This document shows, in pieces, positions 1 through 64,000 of a DNA stretch of 64,000 bases. Under the pieces are notes generated by a model. The model made no database searches, was not told where the DNA came from, and worked only from the letters and a program-made list of their open reading frames with translations. The stretch's first letter is position 1, and each line of letters opens with the position of its first letter. This DNA comes from Dimorphilus gyrociliatus (taxonomy: Eukaryota; Animalia; Annelida). The translations under genes and the position numbers were made by a program. The DNA lies in the NCBI GenBank assembly GCA_904063045.1, contig CAJFCJ010000002.1, positions 1,448,422 to 1,512,421 of the forward strand, written 5' to 3'.

Positions 1-2642
1 CCGCCATTACTATGAGCGTTAGAGTTAGCTTGAGTTGTTATCGTTGTAGAACTATTTCCTTTATCTTCTCTCTTATCATTCCAAGCTGGCCTCAGTTTGT
101 ACCAGTAGTATTCAAAGGCCAAAGTTAGTAGGCCTAGGCCAATACCGATAAAAATAACGAGGAAGACCCCGCCGATATTTTTTATGCTAATTCCATCGCT
201 TTCGTCTTCAATTTTTTCGCATTTTACTTTTCCGAAATCCCACCATCTCGACTTTAAATCTTCCAAAACTCTTTGATTTAATAGTTGAAGGACAACACTA
301 GACAATTGATTTTTAAGGGTTGAACCTTCTTGAACAGCTAACGCATACGGTTTACGACTAAATTCTTCGCCAACCTCCCATAGAGCACAGTCTATATTTG
401 CTGCATACTTATTTTGCGTAGCGTCTCCTATAAAAGCAAATTCTTGTCCTGAAGGAGGATTTTTTATACGATTTTTTGCCTCCTCAAGTGACAGAGGGAA
501 GCCAGACTCCTTCATTGCAGCCCACATATTTGTGAATTTATCTGATACTGGATAATCCCATACTGCTAGTTTGGCTCTCTCAAATTGATCCAAACTATCA
601 TTCAAGCTCATACTTTTCCATATACTATAGAATTTCTCTTCAATGTCAGCCATTCTTTCGAAATACGTTTGTGTGGCCGTAGCTGACTGGGGAGCGTACT
701 TTACTTTAAATTGTTTGGCAAGATCATCCAGAGAGGATATAGGTTCATCAAGTCGTGAGACGGTAAGAAAGGCAGCCAAATTAGCCGTATAAGTGGCTAT
801 CATTATGAAACCAAACATCCACCAGGTGGCAGCAACTAAACGACCCGATAGAGCTCGTGGAGCTTCACCTCCACCTTGAGGCGTTAGCGATGTCATGCAG
901 AACCAAAGTCCCTCCTTAAGTGTAAAAACCCTCGGTTCGTCGCCTTGTCCATCCCAACTTTCTTTATTATTCTGATAGCTATAAGGCGAGTATTTATCAA
1001 ACACACAAAGTAGAACGCTTACGATGACGAAAGCAGAGAAGATACAACCCCAAACCGCTCTCTCTAAGACGTTTAAGAATCTGAAGACAGTATACTCAAA
1101 TTTCGGCTTTTTCATTAAGATCGTTATCCCAACTAAATCGTAGAACGGTACAGTAAAATCAACAACATTCTCTCTCTCTGCCATAACTGATACAGCTCCG
1201 ATCATAATATCAGCTCTATCTTCTATTAATTCTTTTATCATACCATTCCAGTGTCGTGTAGAATTCATTGAACCATATAACCCATCTGGACTTTGATAAA
1301 GAATGTATTTGAATTTCAATTTGTCTTTTATCTTATTTAATAGTTCTATACAATATCCGTAATAGTACTGGCCGCTAACTTCGTCATAGTAATACTCGCT
1401 GATACCACTGGGAAGTTTAGAAGAGTTGAAAACAAATGGAGGTTCGGTTACCGTTACAACCCTATAAATCTTTTGCATGTAGTTTTCACTTATGGAACCG
1501 TTTAGTCTGATAAGGCCAGTTTTTTTACTCCAGGACCCAATCTCTTTTGATCTTGTAAGCCTTAGGGATGAATCTTGTTCTAATACTCCAGGTTGAATAC
1601 CCTTTAATAGTCCAGTTACACCAGATCGCGTCTTTTTGAATATTGTGTCAAGAAGGAGGGTTGCTTTTTCGTATCCTGTCTTATCCGTAGATGAATCTAG
1701 CAAGCAATCGTTGTATTGAATCTCATTGCCAAATTTCCCTTGCGATATCAGATCGCCGATTGAAGAGGCTATCAAGTGAATCATATCGAAGATATAGGCC
1801 CTACTAACATCGACAATAGGTGATGTATCGTAGGAACTTTTGTAAACAGAATAGGAGGATTGAGACGATTCATCTATTACAGGCGATATTTGAACAATTG
1901 TATCCTTTAGGGGACAATCTTTACACGGCGGGACATTCATACTCATAACGTACCAATGATATTTAAAAGACATCATTCCCATTTTCTCACCAATCTTTAA
2001 GAATTTAGCCGCCATTTTACTAGACGCTGCAACAAATAAATGATCCAGGTCTGCTTTTTTCAAAGTCTCCAGTTGATTAATCATATCTGCCTCACTAGTT
2101 TTGAGTTTCAAATAAAGGTGCTGACAGGGCAAATTCCTTAGAAGGGTTTTGGGGATCTTGTTCAAATCGAAGGATGAATCGTAAATTACGCCGACGTTAG
2201 TTAGATTCTCAATATCAACAATTGTTCTTATAATGTTTATATAATGGAACTCTAAAGGTCTTATATTTAGCGTCGTATTTAGTGAAGCTGTCGGTTCATA
2301 TATTGACGGTACAGAAGAAATATGTGCTATACCTGAATCGTTGGCTAAAGCTTGTAAATTTACAGTTCCCATTCTGTTAGAAAAATCCAAAATAGCTGTT
2401 ACACCTTTAGAAACGATACTGCAAATTTCTTTTACAGTATTGTAAGTCTCTTCCTTTTTCGTTCTAATAATATGCAGCTCTATTTTTCCATCAAGAATCG
2501 TTTGATTGACATTCTCAATAGCATCTTCTAAATTTCTTGAAACTTGATCAAAATTCGAATCATCGATAACAGAGATAAAACGTATCGTTCGAGTAGGACG
2601 GAGAAAGAAGATAACAAAAAATAAAATACCCCACGTCTGCAT
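1..2642 (-). CDS. Ir25a: Ionotropic receptor co-receptor IR25a (iGluR superfamily); runs off the window start, apparently intronless
   Basis: ATG at 2642 with signal peptide MQTWGILFFVIFFL, an N-terminal domain, S1 (YRVVTVTEPPF..YGYCIELL..FTVPFYDLVGITILMKKP), pore/M3 (EGLWFCMTSLTPQGGGEAPRALSGRLVAATWWMFGFIMIATYTANLAAFLTVSRL) and S2/M4 (VGEEFSRKPYALAVQEGS..EDESDGISIKNIGGVFLVIFIG). These strings are typical of IR25a. It is absent from the ORF track because no stop lies inside the window. Confidence 0.92.
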   Translation of the reverse strand, partial: MQTWGILFFVIFFLRPTRTIRFISVIDDSNFDQVSRNLEDAIENVNQTILDGKIELHIIRTKKEETYNTVKEICSIVSKGVTAILDFSNRMGTVNLQALANDSGIAHISSVPSIYEPTASLNTTLNIRPLEFHYINIIRTIVDIENLTNVGVIYDSSFDLNKIPKTLLRNLPCQHLYLKLKTSEADMINQLETLKKADLDHLFVAASSKMAAKFLKIGEKMGMMSFKYHWYVMSMNVPPCKDCPLKDTIVQISPVIDESSQSSYSVYKSSYDTSPIVDVSRAYIFDMIHLIASSIGDLISQGKFGNEIQYNDCLLDSSTDKTGYEKATLLLDTIFKKTRSGVTGLLKGIQPGVLEQDSSLRLTRSKEIGSWSKKTGLIRLNGSISENYMQKIYRVVTVTEPPFVFNSSKLPSGISEYYYDEVSGQYYYGYCIELLNKIKDKLKFKYILYQSPDGLYGSMNSTRHWNGMIKELIEDRADIMIGAVSVMAERENVVDFTVPFYDLVGITILMKKPKFEYTVFRFLNVLERAVWGCIFSAFVIVSVLLCVFDKYSPYSYQNNKESWDGQGDEPRVFTLKEGLWFCMTSLTPQGGGEAPRALSGRLVAATWWMFGFIMIATYTANLAAFLTVSRLDEPISSLDDLAKQFKVKYAPQSATATQTYFERMADIEEKFYSIWKSMSLNDSLDQFERAKLAVWDYPVSDKFTNMWAAMKESGFPLSLEEAKNRIKNPPSGQEFAFIGDATQNKYAANIDCALWEVGEEFSRKPYALAVQEGSTLKNQLSSVVLQLLNQRVLEDLKSRWWDFGKVKCEKIEDESDGISIKNIGGVFLVIFIGIGLGLLTLAFEYYWYKLRPAWNDKREDKGNSSTTITTQANSNAHSNG

Positions 2643-2933
2643 GATGGAAAATACTAAATGCAGTCAGTACACCTGCGTCAAGGTGTATATATATATATTC
2701 ATCAGCGTTTTATCGATCAGTTTGCAGTGCAGAACTCGGTATTCGATTTAGTGGAACAAACAAGTATAAATTTATATTGATTATCAACCCAGGTGTTTTC
2801 TTGTTGCAAACCATGGCAATGATCGTTATTTTGTTTTAAAGAACAATTAATTCATGCATTGACCTTACTATTTCTTACATTCTAAGTGCTCTTTTGTTTT
2901 CATTTTATGTACATATACATATATCCATTATAG

Positions 2934-3843
2934 GTGATACAAAGTGAACTATATAGAAATCTTGGTTTAGCCTTTTTATGCGTACTGGTAATGACACTCA
3001 TTCTTATTGCTGACATTTGGACGTGCATACTGGTTTGTTCCTGTGTAGTATTTACTCTGGTAAGTAAGCCATTCTTAATATTGTTTATGTCTATAATGTA
3101 GCATATATTATTCATAATTATTTTTACATATTTACATATCTTTAGCATACAAAGAAAATACTATATTTAACTTTTTTTTCTTCATTCATCTTTCCTCGAA
3201 TAGTTTGACGTTGGTGGGGCGATGCAACTTTGGGGATTGACAATTGATACGGTTACGAGTGTTCAACTAATTGTTGCCATTGGTCTAGCAGTTGACTATT
3301 CCGCTCACGTGGGCCATATGTTTATGACAATATCAGGAAGTCGAAATGGTATTTGAAAATTTATACTGATTTTTTATTTAATTCCTTCATAATTGTCTCT
3401 AACATATTGAAACTCTTTCTCTAAATCACAGACAGAGCGAGAAACACATTATGTAAAATAGGCCCTGCCGTCTTTTATGGCGGGTTTAGTACTTTTCTTG
3501 CTTTTCTTTTACTGGGTGCGTCTAACTCATATGTATTCTCAACATTTTTCAAGGTAATGCACTAGTGTTTCCCTTCAATTACTTTAATATTTTATTTAAA
3601 TAATAATAAAAAATAACGGTGATATAGGTCTTTTTCCTCGTTGTCGTATTTGGAGTCTTTCATGGATTAGCCTATTTACCAGTTGTACTTAGTTGGATAG
3701 GACCATCTCCATACGATTCAGCTACATCTCCAGGTGAAAAGCATAAAATTTCATCTATTTCACTAGAATCGCAAACGAACAAAGCGACTGATTCAACGTC
3801 TATAAATAAAGAAGAAAAGGTAATAATTCTTTTAAGAAAATGA
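2934..3843 (+). CDS. 3' exons of a Patched/NPC1-family (PTCHD3-like) sterol-sensing-domain protein; last transmembrane helices only
   Basis: Exons 2934-3059 (VIQSELYRNLGLAFLCVLVMTLILIAD), 3204-3348 (AMQLWGLTIDTVTSVQLIVAIGLAVDYSAHVGH), 3432-3553 (IGPAVFYGGFSTFLAFLLL) and 3628-3843 (VFFLVVVFGVFHGLAYLPVVLSWIGP) have in-phase GT-AG junctions. The GLAVDYSAH and FGxFHGLxxLPVxLS motifs mark the family. The end may instead splice 3820 to about 3885. Confidence 0.88.
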
Positions 3844-4572
3844 AGAATAATATTATATTATCGACCTTTTTTGCGTTGTTGCAGTTCTAAGTAATTGTAT
3901 TTACTTTTACTTATTTCGCTATTCTCATCATCATTTCTGCAGAAGATAATGGATTTTCATTTCATCATTCTTACGTGAATATTTTACAATTCTCCACACC
4001 TCAAGCATATCGAGAACAAACAACAAACGCTTTTAATTATTTGTTTGCTAATTTAAGTTATTTTTAGAAAATTTTACAGCTTTGTATATTTGTTTTAATT
4101 ATGTACAAACTGATCATTTTATATTTATCAGACACGAATAAGAGTATATGGTTTTGCTTTTAACAATTTCATTTATATGTTTATTCCTATAATATTCCTG
4201 TTATTTATTTGATCATAAAGGAAATTCATTTTACAGTGATCCATAGTTTGAACTTTTATTTTTATTTGTTATCACAATAAACATAAAGTATTTATTACTA
4301 TATGTTTTTTTTTGGCCTGCCCATTATACGCGAATATAGTTACCTAGGAATCCATATACATATGCATATATATAAATGAATAGAATTTAGGAGCAAATTA
4401 CCTCTAAATGAATGATAAACTTAAAAAATTGGTTTATAGACACTTCTACGGGGAAAAAAGAATGAATAAATTAGAAATTAATTAAATAAACTATATATTA
4501 CTGAAATGAAAAAAACAAAATAGAAAAACATGATAACTTTTAACATATTTCATTGTTATCATTAATAATGTT

Positions 4573-6794
4573 TTAATCTTGATTAGATTCAACTGATTGC
4601 TGGGGCAATTGAAATAAACGCACTCGTTGAGAACAAAAATATAATCTAGAAAAACGAAAAATTAATGTCCAAACGTAAGGTACAAAAAATTCTTCCGGTT
4701 CCTCCTCTTCTACGTAGGCGAACTTTAATTCGGGGAATTTCTAAGTATTTATGGAAATTACAATATATTAATTTTTTAAATACATTTTAAGTAAAATTTA
4801 AAAGTTACCTTTAAATGGTCTTTACGAAATTGAGCTGATCCATCTTCAATGACTTTTAAAACTTGAGGAACACTTAGAGTTTGACCATAACTGCTAGTTG
4901 CTCTTTCGATCTTCGAAAGAAAATATGCCAAAACCGTATCAATATTTTGTATTATATCTTGAAACGTTGGATGAGTCCTCAAAGCAGATAAAGAAGATCT
5001 TTCGTATAACAAAGTATAAACAAGATTTGGGTTCAATTGCATTGCATGACTCAACATTGAATTAATTATTTCTAAGAGCATTCGGAGAACTTCTTCGATC
5101 ACTTGAAGATCATCTACGATATTCTCTTGCTCAGATTCAGGCGTAACCCTTAAACTTTCTACAAGTTTTGTTCGTTTTTTCTGCAGTAAATCGAAAAGGC
5201 TGAGAAGTCTTTGAGAAGCATACGGATGAAGTCGCCTCGTCTGTGATGACATATTAGCCAGAGCAGCCAAGCAATTTGTGTGCAAATACTTGTCGCGCAT
5301 TCGTGTCATATTATATTGGATAGTACGAATTATGACGAGAACCATGAAACTACCTAGAGATATCTCCAATAAAGATCTTTCTTTAAACCAGTTCATCGTT
5401 TTATCAGCTCGTAGTACTATTTCGTGTATCGATTGATTAAATCTATCGTCTTCCGTCAACATTAATAGCACTATTAAAGCCATGTAGACATGATGAGAAT
5501 TAGTATTTGGAGCATCGTATAAAATTCTCAATAAGGGAAGAGTCACTTCTTCAACGGGCAATTCTTGCAAAGTATATTGCTTTATAGTTTTATTTCTATG
5601 TAAAAGTAGATAAAACAATAATGTTGTATGATCCCCATTCGGCCAAATAGTAGAACATAATTCCTTTACAATTGCTGAAACATTCATTTTAAAACTAACG
5701 GGACTCTCCTCTTCTCCTTCCTTACGATTATCCGTAAAACTTATTAAAGCACTTCTATAAGGATTACCAATTAAATTCTCAGTATTTTCTAAATAGATAC
5801 AATGATTCGCAAGAACGAGCAATAATAGCGAACTTTGATTCGCTAATAGTGTATCTTTTACAACCTCTTCGTCTTTATTTTGAGGAGTTTGCCGAAATTT
5901 TAGAGTTACAACATTCCATAAGCCTGAAGCTAACGATGCGGAAACCCTGTATAGAGCTCCGTGATTATCTGAACTTTGAATCATAAATGAGGGGCATTTA
6001 ACTTTTTCAACTATATTATTAAGTAATGTCTTTATGAGCAATGGAGCATGCATAGCACTCTTTCCTTTCATAAGAAAACCATATAATTCAGGAGTCTTCG
6101 AACCAACTGGAATAAACATTTGAAGAGATAGCAAAATGAGAATGCAATTGATACACTCAACCTGTAGGGCATACGTATGCGCTCTGTAAACAAGTAAACA
6201 TAAAAGGAAACATTTTAATTATAAGAGATATAATGTAATTAATTTTAAAAAATTCTTACAGAACAGGAATGTCGATAATTGCTTGAATTAGTGATGAAAA
6301 TAGTATATCAAGGACAAGGTTGCCACTTTCGTCATCGCCAAATTGAGATAAAATTAATTCCTCCGTCAAATTCTCAACGAAATATTTACAAATACTTCGT
6401 AATATAAATAGGGCATTATATGTTTGCCAGAGAAGAACGCTATCAGTATCGACAGACTCTCGTAGCTCGTCTGATCTTCGGTTGAACACACGTATTAGAC
6501 TGTTTACATTTTGGGTTTTACAATTGTTTACTGCCAGCTCCTTACACAACGAGCTGGTTGACTCTTCCAATAAGCGCTGATCGGCTCTGAAAGATTAGGA
6601 TGTTCAGACAATATCTAAGGATGAACAAAGTTCTAGTTTTAAGGCTCTACGAACCGTGTCAGTGGTATATGAAATTTATAGGACAATAGCTGATTCCAAA
6701 AAGGGTCATCAGCAGTAATTTTCTCTACTCCAGACAATTGCAAGAGATATTTATTACTTGACAATTCACTGATACTGCTATACGTAGCTCCCAT
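4573..6794 (-). CDS. DYM: Dymeclin
   Basis: Starts MGATYSSISELSSNKYLLQLSG..DDPFWNQLLS, contains KYLHTNCLAALANMS and NPNLVYTLLY, and ends KFPELKFAYVEEEEPEEFFVPYVW. Four exons with introns at about 6654-6588, 6258-6188 and 4794-4738. Confidence 0.95.
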
Positions 6795-6938
6795 TTGGTA
6801 TTTTTTTAAATTTTCTTTGAAGCTAAAAAATTTTCAACATGAATGAGCTATTCAAGTAAACGTTATTAATCTAGCAATGTGTTATCAATATATCATTCGC
6901 GATAAATTGCACCCATTTCACATTTTATCCAGTCGGCA

Positions 6939-7115
6939 CCAATATCGGAAGTTGTAAAACTGTACACGTTATCGCGCATGCGCGTAACAAAATCCATAGA
7001 AAAAAATTTAAATCCTAAATTTCGACTTGGTAGAATTTTTTACATCTAAAAAATATGAATAAAAATATTTTTCTTTTAATTTTTGCGTTGCTGGGCGACT
7101 TGGTCGCCTAAACAC
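6939..7115. promoter_or_regulatory. Bidirectional promoter between DYM and TEKT2 with CCAAT, ETS, NRF1, X-box-like and forkhead motifs
   Basis: CCAAT 6939-6943, CGGAAGT 6946-6952, palindrome CGCGCATGCGCG 6973-6984, GTTGCTGGGCGAC 7087-7099 and TAAACA 7109-7114, all within the 488 bp between the divergent ATGs. Confidence 0.55.
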
Positions 7116-7282
7116 AACGTGAAAAAAGGGATTTGATTGGTCAATGAGATTTCTAATATCCAATAGAAGTGCTGTATACGAAGTAAAAGTTTGACTAGCA
7201 ACCATTATCAATTTATGAACAGTTCCCTTTTAAAGAGCAAAGTTTGTGGCATAGAATAGAAAATTTTGACTAGAAGGGAATC

Positions 7283-8620
7283 ATGGCAACTTACGTTAAT
7301 TCTGCTGAACGCTATTCAACCTCTGACTGGCACATGAATGGCTATAAGATCTCTACTGATGCCGAAAGAGGTAGAAGCGCTTCCCACGATGTAAGGCAGG
7401 AGGGACGCTTCGTCCGTAACGAAACATCTAATAAAACCAAATGGGATCAACACGACAACAACACCCGTTTAGCAGACAGAGTTGACAATATTCGTAAATG
7501 GAAAGATATTTTGGAAAGAACTGAAAAGGAGTTGAATGATGAAATTGAAGAATTGTCAAGATCAAAACAAATAATGGAGGACGCTTTAGAAGCAATGAAT
7601 CTACCCGAAGAGGTCAACGTAGAAAATTTAACCACAAGAGAGGCAAGACAAGGTGTCGATGTTGTTATGGACGAAGTGGAAGATGAACTGAAGAGGGAGC
7701 AAGAAGTGATTTCTGGAATTAAGAAGCAATTGCAATCAAAGATTGCTCAATCATTTGAACAGTTGTGCGTCCTTCAGGAGGCTAGACAAGAAGTAAGAAA
7801 AGATCTAGAAGACAAATACGTTGCTTTGGGCATAGATGTTGATCAATATAATTTAACTGAGGAGTCGTCTTGTATTTCCTACAAGCCAGATCCATGCCGT
7901 GTACCAAAGGGTTCTGTAACACCTCAGAATTGGGAAGATTACAGCCGATACAATAAAGATAGAGCAGATGCTGAAATAGCTGCTTCCAAACGCCTAAGAG
8001 AATCGAATCATCATACTCTACAACAAACTCAAAATGATTTAAACTCGCAGAAAAAGGCAACTGACTACGCCGTACGTAAAAGAATTCACGAATTTGAACA
8101 AGCTAAAGATGAATTAGAATGGCAAAAGAAACAAACAGAAGATGAAATTGCTGTATTGGAAGATGATATTCGTCGCTTATCAGATGCCATAAGGGCTAAA
8201 ATTAAGCCTATGAAACTAGCTCAGACCAGATTAGAAAATAGAACTGAACGCCCTGGAGTAGAATTGTGCCGTGATAACGTTCAATACGGTCTCTGCGATG
8301 AGGTTGCCCAAATCGACGCTTCAAAGAGAGCATTAGAGGAGAAACTTCGCCAGTCGCAGTACGCAAATATTTAGTTTATAACATATTCATTTAAATTTAT
8401 ACTTTTTTTTTATTTTAGACATGCTTTGCACAATCTTGAAGCAAATTTACATCGTATAAATGAAGATTTGGCTTTGAAACTAAATTCCCTGCGCCTAGAT
8501 AATCAAGTTCTCCAATCCAGAAATCGACTAGGATCTAACCAACTGATACCAGATACCGAAGGCATGCGTAATTTGCACTTGACGGGTATTACCCGTCAAA
8601 AACAACACATTCTTGCTTAA
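7283..8620 (+). CDS. TEKT2: Tektin-2 (tektin B)
   Basis: SDWHMNGYKISTDAE..SHDVRQEGR..ETSNKTKWDQHDNNTRL is a TEKT2-type N-terminus; tektin nonapeptide RPGVELCRD present. Single intron 8359-8418. Confidence 0.93.
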
Positions 8621-9030
8621 ACGACGAATCGTCAGTATTATTTCCACCAATAAATTCTATTTCAATAAAACACTTAACATTTTCAACATATACAATATAC
8701 ATATATATATTAGTATATAAATATATATATATATAAATAAATACGTATTTATAAATAATATATATTTGAATATGCTGTGTATAAACAGTATTTATAAACG
8801 TCTATATAAATATTATAAATAAATACGTATAAAGTATAGTGCGTTAACATAAATTAATCGAAAACGCGCGTAAACGAAAATTATTGCATAACCAATCATA
8901 TCCAACTAGCTTAAACATAAAGTACGCACAATTTTAAAGCAGTGCAACAAAAAACAATGCTAAAATATACAAAGAGATAGAAAAAAAAACAATTTTCCAT
9001 TCGCTCTCCAAAGAAATGTACAGAGTTAAA

Positions 9031-11950
9031 TCAAGCAGCGTTTGAATCGACAATGCGCTCAGTATCTGAACCGTGACAGGTATGAGCTAAAAGGTCTTTT
9101 CTTCTTACGAATCCAACATTACACCTATCGCAAACGTAAGGTTGTTTTTGCCTATGTGCAGACATGATGTGCTCTTGTAAATTCATTTGATAATTGAAAG
9201 TTTTCCCACAATGCTCACAAACGCATCGTTTAACTTTTGACCTTTCGTGAACAGTGGATACGTGGCGTTTAAGATTTTCAGAGTGTTGGAACGATCGTTC
9301 ACAGTATTGACATTTGTGACTCTTTGATACAACGTGAGTTTTTTGATGTTGAATGAAACGATTTTCGGACCAGAAAACTTTGTCACATATGTCACAATTA
9401 AAATCACCCGTTGAACTTTGACGACTACTTTCATCTTTGCTTTCTTCGCCATCCATATCATCTTTTTCATCCGACTTATCTTCTTCATCATCCTTTGGCT
9501 CAATTAGCTCAGGACACATTTCTTCCAACTTGGCCTTGACGTCGTCATATTCTTCGCTTTCCGTATGAATCCTATTCAAGTGTTTATACACATAGCTCCA
9601 ATTCGATAGTCTCAAGTGACACAATGGACAGTGATAAGGAGTAAATCCAGCAGCCACTGGTTTATCGTTTCGGACGTATCGTCGGTTGGTATTTGGCGGT
9701 TGAGATGGTCGATACTCTTCAATATCTTCGTCATCAAGAGCATCAACTGGCATTTCATCGGTGGCTCGGAATTTTTTAACTGGCGGCTCATCGTTATCAT
9801 ATAAATCTTCCTCGCTCACTTCAGTTCGTTCTTCTCCAGCGGCATCAAGTTCTAATTGGTGTTCCTCCCAGTTGCAATTTGGTCGTTTTTTATTTAGGCC
9901 TACATATCGTCTATCTTTTGCGTGCTCTATCTGTAAATGACCATATAACTCGCTAGAATTTTGATATCTAAAGGTACAAAAAGGACAAGAAAATCCGTTT
10001 TCACTAGGTTCTGAGAGTGTAGGTACAGGTACTGGTCGAGACGTGTCTGGTCGTGGATTGACTCTTCTACCAACTAGCGATATTTTCTCTGGTGGTGATG
10101 ATAGAGTATACCTTTTTACACCACCTCGAGTACGAACACCTGCTCCTCTGGTTAATACTCTTCCTCTTCTGGAATTGGAATTTTTTCCATCTTCTGATTC
10201 AAGAAGAGGTCTTTCCTCTTCTTCACTACCCTCTGGGCTTCGCTCTTTTTCTAGATGAGGCATATCTTTTTCATCTCTTTCGAAGTCAGCATAATGCGTA
10301 TTCTTTGCACGCTGCCTTTTACCATAAACGTTTTCTTGCTTTATACGATGAGGAGGAACATATTCATCATCCTCTTCGAATTGTTGGGCAATCTGATTGA
10401 GTTGTGATTTGCGAGCATAGGTCCGCCTCTCTGATCCGCTTGTACGACTTCTTCCACGACCTCGACCGCCAGAAGGAGTGGGAGAAGATTCTTTATCGTT
10501 CTTATTAGGAGATTTTTCTACAATTACTTGCTTGATGTTTAGTTTTCCTCGAATTGCTATATTTCCGCCAATAAATGTCACAGGATCTGTTTGTGTATGT
10601 CTTGTTTTCATTCCATATTCATCGAGTACTTCATCTTCTATCTTATCATTTTTGTCGTCATTAGGATCAACCTGTTCTTGCTCTATATCGATTGTCGGAG
10701 GCTCCAAAGTTTCTTCGACGGGAGGGTCGCACTGTAATTCAGCATCTACCAATTCAACCGATGCTTGAGTTTCTTTCTCTTCAAATTCGAGAGGTACCTA
10801 AAATTTTGTGGGATTGATTGCATATCTCAGATTATGGAGGTACTAAGAAAAAATTTAAATACGTTTATTTGACAATTTCTTACCTCTGTTTCAGCATCTT
10901 TTGTTTCGACGTGGTGTTGAGTTTCATTGTCAATCATATCCGCAACACATTGACATCCATCGTCAGTATTTTCCACTGTGCATTGGGCTTCAGCTGAGGT
11001 AAGATTAGGAGATATTTGTGTTGCTCTGGCTAGCGTGGTCGGGCAGTTTTGAATGCGTACGCTCATTGTCTCAGGTTGATGTTGTACCTAAAATGTTATA
11101 GGCCGAATTTAGAATGTTTTTGACCAAAGTTTACAAGTTTACGTACAGATTTACTATCTATTTCCGGTTTTGCTTCAATTTCGACAGTTGCCGTACCGTA
11201 GAGTGGGTCAAAGCTGGTACTACTGTCAGAGAGGGACGGAGAGAACTGAACGCAAACTGAGGTGACGCTCGCTTCAGCTTGTATACCAAATTCTTTAAGT
11301 TCTGGACTATGTTGAACCTCGGCGGTAACGTATTCTGGGGTTGACTGGATTCCTTCATCTCGAAACTCAGGAATAAAACTTTGTGTGGATGCATCATTTG
11401 TTGTGGGTTTTATTATGTTGGGTACTATGAAATAAAGGGGAAAAAAAGCAATTAGTGATATGATACTTTTTTTTACATATATTGACAAACGCTCCATGGC
11501 GCTGGCTTCATTTAGATATAACGTACACACTTTAGTAAAAAATGAGCCGGTACCTTTGGCGAAATCGATACGATGTTATTTTGCCCATAGAGGGCGTTGT
11601 TTGCAATTCCGACATTTTGATTTGGTTTATAAGCAATTTTTACACAGTATTGAACATTTTAAGCAACAACAAATAATTAACAAATATTAAACCTATGTAC
11701 TTGCCGAAAATCGGCATTAAAAACGAGTTATTTACATATTTTATAACGCCCAAAAAGACGTACCAGATAAGTGCAACTTGATGTCGCTGCCTTCGCTCCT
11801 CTCAACAACGATTGCGCTTAAAAAGTCACGGATTTCTCCATCACTAGCCAAGAGATGATGTTTAAATGCTTTGTTGGGTGTTAAGACATCTTCTTTTAGT
11901 CCTTCCGAGAAATTAAGACTGAAAGTTTTCATGGCGGTGTCTCCAGACAT
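9031..11950 (-). CDS. C2H2 zinc-finger protein (two isolated plus four C-terminal tandem fingers) with an N-terminal tandem 11-13 aa repeat array
   Basis: Exons 10797-9031, 11087-10884 and 11529-11147 join in phase (a possible 42-nt in-frame intron lies near 11425-11466). The 5' exon 11950-11764 (MSGDTAMKTF..) is tentative. Fingers include CPFC..HLQIEH, CPLC..HLNRIH, CDIC..HQKTH, CQYC..HVSTVH, CEHC..HIMSAH and CDRC..HTCH; an AT-hook-like GRGRGR is present. Confidence 0.8.
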
Positions 11951-13068
11951 ATCTGCGTGGTGGAGCGGCTGTCGGGAGAAATGCCGGAGATTTTCAAGAT
12001 GGCGCCAATGAATATGGACAAACCAACAATGAACTTTAAATTTTAATATGTACTCACCTTTCACTCTATTTTTGCCTATAAAGCAATCCGATGTTTGTAA
12101 AACTGCCAGTTATTCGCAATTGTATCGGAAATAGGCAGTTGAAACAAGATAAACAAGCTTCCCGTAGAGGGCGCAACGAATGGCGTCGTTATGTCGCAAG
12201 CGCCACATAGCGGAGGATGTAGCCCTGCCAACACGTGACTTGCCGAGTACCTATTCATTAATATTCATGTTTACAACCGCGAAAAAATAAAAGTGTGCGC
12301 TTTCTGATTCTACAGGTGTATTAGGTGTATTATTAACAATATGGAAGCAATTGTTCGATTGCGCTTGCTTGATGATGAGATCAAAGCATGATTCAAGAAC
12401 TAACACATATGATTAATGAGAAAGTTGAGAAACGGTTCGATTACACATGTGTAATATATTTTTACGAAAAACATAATTTGAAGAAAAATTCGTAGAGACT
12501 CGACCGCTTACAAGCAACCAATTCCTTAATGGCAAGTAAACGAAAAAAAAAAATTTCTTTCATATATATATATATATATATACATATATGTAATATAATA
12601 TATATATAGGTATATATGTACATCCATACATACATAAATATATATATATATATATATATGTCTATATATACATTTACGTATGTATACGTTAAATAAGTAT
12701 ATAGCACAAATTGAAAGGAATAGACACTTGTCAGTCTACACAACGCATAGATTAATAAAATTAAAAAAAATGTACAATTATGTAGCATATCGTTCTCACA
12801 TCAAAATTATGCCTACTAACACACCCACTCACAGAACATTGGCGGTTTAATATATAAATATACAATTCTCTTATATAAATTATGAATTAGTAAATCAGTA
12901 ATAAAGAATCGTATCACAGGCTTAGCAAACAATACATAGGCTTTGAAAAAGAAGAGAAAACACTACAGTACAATATAACATAGGTCGGCTGGGGAAATGC
13001 AGCTTTGCTAGTTGAATGCATCGCAATTATACGCTACGTAATAACGGGATTATATCACCATCTTATTT

Positions 13069-16000
13069 TCAGCACGGTTTCACGACATTGTTGTTAGCCA
13101 CCGATAGTTTATCGTCCTGAGACAGTTCGTCTTCCGTAGCTTCATGCGTATTAGCGAAATCTTTGCTAGACATCAACTTCTGTCGAACCTCACGGATCTT
13201 TAGCTGCAGCGTCGGTTTATTTTTGAACAACTCTTGGTGCTCTTGAAAGAACTTCGTCGTCACTTTATCTGTAAAAGAATTTATCGATTCTTGTAAATAT
13301 TTTAAATTTTATAGGGTAAAATAACGAATCTTATTGGTTTAAATTGTTAATGTAAAAAGTAATCGAAAGGAAAATTATTACCATCGGGATACCAGCCGTG
13401 TTCTTCAAATAATTCTGTAACTAGTTGGCGCCTCTTATCCAAAACCCTTCGTAAGCTGTTGCCCGCTCCAGGTGAACACGGTGTCTTTGGTGTTCTTGGT
13501 AAGGATTTTCCATCATCGTCATGAGCTCTTAACTCGGCCATGGGATCCTTAGCATTAAAGTTTTTACCGAAGAAGTGGCGGGTATCACCGTCCTCGTTAT
13601 TATTATTATTATTGACGGCAGAACGGGGCGTTACCGGTGTTTGGCAGGCAGAAGAATCTTGATCATGCGAGTCTGCACCGGTTGCCGACAGCAGATCTAT
13701 TTCAAAACAATCACTATTAATGGTTTCCATTCGAATCACCAACTTACAACATACCGAGAGATGGTTTACTTTTCTTGCGCAGGCTGTTAGCCAGCAAGCG
13801 GGGGCTTCTTGGTAAATTCGCTCCGGATTCTGTATTCAATGGTTTGAATTGGGGCAACTTTTCGAATTGCTTTCCAAAATTAACGGAATCCAGAACTCTC
13901 TCAGTGTTTTCATTTATGGATCGTTTCAAAGGTCGTTTAGGGCTATCAGTAACCTGTATCGGGGGAGGTATGGGTTTGCTTTTATATAGTTTTCCTTCCT
14001 CTTCTTTTCTTTCACCTTCGTATCGTTCTATTGTATGGTTAATACAATTATTTATCTGCAGCATCTAAAAAAGTTACGAATGGTTTAGAAACGAGGCCAA
14101 AAGAAAAAAAAAGCTTTTTTCTTACTTGACTAGAAGCGATATCGCTTTCTTCCGTCGAATTAGAAACGTTACTTTTTACAGTCGCGTAAGTACTTTTCCT
14201 TTCTTTCTTAAATGGCTTTAAGCCATGTTCGGCAACGATCTCCTTATATCGCTTGCCTTTGCAAGCTCTATGCAAGCGTTTATCCGTTTCATCACCAGTC
14301 GAAGCAGCCTCGTCTGAACTAGTCTCACTCTGTGTAGCATCAGAAGCCGTGAAGTGTACTTGTTGCCCATAAGCTGGCGAACTGACAGACTTGATCGATT
14401 GCAAGGAATCTTGACCGCGGCTATTCGATTTGTCGAGTGGAGCACCAGAGATTGCTACTGTCCTAGGAGACGGATCGGCAACGGGTATCGTAGCTAGCGT
14501 TGCGCGAACTCTGTTCGATTTATCAGCCTCGTCACAGCTCACAAATCCGATGCTTGTCTGCTTTGCCAGTATCGACCGATCATTTTTTACTGTACATGTA
14601 AATAATAAAATGTTAACTTTCAAAATAGACTGATATTCTACTCTTTACTTACAAACTGGATCGAACATTCCATTCTGTTTAGGCAATAGTAGACGAGTGC
14701 TGGGTAATGATATTTGCGAGTTGCCTTGGTCTGTAACTTGTTATTAAACAGTTAGTCAAGATACCTGAGCTGTAGAGAAAGAAAACTTACTGCTTGCTGA
14801 AGGAACTAAAGCATATGCTTGCACTTTTTGATTTTTGACTGTATTTTGTTGTGTCGTTCTACTGCTATAATTGTCTATTATTAAACAATACAAGAATTTA
14901 TGCTATAAATGATACCTAGGAGAGGACGGTTTAGTTGCAGATGGGACAGTTGAACTGACAGGTGGCTGTCGTTGGGAGGAGCTCTTGTTCATCAATAGTT
15001 GCTGAACAAATTGTTGATTATTGTTGCTTGGTACTAAAAGAAATAGGGGAATAATATTGGTATTACTTTAGAAAAATTAAGTTTCCGAATAATCCTACCT
15101 TGCTGACTGACCGCTTGAATTGCAGTTGATTTAAATCCGGTCGGTAATAAGGTTTTTGGTTCGTTGTTATTGTTATTGGGAGATTGAACTTGGACCTGAC
15201 GAGGATAAAACAATAAAGTAAATACATTTAATTGTCTATATAGTGAAATTAAAGTACCTGGTCGTTAGCGGCTACTATTTGAATATTAGCGGCCTGTAAA
15301 TTAGACAGCTGCAGGATATTCGGCACCTTACCGTTAGTGCCGTTAGGAGAATGCTGTAAAATGGACGGAAGAAGATATTGAACGGGTTGGCGAGATTGAG
15401 ACAAAACAGGTGTCGTCGCGGGTGTTGTTTGGATCTAAATGAACGAATACTTTGACAACCTTGGATATTTGATTTTGCAAGTATTGCCTACCAAATGAAC
15501 TGTAGCCGCATTTGCGCCACCCACTCCTACCGTTGCCGATTCGGTAGCAGCTGGTTTAATCTGGAGCAAGTTACCAAGGTTTGAATTAATGAGGACAGGC
15601 TGAAGCAGGTTAGTTGCCTGTTTATTATCTGTTGCAATGGTACCCGGGGCTTGCGAAACTAATACATAGTGCTGAGCTGGCTTAGATGTATCGTTAGTGC
15701 ACGAGGAGGTTTGGGTAGCAGGAGCTATATTTCTTAGGCCACTAGGATACACAGCGTTGACCTGTTGCTGCTGATGTTGCTGGCGTTGGGGTTGCTGTTG
15801 ATGGTGCTGCTGCTGCTGATGGTGGTGATGGGAATGATGATGATGCAAATTCTGTTGCTGCTGATGGTGCTGATGCTGCAAATGTTGTTGTTGCTGTTGT
15901 TGTTGTTGTTGCTGTTGCTGCTGATGCTGTTGCTGGAAGAGGATAGGTGCTGACGTAGAATTTGAAAGATTCGGGACATTTATCGCTGGCATAATAATTG

Positions 16001-19000
16001 TGTTCGACTGCAGGGGCTTCAACGTTGACGATACAGAATCAGAACCAGTTGTTACAGCATTAATATGCCGAGCATCCTTATTAAATCCCTGAGGCATCAT
16101 TTTCTGGGCACCCTTTGTCCGCACTGGAGACGATATCTTACTAATAAAATGTTGACTGGACCCAATTTGGTTAAATTGTTCAGTTTCAGTCGTCCTTATA
16201 AGTCCTCCTCTATGATTTTCTGACGGCCTCATGTGAACTTGTTGTAAAGTGCGAATTTGCTTTGGGCCATGTGATTGATTTTTTTGTAAGAGGCTTGAAA
16301 CAGTTTCACTAGGTTTCCTTTGCGCATCATTCAATAATTCACTTGATCGAGGTTTAAAAACTGCTCCCGTCGGCTGGAATTGAGTAATCCCAGTTGGCAG
16401 CATATGAGACGTTGGCGGTGAAACGTCGTATTTCTTAATCGGCTTTGGTTTCAGTGTATTGTCATCTGTTGTGTGACGGACAGAGAATTGCCTTCTTTCA
16501 GTCATCTCGTCGTCTATAAGAAAGTACAATTTATAATAATCGTTAGCGTTTTAGAGAAATTAAAATTGTTTTAATAGCGTACCAGAATCAGATACGTGTT
16601 CAGGACAAGTTAGATCAGGTGCATCATCTGTTGTTTCAGACATTTGACGCGATCTACGTTCCTGCTCCTCTCGTTCCTTGGCAACGTCGGCAGCCGCTTC
16701 TAATTCTTTGTCATCTGAGTGAGAAGAAAATAGTAAAGTGATACCAGGCGGCGGCTGAAAAGTAATTTGTAACATACTACTCGTTTCGTCTGGCGGCATG
16801 TTCTCACAAATAACCATCTTACTCTCCTCGTCTGTATCCGTTTCTGAATCGTCAATCTGTTAGCAAGCATTTCATTTAGAGAAAACAGACAGATAAATTA
16901 AATTACTTTCCACGCATTGTTACTAACCTTTTTGGTATAAATCTGCTCATCTTTCACCTGTCAACGAGAAAGATGCAATTAGTTTCGCGTTTATTTTAAT
17001 TGCAACTACAGAATTTCGTTAAACGTGATGTGGCATAGCCGATGGTCGATTTATCCGAAACTATTGTAGAATATTTTATATTGATTTTCTACGGATTGGT
17101 AAGACAACCAACCCAAAATTGTTTAGATATAAATTATTGTTCCCATACAACCAGAATTTATATTAACATAGCGTGACTGAATGTCATCAGTCAGCAGTGG
17201 CGTATAAATTGATAATTGAGATAAAAGGTAACGCATTTTTATGATTTATCAATGAACATGAGAAAAAGATGGATAACAATGAAAAAGCTATATACGTACG
17301 TCATTGGTTGAGTGCACAAGATCGCCCGATAAACTATACGATCTTGTCAGATTAGAGGTGGTATCTTGATTAATACCTGCAAAAATTTGTGTTAGTGATC
17401 GATTGAAAAGGAAAAAAAAAATTTATATATTACCATTAAGCGATTCTAATCGCTTGGCTTTTTCTGTAGCAGTGACAGTTGAATCGCCGGTGGATTTTTT
17501 CCTCTCTTTGCTACACCATTTCCAGTCGGGATGAGCATTAAAATGGGCTTGCTTGATCTGAGTTGCTAGTTCATGATATCGACGTTTTTCTTCGGCTCCT
17601 AAAGAGTACCACCATTCCCCTAAAATTTTCGATACAGTACGATTGTCTTGATTTGGGTTTCTCTCATGGACTATTGGCCGATGTCTTTTACTAAATATCA
17701 TAAATGCGTTCATTGGTCTTCTGATATGATTTTTCCCCTGCTTTTCTTTCTATAAGGACAAAGAAATCTTTGTAGAATAAAATCAATACGTGCCGATCAA
17801 ATCGTGAATAATGTATCGAAATGACTGTTCTAAAATAGTTCAAACGAAGAATATAGCAATAAAATTAGCCATAGAACAAAGCAGATAAATTCAGCTATAC
17901 AATATTATATAGATATGTACAAAAATTAACCTTCTTTTTATCTTCTTTACCGATTGTTAGTAAAGCGCTTAAACTCTGACTTCTTCTTTTTTCTCCTCTA
18001 GATGTATTATTGGCGTTAGACGAGTCATTATGAGAAGTGTAAAAAACATCATCATCGTCGTCTGCTGGAGGCTTTGTGGGAGGATTGTCTCTACCACCAC
18101 CATTTCCATCATCTGGCTTTCCTCTATCTGGTCCGCCTCCTGATCCTTTTCCGTGATCCGTATTGCCACCATCTGGTCCACCGTAATCATCATCATCTTC
18201 TGGGGCTTTTTCCGTTCCCGGTTTATAAATAGGAACAACATTATGCCATTTATATACTCGGACGCTTTCGTCGTTCGAACCGGTTGCTAAAACATTCTCA
18301 CCCAAGCAACCTAAAGGGAGTGAAAGTAATACGGATCATTAAACACTTCACCATGATGGGAATAATTTTAGTTGTTAGTGAGTGCGTGCGTTAAACGCAA
18401 TAAACGCATCTGGCGCTACTTGAAATGCATGTTTTAAAGTGGACCGCCGTACAATAAATACATACATTTCGCTGAGTTTCGAAATCAATACTCGTTCGAT
18501 CAAAGTTAAAAAAAAAGGTGAAGGCCAGTTAGCAAAGAAAAACAAGAGGTCAAAGGCCAAAGCTTTACGACCACATCACTCCGGTGGAAAATTAATTTTC
18601 GGGTGGCTGATAATCCAAGGTTGGGTTTTTCGGTTAATACGGGAACCAAAACTGTTAAAACTGACCTTGACCTTGACTAGCGGTCTCATTGCGATGCAGT
18701 GGAAATAGTGAATACCACGGCGTCTTTACAACTCGGTCGTCGTTCTCTGCCAATCAGAGTTATTATGCGAGATATGTGTAAAGCGTGTTGTAGTATGTGT
18801 GTATGCTACGTACAATTCCGCTTCACTAATTGGCGCAACGGAATGCCAATGCAGTTGTCAGTGTACGCAACGCGGCAAAAAAGTCTAAGGCATGACTTCG
18901 CCCATTCTTGTTAGATCGTTGTAGCGCGCAGCTGGAAATTAGGTAAACTAAGCGATCACGTGACCCGTACAAAAGACTACGATTGGAGGGCACAGAGTGA

Positions 19001-21151
19001 CGTCAGGCTGGAATTCCCAGGCACTGGGAGAAGTTTGGTACACGATTCGGTCTGGTGACCGATTAGCACTTTGTTCGTTTATAGAAGCGGCACCCATCAA
19101 TTTTTCCAGGGGTCTCAACAATATTTTGCGCGCTACTTTAACAATGAAAAAACGAGGCGCAATTTTAAAGCTTACCTTTCTTCTCGTTTAATTCCCCCTC
19201 CTCTTCCTGCTTAATCGAACTTCCATTAGGCGCGTTCGAAACGTTTTGTTGATTGCTCGACAAACTAAGAGTTCCCGTATTTGTCATTTCCGGTTTCGAG
19301 CTAGATGCAGCAGCTGGAATTTTCATGACCGGAAGCAACTGCGTAGCAAGCGTTCGACGTTCAGCGTTGTTGGAGGCAGGGTATATATCATTTGACCGTT
19401 GTTCTGATTGTTCGTTGCCGCTAAAAGTGTAACGGTGGGCTGGATAGTTAGGTTGGTTCTTCATTAGAACAGAATTGCTTGGTTGAGGTGCAGTTGATTG
19501 ATATAATCTAGGTGAACTAGTCCTTCTGTTAGAATTGGCTGGTGAAGCAGGAGGTTCCCTGAGCGATATAAGAGTATCAGCTGCATCTCTTTCGTCAAAT
19601 GCTGTAGTAGCAGGAGACACTAGAGGATGATGCGACGGCAAAAAATGAGGGTTTTGATATTCTTCTGTTTGTTCCCAATGCTCAATATCACGTCTGGGAT
19701 AACTAGGTCCCGAAAGTGGATTTCTTAGTGACTTGCCCTTTTGCGATAAATGACGCGAACAGTAACCGCGTCGTTGCGACTCTTTCGTGCAGCCGTCTTT
19801 CGAGCATAAACGTCTCCATTGTTTGCCGTTGAACTTTTTACGTATTCCATTAGACGTTGAGACAACGTCACCCTTTTTGTACTTTTGCTGTTCCTTAGCC
19901 GAAGCCATCGAACTCTGATTATAAGATGAATTGACAGTGACAGGGGATTTTGGTGTACTGGCTCGAGATCTGCAACGTAAAAATGCAAAGTACTTGGTAA
20001 ACAATTATAGATTTTATTCAGTCTCAGTATAAACAATAGTGCCAGCCCGTCTGATATTTTATAGAGAACCGCATTTATTATTAGAGTGAACACTTTGAGC
20101 GTGAACAGTGGAAGCGCAATATTGATCTATAAAGCCAGCACTATAGGCAAGGCTATTCATAAAAGAAAGCAAGAAAAAATAGTAAATGTATGCATATATA
20201 CCCTGTTGCTGTCTCTGTAGCACTACTGATTCGATTTCGATTTTTCAAATTTGATGAATTATCTTCAGATAATAAAGCAGTTTGGGGGGGTACATGTAGA
20301 GCTGGTGTAACACTTCCAGAACGCGGTGTCACGGGTGACACTCCACCGCTGGATTCCACCATGCTGGAACTACTTTGAGCAGAAGCATTGGTCGAACTTG
20401 AGCCTCCAGGTGAAGTTCTAGTTGCTGCTGTTGGCCTCGAGTAGCTATGTTGCCTAACGTATTGCTCCAATTCTTCATGCCAGGGTGGCTTAATGAGCCG
20501 TAAGGCTGGTTTACTTACCAAAACGGACGTAGTGTTACGATCTGGGTGTTTATTGTCAAAAACTACATGAAACTGCAGACTGTTGGCAGCACCAGTTTGC
20601 TGCTTGGACTTTTCTATTATTTTCCCGGGAATGTAGACACTATTGTCTCTAACGCATACTGAACTACCTATTTGAAGTTGTGACATAGATGGAAAGTCAT
20701 CGCTGATTATTTCTACGTTGTTTACTGACAAGACCTTGTCATAAGTGACGAACTCATCCGAATGCTCCAGTTGTACGACGATGCTCGTCTGATTGAGTAC
20801 GTTCTTTATAACAGCTGGTCTGTAAACTCCATTTCTTTTAACTAAAACCCTTCCGTCCACCCATTCGTTCAAGTGTAGACACCTACTTTGAGGCATCTCT
20901 TCTGTTTCATTTGTTACAGGTTGTTGTTGCTGTTCTGTTATTTCTATATTGTTAGTTATGTCGTTTGTTCTCCTCTTTTTAGGTGGTTTTGCAATTTCTC
21001 GAACAGCCGTCGCAGGAGGGGGGCCATCAGCAACTTCTTCTCCATTCCTTCTTGTCCTAGAGGAAAATCTTGTTTTTCTTCTGTCCCCTTCACAGCTACT
21101 GGACGAGCCGACGCTATCTCGTCTCTGCCGTCTTCCACTACCCGACTTCAT
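13069..21151 (-). CDS. cic: Capicua, long isoform (HMG-box repressor)
   Basis: CIC-L N-terminal region ([23 protein letters not shown]; [47 protein letters not shown]), ATXN1-binding-type motif ([11 protein letters not shown]), [13 protein letters not shown] box ([31 protein letters not shown]), KMVICE and [11 protein letters not shown] (C2-like), and C1 domain ([35 protein letters not shown]). Multi-exon; the internal small exons are approximate. Confidence 0.96.
15763..15935 (-). repeat. CAG/CAA/CAT trinucleotide tract encoding poly-Gln/His in Capicua
   Basis: Direct read of (TGC/TGT/TGA)n on the + strand; translates to [21 protein letters not shown]. Confidence 0.9.
18660..19005 (-). promoter_or_regulatory. 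Putative internal (CIC-S) promoter within a cic intron
   Basis: TGACGTCA 18998-19005, GATCACGTGAC 18954-18964, CCAAT boxes near 18750, 18828 and 18982, and TGACCT-TGACCT-TGACTA 18662-18679. Lies just 5' of the exon carrying the ATXN1-binding motif, where short isoforms begin in flies and mammals. Confidence 0.5.
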
Positions 21152-22482
21152 CGTCGCAGCCGTTGCTACCGTCTTTCCGTCATACGTATGTTATATATAT
21201 GAATATATTTTTATCTGTAGAAAATATAAGAGCATGAAAATCTATGCCTCTTTCTATTGATCATGTGATTCGATTTCGATACTGTGATGTACTGTATACA
21301 TAAACGCCAACACATAAAGTATAAAAAAATGGGACAAATTTATCTATATATATACTGTATACGCATATTTAGAAAAGTATATTTATATGAAGGTAGGTAG
21401 ATAGATAGATAGATAGATATATAGATATTTATGTCTATAAATATATACTAAATATTATAAACGTATTTATAAATACATTTCCAACTTCAAAATCTATTTG
21501 TATGTATAGACGTACGCCTATTCACGTGTATGTATAGTTCGACTGTACTCAGTCAAACACAGATTGTTAAGGAGTAAAGTGAAGACACGCAGTCACATAA
21601 CATTTTACTGATATTTGTAATGAATACAATTTTTTTCAATATCACTGAGATAAGAGCTCTGACCAACTATCGTTGCTCCTTTCCATTCCACTAATGGCCT
21701 GTAAGCCTAGCGTTTTACATAATTAAGAAAAGCGGGATGTGTTTTTCAAAGTCGCCGATTGATTGCATCGACCGCGTTCGTGTTTTAGCGCAAACACAAA
21801 GCACTGAAGCCGCGTTTGACACCGTTCAGCTGATCTACTCAATACACCTTGGCAACATTCCCTAGTTTCGCGCTATCTGCATAATCAATCAGCAAAGTTT
21901 CGGGCCTACTATCCTTCGGCGACGTGCATCCAGGCACCGATTCCTACAACGGCCAACGAATTCATCTGGGACAATGATATCCTCTCAAAAGGGTAGAGCT
22001 AATGTCTATCTATCTTTTTGACTACTTACCGGCTGATCAAACGCCGCTGGAAGGTGAAAATTTGCGGAAAATGTAGAATTCTCGTAAAGACGCAATGCTC
22101 GTCAGCACAATTGGTTGAATGAGTGCTGAGACTACGCAAACTCCGATCAACCACGAATGGTGATTCGTTGCTTGAGTCACGTGTACTGTTTTAAATAATA
22201 ATGAATATTCAAAACCAACATGTCCGCTGTAGCAGCTGATGGGTTTGTACGTAAAACTGCAAAGTACGTTTGAACTACTCAAACTCACCGATTAAACTTT
22301 CGATAATCGGTTTTCACTGACCGATTCAGACGAGATTTTAACAAGAATGACAGTATTCCTAGTTGCATTAAACTGTAAATTGTCAAAACTCATAGCTGAT
22401 TACGTATGCGAACCGAACAAAGAAGGCTAATGAATATTAATTAAGCTTGGAAACATGTTTGAAATTCCACAAACACTCTCCA

Positions 22483-22528
22483 CCAATAGACATCGGCTAT
22501 CCCCAAGCCTGACGTCATCGATCACGTG
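22483..22528. promoter_or_regulatory. CCAAT, CRE and E-box cluster upstream of cic
   Basis: CCAAT 22483-22487, TGACGTCA 22510-22517 and GATCACGTG 22520-22528. Confidence 0.45.
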
Positions 22529-23723
22529 CTCCACGTATTTTATTTTTATTTTATACTTTTATGCACGATATGTCGAATACACGAACAGTTTTTTACTCTC
22601 TGGGTCCCTTTACCTACTAAACTGAACAATCGAACTCTATACAAACACATGCCGTAACATTCGAACATTCACACAGCGCAGATAAAGAAATATAGGCCTA
22701 AAAAACAAAGCGTGCGCGTACGAAATGGGAATGGCATGTTCTTGCGGGAAGTTCTCTTCCCAACAATTAATGTCAAGGTCAGCTAGGCCGACTTCGTTCA
22801 TCGATTTCCTCTACTCTCTCTATCACTCACATACCAGCTTAAAAACCTCAAAAATATCCTACTACATTTAACAGAACACAGTTACTATACGTACCACAGT
22901 GTGATCTTTCGCAAAAAAAAAATCAATTTCTAATCAATAGCGCAATCGGCTCGTCTTATCAGTTAATGATTTACGAACACCACGACAACCACCTTTCGTA
23001 ATGTAAACTTTGCCTAGTACGTCGATCGATTATCGTCTAATGAATAACGAGTTCTGAAGCAGGTAAACTCTGAAGTTGGACATCCCCACTTCAATTTTAT
23101 GAAAACGCACGTGGCGTTTCATAATTTAGACGCTCAAGCGTGAAAGATAAGAGGACGCATCGGAAGAGACAGCTGTGCATGCCTAGCAGCAACTGCTCTA
23201 CTAATTTGCAAGTCACGCCTATCAGCTCGGGGTCTGACAATAAGGCAGTTTCTAAAGCTGCCTAATACCTCCTTCTCTACTATCCGATTACCTTCGTTTT
23301 CAGCGCCCTCTGCCGACGGTTCAAAGTAACCTCAAAATTTATGAAGTAACGTATACTATGTAAACTATATACAGCAAGCAGCTGTTCGTATAGTATATAT
23401 AATCTGAAAAACAGACCTTCCTGCATTTAATCAGAGGCGTCTAAAAGACGACATATAAACGTATAAAACTAAGTAAAATGATGCAGCCTAATCCCTCGGC
23501 AATTCGTTGAAATATAAATGATTGCGTCTCGTCTCTATAGTTTCTTACTCCATTTCTTAGGCACATAGGAAAAAGAATTACAGACCGCGTAAAAGCTATA
23601 TGATACGCTTGGTTAGAAATACAGCAGTATAGTCGAATATGAAGAGAGTATATATCATTTATACAAACAAATATATACTTTATATACATGTATATATACC
23701 CTACGCATCATTTATATCATGTA

Positions 23724-23759
<36 letters not shown>

Positions 23760-24735
23760 TACGGTATGTGTTGAATCAGAATTGTGGTAAACGACGTAGA
23801 CAATATACTATTCATAAGCTAAAGTCATTTAGACTGAATTGTGGAGCGTGCCGTCCAAATCCCACAACGATTTCGAACGCATTATATAAACCTGTGGCGA
23901 TTCCTCCTCTAATTCGACTACTTCCTGTTCTTCCTTCAGCCGAAGTGCCTTGTTCGGCACGCATCTCCGTTCCAATCGATTAACGGCGACGTGCAATGTG
24001 CTTTCAATTGGTTTACTAAATATGGAAATTTTACAATTTACAACTGTATATCTTTATTTCACCAGTATTTTGGTAGAATTGTAAAAGGTCTTGAGTAATA
24101 TTATAAAAAGAGCTGGCTCTTTCTTTTTTAATCCAATAAAAGAAAAGTAACACCACCAAATTTTAAGGTACGGAGCGTCATAAACAGGTGTAAAATAAAT
24201 AATAGCAAGCGTCTCTATTGTGAAGTATTTGACATGGCCTTAGCGTGTTCTTTTTCTTCAGAACAAGCAATTGTATAGTAAAAATATGACGAGTATGGAA
24301 AAGATAGACTACGATAAAGGGTATAACTCCTTCAATTTTCTACAGATTAATATCTTATATATAAAATCGATTCTTTCCCCCTCGTCTTTTCTTCAATCCA
24401 AAGTCTATCACGACGCTTCGTACAATAACTGACTGTCAAGGACGATCGATGAATAATAGACGTGAAGCGTTCAACCGGGACAACCTTATAACTCTAAAAA
24501 TATTCGTCCCCAATTAACAGTTAAGTCAGTAAACCAATAATGTGAATAATAAGGACAGGCTTACTAATTTTCTTCTAAGCTGTACTATCGGTCAGATCAA
24601 CAAGACGTTATTTTTAGACTATTTTAAGGTGGGGTTTTACTCCGGGATATTGAATGGGTTGGCTGAACGCAAATATTCCCGCTATGAATAATTATACTTG
24701 GTTAGGCCACATACGTAATATTGAGTAAAGCAAGA

Positions 24736-27700
24736 ATGTTAGGGACAAGTTTAGGAATACTTTTAATCTCTATGTTCGTTACAAAAACGGCAGCAAATTG
24801 TTTAGAAACAAAGGATGGATTATGCCTTCTAAGTGAGCAGACAAATAGGGCTTCAGCCGCAATCAAATGTCAAGAAATAAATAAGAAATTAGTGTCAGTT
24901 AAAACCAAAGAGGATAGAAAAATATTAGATTCGATAGGTATAATGTTATCCAAGAAAAATTCATCACTAGATGAGAGAGCATGGATAGAAGGGCGTATAA
25001 AGGTTGATCAAAAGTTTAAATGGACCAATTCAATCTCAGAGTACGGTAGGTAGTCGCTTTATTACGCATTGTTACGTATGATAATTACGTAAGCTAGTGA
25101 AAAATCGGGTGAGGTCACGGTATTGTGCCAATTTTACGCAATTAGATGTCGTTTTACTAAAAAGCATTAATTGATTTTACATCAAAACTTTATCATTTAA
25201 AATATTTTATTAGTTTTATATAAGATAGGTATTTGAACTTTTAAAAAAGGAATATAAATTTTTTCTATTTTCGTAACTAAATAAGCAGTATAGAATTCTG
25301 TAATAAACTATTAAACTCTGTTGTGTCTAAGTATCTAGTAGCCTACGTTATAAAATTTCTATATTTATTAAAAGTAAAACTTTATAGGGCTTAAAAAAAA
25401 ATCAAACAGTTTAAATTTTATATAAAAACAATTTATTTATACAGTAATCGGTTTTTTGTTCTTTTTTTTCTAAATTCTATTTTCATATTTCAAATTATTA
25501 AACCTTTTTATGCTTTATTACGTAAGTCCCTTAACTTTATATTAGTTTAAAAACCTAGCAAATAAAATCTGGTTTTTAAACATTTATTTGAATTTTACGC
25601 AAACTTAAATGGAGGAAGGACATGTTATTTCATTACGCTAGAAATCTTCTTCTCTTCCCTTTTTAAAAAGATTCTATGGATTTCTTCCTTTATCAGTAAT
25701 GTTGTTTAGCTTTCCCTACAGTGCATCTAAATTAGAAAATTGATGGCCAACGTCCAACTATTTGCTAAAGATATACCACTGAGCCCTATAAGAAGGGTTC
25801 ACACCCTATTCTTTAAATATATCTTGTTAGTAGCGTAGGCGGAGGTATAAGCTTTTGTTTTTCATTGCAAAGAATTTTGAATTTCACTGAATATTTACAT
25901 TAAGTCACCTTGATAATGTTTTATCTATTTAGATGTTTATATCAAATATAGTTTAAGATAAATAATTGGTATGTCTATAGAAATTCACAAGTCTAATAAG
26001 ACGTAAACTGTTTATGAATATTTATCTTACTTTCTCTCTACATGGCATACATTACAATATATACGCCGTATTGTATTAGATATATATCATAGAAATGATA
26101 TAAATTGTAATTGTTCTGAGTAACAGTTCAACAATAACTCCTAGTTTATTATCGAATGACATCAGCAATTCAGTAGTATTAACTGCTATTATTAAAGCAC
26201 TTCCTTTAATTTTTTTTTAAATTTATTATTCATAAATTCTGTACATACAATAAATACTACAGACGTTATAATATATATATATATATACTGTATGTCTTTA
26301 ATAGTTCTAAGCTATTTAACTAGTATATCATTAAATGACGTATCGATTTTAATATGTTTTAAAGGAATAACCAGTTTAAGTTTTGCATAGATATGCAGTT
26401 TATATATTTATATATTAATGCTTTAAATTTATTTATAGATAGTCTGTCCTTTTTCTAAATAATTAACATTAGCTTATTACTGTTGAACAAAATACATAAA
26501 ATTACATACAATTACTAATTAAGCAGATATCTTTTCGGTGAATCACATTTATATTGGGTGTTTATCAAATGCAAGTCTAAGAAAAGGGGAAACTCGTATG
26601 TTTAAGGGGAAATTTTTACTCTGATCACGGGTAGTATGAGTAAATAAAAACGCAAAATTACTATTTAGAGCTATTTTCACAGAATTAGAGGATAAAGAAC
26701 TTGACAAATACTAAAAAAAAAAATTCTTTGATTATTATACATTGATTTTTTTAGATTATTTATAAAAAGAAATTAGTAGCAGCTTTTTTTCCACCCGTAA
26801 AGATTATCGCAATATGTGTTCATGATAGCCATTAATCGTAAGATTCTTACGTCTTATTTGTTGAAACTCAAAACAGGACTCGGATTAAGCGAGCAAAATT
26901 TGCGAAGATCCTGTATAAAGCTAGATTTGGGAAGGAGTGTGGAAAACAGTCTGCAAACGGATTACTGCAATGCCACAATGCCGTACTTATGCCAACGTGG
27001 TAAGATGGAGCACGTTTAGGTTAAATATGGCCCCTTATAATCCATATTCAATATATTTTTAGCAACCACCGGGCCTTGTTCACCTTTTTCGGAAAATCTG
27101 AAGCTTGGCGATTTTTGCTATGATTTACTGATTGCTGGAAAGCATTGGTTTCAGGCTGCCGGCGAGTGTGAATTAGCGGTAATCAGCGATCTAAATATTC
27201 ACAATAGAATTCATCAATGGCTGAAGACTAAAGGAATTACCGTATGGGTAGGAGCTACAAGGATGAGCAGTGATGGTATACCAACCACTTTCCTTTTTAT
27301 ATATCAATACTTAAGCACTAAATTTATACGGCAGTCTCGCTGAACGATTTTCGATGGGTGGATACATTCGAAAGCGGTCAATCGTGTTTGATTAGCGACA
27401 GAGGTGGTAAACTTTCTTCTGCGGACTGTAACAGCTCATGGAATGTGGTTTGCGAAGAACAGAATTCTTTAATATCCCAAACTGCTAGCGCTACTACCGC
27501 TTCTACTACCAAAACAAGAGATAGTACTACAGATGCTGATGCAACATCAAAGCGGTTAACAGTTACAATTAATAACAATCAAATAACTACAGAAGGAGCA
27601 AACTTAACCATTTCACAATCTAGTCTACCTGATAATAAAACCACGAAGAGTACAGAATCGCCTAGTAATAGCTATAGTTCTAACGACAACCGTAAGTAAA

Positions 27701-27863
27701 TTACTAACTATTTCTAAAAATCATAATTCTAAAGCCACATTGTGATTCTCCCTGAATAGTTATAATTATATTGGTACCAGCCGTATTGGTCTTCATCTTT
27801 ATAGTTGCTAGCCTGACTCTTTTAGCCTGGTGGATTAGCTCGAAGAAAACCGAAGACAAGTGA
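24736..27863 (+). CDS. Type I membrane protein with two C-type-lectin-like domains and a Ser/Thr-rich stalk
   Basis: Signal peptide MLGTSLGILLISMFVTKTAA; CTLD1 (AAIKCQEINKKLVSV..AWIEG..; ..SCIKL..DYCNATMPYLCQ); CTLD2 (DFCYDLLIAGKHWFQAAGECELAVI..VWVGA..SCLI..SADCNSSWNVVCE); S/T stalk; TM exon LIIILVPAVLVFIFIVASLTLLAWWISSKK, stop at 27861-27863. Exons between 26527 and 26880 are uncertain. Confidence 0.78.
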
Positions 27864-28103
27864 CAAACTAAACTTAGAAACCCCGAGAGATCAGGACAAT
27901 AATTCCTTCGATAGCAATAAACTATGACGGCCTTAGTGAACGATTGACAAACGAAGCGTTCAGTTAATTTATAATTAATAGTTATTTACGCATGAACAAA
28001 TCTTGCTATTGTCTAAGCATTCATAGATAATCAATTTTTTGTCTTCCCATAAATAAAAAACGTAACGTTTTTTTTTATTCTTTATTATTCAATGTTTTTT
28101 TTT

Positions 28104-28673
28104 TCATATTTCAACATTATAAATATAATTCTCTGTCAAATTAACAATATTGCTATCGGGTCTTTTTTTATGAACACGCGAATATATCGGCTTCATTCCA
28201 TCAGCTTTCTCTTGAGCATTTTCACAATTCGTGCGGTTTGTATCGGCTTTCGAATAGTGTTTCTCGTTTGGCTCTTCAACAGTATGGTAGATATTCTCAG
28301 CCAGGTAATACACTGGACTAGAATCTGGTACAAAATCCGGCATTGGGGCTTTTAAATCTTTTTTAGCTTCTGATATTTTCTTATTAAGTTCTTTCTCATC
28401 GTTGAGACGATTCTTTAATCGTATATATTTTATTGTAAAAAGGACGATAGTACAGACTATAGAAAATATGAAGGCGATGGATATACCGACTACTGCAGCT
28501 ATAAGTATTCCGGTTGAAATCAATTCCTCTTGGCTTTCACAAGGGCAATAGGGAATCAAAATATTTCCATCATCACATGTACCTCTCGTCAAATTGTCGA
28601 GTTTAATTGTACAATAGCCTTTAGGTATCTTGGTATCCGGACAAGCATATATCACCGGACAGCTTAAAGTCAT
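28104..28673 (-). CDS. Orphan single-pass membrane protein with a Cys-rich ectodomain and Tyr-motif tail
   Basis: 189-aa ORF with six Cys before a hydrophobic helix (ILIAAVVGISIAFIFSIVCTIVLFTI), a basic stop-transfer segment and a cytoplasmic tail with YHTV, YSRV and YNV. No signal peptide, so a 5' exon may be missing. Confidence 0.62.
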   Translation of the reverse strand: MTLSCPVIYACPDTKIPKGYCTIKLDNLTRGTCDDGNILIPYCPCESQEELISTGILIAAVVGISIAFIFSIVCTIVLFTIKYIRLKNRLNDEKELNKKISEAKKDLKAPMPDFVPDSSPVYYLAENIYHTVEEPNEKHYSKADTNRTNCENAQEKADGMKPIYSRVHKKRPDSNIVNLTENYIYNVEI

Positions 28674-29481
28674 GTTGAGGAGTTGTAAAAAAATTGTTTA
28701 TGATTCGTCTCCACCCTTTCGTTTAGTAATTTTTTGTTCAAATGTTCAAATATGGGTAGAGCAGTGACTGTACCGCTATATACGCGTATAGGAGTATATA
28801 TAAGTCTGTATAATACGGAATATATAATATGTTTTTTTACTCAACCACCAATGAATCATCCGCCAACGTAAGTGAATAGGCTTAATGCCGGGCTATTTGA
28901 AAGGGAATTCCTTTGAAAGCCGCCCCGTAAAGCTTTGGTAAAGCTTCCTGTGTCACGAAGGAGAATCACCGTAACGTTTATTTGTGTTAGTTAAAATGTT
29001 GCATGATACACGCCAATAGAACACTTCGAGAATCCGCTATATTTATTTTAAGACACATGGATTAAACAGGAGTAAATAAATTCCTCGCCGCTACAAAATA
29101 AAACGGAATTAGGTCTTAAACACTACGTGTAATCTATCTATTTACCCTTATATCTTGTCTTGATTATGTTATTACTTAATTTTAAGCCTGACTTTTATTC
29201 ACATGCACGCTATTTGGCCGGACACATTACACCATTACACCTTCCAAAACACATAAAAAACACTACATAAACGAAAAACAAATGTGTTTTACGACTTAAA
29301 GGGATGTTCAAGTGTTGCATAGGCGTTAACCGTTCAAATAACTATTTACAAAAAGGAATCCTTGGGTGTTAATCGTATTGAACGAGAAAAATACCGAAAA
29401 ATAGTGATACAAAAGCGAGAGAGTAAAATTTCTTAATAGGTTTGGTTAATTCAACGAGTATTTAACTCACCTTTTGTTGAA

Positions 29482-29736
29482 AATGTTGCCGTTGATAATT
29501 TTCACGACTTCCTCCCTAAAACAGATAAAATATGATAAGAATACACCAATAACTTTGCCATAATATGCCTACTGGATTTTCTAGGAGTTTTCCAGATGCT
29601 TTTACCAGTTATAACTGGCAGTCAGTCGAAATGGATCTGCTCAACGAACGGAACCGGAAATTGAACTAAGCATTGCAATTACACGTGCGACATTCGATTT
29701 GTTAACTATTACACTTCGATTGTTAGCGAATAGTGG
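29482..29736 (+). pseudogene. Decayed exon-1 fragment of an SLC22-family transporter
   Basis: One frame reads NVAVDNFHDFLPKTDKI**EYTNNFAIICLLDFLGVFQMLLPVITGSQSKWICSTNGTGN*TKHCNYTCDIRFVNYYTSIVSE*W, resembling SLC22 TM1, loop cysteines and the TSIVSEW motif, with four in-frame stops. Confidence 0.6.
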
Positions 29737-31812
29737 TTAATCTTTCGTTAGGGTCATGTAACATCTAGATTAAAAATTTATTACGCTTGAACTTAATAAT
29801 CCATTAATCCAGATCGGTTACGATAAATATAAGATAAAATCGATTGAAAAGTGTTTTTACTTTTAAAAAAAAAATTCAATGGTCCGGTCCAACAGACCAG
29901 TTTAGCTAGTTGGGTTTTCTTTACAATTTACAATTTAAAAAAAGATTTTTTTACTTTTTACAAAAAAAAAGAATAGTAAAAATGGACTTTTTACTCTCAA
30001 TTTCCTACGAAATAATTGACTTATGCGCCTAATAGGCGATAGCGTGAGTTTACTAGATTGAATTTTAAGTAAACTCTTGCTACAAATATTGGGTCTGCAG
30101 GCTAATCTCTATAGAATTTATCTTAATGAATAATTTCTTTTGAGAAAAGTAATATTTAAATATAATATATAGAAATATTATTATATTTTAACAAGAATAA
30201 AACTTGAATAGAGGTCATTAAAAAAAAAGCCAAAACAATCAAAGTTTGTAATATCACTAAGAAAATATTTATAAAATATTCAGTAATCGTCTCAATTCTT
30301 AGAGATATAAGTATTAGTATATATATAAAGAAAATGCTCGGAAATCTTTTCTAATAGTTGAATTGGAATGATCTATATTGATTAAATAAAGCATTGTGAT
30401 TACTTACGAATGACACTCGTAATTATCGTTTCAGAGTTGTTCTTAATAGGATAGCTTTGAGTATATAAAAATATTAAATGTACCTTTTTTTTTTACTTTC
30501 TTCGTTCATAAATAACGTCTAGATATATCTGATATAATATACATTTATAAGAATTATTAGTCTTCTATATATATAGTTTTTAATCCTATTTTTCTTAGAC
30601 TGCATGATTTAATACCGATACTAAATCATTATATCATGACACTTTCTGAAATATACCTATATATGTATATATGTATGTATGCTTAGTTTTTCAGCTTATA
30701 AACGATCATTCAAGATACTTTATTCCAAATTCTATTTTTCTAAATTATCGCCCACTGTTTTCAATTCTCTTTAGGATACAATGACTCTCTTTAATCACCA
30801 GGGTAAATAGATTGAGGTTCTGAAATTTTTACGCCATATTTAAAACGTAAACGACTTTGAATAAGCTTTCAGTAATCTTAAACAATATTATATACTAATA
30901 TATGCAGCTAGTAGCTCGACAAAAAGTGCAACATTCAGATCAATATGTGATTTATAATATAAAAGTTCAATAACATGTATATAAAATATCTAAATAATTT
31001 GATTCATTATAATATAGCCTTTTATTTTTCTCCCTTTGATTTCTTTCTACTTTGTACAAGGATAGTATGGAAATTCTAGGTTGACTGATGGTAACGAAAA
31101 TTGGAACAATGGAATGTCTGCATTTATATTTATATTTTCTTTAGAATTTGCTGAATATTCCAGCGTATGTATTATACACCTATCTTACACTATTATGTCT
31201 TTTAGTACAACTTTGAGTAACGAAAACAGGGTCTAACCCAGCTTTGAAAAGAATTTATCTCTAAACAATCAAAAATTTCAATAGAGCAGACTTTTTATGA
31301 TCATATATATTAATACTCCTCTTTCCATAGTATACAATTAACCCTAGAATCGTATAGGTTGCCTGCTTGCATATTGGTCGAGAAGTTGAGATAAAGATCA
31401 AAAAATAGGTAAAATCATTATAAGTAGTGTAATAGATCAACTCTGTGAAGGAGTCGATTAATTGTCTTGTGTGGCCTGTCTGTGACTTTGGATGATTTTC
31501 GAAACGCCATTCTGATCTGAAAGCCAAATACCGTAAAGTGAAATATTTTATCGAGAATAGTAGTTTGTATGAATTTCTTTTATATTTACATAACGTATGT
31601 TATGCTAGTGTTCCGACTAGCGGCTCATACAGCGTGGAGCAATAACTACATAGCTAGTGTGTATGTGAGAGAGAGAGAAATAATCAATGAACATTTCGCA
31701 GTGCTTATTTATAAGACCAATGGTGTTTCTGCATAATTGCATAATAAGATTTTTTAATGGGTAAATATACACGATATTCTGCAAAATTGTAGATAGAAAA
31801 CATATTACGAAG

Positions 31813-33619
31813 ATGACTTTGAAGTCGATCAGAACGTATGAAGATGTTATGCATATGATTGGAGGGTTCGGCCTCTATCAGAGAATCTGTTTCGTCTTCA
31901 TACAGATGGCCGATTTATTTGGCGCGTTTATCATCTTCTCTCCGATTCTCATAGCTGCTGTCCCTGCAAATTTGGATTGCTCTCCGTCAAACCAAACAAA
32001 TGGAACGAATTCTTCTCAGCAATTTGATGAGAAAACATCAACTATCGTTGCTACAGTAAAAATGCCTATATTTTAACAATCTTAGCATAGTTCATTCCTG
32101 TTTAAAAAAAAACAACAAAATAGATAGGTCTACTCGACACTAACATACAAAAATTGATTTTTATAAAATCCTTTACAGTGGCAACTTGTTTGCGACAAGG
32201 CTTGGGTACCAGATACAATCAATACAATACAAATGATAGGTTTCTTCCTTGGAGCCGCAATTTTTGGGCAATTGAGTGATGCAACAGGAAGGAGACATAC
32301 ATATTTCTTTGGAAATTTAGTGCTAGTACTACCATGTCTTGTTTCTGCTTTCGTTCCAAACTGGTATTACTATGCCGCTTGTCGTTTATTTAGTGGTTTG
32401 TGTTGAAAATAGTTGTAGTATGTCTTTGATAAGATGAAATTTGCATATCATGTTAAACAGGTATCGGATTCGGAGGTCTACAAGTAATAAGCTCTGTGTA
32501 AGTAGAAATTAGAGATATTTTTAATCGGCAATTTTTCTTATCATGACTATAATAAAAATAATTTAGCTATTTCATTCTATTTTTATTAGATATCCTTTAG
32601 AAATTGTATCGAAGAAGTACAGAAGTTTAGCTGGGACATTTGGGTTTTGGGCTATTGGACAAATGCTTTTAGCACCAATGGCCTATTATTTTAGAAAATG
32701 GCAAACTCTTCTTATAGTTTCCTGTTCAACAAGCATTCCGTTCTTTCTTGGATGGTTCTTTGTACCAGAGAGTCCAAGATGGTTACTGCAAAAAGAAAGA
32801 TATCACGAAGCTCACAAAATTCTGCAGAAAATTGCTAGGAGAAATGGGCGAACTTGTCCCGACTTGGGAACGCTCAAAAGAATTACTGTAAGAGATGATA
32901 AGCGTGTTTCCTGCATGAAACTATGGGTCAGAGAACATTTTAAGAAAACAGCAGTCTTAGGGTTGAGTTGGTATACCGTCTACTGCACATATTACGTAAT
33001 ATCTTTTAACTTTCCACATGACCTTATAAATAACAAATATCTGAGTATACTAATAATTGGAGCTGTTGATTGGCCTGCAATGTTATCCGTAATTGCCGCA
33101 AACTGCTTGACTGGAAGAAAAAAATCGCTTTTCATCTACATTATAATAGCTGCCATTGGGGTTTTGACAATTCTAATAATTGGTATTTTGAAAATGCGAA
33201 ATGATTTGAAAGTTCTTCTCTTTATTGGGGGACTAATGGCTAAGGGTTGTATGGTTGCGAACATGTATGTTCTTAGAATTTATACTGCAGAAACTTATCC
33301 AACAATCGTTAGGTCATCGGCCGTTGGCCTTGGGAGTATGTTTGGGTGTAAGGGGAGTATTTCAGCTCCTCTTCTTTTACTTACGTTCCATAAATTCCCT
33401 CTCGGACCTTTCTTGGTTATTTTTATACTATTTGTGTTGACGTTAATATTAGTGTTCCTATGCCTATCTGAAACAAAAGGTTTGCACCTCAGCGATTCTT
33501 TCAAAGACCAACAGATGGCGTTGAAAAGCAACTATAGTAAAGATGTTGAAGACGAAAAGAGTTACGAGCAAGGGGAATTGGTGTCTAACGGCGAAAAAGA
33601 GCAAATTACATTTTATTAA
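31813..33619 (+). CDS. SLC22-family organic cation/carnitine transporter (MFS)
   Basis: Exons 31813-32055, 32179-32395, 32461-32497 and 32590-33619. Motifs: IGGFGLYQ, STIVATWQLVCD, GQLSDATGRR, VPESPRWLL and YTAETYPTIVRSSAVG. Confidence 0.92.
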
Positions 33620-35369
33620 ACAGCTAAATTGTCAGGTTTAAGCTTAACACGTATTAGCTAACAAAAAGACTGTAATATTTAGATATAAATTTTGTTTTTT
33701 TGCGCATAACGTCCGAGTATGGAGACCATAAATATTCCACATAATTTGAACATAAATATCCATTTATTATGTTCAATTTATTGATAGTTTAGAGTGAGTA
33801 TATTATTGACTTGCCTTGTTTTCTATTGTTTCTCTTTTGCTTGTACACGCACATACAAATATATATATGTATTACACATGGTTATAGATGATAAAATAGA
33901 AACAATTAGCATCATTTTTAACACTGCTACCGTTTTTTGACAAGACTGTTTTCTACATTGTTTAAATAGCAAAGGTATTTCCTGATTTATATCTAAAAAA
34001 AATCCGTATTTTTTTCTAATATGTGTCATATTTTTACATTTTAACTTTTGTTAATTTTTACTGCTTTACGTATACTGCAAAACTAAAATTTTCACGAATA
34101 TATGTATTGTGATATTATATACTATATTGAGCAATAAAATAGGGTATAAAATGACAAAATGCATACATCTTACGGTGGAAAAAGATCTGATATCATCTAC
34201 TATAATAAAGTTAGGTCAGAATGATGAAAAGAGAGGAAGAGAATTAGCCGAATCCAAGTAAAGAGGAAAAAGCACGATAATAAAAAGGCGGTGGCTATAA
34301 ACGTTCTTAAATCGTCTAATCAATAATAATATCCACTCGAATGCCTTCTTCAACAAAATAGCCAAAGAACGTCAAGGCGTTTTGGATCGTGATTGACAAA
34401 CCAAGGTACGCCCCCTGGTGAGAAGCGCGGATGTCAACCGCGTTTCATTCGCTCTCCTCCAGAGAGAAGGTAAGTTATTTTTATATATTTTTTTGTCTTT
34501 CCATCTCGTCCCAAACATATATAAAAATATTTTATGGCACTAACAGCTATTGTCGTCCTAATTTTATGATAAATGTGGTGTAAATCCTATTAGCGCCTCG
34601 CCTTAATTTTTTTCGAAAAAATCTAGTTAACTAATTATCATTAAAGAAGAGGCCCAATCTAATTTATCAGAGATGTATGAGAAAGGCACGTATAAACATT
34701 TAATTACATCTTACAAAGACCGATAATTTATTAAGACCGGTAGAAAAAGAGACAAGTCCCTATATAACTAGACTACAGATAGAAATCAATGGAGTGATTG
34801 ATGAAGGGATGACGAAAGCTATATGAAAGTATTTGTATATAGAATATAATCGAAATCGACTTTCTCTTCACTGCTTTTAAGTTCACAAATTTACGTCCAT
34901 CTCTCAAGACCCAGTCATCCACTTTAGATTAAGAGATTATTCTATAATCCATAACGCTTCTATTCGCTAATTCCTAATTATTAATTGTTATTGCCAGGCT
35001 TCAGAATTAATATCTTGCTACTTATTGTGACAAATTTACTTGTTAAGGGTTTCCCTTATTTAATTTTCCTTCTTAGTCTTGCTAATTCGACAAATTTATT
35101 TCACCTGACAAAAGAGTGATTTTTCGTTTTTATATATGGAAAACAAGATATAAAATTTATGCGAGCTTGTCGCAATTAGGCTTTTTACTGCAGCAAAATA
35201 TACGAGCGTTCCGCGCTGAAAAAGGGACGCTTTGAAGCTGTGCGCCTTCTTCCCATTACATATATATATATACATATAGGGCTTTTTTATCCACAATATG
35301 TAGTTTATGTGTATACTACGCTTGATATTCTTTATATTTCGCGTAAATTTGAAAGAAAGCCAAGAAAGT

Positions 35370-35480
35370 AGAGAGGAAGGAGAGGAAGTTTGTAGAGAAT
35401 GAGAGAGAGCGAGAGAGAGAGAGAGTCAGAGAAAGAGACAGACAAGCGGACAGATAGACAGACGGACAGATAGAGAAAGA
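35370..35480 (+). repeat. GA/GACA-rich simple repeat
   Basis: Purine-rich (GA)n, (GACA)n and (GATA)n tract in the non-coding region upstream of the sulfotransferase. Confidence 0.8.
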
Positions 35481-36613
35481 ACGACACTAAGAAAGATAGT
35501 TAGTTTAATAGTAGAAGAAAGATTAGTAACAAAAAAAAATCTAATCCTATCCACAGATACTTTTCATTGTTATTGATATCCGTATATATATTCATCATTA
35601 TAAAGCTTCTGCTATTTTTTCTCTACAACCATATTTACACAAATGCAAACTATGCAAACGTTAATAGGTATGTATAGGTGTTATATTACCAACAGTCTCC
35701 TAATTATGACTCGTAAGATTGTATTTAGGGACACCAGAGATTTTTTTCTTAATGAATTTCCTACAAGTAATCAATTAACATCAGAAAGATATAGCGCCCA
35801 AGACGAATCGATTGGACGCCTTGAAAGGAAAAATTGTTTCTAAATAACTCTCTCTTTCAGGCGTCTAATCGATTTTGAATTAATACCCTCCTGTCTCTCA
35901 ATGACATGTTCATATCGATTCACTGATGAAATCGACAAGTCGGCGTATAGATGCAACAGTTCTAGAACATAGTGCAATTGTATAATAAATAGGTAGGCAA
36001 CGTAATTTTTCCATAGACGAACGAGAGGAAATTGTTAGTTACGTTAACGCCATACACATTCAGGCTGACTTTGTTTCCATACGCGTGCGTGGAATCACTT
36101 TCATGCATCGCTTCATTCATTATCCGAGGTTCGATAGCAGCTTTCGACTCGGCGTCGCCTCTCCACTTCTTCCTTGTAAGAAGATTTGAGAGAGATGTAG
36201 AGTGGGGTGTGAGAAAAAGATAGAATAAATGAAAATGATAGACGGGGAGAGAAGCGACATAGAGGGCACGGGAGAGTCAAAGCGCAAATGCAATAAACTG
36301 TGCAGTATTGGTGGCGTTATTCCATTTTCATCGGAAACGTTAAACGCCCGTAAAGAGACATTGAGGCGACATTATCAATCAAGACTCAACTAGACGGTTT
36401 GTCTAAGCAAGCGTGACAGTAATGTCCGTCTGGAGACGGTTTAACGCCGCTAGTTGACGACGAGACTCCTTCATACCATGTATAAGTATACCGTAAATTA
36501 GTCTTGTTAAGCTCGGCAAATGTCATACTATAAATAGATACAGAGAACAAAAAACAAATTCACTGTCAGCACCTGCAGTGACCTCGTTTTTCATATTTTT
36601 CCTCTACAGGCCA

Positions 36614-37573
36614 ATGGATAAAGATTTGAAGAGAAAATACTTGAAAATTTTCTTTCTATTCTCATCTATATCAACATTGGCAATATTCTTCTTATGTTCC
36701 GGTATAAGACCTTCAGTTTGTAGAATAACTTTACCGCAAGTTCAAAATAATAGGATACACTATAAGCATGCCAAAAGGAGACTTCCTAAAGCTATAATAA
36801 TAGGAGTCAGAAAAGGAGGAAGCCGAGCACTCTTGGAATTCCTTGATATTCATCCAAAGATTAGGATATGTCATCGTGAAATGCACTTTTTTAATAATGA
36901 CGACGCATACGCTGAAGGATTGGAATGGTATAGGAGGAAGATGCCCTACTCCTTTGCAGATCAAATCACCATCGAAAAAACACCCGCCTATTTTACCTCG
37001 ATCGACGCCGCCCAGCGAATTCACTCGATGAATTCTTCCATTAAACTAATACTGGTGGCGCGTAACCCTACTGATCGGGCGATCAGTGACTATGAACAAA
37101 TCCAACAAAACCGCTTAAGCAGGAACAAACAACGGCAAACTTTCGACGAGTTGGCATTTAATGCAGACGGCGGAGTACAGGAAGACTATTCGGCCATAGA
37201 AAGAGGCATTTATCACAAGCACTTATCCGTCTGGCTAAACTATTTCTCACTCGATCAAATTCTAGTACTATCATCGGAACTACTAATAACTGATCCGGTC
37301 TTGGTTCTACGGAAAGTTCAACTGTTTCTGGGACTACAACCTTACATTCGACAAAGTCATTTCGTTTATAATCCGTCGAAAGGATTTTTCTGCAAAGCCG
37401 ATTCAGTGGGCCGTCAATGTTTGTCAAAGAGCAAAGGTCGAACTCATCCTAAGCTTTCCCCTAGTACAAGACGAAAATTAGAAGAATTCTATATACCGCA
37501 CAGTCAGCATTTTTATAAAATGGTCGGCAGGAATTTTGCATGGTTTCCAAATGACAGTATTAACCTCACATGA
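36614..37573 (+). CDS. Heparan sulfate glucosamine 3-O-sulfotransferase (HS3ST1/5 clade)
   Basis: Type II membrane anchor, then RRLPKAIIIGVRKGGSRALLEFL, EMHFF, ITIEKTPAYF, RNPTDRAISDY, NPSKGFFC and CLSKSKGRTHP. Single coding exon; ATG at 36614 follows an acceptor at 36608-36609. Confidence 0.94.
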   Translation: MDKDLKRKYLKIFFLFSSISTLAIFFLCSGIRPSVCRITLPQVQNNRIHYKHAKRRLPKAIIIGVRKGGSRALLEFLDIHPKIRICHREMHFFNNDDAYAEGLEWYRRKMPYSFADQITIEKTPAYFTSIDAAQRIHSMNSSIKLILVARNPTDRAISDYEQIQQNRLSRNKQRQTFDELAFNADGGVQEDYSAIERGIYHKHLSVWLNYFSLDQILVLSSELLITDPVLVLRKVQLFLGLQPYIRQSHFVYNPSKGFFCKADSVGRQCLSKSKGRTHPKLSPSTRRKLEEFYIPHSQHFYKMVGRNFAWFPNDSINLT

Positions 37574-39330
37574 AAAAAAAAACCAACATAAATACAGCAT
37601 TTTCCTTTCTTTATCACTTTATGGGTTATGGTGCCATCTAGTGTCAACACCATAGAGACATTGAAAGGAATCGAATGAGTGAACAAGTGAAAGACAAAAA
37701 AATTACGAAATTGTAAACAAAATATCAATAAAGAAACTAACAAAACAGCTTAATTACAACTATAGTAATATAATAAAGATTTTATTTATTTAATATTTAT
37801 CAGCGTTCCTTAATGACAAGCAATCGTTTCATGTTAGGTGAATAGACAAAGTCGATCAAAGAATAAATAGTTTGATCGATAAACTTGACATATTGTTTGT
37901 AAAAAAAATAGCACAAATATTACATTGTTAAGTAACTTAACAATTGATTTGGTTTGTAGAGTTTGCGGCTTTAGTTAAATAAGAACTATGAACTATAAGA
38001 CAACAATTGTAGTGTTTATTAAAAATGTCTCTAATAGATATAAACCCTAAAATCAGTGAGCCGTAGCAGTGTAATCTTTGTTTAAAGACGGCCTGTAAAG
38101 CTGAATTATTAATATCAGAATAGAAAATAAAGAGTCAGCAAAATTGAATTCACAGTTCATAACGGGACTAGTTTTTGTTTCGTTAACAACAAGATTTTAT
38201 AATACAGAATAACCATCTTTTAAATTATATAACCTATCAAATACACACAAGAAAAAGCTATGAAAGGTAATAAGCCAATTCTTACTTAACTGTTTGCTTT
38301 TTGTTAAAACGAATAACATTCAAACTTGTTGCTATCGAGTGTTGATTTATTATACATATGCATTACATGTGTAAATATATGTATTCATAGTTTATAGAGA
38401 CATTTTGTAGTATTACATAAATATTTTAATCTGTTCTAACGGTTTTAGAATATATTAACAGTATATACTGCATTCCATTTTTATAAAGTTCCTCATTCCG
38501 AAAGGTAGCAACGTATTTTCGTTTTTATGTCATACAATAGAATAAACTTTTCTTTATAGTAAAAATTCACTTGGTATAAGTTACAAGTTGGAAATTGTCA
38601 GGTTTTTATTACGATTTTAATGAAAAATTCTTCTATCTTATATATTAATATAAATTTATACATATACAGTATATATACCATATATAAAAGTAAATATGGC
38701 CTAATATAGACGTTCTCAGGATGTATAATTTACATTTTAATTTATTAAAATTGATATAATTTTCAAGTAAGAGCTTATCAAGCTAAAAAAAATATATATT
38801 AATAATTTATGTCGTTAAAGAAAGGGGAATAAGCTATTCGCTGGGTATGAATATTCTTCGCATTTGATATTCATGCTTACATATGTACTATAACTGTACG
38901 TATACACGTCTAGAACAGTCGTGCTGAAAGCATTACGAGGCATGTTTCGTTTTTAAGCTGCAGATAGAAAATATAAAAAGGATAGGCGATCAAATAAATT
39001 TATAGACTAACAATACCATTCTACTTAATTGATCGAACTACTGTTGTAGGCTTCAGGCGTCTAAAACCGTGTGTTTTTAATCACCAGAAACGAAGGTACG
39101 TTAGAAGCGTTTTTTCCTAAATATTTTTTCGACTAGTTGTAACTAATTAATATCCAGTGATAGAAAAGTCTATTGGTCAATGAATGTCTCTGTGATATAA
39201 CTGTTATTAGCTTCGTACTTGAAAAAAATAGATGATGTTTGAATAACTCGTTTGTTTTAGGCTTTTATACATAGCAACGCCATTTTGCCAGTAATATTCA
39301 CGTGTTTCTGATCTAGCGACACTCACAGAA

Positions 39331-40637
39331 ATGCCACCTTGTACCTCTAATTCGCCAAGTCACAATCATCTACGTGAAAGAAGTCTAATAGGAATTGATG
39401 GATATTGGTACGATGTTACAGATTTTGTGAGTAGGCATCCAGGTGGCCAGGTGATTGAACATTTCATAGGAAAAGATGCTAGTGAGGTCTTTCATTCATG
39501 GGGTCATAAGAACGTACTAAAACATAGGAAACCTGTCGGTAGTTACACTAAAAAAGCTAAGCATCCTGCCGACGAGGAATTTAGGAAATTAGATATGTTT
39601 TTTCAAGAAAATGGTTTTTACGATACCGATTGGTCTTTTTACAAACGAAAAATTGCTGTGATATTTTTATTATGGATTACGACTTTCTTACTTGTTGAAT
39701 GTGAGCATAAAATGTTTAAATATTCAGCTGGAATAACGCTTTGCGCTTTTTGGCAACAATGTGGTTTTATGATGCATGATTTGATGCATACCCAATTTTT
39801 TAGAACTTTAAACTCGGATAGAATTGCCGGAACCATATTTGGTACTATTGGGTTTGGTATTAGTGCCCATTGGTGGCAAGATGAGCATCGACTTCATCAT
39901 GCCCTAGTAAATACAGCTAATCCAAAAACTGGTTTCGCTGATCCCCAAATGATTGAGGAAGTTTGGGCTCAAAATGAAAAACTATTCTCTTTCTTTAGCA
40001 AACCCCTTCAAAAATACGCTATTTCTATACAACATTTTACATTTATTCCTTTGGTTGCTCTGGCTGGAAGGTTTGCCATTATTCGTGACTCGTACTCGTG
40101 TGAGAAACGACTTTACGAATGGATCGCTATTATTTTACATTGGGCTTGGATAGCTCTACTACTTTCTCGTATGGATACTTGGACGGACAAATTTATCGTT
40201 TATGGTCTCTCTTCTCTTTTGGAAGGAATTCTACATATACAGTTAGTAGTGAGTCATTACGCCAAGCCTTGGCAATACGAAGATCAATATCATGATCGAA
40301 GCTGGTACACCATTCAAGTTGAATCCAATTTAAATATCTCTTGTCCAGTTTGGTTAGATTGGTTTCACGGAGGTAAGAAATTCTTTAATATATATAGATA
40401 TAAATAAATATATATATATACATGAATAATTACTACACAGGACTTAATTTTCACATTGAACACCATCTATATCCAAGGTTGGCAAGGCATAAACTACGAA
40501 AGGCCTCATCAATAATTCTTAAGCTATGCAGGAAACATAAAATTGTATATGATTCAAAACCTTTTCTACAAGCATTATTTGATACTCTGAAGCAACTGAA
40601 ACATGCAAGTAGGCATTATAGCCTAAATGTCAATTGA
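39331..40637 (+). CDS. Cytochrome-b5-fused membrane fatty acid/sphingolipid desaturase (front-end type)
   Basis: N-terminal b5 domain with HPGG; His boxes HDLMH, HRLHH and HIEHH; one intron 40373-40440 joins WFHG to GLNFHIEHHLYP. Confidence 0.92.
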
Positions 40638-40832
40638 AGACAGAAAAATGTAATAAATAAAAAAAAGAGAGAAGTAGAGTATTTGATATAAAAATCAATT
40701 ATTTTCTCTTTCGCCTTTTAAAAATCGCCAAAACAAAAAAAAAACAATGCTTTCTTTTAGTTTAATTAGAGGAGAGGACTTAAGAGGAGAGAGATAGAGA
40801 GAAAGAAGAAAACGGAGAATATAATATCTTTC

Positions 40833-42088
40833 TTATTCTTTGTAAGTTGTAGGAACAATGCCAAACATTACTATGCAAGTTAAAACCATGGCGGCAGAAA
40901 AGATTGCAAAAAAAGCTAAATCAAGAGTTTCCGTCAGTTTTTTCCATTTAAGTTGATAATATGCATCGTTACTCTTTTCCGTACTTTCAGCTTTTCGGTA
41001 AAAGAGTCTGACGATAATTATAGTACAAATAAGGGATAATCCAGTTAAGACCATTACAATTATAATATATATCGCTAATACTGGTGCATGATCAGAATTT
41101 CTTGGAAGGATGTCATTAAGTACCTGAAAAGGAAAAGTTCCACTTAATAAGGATAAATTGATTTATATAAATATTTTGTTTCTTTTCCATACCAATAGGA
41201 AAACCGTGTAGCTTAACAAAACTGTCATTGATAGAGTGATCCTCTCGCCAACTTCAGGTGGTATGCAAAAAGTGAAAACTGAGACAAATGATAATAAAAC
41301 GCAGGGTAAAACAATGATAAGAATAAAGTATAATGGCTTCCGTTTAATATTTAGAGTTATCTCAACTGAACAGTATTTTGAACCATCAGTTTCGCTTCTA
41401 GTCTTCATAACTTTAGTTGATAATAATTCCCATTCGGAATTATTCTGATATGCTGACAAATCAATGCTTCCATGATCAATCTCGAATTCTACTAATGTGC
41501 ACGTATATGCCCAAGATGTAATGAGTACCTTACAAGTTTGGGTATCGAATGGAAAGAGTTGCATAATAAGAGGACACGTTGTTGTAAAACGTCCTCCCGG
41601 TGTATAAATGACTTCGCCAGTAAAAAAGATTTCTGTTTTAAAATATTTCATAAACTGTTCGTTGTAAAACTCTCTTGCGCTGTTTTCTTGTACTACATCA
41701 GGTAACCAAATATTTAAAGCTGGAATTGTAGTTCGTTTAATCCCACCAAAATTATCTGGATTCCATTGCAGGAATTCATCTGTCCAAGTCTATATTAACA
41801 TTAGTTGAATATTTAAATATATTTATACAAGTGAATATTAATATCAATAGATCAAACCATTGCGTGAAAAGCAAAAAGGCTTAGTCGTTGATTTCTTTCA
41901 TCTATATTTTGAATTTCCGATAATTTTAATTCGTAATTAACGTGAATTGTCCTTGAACTGTTTGTAACAGGTCTTGCTCTTCTATCATAGCCTGCCATCA
42001 AATATCTTATAAGAGACTTTTCAGGTTGACTGGCTATTTTCGTAAGGGCAAACTTGAATAGGATAATCAATACAAAACTTCTGTACAT
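40833..42088 (-). CDS. Divergent cation-type Cys-loop (nAChR-like) subunit, copy A
   Basis: Exons 42088-41858, 41789-41193 and 41123-40833. Signal peptide, YDRRARPV, WLPDV, Cys-loop CPLIMQLFPFDTQTC, RKPLYF, M2 GERITLSMTVLL, short M3-M4 loop, no vicinal loop-C cysteines. Confidence 0.92.
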
Positions 42089-42295
42089 GTTTACTTTATA
42101 GAAAATCTTAAACTTAAATCCTTTTTATAATATTTCTTTGCCCTATCTCTATCTCTGCCTCAAGTTTATAACATGCTCTCCCTAACGTCGTACAATAACT
42201 TTTCAATATTACTTTCAATCACTCTTTTATAGCTTGATACGGTTTTTTATACACTTTTCACCTGGACTTACTGCTGCTAAGTGAATAGTGAATAC

Positions 42296-42335
<40 letters not shown>

Positions 42336-42421
42336 TAGTAATACGCATCTTCCCATCGCCATCTAACCCAGTTTCTAATATATCCTACATGTTTTTATTA
42401 TCCTTACATATTTACGGAAAA

Positions 42422-43792
42422 TTACTTCAATGATGGTCTTATCACTAACAGACCTAAGGTAACAAAAAATAGTAAAGTTAAATAGAAGCAAGCAAACGTC
42501 CTATCTAAAATCCTGCCGATAAGTCGCCAAGATTTTTTCATATCTTCTTCCTTATCGACAAAGGCTCTAGGTTCTATTTTATCCGAGGCGTCAACTCTCA
42601 CCAATCTTCTTAGATAAACAAAAACCAGCACACTTATCCATTTAGGAATCGGTGTTCTTCTATAATGAAATCGTACTACTATTACAGAGCAAACGAGAGA
42701 TGACGCCGTAATAATCATAACCGTCATTATATAGGTGCTAATAAGTGGAATATTATCAGAATTTCTCGGTAGCATCTAAAGAGGTTCATTTTTTTAAAAC
42801 ATAATTTAATCATAAGATTGAAGAGTCTGAGCATAATTTAAAATTAAACGAACGTTTGTAGTGTAAAGAAAAAAAATGAACCTCTGTTAAAACAAGAAGG
42901 AAAACGGAATAGCTTAGAAGAGTTGTCATCGATAGAGATATCTTTTCACCAGTTTCTGCTGGAACGCCAAAAGCCACTATCGATATCATTGATAGTAGAG
43001 AGCAGGGAAGAACAACGTTCCCTACAAAGTAAAGAGGCTTTCTTTTCAAAACAATTTTCACTGTTATTGAACAATAGATTTTCCCGCCATATTCTTGTTT
43101 TTCAAATTTTACATCAGTACTTTTAATTTTCCATTCGGAATTTTCGCTATACGAATCAAGCATAACGGTTTTTTTCACCGGATAGAGCATTACTTCGGAA
43201 CATGTTGGTACCCAACAACCGAATTGAAGGCGACACGTTTGTTCATCGAAGGGAAAATAGGTCATATCAAAGGGGCATGTTGTTATCATTTTTCCAGCCG
43301 GAAGATACGATATTTTCCCTTCATGATCAATCTCTAATCTAAAATATTTCATGTGTTGACCGTTATATAAATCCCTAGCACTATTTAATAGGACAACATC
43401 GGGAATCCAAACGTTATTAGCTGGTACAACGATTCTCTTTAGGTTGGAGAAATTTTTCGGATTCCACTTTAAGAATTCATCATTCCATTCCTACATTCAT
43501 TGTCAATATATTACTATTATTATAGTTCTTAATTGACCAATAAAAACTCCTTACTTACCAAGGTCAGATAGGAAAACGAATGAAACAGCTGATTCTTTTC
43601 GTCGATATGTTGTATTTGGGACAATGATAAAGTGAAGTTAACTTGGATAACTGTAGATATTTTCCGAACAGGTCTTACTCTTCTATCGTAATTTGAGAAG
43701 ATCTTCTCAGCTAGATCCCTTTCGTTCTTTTGGCTGTAAAGTACTAAAAGTAAAGATGATAGGAATATAAAACTAACTATTCCTTTATTCAT
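42422..43792 (-). CDS. Divergent cation-type Cys-loop (nAChR-like) subunit, copy B
   Basis: Exons 43792-43559, 43490-42882 and 42775-42422. YDRRVRPV, WIPDV, Cys-loop CPFDMTYFPFDEQTC, RKPLYF, M2 GEKISLSMTTLL, no vicinal loop-C cysteines. Confidence 0.92.
42780..42885. repeat. Perfect 16-bp inverted repeat at the ends of the 106-nt intron 2 of channel copy B
   Basis: AGAGGTTCATTTTTTT at 42780-42795 and AAAAAAATGAACCTCT at 42870-42885; the intron spans 42776-42881. Confidence 0.85.
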
Positions 43793-45810
43793 TGTAAGGG
43801 TGAGGATTGTAAACTGTAAATGATGAGTATAGTTTAATCGATGCTTCCTGCCTTACAAATTTGCGTCAAATAAACCATTATATTTGCTGAATAATATAAA
43901 AGTCTTGGGAAAATGAAATATTTAAAGAATGAACTCTTATCCATCATCGTAAGGGTTTATTTTATAGTTAATTAATAATTAACGATAAAATAAAAAGGAA
44001 AACGCGTCTTGAACTGTAAAGAAAGAAAATAGATTGATAAATTGGTAAGGAAAGTAAAATTAGAAACCTTTACAAAGCTCCGCTAGCCTCTTTCTTTTAT
44101 CCTATATTCGTAATAAGATTAAGCTTTCCGAAACCTCTAACCCTAAACCTTCCCTTTTATATTAAAATACAAGCAAAGATAGTAAAAAGGCTATACTTCT
44201 TTACTGTCTAATGAATGACTAATCTCAATCGAGCATATAGCAATCTGTATAATGTATTAACACTGTTAATCAATCAATCAATCTTATTTTTTCCCCTTAC
44301 TGGAGAGGAATGCTATGGGAAGAAAATAAAAACAACAACCCTAAATAATCCATCGGTTGTTTATTATTCTCTATCAGCAACAAAGTTACTTATACGCTAT
44401 CGTAATAAGAATAACCATAATTATAATATTTTAGAAGCTCTTTGTTAGAGTACTTGCAATGGAATAGAGAAATAAGAATAGCTCGTTTTCCCAATTCTAC
44501 GAGACTTGCATGTTAATATAGTGTATTTCTTCCATTAGGTGTTTATTCAAAGAAAATAAATAAATAAATAAATAAATCAGTCGAAAACATAATAAGAACA
44601 ATAACTTGATGATTCCATAAAAAACTTTTTATCTGTAGAAATGTTCTTTAAAAAAAAAGAACATATATCTGTCCTATTGTCGTTTGATGAAAAAGAATGA
44701 TATAAAGAAGCTAAAGATACGAAGTAATATTCATTTTATTTTATTCTCCTTTTACCGGGAAAACGCTAAGGAATTTGAATGCTAATTGGTGGATATATTT
44801 GAAATGTTGTTTCTTTTTCTAACGCCCCTGTTTATCTTGTATATAGGATTATAAAAAACAAGTATTAATATTTTTATATTATTTCATAGTCATCTACTTT
44901 TTCATTTGTTTACATTTTTGACACGAATAAGTAGTGTACGATTAGTATAATTTATTGCATTATACACATTACAGAATACAAGTGTTCTATTAGTCTAACG
45001 ACGAGAGTAAACGGTTTCAATACTATATCATCAAGCAGGCAATCATTTCTACTTTAAAGTTAATTCTAGGTAGAGTAGTATGTGTTTTATATAAATGAAC
45101 TATTTATTACTTATTCATTAACATTTATTTATAAAAAAAACTCTTAATCTAGTTCATTATAATGTAAATAATTTAGATCGTTTACGATTACTTTCATTGG
45201 CAGGGTATTTTTTTTTGAGTTTTCCGCCGTTTAACTTCCGGTTCTTTGTGGAATATGCTTATAGAGATTTAAGGTATGTATCGTCGTTTTTTAAATGCTT
45301 TATTTTGCTTATGCTAGTGAGTAGGAAATAATGCACAATTGAGTTGATTTATATGTCGCTATTTTTTTTTATTTAAGCTATTTAGTCGTTTTTTGAGCGA
45401 TATTACAGTTAATGTATTTTAAGGTGGTTTCACTAACAAGCTGTTTGGCCGCTGGATCAGTAAAATAATGCACTCTCTTATATTTTTATTATCGTATTAT
45501 AAGGAAATATAATTTATTGTAGGTCTTTTTTTTCTAAAGATGATTATTTTCTTATCTTAAAAGATCCAGCAACATTTTATAGCAATATAGGTCTAAGCAT
45601 TTTCAAAAATATTCTCAAATTAACCGTTATAGATGCAGCGTATTCATCATAGGAAATTTTTTATATTACTTAATCGACGTTACAATTGATTTTCCTTCTA
45701 AATAATCTTATATAATGTATATAAAATATATTGTGTAGTGAATCATCAGAAATTTATGCGTCAGATTCTGACTTTCAGAGCTGACGGTTGATTAGTTACT
45801 CGATGAAAAA

Positions 45811-47571
45811 ATGGAGACGGAATCAGTAAGAAGTGGAAGATCCGAACGCTCGGAGAGATCTCAACGATCCCGAAGAAGCAACAGACATCATCGACAACAT
45901 CAACCACTACCCCAAGCAGGCCCTTACTATTCCAATCGACACGACATAGACGAAGGCTCAATACGGGATGATCGATCCGTTACAATAAGTGTGCCGCATT
46001 CCAGGGTCATGGGGCGAGCAGAGTCGGGGGCACCTGGAGTAAGCATGATTAGCAGACCGATTCGAGAAGGAAATGATAGAATCGAGGTGCAAATAGTTCA
46101 ACAAGATGACAATTGGCCCGATAATACAACGGCAATCACTTCAGAAACTGGGCTTTCAACAGATGACATGGCAAGGTTAGGTAGGGAAATGGAGGATTCA
46201 GTCGGGTTCACTTGTGCCAGATATTTAGGCACCGTCTTTACAGTTATATTTAGCATCTTAGCTATTTTAAGTCCAGTTGCTATGTTAGTTTTACCAAAAT
46301 TGAATGTAATCAATGACTGGGAAACTGACGCATGTGACATAGCTTGCGAAGGATTGTTCATTAGCTTTGCTTTCAAATTGGTTGTTTTAATTATTGGGAC
46401 ATGGGCGCTTTTATGGAGAACACCTAAAGCAACTCTTCCCCGAATGAATGTTTTAAGAGCCTTTGTTTTATTTCTCGCTTCCGTTCTGATATTTGCATTT
46501 TGGCTATTTTATGGTGTTAGAATCGTTAAGAAGAAAGAAACATCGTATGATTCCATTGCTCGATTCTCATCGTCTTTGGTTGATGCCTTGCTATTTTTAC
46601 ACTATGCTTCTTTGCTTTTGCTTAAAATAAAGCATATGACAACGAGATTTGTGGTTCATGTTGTTAGGTCACCAGACGGTATTTCAAAGTGCTATCCAGT
46701 TGGTGATATGAGTATACAAAGGTTGGCTGTTGCGGTGCTAGAGAACTACCTCAGGGATTTTGAAGTATACAACCCATACTTGGAACATGTCACAAGTAAA
46801 AGAAATAGATCAACTAGCTATAAAGTATACAATGTTGATGGACCCTCCGCGGGTGATGGTGCATTATTGGGTAACGCACGACCTCCTCCTAGACGTGAAT
46901 CAGGACATAATGAGAGGTTTCACGATGAAATGGAATACGAAAAGAAAGTAAGGAAGAGAAAGGCGAGGTTGATTGTTGCAACCGAAGAAGCTTTCACTCA
47001 TATCAAGCGATTGCAGTTAGAAAATAGTAAGTAGTTGGTATTCTAACCTAAAACCAGACTTCTAAGAGCGATATTTTTCTAGGTCCTGCAATTCCAATGG
47101 ATCCTAACGAGGCGGCTCAGGCTATTTTCCCATCAATGGCTAGATCGTTGCAAAAGTTTTTACGAGTCACCCGCCAACAACCTCGATATACAATGGAATC
47201 TATTTTACAACATTTGACTCTTTGTATAGGACATGATATGGGGCCGAAAGCATTCTTAGAAAGATACTTAACTCAGGGATCAATCATAATGAATGACAAA
47301 GAGTACAAGTTCGTCTACCTTATAATTATACTTCTGTCTTTTGATCATATTTCTTTCATGTTTTGACAGGAAAACTCAAAATTGGATATTAATATGCGAC
47401 CAACTATTATCAAGAGGCATTGAACATGGTACAATGTTGCAGCTAAGATACGGAGATGTAGCTCTAATGGTTAACGTTCGTCGATTACCTCATCTAAACT
47501 TAACAGAAGAAGTTATAGACCCAAAATGCAACAAATTTGTTATGCGATTAAATTCTGAAACTTCTGTATGA
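45811..47571 (+). CDS. Vang: Van Gogh/Strabismus planar cell polarity protein
   Basis: [16 protein letters not shown], four TM helices, [48 protein letters not shown] and C-terminal PDZ ligand NSETSV. Introns 47027-47082 and 47303-47369. Confidence 0.96.
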
Positions 47572-47589
47572 TATTTTCGAATCAAAATT

Positions 47590-47629
<40 letters not shown>

Positions 47630-48446
47630 TTTTTTTTACGAACGTAGAGTCACCCATAACGCATGTATTGTTTAATATACCCTATTTGCTATTTTAGTGT
47701 TGATAAGTCTCAGAGATACCTGTTTCAGTAAAAATTTTACACATTTAGTCATTTTTTTACATCTTAATAAGTATGTAAAAAATATCAGGACTATATCATG
47801 TAAGTATTGTGTTTTTTGTGAGCATCGTAAACAGTTTAAATAAAGGTAATTTAGCGTGATTTTAGGATTTTCCAAACATGAATGTAAACATTTTCACCGC
47901 TCTTAATATAGACTATAAAACATACCTTCATTATATATATGGTATATAAATAGTATATTTATATAAATATACAAGGATTCATTCTTTAATAGCTGCACCT
48001 CTTATATTTCGGGAAAGCTAATAGAATAATAAAAATATGAGTAAATTCTAGAAATATTAAGCTATTTTTAGTTTAATACTTGTTTTTGAAAGTATATACT
48101 GTATAATATTGGTCAAGTACACTGCTCTATTACTTGAGTTTATCCAGGGTTGAGTATGAAAGTTTTATATTATACTAGGACTGCCTCTAGTTTTAGGGGA
48201 AATTTTGCATAATAAATAACTGATAAATTTTTATTCGACATTTTTCAACAATTTATAATCGTATGTTTATCGAATAATCTCATTCTTATTCAATATTATA
48301 TTTAACAAGCGTTCTTTTCCAATGAAATTTATAAAATCAATATTTAATTAAAAACCCACCATGGGACCACTTTAATTTTAAATTACCAGACTTTGAAAGT
48401 TTTCAATCAGGACCGAAGGTTAAATAACGAATTATAACGAAGAAAT

Positions 48447-48746
48447 ATGGTTGCCATCCATGCAGTTTTTGCAAAATTGACCGCATACCTTATGAGATTA
48501 TTCAAAGAAAAAGAGGAATTACGAAAAGAACAAGAGATATTAGAAAGAGAAAAAAACAGCTTGACAAGAATTCAAGAAGGTCTTCAAAGAGAGCAAGAAA
48601 TATTAGAAAAAGAACAAAACGAATTAACGAATCTTCACAAAGATTTGGAAAAAGAACAATATGATCTTCAACTTGAATACAAAAGATTAAAAAGACAAAA
48701 TGAAGAATTACAATTAAAATTAAAAAGTTTAAAAAGAGATAAGTAA
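48447..48746 (+). CDS. Small orphan coiled-coil protein
   Basis: 99-aa ORF with a hydrophobic/amphipathic N-terminus and heptad repeats (EQEILER and EQEILEK, 21 aa apart); no recognisable family. Confidence 0.45.
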   Translation: MVAIHAVFAKLTAYLMRLFKEKEELRKEQEILEREKNSLTRIQEGLQREQEILEKEQNELTNLHKDLEKEQYDLQLEYKRLKRQNEELQLKLKSLKRDK

Positions 48747-48977
48747 AAATCTAGTGGTGAAGACAAAAAAAAGACCTTTTCAATTTCCTTTACCTATTTG
48801 AGTTGTATAAACGCATATATAAGATAAACAAAACAAACTGTTTTAACATATTTCAAACATATATCTACAGTATAAATACAAATGTTATATATATATATAT
48901 ACTATAATAAACAGAGAGTTTGGTCAATTTTTTACTATTTTCGACATCCCAATAGTCTCTTTCATATCTGTTCTCTC

Positions 48978-51533
48978 TTATTTTTTATCGCAATCAATGT
49001 TGTCCTTTTCTTTATCGTCTGTTTCCATCTTACTATCAGAATTTTCCCATCTTTGATTCCCACCATCTCTCAAGTGACGTTTGTAATGATAAACTGTATT
49101 GCAGGAAACGTTACTGTTATAGCCGCAATTTTTCCATGGGCAATGGTATTTACCATCAAATGGTTTCTTTGAATGTCTTGCATTCTTGTGAATTAAAACA
49201 TGAACATCCGATCGAAGTTCTATTCCGCAATCCTTGCAAATAGCTTCCTTCGGCATTATCGTTCTATGCTTGTGTCTCTTGGTTACAATCTTTTCTCCTC
49301 TTTCGTGTTTCTCTTCGTGAATTTTTAACATTCTTGGTGACCAAAAGCACGTACCGCATCGACTACACATATGAGGTTTCTCTTTCAGATGTATCCGCTT
49401 TATATGCTTTCTCAAACCAGACTTTTCAATACCAATGTAAGGGCAACCCTCTTCGGGGCATTTAACTTTTTTGAATTTATGACGTATCTGATGTTTTCTC
49501 AAACAAACTATAGTTTTTGATATATGGGCACAGTATTCGCAAAGATATGGACCACTATACAAAGTCTCTTCGTTAGCCGTATGCTTAGCTTGTATATGAT
49601 CAGCAAGATCTTGTGGCTCTTTGAACAATATAAAACAAGTGGAACAACGGAGAAGCTCCAATGGATATTCGTTAAGTTTATCGACACTTGTTAAACCATC
49701 GTCGGATAAATTCGTTACTAATCTAATAGCATAAAGGCGTATTAATCAAATGTTGTTAAAGAGTTATTATCTAAATCCTTTCTCTTAAATAACTTACCCT
49801 TTATCAAAGTTAATTTTATTCCTTATATTATAATTATCTAGCAATTTCTCTTTCATTCTGTAAGAAGAAAGGATTAAGCATAATTATTAATAATGAAATC
49901 TTGATAAATTAATAAGAGATTATCCTTACGAGTCTTTTATATTCTTATATTCCGGTTGATTTATCTCGCTATTTATCAATTTCGTATATGCTTCATACCT
50001 ATACCAAAAGGATACGGTTTATAATTACGTTTTATAATAGATATAAATGAATATATGCATTGTTATTTTATGTCTTTTACATGTTTAAGAGAAATTCGGC
50101 AAATTCTTCGCTACTCTCCGTCTTAATTGAACCGTTAAAATGGTTTTTTAATGTTATCCACCTCTCGTATACTTTGTCAATATTAATCGATTTATAAAGT
50201 GAGTTATTAACTGTTATAGTCAATGGAACAAGACTGGTATCGTTTGCTTTAATTTGACTTCTTTCTTCCAATGATTTATTATGTTTCCTTTTGCATTTTA
50301 CTCGGCAACTTGTAGTTTTATTTAGCGATTGGCGTTCAAGAATCAATTTTGAGCTATTGCTCAAGTTCTTACAATGATTAAAGTTGGAAAGCGTAGATGG
50401 ATTTTCCATTATAGGTAAATTTAGACACGGTACGCTGCCAGTTTTTAAAGCAAATCTCTGCCTTCTTCCTTTTATCAAAACTTGATCAGAAATTGTAAAA
50501 TGTTCGCTGCAAATCATTAACGATGAAGATAGACGGTAGTAAGAAATATTTGGCCTAATTTTATTGAACCATAGCCGTTGTAAATGTTCCTTTTCTGGAA
50601 AGTAATAGAATCTCAAATTCGGTTTGGAATCATTGGTATTCGGACAATGCGGTACTTCGCAAAGTTTGGGGAAATTTCCCATAGCCTCAAATGTTATTAT
50701 ATTCTTCACCACTTCATCTAAAAAGAAAATAGAGGAAATATACAATTTCTTATACAATTCGAACAAACTTTATCAAATATTAAAGTTTCTAACCTATTTC
50801 CGCTTTTAATCCTTCATTATAGAGACTATTTTTAGACTTCCAATCATTCTTTCTATCTGAAAGTTTGAAATACTATCTCAATAAGAAAGAAAATATATAT
50901 TTGAAAATAAGACTTTGACTGTTTGTCATTTCTCTAAACTCTTGATGGATTATATTTAAACTATTTGGAAGTTTTATTGAAGATAAGGGTAAGAAATTAG
51001 AAGAATTAGGATCATTATCCATTCTCCCTAATTATTTAATATACTTTCATGTACGCAATTCTTACAAAATACAATACAACGAGATTTTGACGTTGATAAT
51101 TCATCTGAAATACAGTACTTTATACAGTTCTTTTCTTTTTAAAACCTTAAAAACATCGTTCATCTTTATCTAAGTTTTACGATGGGTGGAACCAACTCCT
51201 TATTGAGTTATTATCATTTTTACACGTGATAAATCACATGACTATTTTTGAAACTAATCCCTCTCAATCCAATTTATTAGAATTAAGATAATATATAGAA
51301 ACCTGGTAATTCCTGTTGATTAACCAAATGATCAAATTCTATGAAAATATTGGACCTATCTTCTTTTACATCATTATTCGTCATTGAAACTGTTCTATTT
51401 ATACAATCTTTCTCAAAGTCATTTAATTGAAAGAAAATACTTGGTACAAAATCAGGCGAATTAGGGTCATCACTCTTTTTACCTAAAATTATTAAATATA
51501 ATAACGTTAATAAAAGAAGTATAGATATCAACG

Positions 51534-51565
<32 letters not shown>

Positions 51566-51795
51566 AACAACTACAACAAAAACAAATAACAATAACAAAA
51601 TGTAATAATAATGAAACCTGTTATAAAATGTTTACTACATAATCTAGATTCATTATGAGGCATCCAATAACTCCTATTTAAAGCCAATAACCATTTTCGA
51701 CGTCTTTCTTTATTTCTTGGAAAACGATAAAATGATATACCAGCATTTTTCTTAAATTGACTTTTACAGCCTATAGCACAACAATAAGCTGGCAT
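48978..51795 (-). CDS. Protein with two THAP domains and six C2H2 zinc fingers
   Basis: THAP1 MPAYCCAIGC..FYRFP..KW..LCSKHF..GKKSDDPNSPDFVPSIF; THAP2 LCEVPHC..FYYFP..LW..ICSEHF..SVPCL; six C2H2 fingers in 48978-49661. About nine exons can be joined in phase with GT-AG introns; two junctions near 50890 and 51080 are ambiguous. Confidence 0.8.
51529..51600 (+). repeat. (CAA)n microsatellite in intron 1 of the THAP gene
   Basis: Direct read caacgacaacaacaacaac...; it creates the spurious poly-Leu start of ORF 51283-51570. Confidence 0.85.
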
Positions 51796-52804
51796 TGGTG
51801 TTGTCCTAAAATATTCTCTTCTATGATGAAAATTACTAACAAACACAGTGATTAATATTGCAAGAAAAGTCAATTACAACTATAGAATAATATTTTCAAT
51901 AAGACAATCGTGAAAACCTTTTTACACAATCCTTAGCACAGGTAGATAAGCGAGTAATTGCATTTTTTTTTCAGCCTAATGGACATTGTCACATGATTTG
52001 AGTATATAAAGCACCTGTAAGGATGTCACGAAAACACTTAGTTTAAGCATTTTCTTTCCTAAATCATTAGCAGTCTTGCCCCTGTGTCTCTATGTCTTCG
52101 CCTTCTTATCAATGTCCTAGTATTAATCTTTGCACAGGTTACATTATACATACAATATATACATTATATATATATATATATATATATGTTTATTTACATG
52201 CTATCTATTTCTTACAATGCTATCTGTTTACTAATCAAGAAAATTATTGCGTAATTTCTTTTTATGTCAACTTTTTGTAAAAATATAATTTGAAAATATA
52301 GAAAAAAAAGTAAATTGATTTAAAGGATTATTTATAATCCAACTCCTAATAGTAATCCTGTCCTTTATTTCCCTTTTATTCAGCTTTTTTAATATCAGAG
52401 AAGCTTTGACCTCCATATGATATTTTAGATAAAAGTAAAGAAGAAAACATGTTATTAAGAGCTTAGCAAATTTATTATATTCAAGACGAAAGGGAAAGTT
52501 TTTGTAATGATTTGCTTAGTTTCGTGTTTCTTTTTTTTTTAAAAAAAAACATGAATTTTTTCGTTTATAATGGTCTTGTATATGTTGCTTTTTTTATCGA
52601 AACAATATCTATAAATTTAAGTTTTTATTTCCAATATTCCTTCAATATTATTCTCTATTTCTACTAAATTATTATTACTATCAGTCGCTTTTATAGAATA
52701 TACATGGTTTTTTTTAAAAAGACATGTATTAGTTTAAGTTTTTATTCATTTTTATTTTGAGAACCAACAAAGAAACACATTTTATCGAACCAACCACGAA
52801 TATG

Positions 52805-52892
52805 ACCGGTTACATTCACCGGTTACATGCTCTTTATAACAAGGTTCAACTGTCGACGTCACTGATTGGTCAAATTATTTTTAAAATGGCGG
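52805..52892. promoter_or_regulatory. CENP-C proximal promoter elements
   Basis: Direct repeat ACCGGTTACAT at 52805-52815 and 52818-52828, reverse CCAAT (GATTGG) 52864-52869 and YY1-like AAAATGGCGG 52883-52892, about 60-150 bp before the ATG. Confidence 0.4.
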
Positions 52893-52952
52893 TGTTTCAA
52901 TTTGTGTGACTGTTTTTATGGAGTTTTATTCGTAATTTAGCCATAGAGTGAA

Positions 52953-55900
52953 ATGTCGTAAGTAAACAAAAATTTCATACAAATTAATATTACAACTTTT
53001 GATAAACAGGCAAGAAAACCTCGATTGGAGAACTTCAGGTTTACCTAAAAACTGTCTTATCGTTAAACCGAATGGAGAGGCAAATTTTAGTCAATTCATA
53101 AATGAAAGCGGTTTGTCAACACATCATTTTCAATCTATTATATTCATTTAGCTAACACTTATTAAAACAGAGTATAATGTTTCCGCGATCTCTTTCAATC
53201 AAACGGAGGATCTGTCCCGTTCCACCAAAAGAAATTTGGTAAATCATAAAACTTACTTAATTAAGACGCTTTTTATTTAGTTTTTGTATTTTATAGCGTT
53301 CAGAGCAACGAAGGAGAATATCATCTATTAAATTTGGTACCTCAACAATCGATAATACTATTAGTCCAGTAGTGGAATTTAGTGAAAGTCGCACTTTTTT
53401 AAAACAAGTAAGTCATTTCGAATATAATTTTGATAACTAAAGCAGAATAATCACTTAGGCTTCTACTTCATATGATAAGAAACTATGTAGCCCTCTTTGT
53501 CAACCTATTGTTAAAGTGGCACGTATGTCAGAGGTATGTTCAAACATTTGTTACATGATAGGTGCGATCTTGCTAAATTACGTAATAAAAACAAAAAACA
53601 GGCTAAAATTAGAAGAATGACGCAGTCACCCCATCCAGCTATTTCACCTAAAAATGAAGATGATCTTAATAATTCGATGCTTAACGATACAGTTCCAAAA
53701 ATTAATTTTTGTGTTCAAACATCTTACGAAGATAAAAATGGAGGCTCCCCTCACAACAACAGTAAAACATTCCACAACGAGAGAGTAGAGAGTCCACTCC
53801 CTAATACTCCAAAATTAGTTTTGTTTAATAAAAAATCATCTCAAACTTGCAAAAATGAGCTTACAAGTAAACTTGATAGCCAAAAGGATAACCAGACTAA
53901 TAAAGAGAATCATTCTTTCAAGCGAGAAGAAACGAATGTTGACATTGCAAATGATTCAACATCCCACGAAGATACATGTCCTTCCCGGCTAAAAGACTTA
54001 ACGGAAAGGGACTTTTCTTCAATTGACGGCACACCAAGTAATTTCTCTATTGGGGAAAAATCAGGAACATCAGACAAGCCCACCAAAAAGGAAGCCGTCA
54101 CTTGTAGACGCTGCAAGAAAATTATTCTTAGCAAAAAAGTTGAAAAAATCCAAACTGAAAAGAAAAGTGCTGCCTCAGTGAAAAAGAAACCATCACATAC
54201 TAATCTTGAAGAAGATGGAAGTCAAGAGTCGACTATTGATATGCAAACCGATAACTTATTTTCTGAAAAACAACCCGTTCGAAAACTTCAGTTAGTCAAT
54301 GAAGATGATAGTGTAATTCCTGAAACAAGGTCGAAGAAAAGGGTTTCATCCGAGAAAAAGATAAAACGAGTTTATCGTAAGAAAAAACGATCTGGATCTA
54401 AATCTTCAAATGCTGATTTGACGCTTGAAATTAATTCAATTCTTGAAGAATCACTCATTGTTCCAAGAAATCATAGTCTCATGAGCAATTTTCATGATGA
54501 AGATATACATCCTACTGCTAAGGATGTTGATTCCGGTGACAAAAGGGTAGCAAGGGAAAACCAAGACGAACAAATCAATGACGGACCATCCTTAAATAAA
54601 GAACCGTTCGATGATGAAACAAAATACAAAACGGAAAAAACATCTAGAAGAATTAGAGAAAAGACAATAAATGACGAATTAGATGTCCATAGCGAAAAAG
54701 CTTCCAAAAAAGAACGTTTGCTGAATGAAAAGACAGCGGGAAATAGAAAAGAGTCGAAAGGCGAAGAAGAACTTATAAACAGGGAAGCTTGTTCGAATGA
54801 TTGGGCAGACGAAAGACATTCACCTGAAAATGAAGAAGTTCCGGCAAATAATGACGAGGAAACATCTGTTGTTGGAGATAGAGAAAGTTTGTTAAATGAA
54901 GTAGAAAATTCGAAATTAATAAATACAAGTGTCGGTAGTAGTGAGAAATTAAAGAATGATACAGAAGACAATGGATCAGTGAATAAAGAGGAGGAGGAAG
55001 TAATAGCGAATGAAGAAGTTGAAGTATCGGCAAATGAAGAAAAAGGTGAAAAATCAATAACAGAGGATGAAGAAAGATCTGAAGTTAAGGAGGATAATAT
55101 GGCAGAAGTCGAGGAAAATAGTACTTTTGTAGATAATTCTAAATTGAGGAACGAAGCTCATTCTGGGAAGGAGTTTGAAAGCAGGGAAAATACAATTTTC
55201 AAAGAAACTGATGCCGATGGAGAAGTATTGAAAAATCAAGAACACGAACTGTTAGAAACAATATCTGACACGCAAAATTCAAACGAATCCTTGAAATTAT
55301 CTAAAACGCCTGAAAAAGATGAGTGTTTAGATAACTCTTCAAATCTAACTATGGTCATCACAAGGCGTCAGCGTCACATGCAAAATGAAAGTAAAGAAAA
55401 ACTCCATGAGATTCCAAGTTCAACAGGAAAAAAGAATAAAAAAGGTAAAAAGTCGAAAACAATTTCTCAAGGAGCCTCTGTATCGAAACCAAAGAAAGCT
55501 GTTCGTATACCAGAACAAATTGAAGAAGAAAATGATGATAATAAAAGTGTCGATTACGAAAATAGTCAGGTGACCAAATCAACGCCAGCGAGATCAATTC
55601 AAAATTTAAAAAAATTTAAACCTACTGAAGGAAAGGTAGATATTATCGAAGCTAAGCAATCGTCATTAATTGGGGGTGATTCTGAATTGGATAATAATTC
55701 TAACAACGAGGCCGTTCCGGAAGCTGATATGACTCTTACTGAAGAGAATACAATAACAGATAATAATGTAACGTCAAGGCAATCAGAGTCTGTTCATCCT
55801 ATTTTAGATATTCGGAAATCTCTAAGGAGTAGCAGTAAGAAAAATTCTTTTGCGGTACCTGAGCAGCCTCCTATCAGAAGTGTAAGGAAAAGTAAAAGAA

Positions 55901-57817
55901 CTAATTCTCACGCAAATGATGAACAGACTATGACTTCTATAACTAGTAGCTCTAAACTCTCCGACTTGTCTAAAATGTCAACAAAGCCAGCAAAGAAGGC
56001 GAAAAGTAAAAGTACACAAAAAAAGATAAACTCATTGTCAAAAAAATCCAAGGGAAACTATCGATCTAAATTATCATCAATATCAAATTTTGATGACTCG
56101 GATGAGCTTTCAAGTACGAAACGCTCCTGTAGTCGACGTATTTCAAAGAATGTTTCTACTCTCCTGGTTGATTCTCCTGATAGAAGAGACGATACATTTA
56201 CTAGAATCTCTAGATCTACCCGATTTAGTCACTTATCAAGTGTTAATTCAACCCGAAAATCTTTCTCCACTATGTTGGATGATGATACTATAAAAAATAG
56301 AGAAAGTTCTCAGTTTTCAACAAAATGGAGAGTTAGCAAAGTTGATGCAATTCGACAATCAATTCCCGATGAAGGAAAGAAAAACTCTACTTTAAATAGT
56401 ACTCAAAAGAGTTCAAAGTTAATAGTAATCGAACCTACGCCAGATAATACTAAAGAAAGTATTTCGTCTACGGATATTGATAATACAACAAACCCAAGAA
56501 TTTCCTTTTCAACACAGAGCTTATACGTATGTAAATTGCGTTAGTAGCATTTTTCTTATTATATTATACACTTTTAATAGAATATACGTGAGGAAGAAAG
56601 CAACAATGAGGTCACCTCTTCGTCAACTGTTTTGGAAGCTGAAACGATTATTCAACCGAATACAGCAAATAGAACAAACGTTTCATTTACACCAGTAAAT
56701 TTTTTGTCATCAACACCAATGGTGAATGAAAATGAAATTCCATTGGAAACTCCACCGTCTAGAAAAAAACCAGAAGAGAAAACAAACTCGGCCGATCTAA
56801 CAAATTATAAATTCCAAAAAAAGAAACGACGTGAAACAATATTTGTGCCAAAAATAACCGATTCGTCGAAAGGTTTAAGACGATCAAAGAGGAAACGTGT
56901 TAGACCTCTTTTACACGAATGCGGTGAACGTATTAAATATACTTACAATCCAACAGGTCAATAGATATTTATATATATAAATCAAACAGAAATCTCTAAA
57001 TAGCTTCTTCATTTTGTCACCCTATTTTAGCTGGTTCTTATGAAATTGATCAAGTTATCAAGCCAAACAAAGATAAAAAGAAGGGTTTAAGAAATTCAAT
57101 GGCAAGTAATAAAAGAAGGATTGTTGCATTGGAAAAATTGGAAAAAAAGAGAGATGTAGAAAATACAAAAATACGTTTTGCTAATAAAACATTACCAGCC
57201 CAATTAGTAACAAGAGACAGTTTACCTGGTAATAACTCTTTTGAAGTATCGATAAGAGGTGAACGAAAAGTCAAACGTATGTACTTTTTTTTATATATAT
57301 ATATTATACCGTCTAAATAATAATTTTTCTTTTCTATTATAAAGATTTAATCGAAAGATTTAATAGACATGTCGATTTTGACGATGGTCCAATGATTGTT
57401 AAACCAACAAAGTCATCTGCCATAAATTATATACATATTAGAGGCGGTGCTACTCATTTATTACCCGCAAGCAAAACTGAAACTACAGTAATAATTTTTC
57501 TATATTAATACTTTTTTTTTATTCAACAATTGCCAGTTTTTTAATGTTTATTAATTTTTCTTTAGTTAATACTACTGTATGGAAAAATACAGTTCTTTCT
57601 CGAAGATAACGAAGGTTACTTAGACGCCGGAGATTCTTTAGAAATTCCTTATGGTTTGATTTTTTTTTCTTACGTTTATCAATTTATTTAAAGAAGTTAT
57701 ATATAAAAGAAAAGACGTTAAGATAAAAGATAATATATGTTTTATTTTTCAGATGTAAATGTTACAATAGAAAATCTTCGTCGTGATCCGGCAACATTTC
57801 TCATTCACGAAATTTAA
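52953..57817 (+). CDS. CENPC: Centromere protein C
   Basis: N-terminal MSQENLDWRTSGLPKNCLIVKPNGEANFSQFINES (resembles the Mif2/CENP-C Mis12-binding segment), a long low-complexity acidic then basic region, the CENP-C motif GLRRSKRKRVRPLLHECGERIKY and a C-terminal cupin (LYGKIQFFLEDNEGYLDAGDSLEIPYDVNVTIENLRRDPATFLIHEI). About 10 exons. Confidence 0.86.
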
Positions 57818-57848
<31 letters not shown>

Positions 57849-57982
57849 GAACAAAAAAAAGACAAAATATAACAATTGAACTTTCAAACATATACGCTTT
57901 CATATCTTTTCTTTTTCAATAATATAAATTATTAAGGCATTACTTCATAAAAAATTACCTGTTTTTAGAAAGAGTATAATTT

Positions 57983-58651
57983 TTAATGATGTCTATGATT
58001 TGATGAAAAAGTTGCTGGACTACTAATTCTTCGAAGTGGTTCAGCAGCAAGAGGTGATAGCATTGTCTTTGTTGTTTTTGGTCTTGTTACTTTGTCACCG
58101 AGACCCCAACTGTTTCGCCTCGCTTTCAAATCGCTCGCCGGTAATTGAAGAAGGCTTCCTGGATATTTTCTTGTTACTCTTGGTGACAAGTTTCCTTGCA
58201 TCAAGTTTCTTGAATAGAGTAATGATGGAGGTGAACTTTTTTTTAAAACCTTTTTCTTTACTCTTGGTGAAGATTCTGTCGAAGCGCTTTTCTCTTCTTT
58301 CGGTGGAAGGAACTCCCTTAAAACAGTTTCGAATTCTATAGACCCTCGTATTCTTGGTGATTGCGGATCTTCGAACAAGTTTGGCATTGAAGATGTTCTA
58401 TCATCAATACTGACATGTTTAAGACTCGAGACGATATCGGGAGTTTGAAGTGAACTAGAAGATCTTCGAAAATTTTTATCAAATTGAGAAGTAGATAAAG
58501 AGTATTTTCCACTATTTTTTTGAGGATGTATTGCTGTCATACTTCTTTTCAATCCCATAGGAATCGAGTCCAAATGATGAATTCTTATAATTGGATGTTC
58601 ACTAGAACGTCTCCTGTTGTTAACTGTTTCAATTTTATCTAATTTCTGCAT
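57983..58651 (-). CDS. Orphan basic Ser-rich, probably disordered protein
   Basis: Uninterrupted 222-aa ORF in 30% GC DNA with many RRxS and SP motifs; no recognised domain. Confidence 0.62.
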   Translation of the reverse strand: MQKLDKIETVNNRRRSSEHPIIRIHHLDSIPMGLKRSMTAIHPQKNSGKYSLSTSQFDKNFRRSSSSLQTPDIVSSLKHVSIDDRTSSMPNLFEDPQSPRIRGSIEFETVLREFLPPKEEKSASTESSPRVKKKVLKKSSPPSLLYSRNLMQGNLSPRVTRKYPGSLLQLPASDLKARRNSWGLGDKVTRPKTTKTMLSPLAAEPLRRISSPATFSSNHRHH

Positions 58652-59580
58652 TATGTCTTAACTGATAATTAATTATTGCGTTGGCGAAATTATCAGTTAA
58701 AAACTTGTTGATCCAAAGTTTTTTTCAAATGGGCGGGTCAGGACGAGCTACTAGCGTTAAATGGACTTTTATAACTTGCACTATTTGTATTAGATAAATA
58801 GGGTTTATTCATATATAGCTATTAATCGCGCCCCCAGATATTTAGGTAGCTTATACCAAAAAGTTCTAGGATACTAGATGGCGTAAAAGTAGTCAACGTT
58901 AATCTTATCACTTGTCTACTGTATATCGTATAAATGAACACATTGATTACGAAACACACAACTGTACGATATATATATATATATAATATATATATATAGC
59001 GCCTCGTGTCATTGGTGATTTGTTATTCCACACTTAAAATGTCATACAAAATACATTATCATCAATTTTTAAGTTAGAAAGATAAAGGGAAAGTTATTCC
59101 CTACTCTAAAGAAGTATCAGTCATTCCATATCTCTTCCCCTAGCCGACAAACTTGTTAAGTACACACAAAAGAAAACAGAGGAATAAAAGAAAGATTTTT
59201 ATCTATCACAGTTTTTCCTTTCATTTATTATCTTCTCTTTTCCTCTTCTTCGTTAATACTTACAAAATAATCTATAAAACCAAGAAAATATTAAGGCACA
59301 GCACAACGTAAAATACATGAAAAGAGAAAACGTTATCATGACAAAATTATCCTAAGAAATAGCAGTAGTTGTAGAAAAAGTAAGGAGGTAGGTTATTTCT
59401 TTACATAACAGTTTTATCCTAAAAGCAGACGGTTGACGTGACAACTTTAAAGATAAAAAAACTCATTGAATTATCCTTCAAATAATAAAAAAAAAACATA
59501 AAATAAAAAACGCCAACAACGGCAAATCACCAAGATAAACGCCTTCGTACGCAGTACGTTATGCTTAAAACGAACATAAA

Positions 59581-59618
<38 letters not shown>

Positions 59619-59666
59619 AAATATATACTATATAGTAATGGTAATAAACTACTTAAAAATTGCGTT

Positions 59667-60113
59667 CTAGTTTAATCTGTTCTTTGGCTTATTGAGCGTT
59701 TCATTCCAATGAACGTGTCTCTCTCCTTCTATGCTAGACGTTCTCTTCTTCATTAAATTTGATTTCATTGCCGTGTGATTGTTCATGCAATCGTCTAATT
59801 TGATTTGTTCCATTTCGATTTCCTGAAGAACCTGTTACAAATTATTAATATCCAAGTTTCCATGCATAAAGTTAATTACCTGTTGGAATGCGGGAGAACC
59901 CGATGGAAGCTGAATAGCGTCGGTGCTAGAAGATCGAGACTTTTCGGGATCGAGCAGCGAAGATCGCCTTTTTCTTGCCATAGTCGGAGAAAAAGTATTT
60001 GCTCTAGGCCTTATAAACTCTTCGTCGTTGTCAAATTGAACACTATTGTAACTAGACCTAGTTCCTTGATTTTTTAATACTTCTGGTCTCTTTGTTTGCT
60101 GCTTATTCGGCAT
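59667..60113 (-). CDS. Orphan about 132-aa protein with basophilic kinase motifs and an RVxF-type motif
   Basis: Exon 60113-59880 (MPNKQQ..RPRANTFSP..RKRRSSLL..AFQQ), 48-nt intron 59879-59832 and exon 59831-59667 (VLQEIEME..KKRTSSIEGERHVHWNETL..*). The start codon is uncertain. Confidence 0.58.
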
Positions 60114-61562
60114 ATCAAAGTAAGCCTTATCTAACCTTTTCAATCAAAGAAAGAGAAAACACTGTAGCATACGATTATCGCCATCACCAACGACGATTGG
60201 TCAATAAAAATGGTGACGTCACTTTTGTAAACATTTTTAGGCGTATAAACAGAAAATGTATACAAAGTAGGTATTGATATATTGAATCCCCCTTTATTGT
60301 CTAAGATCCGAAATAGTTTAATCAGAAAATTGTGTTAGATCGTCGTTAAGAAATACAGTCGGAAAGAGAGAGAGAGAGAGAGAGAGAGCAAATCCTAATC
60401 CTTGACAGTAATGATTTGAAATATCCGCAATCTACTCGTGTTACGCCTAACTTAAATAAACCAAAAAAAAAACTCTCCAAAATAATAACCCCTATATTTG
60501 ATAACGATATTTTTCAACTAAAAGGGAATTAACAATAAGGTTGGTCGGATTATATAGGCTAATAGCTATTCTTTAGCTATTTTCAACAAAGAAAGATAAT
60601 TGAACTTTGCTCATTTCACTTCAACTATTTCCGTTTTTTATATATATATATATCTATATAAAATTGTTTTTCTATTTTTTTTTAAAAATACTTTTAAACA
60701 AGTGCGATAATCTCTAGATTAGACAATTTCGAGTACATGCATTTCTAGATAAAGATCACAAATTACATATGTTATCGTAAGATATATTCTGTTTTTATCA
60801 ACAACAGATAATTTTTTTTTCTTTTTAAAAAAACAAAAAGTTAAAAATTTTTCATTTCTTAGAAAAAAGTAAATACACTTATCGAAAATTAGAAAGAAAG
60901 TATGCTTTACTCATACTTTACTTAAATAATTAGAAATTATTAATCAAATTTCGTTTTAAATAGGAAAATGTGAAGGAAATTCCTTGATAAATAATATATA
61001 TATATATATATACTGTATATACAGCGTACAGTATAACTGTATTGATATACTGCAAAAAAAAAAAAGAAAAGAAAAAAAGAGGCAGCTAATGTAGGTTTCC
61101 TTCCTTCTTATTAATTAAGCAATATATTTGATTGAACGAGAGTATTTTTGTGTTTTTTCTCCTCGAATAACAACACAAGTTCAACGTCGATTATTCATTG
61201 AGATTTATGGGAGAACTCACCCTTCTTAGTTGTTTATAAACTATGTAAATAAGCTGCAATGTAAACTTAATAATAGTCTGCTAAATAAGAGAGAGACAGA
61301 CAGATAAATACAGACAAATATGGATTTGATAACTATTCACTTTTTATAAAGATATTAATTTCACAATTATTACATTATTAAACTGATATTTTTTTAATAT
61401 TGTATCTTTCCTGTCTTTAGTCATCAAAGATTTCTAAAAAAAGAACAAAATACGGACAAAAGACATTTGGATAAGGATGAATTTTATTATTTTGGAGTAT
61501 TCGTTTCTTTATTCTTTCTAATTTATTTTTTTAAAATAAGTGTCAATTGTTTGATTCATCGT

Positions 61563-62468
61563 CTAGAATCTTGATAGTTGAAGTGGGAACTTTTGCGAAA
61601 CCAAATATTGAGATTGGAATATCACAATAATATTAACTTCGAATTCCACTTGAAAGTTTCTTGTAGTTAATGTTGGGCAAGTATATAATCTTGGATATAC
61701 CATGTAAATTGGTATAGCAACATTACGGCACGGATCACCCTCTGCAATTTGAATATTTTGTATTTCTGTAGCATCTTTTGAATAACCTTCGGCACAACCG
61801 CATACTTCCACTCTCATAAGCTGTAGTTCAATTGATTTTATTGGTTGTTCGCAGGATTCGATTGTAATTTCACCAGTCATGGGGCTACCTATTGGTCCCT
61901 GGGTCTTTAGATCGCCTTTAATAACAAAACGTGGAAAAGTTTCCCTCTCTTTTGCTGTCTTTTGAACAGAATTTGGGTTTAAGGTGAAAGAAGTTGATTC
62001 GGGAGAGATAAAACTTTGCTCTTTATCCTTATATTCAACAACGATTTCTATCTCTTTTCTCAAGTCTTTACGTAACGATCGCTTCATTTCCGCCATGAGC
62101 ATGTATTCGATATTAACATATAATCCATGATAAGTTTCATAAAGTGGCCGGTTGGCAACGCGAGGCTTTAGAGGAATTTCAAAAGGGAGTTCTGTTCTTC
62201 CGCTCTTAACTCTTCCCGGCTTTAATATATCGATATTTGCACTAGTTAATTGGATTGGTTTAACGGAATTATAAAAGCTCTCAAATACACCAATGTTCTT
62301 AGAACTCATTTTCAAGTTAACACGGCCATCCAATGCTAAGGTGACGCCTTGATGAGAAACATCCGACTTCGTATTATTTACAATAAGCACCACTCCTGTA
62401 GCAGAATCCCCTTCATTATAAATTTTAGTAATTCTACGTAGTCTAATGTCAACGTGGACGTCTGACAT
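61563..62468 (-). CDS. VPS26C: VPS26C/DSCR3, retriever complex subunit; intronless
   Basis: SHQGVTLALDGRVNL, GVFESFYNSVKPIQL, LYETYHGLYVNIEY, SIELQLMRVE and ATEIQNIQIAEGD. Confidence 0.95.
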   Translation of the reverse strand: MSDVHVDIRLRRITKIYNEGDSATGVVLIVNNTKSDVSHQGVTLALDGRVNLKMSSKNIGVFESFYNSVKPIQLTSANIDILKPGRVKSGRTELPFEIPLKPRVANRPLYETYHGLYVNIEYMLMAEMKRSLRKDLRKEIEIVVEYKDKEQSFISPESTSFTLNPNSVQKTAKERETFPRFVIKGDLKTQGPIGSPMTGEITIESCEQPIKSIELQLMRVEVCGCAEGYSKDATEIQNIQIAEGDPCRNVAIPIYMVYPRLYTCPTLTTRNFQVEFEVNIIVIFQSQYLVSQKFPLQLSRF

Positions 62469-62713
62469 TATCAGATTTAAATCGAAATATATAGAAATTT
62501 ATTTGTATTTTTAATTGTACGCCCAATCGGTGAAAACTGGTAAAAAAAAATACCGCTCTCGCGTAATCTCGCAAGGAAAATGAAGCGCCAATTTTATTTT
62601 GTTTATAAAATGGTATTAAAAAAGTTCTTTTATATTTATTCTATTAAATTTAATACAGAATTATTTTTAATAAGCTACGTCATTTGAAAATGTTAAATTT
62701 TAAATGTTGAACT

Positions 62714-63085
62714 ATGGATAGGGGAGAAAGTGCCAAATTCGAGTTCCATAAAGAGTTGATAGGAACGATTGAACATCTCACCGAAAGGAGAGAATCGATC
62801 GAATGTCAAATTCGGGAAGACGAATTGGAAAAAAAGAAACTTGAGCAAGACATTCGACTCTTAGATGATCGGTTGGCACGCTTGATTGATCGTCTACGTA
62901 AAAATGGAGAAACTAGACGAAAATTAGATAAAATTCTATCAGATAGTAATGCAGCTTATCAAAAAATTTTCGAAAGTTCTCAGGCTCTCATAAGCGCAAT
63001 CAGAAAAGAAGCTGGAGAAATTGGAGGAGAAACTTCCACTTCAACACCATCGATGTCTACACATTCAATAAAAAAAGAATTTTAA
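62714..63085 (+). CDS. SSNA1: SSNA1/NA14/DIP13-family microtubule coiled-coil protein
   Basis: EL..IE.L..RRE.I..QI.EDE.EK..LE..IR.L..RLAR pattern and AAYQKIFESSQAL match the family; the N-terminus is divergent. Confidence 0.82.
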   Translation: MDRGESAKFEFHKELIGTIEHLTERRESIECQIREDELEKKKLEQDIRLLDDRLARLIDRLRKNGETRRKLDKILSDSNAAYQKIFESSQALISAIRKEAGEIGGETSTSTPSMSTHSIKKEF

Positions 63086-63168
63086 ATAATATAATGACAT
63101 GAATAAATTTTTATATTTGATTAAGAAAAGCGTACAGAATAAAAACAATTTCTCACTATTAAAAGTTT

Positions 63169-63532
<364 letters not shown>

Positions 63533-63802
63533 ACCTTTTTATTATAAACAACTTACTATACTCTAAATATCGCTCATTTTAATCATCTTACTTGGCTTTC
63601 TTTGTCCTGAAGGTTGTGAGGATTTTTGCAATCTAATATAAAGCGAAATTCAAATTTCAGATTTTTTTATCCTTTAATGCTTCTTTTGAACTAGTACTGC
63701 TAAATAACAATATGATCCTCCAAAACCAACGCTTCTGAATTGTACTACTAAACGGTTTTCTTTCGGAAAAATATTCATGAAAATTTATCGAGATTTAGAC
63801 TA

Positions 63803-63831
63803 ACCGGAAGTGTTGCGGAACTCTACTTCCG
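63803..63831. promoter_or_regulatory. Inverted ETS motif pair in the ELOF1/COPS5 bidirectional promoter
   Basis: ACCGGAAGT 63803-63811 and ACTTCCG 63825-63831 in the 371 bp between the divergent ATGs. Confidence 0.5.
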
Positions 63832-63903
63832 TTTAACAAGAATAAAACCTTACAGAGTGCTGAGTAATTTTAATTGAAATTTCTGAGAAAGCCTAAAACA
63901 AAA

Positions 63904-64000
63904 ATGAACTCTTCTGAAGTAGCTCGTAAAGTTTGGGAAATGGAAAATAACGTGGAAAATATTGCATCGCTGGACGATCTATACCGATATAGTGACGATC
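63904..64000 (+). CDS. COPS5: COP9 signalosome subunit 5 (JAB1), N-terminus only
   Basis: MNSSEVARKVWEMENNVENIASLDDLYRYSDD resembles the CSN5 N-terminus (A.KTWEL.NN.....IDEIY.YD); runs off the window end. Confidence 0.8.
   Translation, partial: MNSSEVARKVWEMENNVENIASLDDLYRYSDD

What the first reader, a model, noticed from the sequence alone, without database searches (positions are those of the whole stretch)
10585..11400. Zinc-finger protein with about 16 tandem LC8 (DYNLL)-anchor-like repeats: a possible ASCIZ analogue with reversed architecture
Seen after splicing three exons, units of 11-13 aa: NDASTQS, RDEGIQS, VTAEVQH, KEFGIQA, TSVCVQF, SDSSTSF, GTATVEI, DSKSVQH, MSVRIQN, LARATQI, TSAEAQC, TDDGCQC, IDNETQH, KDAETEV, EEKETQA, VDAELQC, then an isolated KTRHTQTD. 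The period continues across both splice junctions. Established: LC8 binds TQT/IQx/VQx-type anchors, and ASCIZ/ATMIN is a C2H2 factor whose many sites tune transcription to LC8 level, with its fingers N-terminal. Here the array is N-terminal and the fingers C-terminal. Inference: an independently built multivalent LC8-sensing transcription factor. Caveat: several +1 residues (H, N, F) are non-optimal.
Basis: partly seen in the sequence, partly recalled or inferred. Interest (0 to 1): 0.8.

Follow-up and report, generated by a model that had tools for sequence, protein, structure and literature searches.

The report
Zinc-finger protein with LC8-like 11-mer array
A gene found only in the tiny annelid Dimorphilus gyrociliatus and close relatives encodes a zinc-finger protein with one textbook docking site for the hub protein LC8, preceded by 16 strictly spaced, strongly conserved 11-residue units that look like weak LC8 sites; whether those units bind LC8 is unproven.

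Summary
RNA-derived contigs skip exactly the predicted introns. The spliced minus-strand gene encodes about 811 aa.

- **Array:** all 16 listed units are present, with 11 aa between anchors 12 times and 12 aa three times. Gln is the anchor in 13 of 16 units. None of 100,000 shuffles reproduced the periodicity.
- **Canonical site:** KTRHTQTD follows the array, then come C2H2 fingers.
- **Organism and relatives:** the genome is Dimorphilus gyrociliatus. The non-finger part has no homologue outside one close relative, and no known repeat family matches.
- **Selection:** the array is under strong purifying selection (dN/dS about 0.04, with synonymous sites near saturation). Its 8-residue cores are amphipathic beta-strand-like, and no confident fold was predicted.
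- **Fit to LC8 binders:** against 79 published binders, only KTRHTQTD scores like a strong site. The units fit LC8 preferences at -4, -2, -1 and 0, but not at the buried +1 position, which is never Thr.

This is not an ASCIZ relative, and nothing supports LC8 sensing. Uniform 3-4-residue linkers between individually weak sites resemble the cooperative LC8 "rods" of KANK1 and Nup159 more than ASCIZ. My best reading (about 0.37) is an LC8-laddered dimeric zinc-finger factor. Nearly as likely, only the canonical site binds LC8.

The scan also flagged another putative LC8 binder elsewhere in this genome (s1-082000); I did not check it.

The parts
9031..12100 (-). Whole transcribed gene as far as laid: 5'UTR exon, 5'UTR intron, four coding exons, about 811 aa. 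The upstream end is not determined; one RNA contig runs on beyond 12100.
   Evidence: frames, GT..AG; RNA contigs skip 11969-12057, 11425-11763, 11088-11146, 10798-10883
11764..11950 (-). Coding part of exon 1 (residues 1-62 plus one base). Short N-terminal segment with no family match and no confident fold. Unusually low synonymous divergence (dS 0.28).
10717..11401 (-). Array of 16 tandem 11/12-residue units (residues 71-250), interrupted by introns 11088-11146 and 10798-10883. Unit consensus is [T/L]-x-[D/S]-A-[E/S/G]-[T/I/V]-Q-x-S-P-E. Net charge of residues 63-250 is -26.
   Evidence: periodicity, position preferences, beta-type amphipathicity; conservation, dN/dS 0.04; no family, no DNA repeat, no fold
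10585..10608 (-). Canonical LC8-type motif KTRHTQTD (residues 287-294): TQT anchor, +2 Asp, -3 Arg.
   Evidence: score 14.3, 41st percentile of simulated strong binders; rules in PMC6607443
10507..10611 (-). Residues 286-320: the TQT motif plus a hydrophobic beta-prone segment (PVTFIGGNIAIRGKLNIKQVIV). It is 100% identical in the relative although 74% of synonymous sites differ, making it the most constrained stretch of the protein.
10444..10470 (-). GGRGRGRSR, an Arg-Gly-rich basic patch at the start of a basic middle region (residues 300-520, net charge +11).
9922..9987 (-). Isolated C2H2 finger 1 (residues 494-515).
9565..9630 (-). Isolated C2H2 finger 2 (residues 613-634).
9079..9402 (-). 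Four tandem C-terminal C2H2 fingers (residues about 689-796); dN/dS 0.02.

Best explanation
**What is shown.** The gene encodes a C2H2 zinc-finger protein restricted to the dinophilid lineage, presumably DNA-binding. Its N-terminal third is a conserved, very acidic array with no confident predicted fold, made of 16 amphipathic beta-strand 8-mers joined by uniform 3-4-residue Pro-containing linkers. A canonical TQT site follows 47 residues later. The array is under strong purifying selection.

**What is inferred.**
- LC8 (DYNLL) dimers bind the canonical site. I put this at about 0.65.
- From that nucleus, and through the resulting bivalency, further LC8 dimers bind cooperatively to at least several of the individually weak [D/S]-x-[E/S/G]-[T/I/V]-Q units. 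This would zip two chains in parallel and in register into a beads-on-a-string ladder, as in KANK1 L2 and Nup159. I put this at about 0.35-0.4.
- The consequence would be an obligate, LC8-dependent dimer that pairs the two finger arrays.
- Any feedback on the LC8 gene (the ASCIZ idea) is pure speculation.
For: - **Splicing and frame:** confirmed by RNA contigs.
- **Periodicity:** a strict 11/12 period, with 0 of 100,000 shuffles reaching it.
- **Canonical site:** KTRHTQTD scores 14.3 on a matrix built from the 79 binders of PMC6607443. That is the 41st percentile of simulated binders, against a protein-wide mean of -14.7.
- **Array scores:** 15 of the 20 best-scoring 8-mers in the protein are array units in the Q register.
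- **Positions not used to define the units:** these fit LC8 preferences at -4 (p<5e-5), -2 (p=1e-4) and -3 (p=0.016). The N-flank score is the best of all 11 registers.
- **Strand character:** the cores are amphipathic at 160-180 degrees (z 3.3-3.6) and not at 100 degrees (z -0.8). This is what strand insertion into the LC8 groove requires.
- **Composition and fold:** acidic, with no confident fold (pLDDT 43.5), as for the ASCIZ LC8-binding domains (pI about 4).
- **Conservation:** Q0 is unchanged in 16 of 16 units despite 7 silent changes there. dN/dS is 0.10 for the cores and 0.14 for the linkers. Residues 286-320, around the TQT, are invariant.
- **Literature on spacing and weak sites:** a 3-residue linker binds in dASCIZ. 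KANK1 L2 binds at least 15 LC8 dimers through non-canonical anchors (IGC, VNT, VMA, TST, TNT) with 3-4-residue linkers. Its isolated peptides do not bind, and LC8Pred fails on them.
- **Precedent in finger proteins:** LC8 sites are on record in Znf354a, ZFPM1 and ZMYND11.
Against: - The buried +1 position is S, S, H, A, F, F, E, H, N, I, C, C, H, V, A, C. It is never Thr and is no better than random (p=0.64).
- PMC6607443 states that deviations from the anchor give non-binders and that charged or bulky residues there are unfavourable.
- Position -3 is often Ala, which is disfavoured, and +2 shows no fit.
- 12 of the 16 units score at or below the 0.3rd percentile of strong binders.
- The three units with Cys at +1 have A, C or L at -1.
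- The best unit loses its -1 Thr in the relative, becoming ARAAQI.
- The +1 residues and linkers are conserved almost as well as the anchors. This suggests constraints beyond a simple LC8 motif.
- No binding test or multimer model could be run here.
- Even full TQT motifs fail to bind in 32 tested cases.
Confidence: 0.37

Rival explanations
1. LC8 binds only the canonical TQT site, or nowhere. The 11-mer array is an acidic, beta-prone interaction region for a different partner. It could be a repeated docking surface or activation domain for another strand-binding or oligomeric factor, or an intramolecular mask of the basic RG/finger region.
For: - The +1 position does not fit LC8, and most units score far below strong binders.
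- Features outside the LC8 motif are also conserved: P at +3 in 8 of 16 units, E at +4 in 7 of 16, and unit-specific +1 residues kept in 15 of 16.
- The charges are opposed: -26 for residues 63-250 and -12 for residues 251-300, against +11 for residues 300-520.
Against: - No other known motif or family fits.
- A charge mask or a generic acidic activator needs neither a strict 11-residue period nor an invariant Gln.
- The N-flank match to LC8 preferences would have to be coincidence.
Confidence: 0.33
2. The array is not a docking region but a structure of its own. The amphipathic strands, each followed by a turn, would form a beta-meander, solenoid or cross-beta assembly, possibly on dimerisation.
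For: - Strand-like amphipathicity (z 3.3-3.6) with regular Pro-containing turns.
- Purifying selection across cores and linkers alike (dN/dS 0.10 and 0.14), which is more typical of folded repeats than of motif-plus-spacer disorder.
- AF2 drew two long strands, though at low confidence.
Against: - AF2 pLDDT is 43.5 and pTM 0.22, although a single sequence makes this weak evidence.
- Net charge is -26 with few large hydrophobic residues.
- There is no match to any solved repeat protein or Pfam repeat.
- An 11-residue coil is smaller than known unsupported beta-solenoid turns (my own knowledge, not tested).
Confidence: 0.12
3. One reading: an independently evolved ASCIZ analogue that senses free LC8 through its many sites and tunes transcription, for example of the LC8 gene, accordingly.
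For: - A multivalent LC8-like array and DNA-binding fingers sit in one protein.
- The ASCIZ precedent for such feedback exists.
Against: - There is no homology to ASCIZ.
- ASCIZ sensing is attributed to mixed long and short linkers with mostly TQT sites, giving heterogeneous, sub-saturated complexes. Uniform short linkers with weak sites give all-or-none rods instead.
- Target genes are unknown.
- Whether this genome keeps a true ASCIZ could not be examined.
Confidence: 0.06
4. The array is a phospho-regulated cluster, with TQ sites for ATM/ATR-type kinases and S/T-P sites for proline-directed kinases. The Gln and Pro are conserved as kinase determinants.
For: Five TQ (residues 76, 178, 211, 233, 291) and four S/T-P (91, 102, 124, 181) lie in residues 63-300. 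ASCIZ's LC8 domain is also an SQ/TQ cluster (my own knowledge).
Against: - Only 4 of the 13 Gln anchors in the array follow S or T. The rest follow I, V, A, C or L, which cannot be phosphorylated.
- The relative turns one TQ into AQ.
- S/T-P is present in only 4 of 16 units.
Confidence: 0.07

Closest known systems
KANK1 L2 linker-LC8 rods (Walker et al., bioRxiv 2025.07.16.665182; PMC12803091)
   Same: - Many (at least 15) individually weak, non-canonical LC8 sites.
- Short, uniform 3-4-residue linkers.
- Standard motif scoring fails on the sites.
- The region is disordered when free.

The array here has 16 units with 3-4-residue linkers and sub-threshold scores.
   Different: - KANK1 anchors keep a mid-sized residue at +1 (T, C, A) and vary position 0 (N, M, S, G). 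This array does the opposite: it keeps Gln at 0 and varies +1, including H, F and N.
- KANK1 is a cytoskeletal adaptor, not a finger protein.
- KANK1 binding is measured; binding here is only inferred.
- There is no sequence relation.
ASCIZ/ATMIN (ZNF822), LC8-binding transcription factor
   Same: - C2H2 fingers and an acidic, disordered, multivalent LC8-motif region in one chain.
- The tightest ASCIZ spacing (3-residue linker, QT2-QT3) equals the period found here.
   Different: - The domain order is reversed.
- ASCIZ sites are mostly TQT (6 of 7 in fly, 11 in human), against 1 TQT here.
- ASCIZ linkers are mixed (3 to 41 residues); here they are uniform.
- No sequence homology was detected.
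Nup159 DID-Dyn2 (yeast nucleoporin)
   Same: A tandem array of LC8 sites with short 4-5-residue linkers forms a stacked beads-on-a-string rod that dimerises the client.
   Different: - Nup159 has five strong, easily predicted sites; this array has 16 weak ones.
- Nup159 plays a structural role in the nuclear pore.
- It is a fungal protein with no sequence relation.
Single-site LC8 clients among zinc-finger and chromatin proteins (Znf354a, ZFPM1, ZMYND11, Panoramix)
   Same: One canonical TQT-type site in a disordered stretch of a nuclear regulator, used for LC8-driven dimerisation. KTRHTQTD fits this class.
   Different: None of these carries an adjacent periodic array.

Membership tests
Canonical LC8 (DYNLL) recognition motif - applied to KTRHTQTD | 8-residue motif with a T/I/V-Q-T/V anchor at -1, 0, +1 | tested here: met
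   TQT at residues 291-293. Anchor score 11.6, total 14.3, which is the 41st percentile of simulated strong binders.
Canonical LC8 (DYNLL) recognition motif - applied to KTRHTQTD | Favourable flanks: +2 D/E/P, -3 large or basic, -4 polar, no bulky aromatic at -2 | tested here: met
   +2 is D, -3 is R, -4 is T, -2 is H (H occurs in 2 of the 79 binders). Rules, counts.
Canonical LC8 (DYNLL) recognition motif - applied to KTRHTQTD | Lies in an intrinsically disordered stretch | tested here: inconclusive
   The motif is preceded by a very acidic linker (-12 over residues 251-300) and followed by a hydrophobic beta-prone segment.
Canonical LC8 (DYNLL) recognition motif - applied to KTRHTQTD | Physical binding to LC8 | not testable with these tools
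   Needs ITC, pull-down or a multimer model. 32 TQT-type peptides are documented non-binders.
Multivalent LC8 client array (ASCIZ LBD, Nup159 DID, KANK1 L2) - applied to the 16 units | Repeated motifs with Gln (rarely N or M) at 0 and T/I/V/S at -1 | tested here: met
   Q at 0 in 13 of 16 units; T/I/V at -1 in 12 of 16.
Multivalent LC8 client array (ASCIZ LBD, Nup159 DID, KANK1 L2) - applied to the 16 units | Mid-sized H-bonding or hydrophobic residue (T, V, I, C) at the buried +1 position | tested here: not met
   T 0, C 3, I 1, V 1. The rest are S, A, H, F, N and E. This is no better than random (p=0.64). The 79 binders have T 70, V 5, C 2, I 2.
Multivalent LC8 client array (ASCIZ LBD, Nup159 DID, KANK1 L2) - applied to the 16 units | N-terminal flank preferences: -4 D/S, -2 small or polar | tested here: met
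   -4 p<5e-5, -2 p=1e-4, -3 p=0.016. The N-flank is the best of 11 registers.
Multivalent LC8 client array (ASCIZ LBD, Nup159 DID, KANK1 L2) - applied to the 16 units | Short inter-motif linkers compatible with stacked LC8 dimers | tested here: met
   A period of 11/12 equals an 8-residue motif plus 3-4 residues. Linkers of 3-4 residues bind in dASCIZ and KANK1.
Multivalent LC8 client array (ASCIZ LBD, Nup159 DID, KANK1 L2) - applied to the 16 units | Measured LC8:client stoichiometry above 1 | not testable with these tools
   No multimer prediction or wet assay was available.
ASCIZ/ATMIN orthologue | N-terminal C2H2 domain followed by a C-terminal LC8-binding domain | tested here: not met
   The order is reversed: array at residues 71-250, fingers at 494-796. 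The ASCIZ layout is given.
ASCIZ/ATMIN orthologue | Detectable sequence homology to ASCIZ | tested here: not met
   The word search and an exhaustive HMMER search of the non-finger part found only a 90%-identical relative and generic fingers. No direct pairwise comparison with an ASCIZ sequence was possible.
ASCIZ/ATMIN orthologue | Controls transcription of the LC8 gene under LC8 feedback | not testable with these tools
   Needs ChIP, reporter or knock-down experiments.
Known repeat folds (beta-solenoid, 11-mer amphipathic helix repeats such as apolipoprotein, LEA, synuclein) | Profile or structure match, or helical (100 degree) amphipathicity | tested here: not met
   No Pfam match for exon 2 and only a sub-cutoff Cys_rich_CWC hit for exon 3. 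No significant PDB match and none in the Atlas. AF2 pLDDT 43.5. Helical moment z -0.8 against beta z 3.3-3.6.

The most novel reading that the evidence does not exclude
The array is a true 16-17-valent LC8 ladder built from a new anchor class: Gln kept at 0, +1 free to vary, and a uniform 11-residue period. It would have arisen independently in dinophilid annelids inside a zinc-finger transcription factor. That would make it the highest-valency and most regular LC8 client known, the first in which an LC8 rod of roughly 60 nm (inferred from 16 x 11 residues in extended strand) carries a DNA-binding module, and evidence that the +1 Thr rule can be relaxed by cooperativity.
Probability: 0.3. Interest if true: 0.75.

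Novelty: new variant of a known kind. Interest (0 to 1): 0.55.

Why it matters
LC8 is a universal eukaryotic dimerisation hub, and the rules for its weak, multivalent sites are an open problem. The 2019 predictor misses them, and the KANK1 work of 2025-26 showed that cooperative weak sites exist.

This array is a natural, strongly conserved set of 16 variants on one 11-residue template with fixed spacing. Gln is held constant while the supposedly essential +1 residue varies. That makes it a ready-made test of how far cooperativity can relax the motif.

If it binds LC8, it extends the motif grammar and shows LC8 ladders being invented anew in a young transcription factor. If it does not bind, it is a clean example of a conserved periodic disordered (or cryptically folded) domain with an unknown partner, and a warning against reading xQx periodicity as LC8 binding.

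Tried and rejected
- **Pfam:** scanned exon by exon. Apart from one sub-cutoff Cys_rich_CWC hit on exon 3 (16.4 bits, cutoff 24), only C2H2 fingers match, in exon 4; exons 1-2 have no hit.
- **PDB and Atlas:** the PDB sequence search of exons 2 and 3 gave nothing significant. The ESM Atlas look-alike search of exon 2 gave a best score of 0.76, which is meaningless.
- **DNA repeat:** Tandem Repeats Finder found no array.
- **Homologues:** two word searches, one restricted to the non-finger part, and one exhaustive HMMER search found only a 90%-identical relative, apart from generic zinc-finger matches. A metagenome scan found nothing.
- **AF2:** exon 1 (pLDDT 51.6) and exon 2 (43.5) were too poor for a fold search, so none was run.
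- **Amphipathic 11/3-helix repeat idea:** rejected, given helical moment z -0.8 and a Pro in about half of the units (8 of 16).
- **ASCIZ orthology:** rejected on domain order and lack of homology.
- **Rfam:** the conserved 5' region gave only sub-threshold microRNA-like hits in a TA microsatellite.
- Searches went exon by exon, by reference. The joined model was built only inside local scripts for periodicity, scoring and dN/dS.
- **Scoring matrix:** it is my own binder-only matrix, tallied by hand from Table S4 of PMC6607443. It is not LC8Pred itself, and its binder distribution was simulated from the column counts.
Full report
**Gene and splicing.** The finding lies in a minus-strand gene.
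- I placed four coding exons by frame and GT..AG sites: 11950-11764, 11424-11147, 11087-10884 and 10797-9034, with the stop at 9033-9031.
- Contigs from public RNA runs, laid on window 9000-12100, skip exactly 10798-10883, 11088-11146 and 11425-11763. They also skip a 5'UTR intron at 11969-12057.
- This holds for a metatranscriptome (X1), a small transcriptome-like run (X9, 100% identical) and a diverged relative (X2).
- The model is 2436 nt, or 811 aa.
- The joined protein was built only inside local scripts and was never sent to a search or fold tool.

**Organism.** The neighbouring Tektin gene (7283-8371, +) is 100% identical to DgyrCDS1249 of Dimorphilus gyrociliatus. The next best annelid hits are at 74%. 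The window therefore comes from this miniature annelid.

**The observation.**
- Anchor positions are 77, 89, 100, 111, 122, 133, 145, 157, 168, 179, 190, 201, 212, 223, 234 and 245. That gives 12 intervals of 11 residues and 3 of 12.
- Gln is the anchor in 13 of the 16 units.
- The lag-11 autocorrelation of Gln (9) was reached by none of 100,000 shuffles at any lag from 2 to 30.
- The register runs through both phase-0 junctions. The two introns cut the unit at different places, so the repeat did not grow by exon duplication.
- No DNA repeat is left.
- The unit consensus is [T/L]-x-[D/S]-A-[E/S/G]-[T/I/V]-Q-x-S-P-E. Residues 63-250 carry a net charge of -26.

**Relatives and constraint.**
- Word searches with exon 4, once restricted to its non-finger part, found one protein at 90-91% identity (P0001) and otherwise only generic fingers.
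- An exhaustive HMMER search of 1.84 billion representatives with the 455 non-finger residues again found only P0001, plus three weak matches to the isolated fingers. A metagenome scan found nothing.
- The non-finger part is therefore confined to dinophilids, or has diverged beyond recognition elsewhere.
- P0001's contig (L001) carries all four exons with identical exon lengths.
- Between the two species, synonymous sites are near saturation (pS 0.6-0.7). The array nevertheless keeps 85% amino-acid identity, giving dN/dS of about 0.04. The 8-mer cores are at 0.10 and the linkers at 0.14.
- No Q0 position changed, although there were 7 silent changes in those codons. Only 1 of the 16 +1 residues changed.
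- Residues 286-320, which hold the TQT site and a hydrophobic segment, are 100% identical with pS 0.74. That is tighter than the fingers.
- The array is thus a functional, selected sequence and not drifting filler.

**What it is not.**
- No Pfam family reaches its cutoff on exons 1-3; only a weak Cys_rich_CWC hit appears on exon 3. Nothing significant in the PDB and no Atlas look-alike match them.
- AF2 on exon 2 gave pLDDT 43.5 and pTM 0.22. This is consistent with disorder, with the caveat that a single-sequence run is weak evidence.
- The 8-residue cores are amphipathic at strand angles (z 3.3-3.6) and not at the helical angle (z -0.8). The 11-mer amphipathic-helix class is excluded.

**LC8 test: method.**
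- I took the 79 experimentally confirmed 8-mers and 32 non-binders from Table S4 of Jespersen et al. 2019 (PMC6607443).
- I tallied the binder column counts by hand and built a binder-only log-odds matrix.
- This is not LC8Pred itself. The binder score distribution was simulated from the column counts.

**LC8 test: results.**
- KTRHTQTD scores 14.3, the 41st percentile of simulated binders. The protein-wide mean is -14.7 with sd 6.2.
- The best units are LARATQIS (9.3), NDASTQSF (8.2) and VDAELQCD (6.5). The remaining units score 4.5 or less, at or below the 0.3rd percentile.
- Even so, 15 of the 20 best 8-mers in the whole protein are array units in the Q register.
- Taken position by position against the array's own composition, the units match LC8 preferences at -4 (p<5e-5), -2 (p=1e-4), -3 (p=0.016), -1 and 0.
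- They do not match at +1 (p=0.64), +2 or -5.
- The N-flank alone scores best in the Q register out of 11 registers.
- Position +1 is never Thr, whereas the binders have T 70, V 5, C 2, I 2.
- The source paper states that both anchor threonines are buried and that deviations give non-binders.
- The best unit loses its -1 Thr in the relative.

**Which known system it resembles.**
- ASCIZ has N-terminal fingers and a C-terminal domain of mostly TQT sites with mixed linkers. It forms heterogeneous, sub-saturated complexes, and these are held to underlie LC8 sensing.
- A 2025-26 preprint on KANK1 shows a different type. At least 15 non-canonical sites that are individually non-binding, separated by uniform 3-4-residue linkers, bind LC8 with strong cooperativity and form rods. 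LC8Pred does not predict them.
- Nup159 has 4-5-residue linkers and also forms rods.
- The present array has uniform 3-4-residue linkers and sub-threshold sites, so it belongs with the rod-forming type if it binds at all.
- It differs from KANK1 in keeping Gln at 0 and varying +1. KANK1 varies position 0 and keeps a mid-sized residue at +1.

**Verdict.**
- Shown: a real, expressed, correctly spliced, lineage-restricted C2H2 protein with a highly significant, selected 16 x 11-residue beta-prone acidic array and one canonical LC8 motif.
- Inferred: LC8 binds the canonical site (about 0.65), and at least several units join in cooperatively to ladder two chains (about 0.35-0.4).
- Nearly as likely, the array serves another partner (0.33).
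- Less likely: the array folds on its own (0.12), it is a phospho-cluster (0.07), or it is an ASCIZ-like LC8 sensor (0.06).
- It is not an ASCIZ family member.
- The scan also holds an unchecked note of another putative multivalent LC8 binder elsewhere in this genome (s1-082000). I did not test it, and it did not affect my reading.

Noticed in passing
window 11535-12576 (minus-strand 5' region of the gene: upstream, 5'UTR exon, UTR intron, exon 1, most of intron 1): This region is 84-98% identical to the relative's contig L001 (98% at 12427-12576), while introns 2 and 3 and the Tektin-Dymeclin spacer are only 64-71% identical. Exon 1 has dS 0.28 against 0.9-3.2 in the rest of the CDS. One RNA contig (X9, 532 nt) runs about 490 nt beyond 12100. 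The block may be a long conserved 5' leader, an overlapping transcript or dense regulatory DNA. Rfam gave nothing real there.
   Followed up: partly
window 11581-11595 and 12158-12172 (minus strand): The motif GCCCTCTAYGGG occurs twice, once in intron 1 and once in the promoter/5'UTR (0.03 expected by chance). Both copies are kept in the relative L001. From memory it resembles the reverse of a CTCF-type core; this is a lead only and was not tested.
   Followed up: partly
window 8549-8697: A 150-nt block in the convergent 3' spacer between the zinc-finger gene and Tektin is 95% identical to the relative, far above the neutral level. It may be a conserved 3'UTR element.
   Followed up: no
window 10507-10611 (residues 286-320): The segment after the TQT site (PVTFIGGNIAIRGKLNIKQVIV) is invariant between species despite saturated silent sites. 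It may be a self-association strand next to the LC8 site. It was not folded.
   Followed up: partly
window 12560-12690: A TA-rich microsatellite gives several sub-threshold microRNA-family hits in Rfam (best 38 bits against a gathering score of 90). These are composition artefacts.
   Followed up: yes
window 4776-8374 and L001 4078-7620: Gene order zinc-finger gene / Tektin-2 (convergent) / Dymeclin is conserved between the two species. Tektin here reads as one open frame of 363 aa from its ATG, while the annotated protein is 425 aa, so at least one more upstream exon is expected.
   Followed up: no

What the first reader, a model, noticed from the sequence alone, without database searches (positions are those of the whole stretch)
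40833..43792. Tandem minimal Cys-loop receptors without the ACh-binding signature but with a shared extra cysteine pair: candidate chemoreceptors
Seen in both copies: loop A Tyr replaced (VQENSA, VLLNSA), loop D Trp replaced (F, Y), no vicinal loop-C cysteines or first loop-C Tyr, an M3-M4 loop of only about 25-45 aa, and a cation-type GE(R/K) filter. Both have a Cys at loop-B Trp+4 (SWAYTC, CWVPTC) and right after the last loop-C Tyr (KYCS, IYCS). Established: in alpha7 nAChR the Trp+4 loop-B residue contacts the loop-C backbone in this region, and divergent tandem nAChR-like genes serve as cephalopod chemotactile receptors. Inference: a new disulfide staples loops B and C, creating a non-cholinergic sensory channel family.
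Basis: partly seen in the sequence, partly recalled or inferred. Interest (0 to 1): 0.76.

Follow-up and report, generated by a model that had tools for sequence, protein, structure and literature searches.

The report
Worm nicotinic-like channels with extra cysteine pair
Two neighbouring genes of the tiny marine worm Dimorphilus gyrociliatus encode small nicotinic-receptor-like ion-channel subunits from a seven-gene family seen only in this worm and one close relative, marked by an extra cysteine pair that probably bonds two ligand-binding loops; nothing shows they are chemoreceptors.

Summary
The interval 40833-43792 (minus strand) contains two intact three-exon genes, A (398 aa) and B (372 aa). 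Both are nicotinic-type Cys-loop subunits with a cation-type pore. Both lack the loop-A Tyr, the first loop-C Tyr, the vicinal cysteines and the loop-D Trp, and both have very short M3-M4 loops.

The extra cysteines align exactly with human alpha1 G153 (loop B) and L199 (loop C). Published molecular-dynamics modelling has these two residues backbone hydrogen-bonded.

The pair occurs in seven genes of this genome and in six proteins from one unidentified close relative, one of which lacks the loop-C region. It is invariant there and absent from about 230 other receptor sequences examined. Carriers form one well-supported clade (98/95).

A loop B-loop C disulfide is therefore likely (about 0.75), but I could not measure it because the structure tool returns no coordinates. 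The chemoreceptor idea has no support: the family is small, appears to keep matching copies in the relative, and shows no specific link to cephalopod chemotactile receptors.

The public annotation (DgyrCDS1261) fuses the two genes, which I read as an artefact. Other notes of this scan describe non-alpha nicotinic-like genes elsewhere in this genome; none mentions this cysteine pair.

This is a new variant of a known kind, of moderate interest.

The parts
43559..43792 (-). Gene A exon 1: start codon, signal-peptide-like N-terminus, N-terminal helix, beta1 and loop D (78 aa)
   Evidence: Pfam PF02931 E 1.4e-9; GTAAGT donor; identical to residues 1-78 of public protein P0151
42882..43490 (-). Gene A exon 2: loops A, E, Cys-loop, B, F, C, then M1 and M2 (203 aa)
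   Evidence: PF02931 E 4.9e-36 and PF02932; nAChR alpha4 E 4e-40; AlphaFold2 pLDDT 91.4 with nAChR chains as best fold matches
42422..42775 (-). Gene A exon 3: M2-M3 linker, M3, short intracellular loop, M4, stop codon (117 aa)
   Evidence: PF02932 E 4e-10; ORF; TTTAG acceptor
43200..43202 (-). Gene A Cys97 codon (loop B, Trp+4; equivalent to alpha1 G153 and alpha4 Lys)
   Evidence: Sequence; alignment to alpha4; invariant in the clade
43071..43073 (-). Gene A Cys140 codon (directly after the last loop-C Tyr; equivalent to alpha1 L199)
   Evidence: Sequence; alignment; invariant in the clade
42089..42421 (-). Intergenic spacer between A and B, with AATAAA at 42399-42394 (23 nt after A's stop codon) and a (TA)n run near 42295-42333
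   Evidence: Read directly. The public model splices across this spacer
41858..42088 (-). Gene B exon 1: own start codon and signal-peptide-like N-terminus, through loop D (77 aa)
   Evidence: PF02931 E 1.8e-9; 40% identical to A exon 1
41193..41789 (-). Gene B exon 2: ligand-binding loops, M1 and M2 (199 aa)
   Evidence: PF02931 E 1.4e-35; human alpha1 E 3e-39; 51% identical to A exon 2
40833..41123 (-). Gene B exon 3: M3, an intracellular loop of about 22-25 aa, M4, stop codon (96 aa)
   Evidence: PF02932 E 2.5e-7; identical to residues 647-742 of P0151
41499..41501 (-). Gene B Cys97 codon (loop B, Trp+4; aligned to human alpha1 G153)
41370..41372 (-). Gene B Cys140 codon (aligned to human alpha1 L199)

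Best explanation
These are two separate, intact genes of Dimorphilus gyrociliatus. Each encodes a compact subunit (398 and 372 aa) of a pentameric cation channel of the nicotinic type. They belong to a seven-gene clade found so far only in this worm and one close relative.

In this clade the pore and the coupling elements are canonical: the FPFD Cys-loop, a -1' Glu, Leu9' and an acidic 20' residue. The principal face of the binding site has been rebuilt. The loop-A Tyr, the first loop-C Tyr and the vicinal cysteines are gone. The residues at the alpha1 K145 and D200 positions, a charged pair implicated in nAChR gating, are mostly replaced. Two invariant cysteines sit where alpha1 has G153 and L199.

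Most likely (inferred, about 0.75) these cysteines form an intrasubunit disulfide. It would tie the base of loop C (strand beta10) to loop B, replacing the non-covalent contacts that normally couple these loops.

My best guess for function (inferred, about 0.45) is an orphan ligand-gated cation channel whose agonist is not acetylcholine. Where the genes are expressed is unknown.
For: Gene structure and family membership. The organism and the fused public model come from exact look-ups.

Seven genes in this genome carry the pair, out of 38 receptor loci examined. Carriers from the second species are P0001, P0010, P0013, P0078, P0153 and P0185.

The carriers form a single clade with support 98/95, so one change of state explains the pair. 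None of about 230 other segments has both cysteines.

Both cysteines are invariant even where the loop-B Trp has become Phe or Tyr. Every member has four core cysteines in the extracellular part of exon 2.

The cysteines align exactly to alpha1 G153 and L199. In molecular dynamics the G153 backbone O bonds the L199 backbone N, the S153 side chain bonds the L199 N, and double mutants show functional cross-talk (PMC7956382).

The K145 equivalent is lost in 8 of 9 clade rows and the D200 equivalent in 9 of 9. PMC3536520 describes that charged pair as implicated in starting gating.

The model of A exon 2 has pLDDT 91.4 and an nAChR fold.
Against: No coordinates were available, so the S-S distance is unmeasured.

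In the cited simulations a Ser153/Thr199 double mutant showed no side chain to side chain hydrogen bond, so side-chain geometry is not guaranteed.

All carriers are one clade, so the co-occurrence reflects a single evolutionary event, not repeated covariation.

Gene A and its counterpart in the relative carry a fifth cysteine at Trp-1, which allows other pairings.

There are no expression or ligand data. The loop-B Trp and the last loop-C Tyr are retained, so a cholinergic or choline-like agonist is not excluded.
Confidence: 0.55

Rival explanations
1. These are partner (non-alpha, structural or complementary) subunits that assemble with alpha-type subunits encoded elsewhere in the genome into ordinary acetylcholine-gated channels. 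The cysteine pair would only stabilise a principal face that no longer binds ligand.
For: All seven members lack the YxCC motif, while many alpha-type genes exist in the same genome. Vertebrate non-alpha subunits also keep the loop-B Trp (own knowledge). The loop-D position is still aromatic (Tyr in A, Phe in B; Trp in the Dg1008 branch). An earlier follow-up on another non-alpha trio in this genome reached the same reading.
Against: The clade has no alpha-type sister. Strict conservation of the Cys pair, the loop-B Trp and the last loop-C Tyr suggests the principal face is still under constraint. Loop C keeps the full alpha-type length.
Confidence: 0.3
2. One reading: a sensory chemoreceptor family analogous to cephalopod chemotactile receptors, detecting environmental molecules.
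For: The parallels with what is published about the cephalopod receptors are general: descent from nAChRs, a conserved cation pore and a diverged ligand pocket (review PMC11526382). Some members lie in tandem. Between gene A and its counterpart in the relative, 7 of the 8 loop-C tip positions differ against 18 of 195 elsewhere (Fisher p 1.4e-6).
Against: There are only 7 genes, and counterparts in the relative are 77-88% identical over the regions compared (80% over the whole protein for one pair). The loop-C enrichment is not seen for B and its counterpart (3 of 8 positions, p 0.38). No link to cephalopod receptors was found: CRT1 is not in the best 60 solved-structure hits of exon 2 and ranks 28th for exon 1. 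No expression data are available.
Confidence: 0.12
3. A and B form one gene encoding a natural two-subunit concatemer, as in the public model DgyrCDS1261 (742 aa).
For: The public annotation joins them through a canonical GT..AG intron at 42453-42034. The topology is formally possible, because M4 ends outside the cell (own knowledge).
Against: That intron is 420 nt against 68-106 nt for the four real ones. It removes A's last 9 codons and stop, an AATAAA 23 nt after that stop, and B's start codon and signal peptide. Single-subunit paralogues and a 399-aa product on a 1398-bp contig, which leaves no room for introns and so probably comes from a transcript, end and begin where A and B do. The join leaves only about 5 residues between M4 and B's N-terminal helix, too short to span the extracellular domain (inference). 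Multi-domain fusions are common among public models of tandem nAChR genes.
Confidence: 0.07

Closest known systems
Nicotinic acetylcholine receptor subunits (alpha4, alpha1, beta2, alpha7; e.g. PDB 5KXI, 9GU0)
   Same: Same fold and domain order. Exon 2 is 33-36% identical to them in the fold search. Shared features are the Cys-loop with FPFD, a GEK/GER -1' Glu, Leu9', an acidic 20' residue, the loop-B Trp and the last loop-C Tyr.
   Different: No vicinal cysteines, no loop-A Tyr, no first loop-C Tyr, and no loop-D Trp in A and B. The K145 and D200 equivalents are replaced. The intracellular loop is about 22-50 aa by my count, against about 105 unmodelled residues in Alpo4. There are extra cysteines at the G153 and L199 positions.
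Human muscle alpha1 G153-L199 contact (G153S slow-channel myasthenia; PMC7956382)
   Same: Exactly the two positions that carry the cysteines here. Modelling has them hydrogen-bonded, and double mutants interact functionally.
   Different: In alpha1 the contact is a backbone hydrogen bond. Here it would be a covalent bond, in a receptor without the acetylcholine signature.
Cephalopod chemotactile receptors (CRT1, PDB 9E6B)
   Same: An nAChR-derived cation channel with a conserved pore and a diverged ligand pocket (PMC11526382).
   Different: A separate lineage. CRT1 is not among the best 60 solved-structure matches of exon 2. The worm clade's nearest relatives are annelid, bivalve and nemertean proteins. 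Sensory expression and hydrophobic agonists are shown for the cephalopod receptors but are unknown here. The primary papers were not held, so I could not check whether those receptors have a similar cysteine pair.
Alpo4, orphan nAChR-like receptor of the annelid Alvinella pompejana (PMC10338036)
   Same: An annelid nAChR-like subunit that lacks the vicinal disulfide and remains an orphan after extensive ligand screening.
   Different: Alpo4 keeps the aromatic residues (F103, W159, Y199, Y205, W65) and has an intracellular domain of about 105 residues. The paper describes no loop B-loop C cysteine pair.
Second disulfide within loop C of glycine receptors and GluCl (own knowledge)
   Same: An extra disulfide that stiffens loop C in a Cys-loop receptor.
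   Different: There both cysteines lie within the loop-C hairpin. Here one lies in loop B and one at the start of beta10, and the family is cationic and nicotinic-type.

Membership tests
Cys-loop pentameric ligand-gated ion channels (Pfam PF02931 + PF02932) | Ligand-binding domain and transmembrane-region profiles both matched above the curated cut-offs | tested here: met
   All six exons match. The exon 2 pieces score 124.6 and 123.1 bits for PF02931 (cut-off 26) and also match PF02932.
Cys-loop pentameric ligand-gated ion channels (Pfam PF02931 + PF02932) | Two cysteines 13 residues apart enclosing the FPFD motif | tested here: met
   Cys72 and Cys86 of exon 2 in both genes, invariant across 103 aligned sequences.
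Cys-loop pentameric ligand-gated ion channels (Pfam PF02931 + PF02932) | Four transmembrane helices M1-M4 | tested here: met
   The model has helices at 152-175 and 181-202 of exon 2. Exon 3 matches PF02932 and aligns through M3 and M4 with full-length paralogues.
Cation-selective nicotinic / 5-HT3 branch | Closest solved relatives are nAChR subunits; -1' Glu (GEK/GER); no Pro-Ala-Arg anion motif; Leu9' | tested here: met
   Best solved-structure hits are alpha4, alpha6, beta2 and alpha1 at E about 1e-40. The M2 alignment shows these residues.
Alpha-type acetylcholine-binding nAChR subunit | Vicinal cysteine pair at the tip of loop C (YxCC) | tested here: not met
   The aligned positions are Tyr-Gly in A and Glu-Thr in B, and no clade member has CC.
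Alpha-type acetylcholine-binding nAChR subunit | Aromatic box: loop-A Tyr, loop-B Trp, both loop-C Tyr, loop-D Trp | tested here: not met
   Only the loop-B Trp and the last loop-C Tyr are kept. Loop A is Leu or Glu, the first loop-C Tyr is Gln or Arg, and loop D is Tyr or Phe.
Cephalopod chemotactile receptors | Common descent with the cephalopod receptor clade | tested here: inconclusive
   No cephalopod receptor sequence could be placed in the tree. CRT1 is absent from the best 60 solved-structure hits of exon 2 and ranks 28th for exon 1. The nearest relatives are annelid, bivalve and nemertean proteins.
Cephalopod chemotactile receptors | Expression in peripheral sensory cells and gating by environmental, poorly soluble molecules | not testable with these tools
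Proposed clade: loop B-loop C stapled nAChR-like subunits | Cysteines at both the Trp+4 (alpha1 G153) and Tyr+1 (alpha1 L199) positions | tested here: met
   Present in A, B and five other genes of this genome, and in five proteins of a related species. A sixth, P0101, covers loop B only and has that cysteine. Absent from about 230 others.
Proposed clade: loop B-loop C stapled nAChR-like subunits | The two cysteines are actually disulfide-bonded | not testable with these tools
   Structure prediction returns no coordinates. Support is indirect, from homology to the G153-L199 contact and from invariance.

The most novel reading that the evidence does not exclude
A natural covalent staple between loop B and the base of loop C defines a new, dinophilid-restricted class of nicotinic-derived cation channels. 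In it the usual non-covalent loop B / beta7 / beta10 couplings (the G153-L199 hydrogen bond and the K145-D200 charged pair) have been replaced by a disulfide, and the receptor answers to a ligand other than acetylcholine, possibly an environmental one.
Probability: 0.3. Interest if true: 0.7.

Novelty: new variant of a known kind. Interest (0 to 1): 0.45.

Why it matters
Residue 153 of loop B and its contact with loop C are well studied in nicotinic receptors. They influence nicotine affinity, and the G153S change causes slow-channel myasthenia. A receptor lineage that has fixed a probable disulfide at exactly this contact, while dropping the neighbouring K145/D200 pair, is a natural experiment on how loop-C movement is coupled to gating. 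It also offers a compact (372-398 aa), short-loop subunit that may suit structural work.

There is a practical result too. The public gene model DgyrCDS1261 should probably be split into two genes. The family adds to the list of orphan lophotrochozoan nicotinic-like receptors.

It does not by itself reveal a new sensory system.

Tried and rejected
- **Spliced proteins not searched.** The joined proteins of A and B have no reference, so they were not sent to any search, fold or look-up tool. All searches went exon by exon. Joins were made only inside local scripts, for one paralogue in the tree.
- **The look-up of encoding contigs was closed.** I therefore could not identify the second species, confirm that its A-like and B-like ORFs share a contig, obtain DNA for dN/dS, or look for transcripts.
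- **No coordinates from structure prediction,** and no model file appears in /data. The S-S distance was not measured, and no pentamer can be folded.
- **Primary cephalopod-receptor papers not held** (Allard 2023, Kang 2023, van Giesen 2020). A residue-level comparison with those receptors was not possible.
- **Literature searches found nothing relevant.** There was no report of a natural loop B-loop C disulfide and no paper mentioning DgyrCDS identifiers. The Alpo4 paper's supplements do not list these proteins.
- **The word-index search is leaky.** One search failed to return some of its own query rows, so I rest the restricted-distribution claim mainly on the exhaustive HMMER search, and only on its best 150 of 11,227 hits.
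- **Pseudogene reading rejected.** Both genes have intact frames and canonical splice sites, and counterparts in the relative are 77-88% identical over the exon 2 regions compared.
- **Anion channel reading rejected.** GEK/GER is present and there is no PAR motif.
Full report
**What is in the interval.** On the minus strand, 40833-43792 holds two head-to-tail genes of three exons each. Gene A is 43792-43559, 43490-42882 and 42775-42422, giving 398 aa. Gene B is 42088-41858, 41789-41193 and 41123-40833, giving 372 aa. All four introns are GT..AG, and they are 68, 106, 68 and 69 nt long. Every exon matches the Cys-loop receptor profiles PF02931 and/or PF02932. The two large exons reach E 4.9e-36 and 1.4e-35. 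The best solved relatives are nicotinic subunits: alpha4, alpha6, beta2 and alpha1 for A at E about 4e-40, and human alpha1 and alpha7 for B. An AlphaFold2 model of A's exon 2, built with a 103-sequence alignment, has mean pLDDT 91.4. Its best fold matches are nAChR alpha3, alpha1 and alpha4 chains. A and B are 51% identical over exon 2, 40% over exon 1 and 49% over M3, so the duplication is old.

**Organism and annotation.** An exact look-up identifies the source as the miniature annelid Dimorphilus gyrociliatus. This agrees with earlier notes of this scan. The assembly is 77.9 Mb and the window lies on contig C2. The public protein DgyrCDS1261 (CAD5112007, 742 aa) is residues 1-389 of A joined to B from residue 21 onward. 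All internal splice sites equal mine. The join uses a 420-nt GT..AG "intron" at 42453-42034. That intron removes A's last nine codons and stop codon, and an AATAAA 23 nt after that stop. It also removes a (TA)n run and B's own start codon and signal peptide.

Single-subunit paralogues begin and end where A and B do, and so does a 399-aa product on a 1398-bp contig. That contig leaves no room for introns, so it probably comes from a transcript. I therefore read the fusion as an annotation artefact (about 0.9), though I could not check RNA data. Many top hits from other lophotrochozoans are similar multi-domain fusions.

The residue-level alignments confirm every item:

| Position (alpha1 numbering) | Gene A | Gene B |
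|---|---|---|
| Loop A, Tyr93 | Leu | Glu |
| Loop C, first Tyr (Y190) | Gln | Arg |
| Loop C, vicinal Cys (C192-C193) | Tyr-Gly | Glu-Thr |
| Loop C, last Tyr (Y198) | Tyr (kept) | Tyr (kept) |
| Loop D, Trp55 | Tyr | Phe |
| Pore entrance | GEK | GER |

- The loop-D residue is read from the exon 1 ends, five residues before the conserved WxD Trp.
- Both pores also have Leu9' and an acidic 20' residue, so the pore is a canonical cation pore.
- By my count from the exon 3 translations, the M3-M4 loop is about 50 aa in A, which keeps an MX-like PKW segment, and about 22-25 aa in B.
- Both genes have Cys at Trp+4 (residue 97 of exon 2) and directly after the last loop-C Tyr (residue 140).

**How widespread the cysteine pair is.** Searching the whole assembly with exon 2 and inspecting 38 receptor loci shows the pair in seven genes:
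- A and B in this window.
- DgyrCDS1008 (C2, 385 kb).
- DgyrCDS1833 and its tandem neighbour (C2, 4.031-4.033 Mb).
- DgyrCDS13097 (C23).
- An unnamed gene on C5 (1.134 Mb).

None of the other loci has the pair, including the next most similar one (C2, 700 kb).

An exhaustive HMMER search of 1.84 billion representatives gave 11,227 hits. Among the best 150, only proteins from Logan assemblies of an unidentified close relative carry the pair. These are P0001 (88% identical to A), P0010, P0013 and P0078. P0101 is a fragment that covers loop B only and has that cysteine. Word-index searches added P0153 and P0185. P0185 is 77% identical to B, carries the pair, and has the same longest-contig length (24,937 bp) as P0001. 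That suggests, without proving, that the tandem layout is conserved.

A careful maximum-likelihood tree of 62 exon-2-equivalent segments puts all 12 carriers in one starred clade (98/95), and one change of state suffices. Inside it, A groups with DgyrCDS13097 (100/96) and B with the other five genes (100/98). The neighbours therefore belong to the two oldest branches of the family.

The nearest outgroups all lack the pair, and their placement is weakly supported. They are unnamed ENA and Logan products, bivalve proteins (Sinanodonta, Mactra), and Owenia and Capitella proteins.

**Is it a disulfide?** This is shown only indirectly.
- Both cysteines are invariant in every clade alignment. The loop-B Trp itself is Phe in DgyrCDS13097 and Tyr in P0078, and identity across the clade falls to 36-51%.
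- Every member has four core cysteines in the extracellular part of exon 2: the Cys-loop pair plus this pair. A few have one extra.
- In the alignment of B to human alpha1, the cysteines fall exactly on G153 and L199.
- PMC7956382 reports from molecular dynamics that the G153 backbone O hydrogen-bonds the L199 backbone N. In the myasthenia mutant the Ser153 side chain bonds the L199 N, and double mutants at 153/199 interact functionally.
- PMC3536520 summarises the related proposal that residue 153 interacts with the loop-C backbone.

I also found that the residues at the alpha1 K145 and D200 positions are lost. PMC3536520 describes that charged pair as implicated in starting gating. The Lys is lost in 8 of 9 clade rows and the Asp in 9 of 9, replaced by Ser or Thr. 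Among 194 other segments, Lys and Asp are the commonest residues at these positions. A covalent 153-199 link replacing these non-covalent contacts is a coherent picture.

There are caveats. I had no coordinates, so no distance. The carriers are one clade, so the co-occurrence is one event. In the cited simulations Ser153 and Thr199 side chains did not bond each other. I put the disulfide at about 0.75.

**Function.** The conserved pore and coupling elements argue for working channel subunits. What gates them is open.

For a changed ligand: three of the five aromatic-box residues are gone. Loop A often carries Glu. One branch has even replaced the cation-pi Trp. Loop C keeps the full alpha-type length with a hypervariable tip. 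Between A and P0001, 7 of the 8 tip positions differ against 18 of 195 elsewhere (p 1.4e-6). The same test for B against P0185 is not significant (3 of 8, p 0.38).

Against over-reading this: such losses are also typical of non-alpha partner subunits, and many alpha-type genes exist in this genome. An earlier follow-up on another non-alpha trio in this genome favoured the partner reading.

For the chemoreceptor idea I found no specific support. The family has seven genes with apparently matching copies in the relative. No tie to cephalopod chemotactile receptors appears, and expression could not be examined.

My odds are:
- Orphan channel with a non-acetylcholine agonist: 0.45. Within this, sensory use is about 0.12.
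- Partner subunit of acetylcholine-gated heteromers: 0.30.
- Still cholinergic or choline-gated on its own: 0.10.
- Other: 0.15.

**Novelty.** The genes are in the public annotation, fused and uncharacterised. The Alpo4 study used Dimorphilus nAChR sequences in a tree but says nothing about this clade or the pair. Full-text searches found no natural loop B-loop C disulfide in a pentameric channel. I class this as a new variant of a known kind.

**Limits.** The primary papers on cephalopod chemotactile receptors were not held. Only the best 150 of 11,227 homologues could be inspected, so independent occurrences of the pair elsewhere cannot be excluded.

Noticed in passing
window 42034-42453: The public model DgyrCDS1261 (742 aa) fuses genes A and B through a 420-nt GT..AG intron. 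That intron skips A's stop codon, an AATAAA signal, and B's start codon and signal peptide. The model should probably be split into two genes.
   Followed up: partly
window 42776-42881 versus 41124-41192: The second intron sits 12 nt (4 codons) further downstream in A than in B. A's exon 2 ends after LVLTE. B's ends after FLL, and its exon 3 starts with VLND. The public model agrees with both positions.
   Followed up: partly
window about 42295-42333: A (TA)n microsatellite lies in the 333-nt spacer between the two genes.
   Followed up: no
window 39331-40637 (+): Immediately downstream of B, on the opposite strand, is a gene whose ORFs carry a cytochrome-b5-type HPGG motif and desaturase-type His boxes, split by one short intron. 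Another first-reader note covers it.
   Followed up: no
G000:C2:4030954-4033433 (loci L009, L015, L018, L020): A second tandem pair of the same clade (DgyrCDS1833 and its neighbour). In the neighbour, the large exon is split near the codons aligned to exon-2 residue 112 by an extra 60-nt phase-2 intron; the DgyrCDS1833 match breaks at about the same place. The two genes are sisters in the tree (93/90).
   Followed up: partly
L004 (G000:C23:798058-798663) and protein P0078: One branch of the clade has replaced the loop-B cation-pi Trp with Phe (DgyrCDS13097) or Tyr (P0078). P0078 also has Phe in place of the last loop-C Tyr. Both extra cysteines are kept.
   Followed up: partly
proteins P0002-P0009, P0011, P0012, P0014, P0015 and others: Many top hits from other lophotrochozoans and a hemichordate are 670-1215 aa long with 2-5 receptor-domain stretches. 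Tandem nicotinic-like genes seem to be fused often by automatic annotation.
   Followed up: no
proteins P0057 and P0069: Multi-domain receptor-like proteins with a cysteine near loop-B Trp+4 but no cysteine at the loop-C partner position. This may be a different pairing or a free thiol.
   Followed up: no

Follow-up and report, generated by a model that had tools for sequence, protein, structure and literature searches.

A CENP-C motif without its tryptophan, maintained by selection, beside a CENP-A with an aromatic tail in Dimorphilus gyrociliatus

The CENP-C motif has the consensus RRSxRxRxxPLxYWxGERxxY, and its Trp is among the most conserved residues at the interface of kinetochore and centromere; in vertebrate systems, mutation of this Trp weakens the binding of CENP-A nucleosomes. 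In a stretch of 64,000 nucleotides from Dimorphilus gyrociliatus (the whole stretch is called the window, and positions are counted from its first letter), a CENP-C-like gene was identified in which the Tyr-Trp pair of the motif is replaced by His-Glu. The question is whether this motif is real and functional in the CENP-C of the species, and how CENP-A nucleosomes could be recognized with it.

The large upstream exon of the locus matched the annotated D. gyrociliatus protein DgyrCDS1263 (P0001, 1400 aa) in a word-index search. The gene is composed of 11 exons, is spliced and expressed, and lies in AT-rich eukaryotic DNA with short introns. P0001 was mapped exactly on the window, with pieces that start at residue 3, the first two residues lying further upstream:

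53011-57817, plus strand: CENP-C gene DgyrCDS1263
53011-53109, 53170-53238, 53297-53407, 53459-53533 and 53602-56526, plus strand: CENP-C exon pieces 1-5
56581-56956, 57031-57276, 57345-57487, 57566-57653 and 57753-57817 (stop included), plus strand: CENP-C exon pieces 6-10

A (GA)n microsatellite (57818-57846) follows directly after the stop, and the contigs of the public runs end there. Further downstream, a convergent gene was observed on the minus strand (57983-58651), with a Ser/Arg-rich ORF of 222 aa that is 70% identical in a related species.

The variant motif sits in the exon 56581-56956, and positions 56872-56946 of the plus strand translate to GLRRSKRKRVRPLLHECGERIKYTY. Three features were defined here:

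56872-56940, plus strand: variant CENP-C motif GLRRSKRKRVRPLLHECGERIKY, residues 1193-1215 (translation; in-register alignments to human, chicken and P0004)
56890-56892, plus strand: Arg1199, matching by position the anchor arginine in the core pattern RxxxxPxxYW (pattern of PMC4830207; putative function)
56914-56922, plus strand: His1207-Glu1208-Cys1209 (CAC GAA TGC), replacing the canonical Tyr-Trp-Arg (translation, alignment)

Compared with the canonical motif, the substitutions are Y to H, W to E and the next R to C, with E to L at the residue before the pair, and PLLHECGER of D. gyrociliatus was aligned by HMMER with PLEYWRGER of human and chicken CENP-C. The basic Arg-anchor half RRSxRxRxxP was present as RRSKRKRVRP, in register with human and chicken CENP-C and with P0004, and G-E-R-x-x-Y was present as GERIKY, against GERIDY in human. 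The aromatic pair [YFW]-W was absent from the D. gyrociliatus motif, with His-Glu in its place. The first-pass annotation of the window had reported CAC GAA TGC at 56914-56922 with this same translation, an intact Arg half and GER, and a replaced aromatic pair; the bases were reproduced exactly, both halves were seen again in translation and alignment, and the alignment placed His-Glu at the Tyr-Trp positions.

Public data were compared over positions 56400-57900 of the window. The motif exon had zero letter differences in the spliced transcript contigs of two studies (X2 and X5) and in a genomic contig (X1), and all five introns from 56527 on, with GT..AG ends, were confirmed by spliced transcript contigs. 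Since the spliced contigs carry no mismatches, the bases are real and the gene is expressed; a check of the bases had been advised by the first-pass annotation, and the two independent transcript studies and the genomic contig all gave the same letters. Together with the same 46 residues in the related species (see below), this identity excludes an error of sequencing or assembly. A local compensated frameshift was also considered as the origin of L-H-E-C, and the alternative frames, read by eye, gave no obvious support for it. In addition, run X6, a coral metatranscriptome, contained spliced CENP-C pieces nearly identical to positions 56400-57258 of the window (3 differences in 202 nt), which suggests that a Dimorphilus-like worm was present in that coral sample.

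For the identity of the protein, the last 231 residues were searched against solved structures (PDB), and the best sequence match was human CENP-C (E 9e-4), followed by chicken. The entries aligned in register with the motif were human 7xhn and chicken 7by0 and 7bxt, with PLLHECGERIKY in register with PLEYWRGERIDY. A HMMER search of 1.84 billion representatives returned two meaningful relatives besides the protein itself, P0002, which is the orthologue of the related species, and P0004, which alone among the significant CENP-C matches comes from outside the lineage (E 4.5e-4). The remaining listed match, P0003, is an unrelated repeat protein and not a CENP-C. P0004, a protein of 284 aa, combines a textbook motif, PLEYWRSERLDY, with a cupin and scores 68.5 bits on PF11699. 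The worm protein is collinear with it from the motif to the final residue (BLASTP 6e-14 over 231 residues), by which a further domain could be placed:

57345-57814, plus strand: C-terminal cupin-like (dimerisation) domain, in three exons, collinear with the PF11699-positive part of P0004

The cupin-like region had weak matches to Cupin_2 and to an archaeal cupin in PDB, and its nearest named clusters by protein-language-model features, a lead only, all carry PF11699. Pfam CENP-C_C (PF11699) itself gave no match exon by exon, on the full protein or on its C-terminal part. For residues 1170-1400, AlphaFold2 run on an alignment of two rows gave a model with a mean pLDDT of 36.8, too low for use. 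Judged from the in-register alignment with human and chicken and the collinearity with P0004, DgyrCDS1263 is a CENP-C orthologue with a divergent cupin-like domain, so that the identification made in the first pass is supported. Like canonical CENP-C/Mif2 (human, chicken, rat and yeast structures), it has a long disordered N-terminal part, a single-copy gene, and RRSxRxRxxPL...GERxxY about 100 residues ahead of a C-terminal cupin-like domain; it differs from them in that the aromatic pair and its flanks are replaced and the cupin falls below the PF11699 threshold.

Whole-genome searches were run exon by exon, with limited sensitivity. A profile built from the worm protein and P0004 matched only the five C-terminal exons of this gene in the whole assembly, and the motif exon alone matched only itself. 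Elsewhere in the assembly, a canonical P..YW..ER motif preceded by a basic anchor was not found; the eight pattern matches, casein kinase 2 among them, are due to chance. The genome-wide PF11699 scan was empty, and a genome search with P0004 returned nothing and missed even DgyrCDS1263, hence it was uninformative. From these searches, one CENP-C-like locus, a single orthologue, is concluded for D. gyrociliatus, and the specialised paralogue that had been offered as one option in the first-pass annotation is unsupported.

The motif was compared with the CenpC sequences published by van Hooff et al. 2017 (PMC5579357; FASTA supplement, parts 1-3 of 7). The 30 species covered are eight deuterostomes, Drosophila, two nematodes, Trichoplax, three unicellular holozoans and fifteen fungi. 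In this part of the supplement, the second aromatic is Trp in all 30 species, the divergent fly and nematodes included, and it is Glu in Dimorphilus. The first aromatic is less constrained in the same set, being Pro in Ciona, Ser in Drosophila and C. elegans HCP-4, and Arg in Brugia (PMC5579357). Within these sequences, Drosophila Cenp-C, nematode HCP-4 and Ciona resemble the worm in a lineage-specific remodelling of the second half of the motif. They differ from it in two ways: Drosophila, the nematodes and Ciona retained the Trp and lost the first aromatic, whereas Dimorphilus is without the Trp; and G-E-R is absent in fly and Ciona, whereas Dimorphilus retains G-E-R...Y fully.

The orthologue P0002 was obtained from the Logan assemblies of runs SRR23372228 and SRR23372229; the exons of the relative were analysed singly, and D. 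gyrociliatus was represented by the database protein P0001. The P0002 contig is syntenic with the D. gyrociliatus locus, with the 70% identical convergent neighbour downstream. The two species are deeply diverged, with 40% identity over the disordered exon and dS of about 1.0-1.2 in the better-aligned exons. One block around the motif is unchanged:

56818-56955, plus strand: 46-codon block K1175-T1220, protein-identical in both species (codon comparison)

Within this block 12 synonymous and 0 non-synonymous differences were counted, and dN is 0.35 in the remainder of the motif exon. The H-E-C codons of the relative are CAT GAA TGT, with only synonymous differences in the His and Cys codons. 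As none of the 46 residues changed against 12 synonymous differences at a dS of about 1, the variant is maintained as a working element, with no decay. By this codon comparison the H-E-C version is under strict purifying selection, and the Trp-less motif appears to be a functional nucleosome-binding element rather than a decaying one, nucleosome binding itself being its presumed role. A word-index search with the C-terminal region retrieved this protein and its counterpart in the relative, and no CENP-C from any other annelid or spiralian. The 54-nt intron 56527-56580, which separates the large disordered exon from the motif exon, is missing in the relative (L030, about 8700-8720), where the frame reads through ...STQSLY/KIHEEE..., and this points to its gain or loss between the two close relatives.

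As to what a CENP-C without the pair would have to bind, the arginines of CENP-C bind the acidic patch of H2A/H2B (PMC6776904, PMC5371998, PMC4830207). In the human complex, the CENP-C tryptophans lie between R131 and L135/L139 of CENP-A, with H2A L108 and H4 V60 completing the groove for the aromatics (PMC6776904, PMC5371998). Even human CENP-C shows only a modest selectivity for CENP-A in vitro (PMC5371998).

When the genome was scanned with Pfam histone models, a single CENP-A-like gene was revealed (G000:C6:2808788-2809093, DgyrCDS4875, P0005). It encodes an H3-like histone fold (PF00125, 102 bits) with an L1 loop two residues longer than in H3 and containing Trp, and its best named matches are the CENP-A of vertebrates and lancelet. 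In the annelid histone census the same gene is the cenH3 of the species, and it is highly expressed at cleavage stages (PMC12153100). A divergent H3-like gene located on a short contig (G000:C200:26092-26469) was rejected as CENP-A; its N-tail is canonical to K27, its fold is altered, and it ends in ...LLVKKL.

The CENP-A tail GVQHMW is hydrophobic and non-canonical, with V-Q-H-M-W after R-I-R-G where most of the CENP-A sequences retrieved have x-x-x-G-L-G. On human CENP-A numbering, V corresponds to L135, H to E137, M to G138 and W to L139 (Trp130 of the worm). A Cys replaces the near-invariant Ala of L-A-R-R-I-R-G, equivalent to A129. DgyrCDS4875 is like other CENP-A/cenH3 proteins in the lengthened L1 with Trp, the histone fold and a hydrophobic extension past RIRG, and it differs from the human tail LEEGLG and the yeast tail QFI in being V-Q-H-M-W, terminated by Trp and without the G-L-G that most of the vertebrate and many of the non-bilaterian sequences retrieved have in common. 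The related species, in the same sample that gave its CENP-C, has an identical GVQHMW tail, and over 93 codons of the last CENP-A exon the two species differ by 1 amino acid, whereas synonymous differences were counted at 44 codons. Such constraint, on this comparison of two species, is unusually strong for a CENP-A. The independence from CENP-A raised in the first-pass annotation is therefore unlikely, as a single cenH3 is present, strongly constrained, and has kept a hydrophobic tail. Tails are also variable in lancelet, sea cucumber and priapulid, which keep the CENP-C Trp. In the census table, a CENP-A-like variant of Capitella ends in G-I-Q-I (PMC12153100). Because tails vary in Trp-keeping animals, an odd tail alone is no proof of co-evolution. 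The co-evolved tail suggested earlier thus gains from the non-canonical GVQHMW conserved in the relative, loses from the variable tails elsewhere, and stands as possible only.

Other kinetochore genes were also detected. The H2A acidic-patch residues look canonical in the translated gene, read by eye. Candidates were found for CENP-N (G000:C14:1409484-1409702, 26.1 bits with a cut-off of 25), CENP-I (G000:C19:3354722-3355740, 26.5 bits summed) and CENP-S (G000:C9:2254154-2254312, 63.6 bits). From these matches the CCAN seems to be present in the compact genome, and the kinetochore seems unlike the reduced ones of flies or nematodes. At the R-G loop which is read by CENP-N in human, D. gyrociliatus CENP-A has Q-G-N and the relative H-G-N. 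Three tandem SANTA-domain (M18BP1/KNL2-like) genes (G000:C6:2272800-2276850) share an N-terminal block C-x-H-x-H...EELNVF...LFHKIQ; a CENP-C-like (CENPC-k) motif, sought in them as an independent test of co-evolution, was absent from all three.

Human CENP-C has a central region with the residues R522, W530 and W531, and a candidate for a comparable element was found upstream of the variant motif in the worm:

56299-56343, plus strand: candidate second nucleosome-binding motif RESSQFSTKWRVSKV, R1020-V1034, central-region-like, with putative function

The block reads R-E-S-S-Q-F-S-T-K-W-R-V-S-K-V in D. gyrociliatus and R-R-S-S-F-L-S-S-R-W-R-I-S-K-V in the relative. P0001 and P0002 have a single Trp in common, W1029, and P0002 contains no other Trp in its 1043 residues. 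The vertebrate central-region pattern is RxSxxPSxWW (PMC4830207), and R1020, S1022, S1026 and W1029 match it, while the Pro and first Trp positions do not. The likeness to the vertebrate region thus lies in R, S, S and the final W at equal spacing and in a comparable distance, as the block is about 170 residues ahead of the variant motif, against about 220 in human; WWRV of mouse also resembles the R-V/I after the Trp. The differences are Phe/Leu for Pro and Lys/Arg for the first Trp. The pattern R.S...S..W occurred in 0.3% of composition-preserving shuffles, the match having been found post hoc. In humans the central region plays the dominant role (PMC6776904, PMC7333888). In mammals it is the chief reader of CENP-A, and the CENP-C motif is secondary. 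The region is described as conserved in mammals or vertebrates only (PMC7333888), so that its likeness in a worm would be convergence. Homology of the upstream motif to the vertebrate central region is unlikely; the block is not classed as a member, and it may work alike. The first-pass annotation had seen no second central motif, which is questionable given the likeness of residues 1020-1034 to the vertebrate region and the position of the only conserved Trp among them. In the disordered exon (55873-55908), another basic stretch of R-x-S-x-R type was observed, IRSVRKSKRTNS, with LRRSTRKNS as its counterpart in the relative; it is not followed by an aromatic residue, and this stretch could make a further contact to the acidic patch or to DNA.

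Altered centromere recognition, proposed in the first-pass annotation, is a fair reading, the change being fixed and selectively maintained. The rewiring of recognition is regarded as real; as its mechanism, either the interface would have co-evolved or the task would have passed to the upstream motif. We prefer, at somewhat less than even confidence, that the variant motif docks through its Arg anchor and contacts a co-changed CENP-A tail through His-Glu-Cys. The basic half RRSKRKRVR, with Arg1199 as anchor, would still dock on the unchanged H2A/H2B acidic patch, and His-Glu-Cys would make a new kind of contact with the remodelled tail G-V-Q-H-M-W, of which the widespread form is G-x-x-x-G-L-G. 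The bulky aromatic would have moved to the histone side, with CENP-A Trp130 at the position of L139, on which the CENP-C His could stack, and the Glu could pair with the Arg at the position of R131. We infer both the binding of nucleosomes by the variant motif and this side-swap geometry; a complex prediction with CENP-A 30-130, H4, H2A and CENP-C 1185-1240 scored 0.33 against a mark of 0.34 and favours neither binding nor its absence. Further points speak against a co-changed interface: His and Glu are polar, while a hydrophobic tail normally calls for a hydrophobic reader; the upstream Trp motif could read the tail instead; and the conservation of the block might come partly from a nuclear-localisation signal or from another partner.

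Gains coincide on the two proteins in both species, with Y to H and R to C in CENP-C, and His at the E137 equivalent and Cys at the A129 equivalent in CENP-A. In the extreme form of the switched hydrophobic knob, the His and Cys gained on both partners would build a metal-bridged or redox-sensitive interface, which is very improbable. To our knowledge, metal-bridged or redox-sensitive centromere recognition is undescribed in any organism.

A division of labour between the two motifs is the main alternative, rather unlikely on present evidence, and it is not mutually exclusive with the co-changed interface. The H-E-C motif would be a general acidic-patch binder and the W1029 motif would read the CENP-A tail, with contact of its Trp and the following Val/Ile to the hydrophobic tail, in parallel to mammals. 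W1029 as the sole Trp common to both species, the fit of R(-9), S(-7), S(-3) and W(0) to RxSxxPSxWW with R-V/I following as in mouse WWRV, the rarity of the pattern among shuffles, the comparable spacing and the still hydrophobic CENP-A tail all agree with it, as does the dominance of the central region in humans (PMC6776904, PMC7333888). It is weakened by the post hoc nature of the match with its substituted Pro and first Trp positions, by the convergence needed if the region is confined to mammals or vertebrates (PMC7333888), and by the fact that a plain acidic-patch binder has no obvious need for an invariant H-E-C. The same invariance weighs on a relaxed reading of the tail, in which CENP-N or other CCAN readers would specify CENP-A and the block would be kept for docking on the acidic patch of any nucleosome, for nuclear import or as a binding site of a regulator. 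Drift at the old aromatic positions is predicted by it, whereas H, E and C did not vary over a dS of about 1; the Trp is also kept in the 30 other species of the covered part of the supplement, many with a full CCAN too (PMC5579357). Relaxed reading is improbable. In its favour are the CENP-N-like, CENP-I-like and CENP-S candidates of the genome, the strongly basic character of the block (KKKRR...RRSKRKRVR), by which it looks like a nuclear-localisation signal, and the modest selectivity of human CENP-C in vitro (PMC5371998).

That the gene is an artefact, a pseudogene or a non-centromeric paralogue, and that a canonical CENP-C lies elsewhere, is scarcely credible and already largely refuted. 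This reading could draw on the failure of PF11699 to score the protein and on the limited sensitivity of the exon-wise searches, in which the P0004 query missed DgyrCDS1263. Against it stand the letter-identical independent transcript assemblies, the intact frame, the synteny and the strong purifying selection, and also the joint profile with a canonical CENP-C, which matched this locus alone, the matches to the canonical motif being due to chance.

What is new here is a CENP-C motif that has lost the otherwise invariant Trp and is maintained beside a CENP-A with an aromatic tail. D. gyrociliatus is a tiny marine annelid, culturable and with a compact sequenced genome, and its lineage keeps CENP-A and parts of the CCAN, yet constrains Glu at the position of the CENP-C motif Trp. 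It would thereby offer a natural test of which contacts the reading of CENP-A needs, of how a reader and a histone tail can co-evolve, and of whether the task can pass to a second nucleosome-binding motif.
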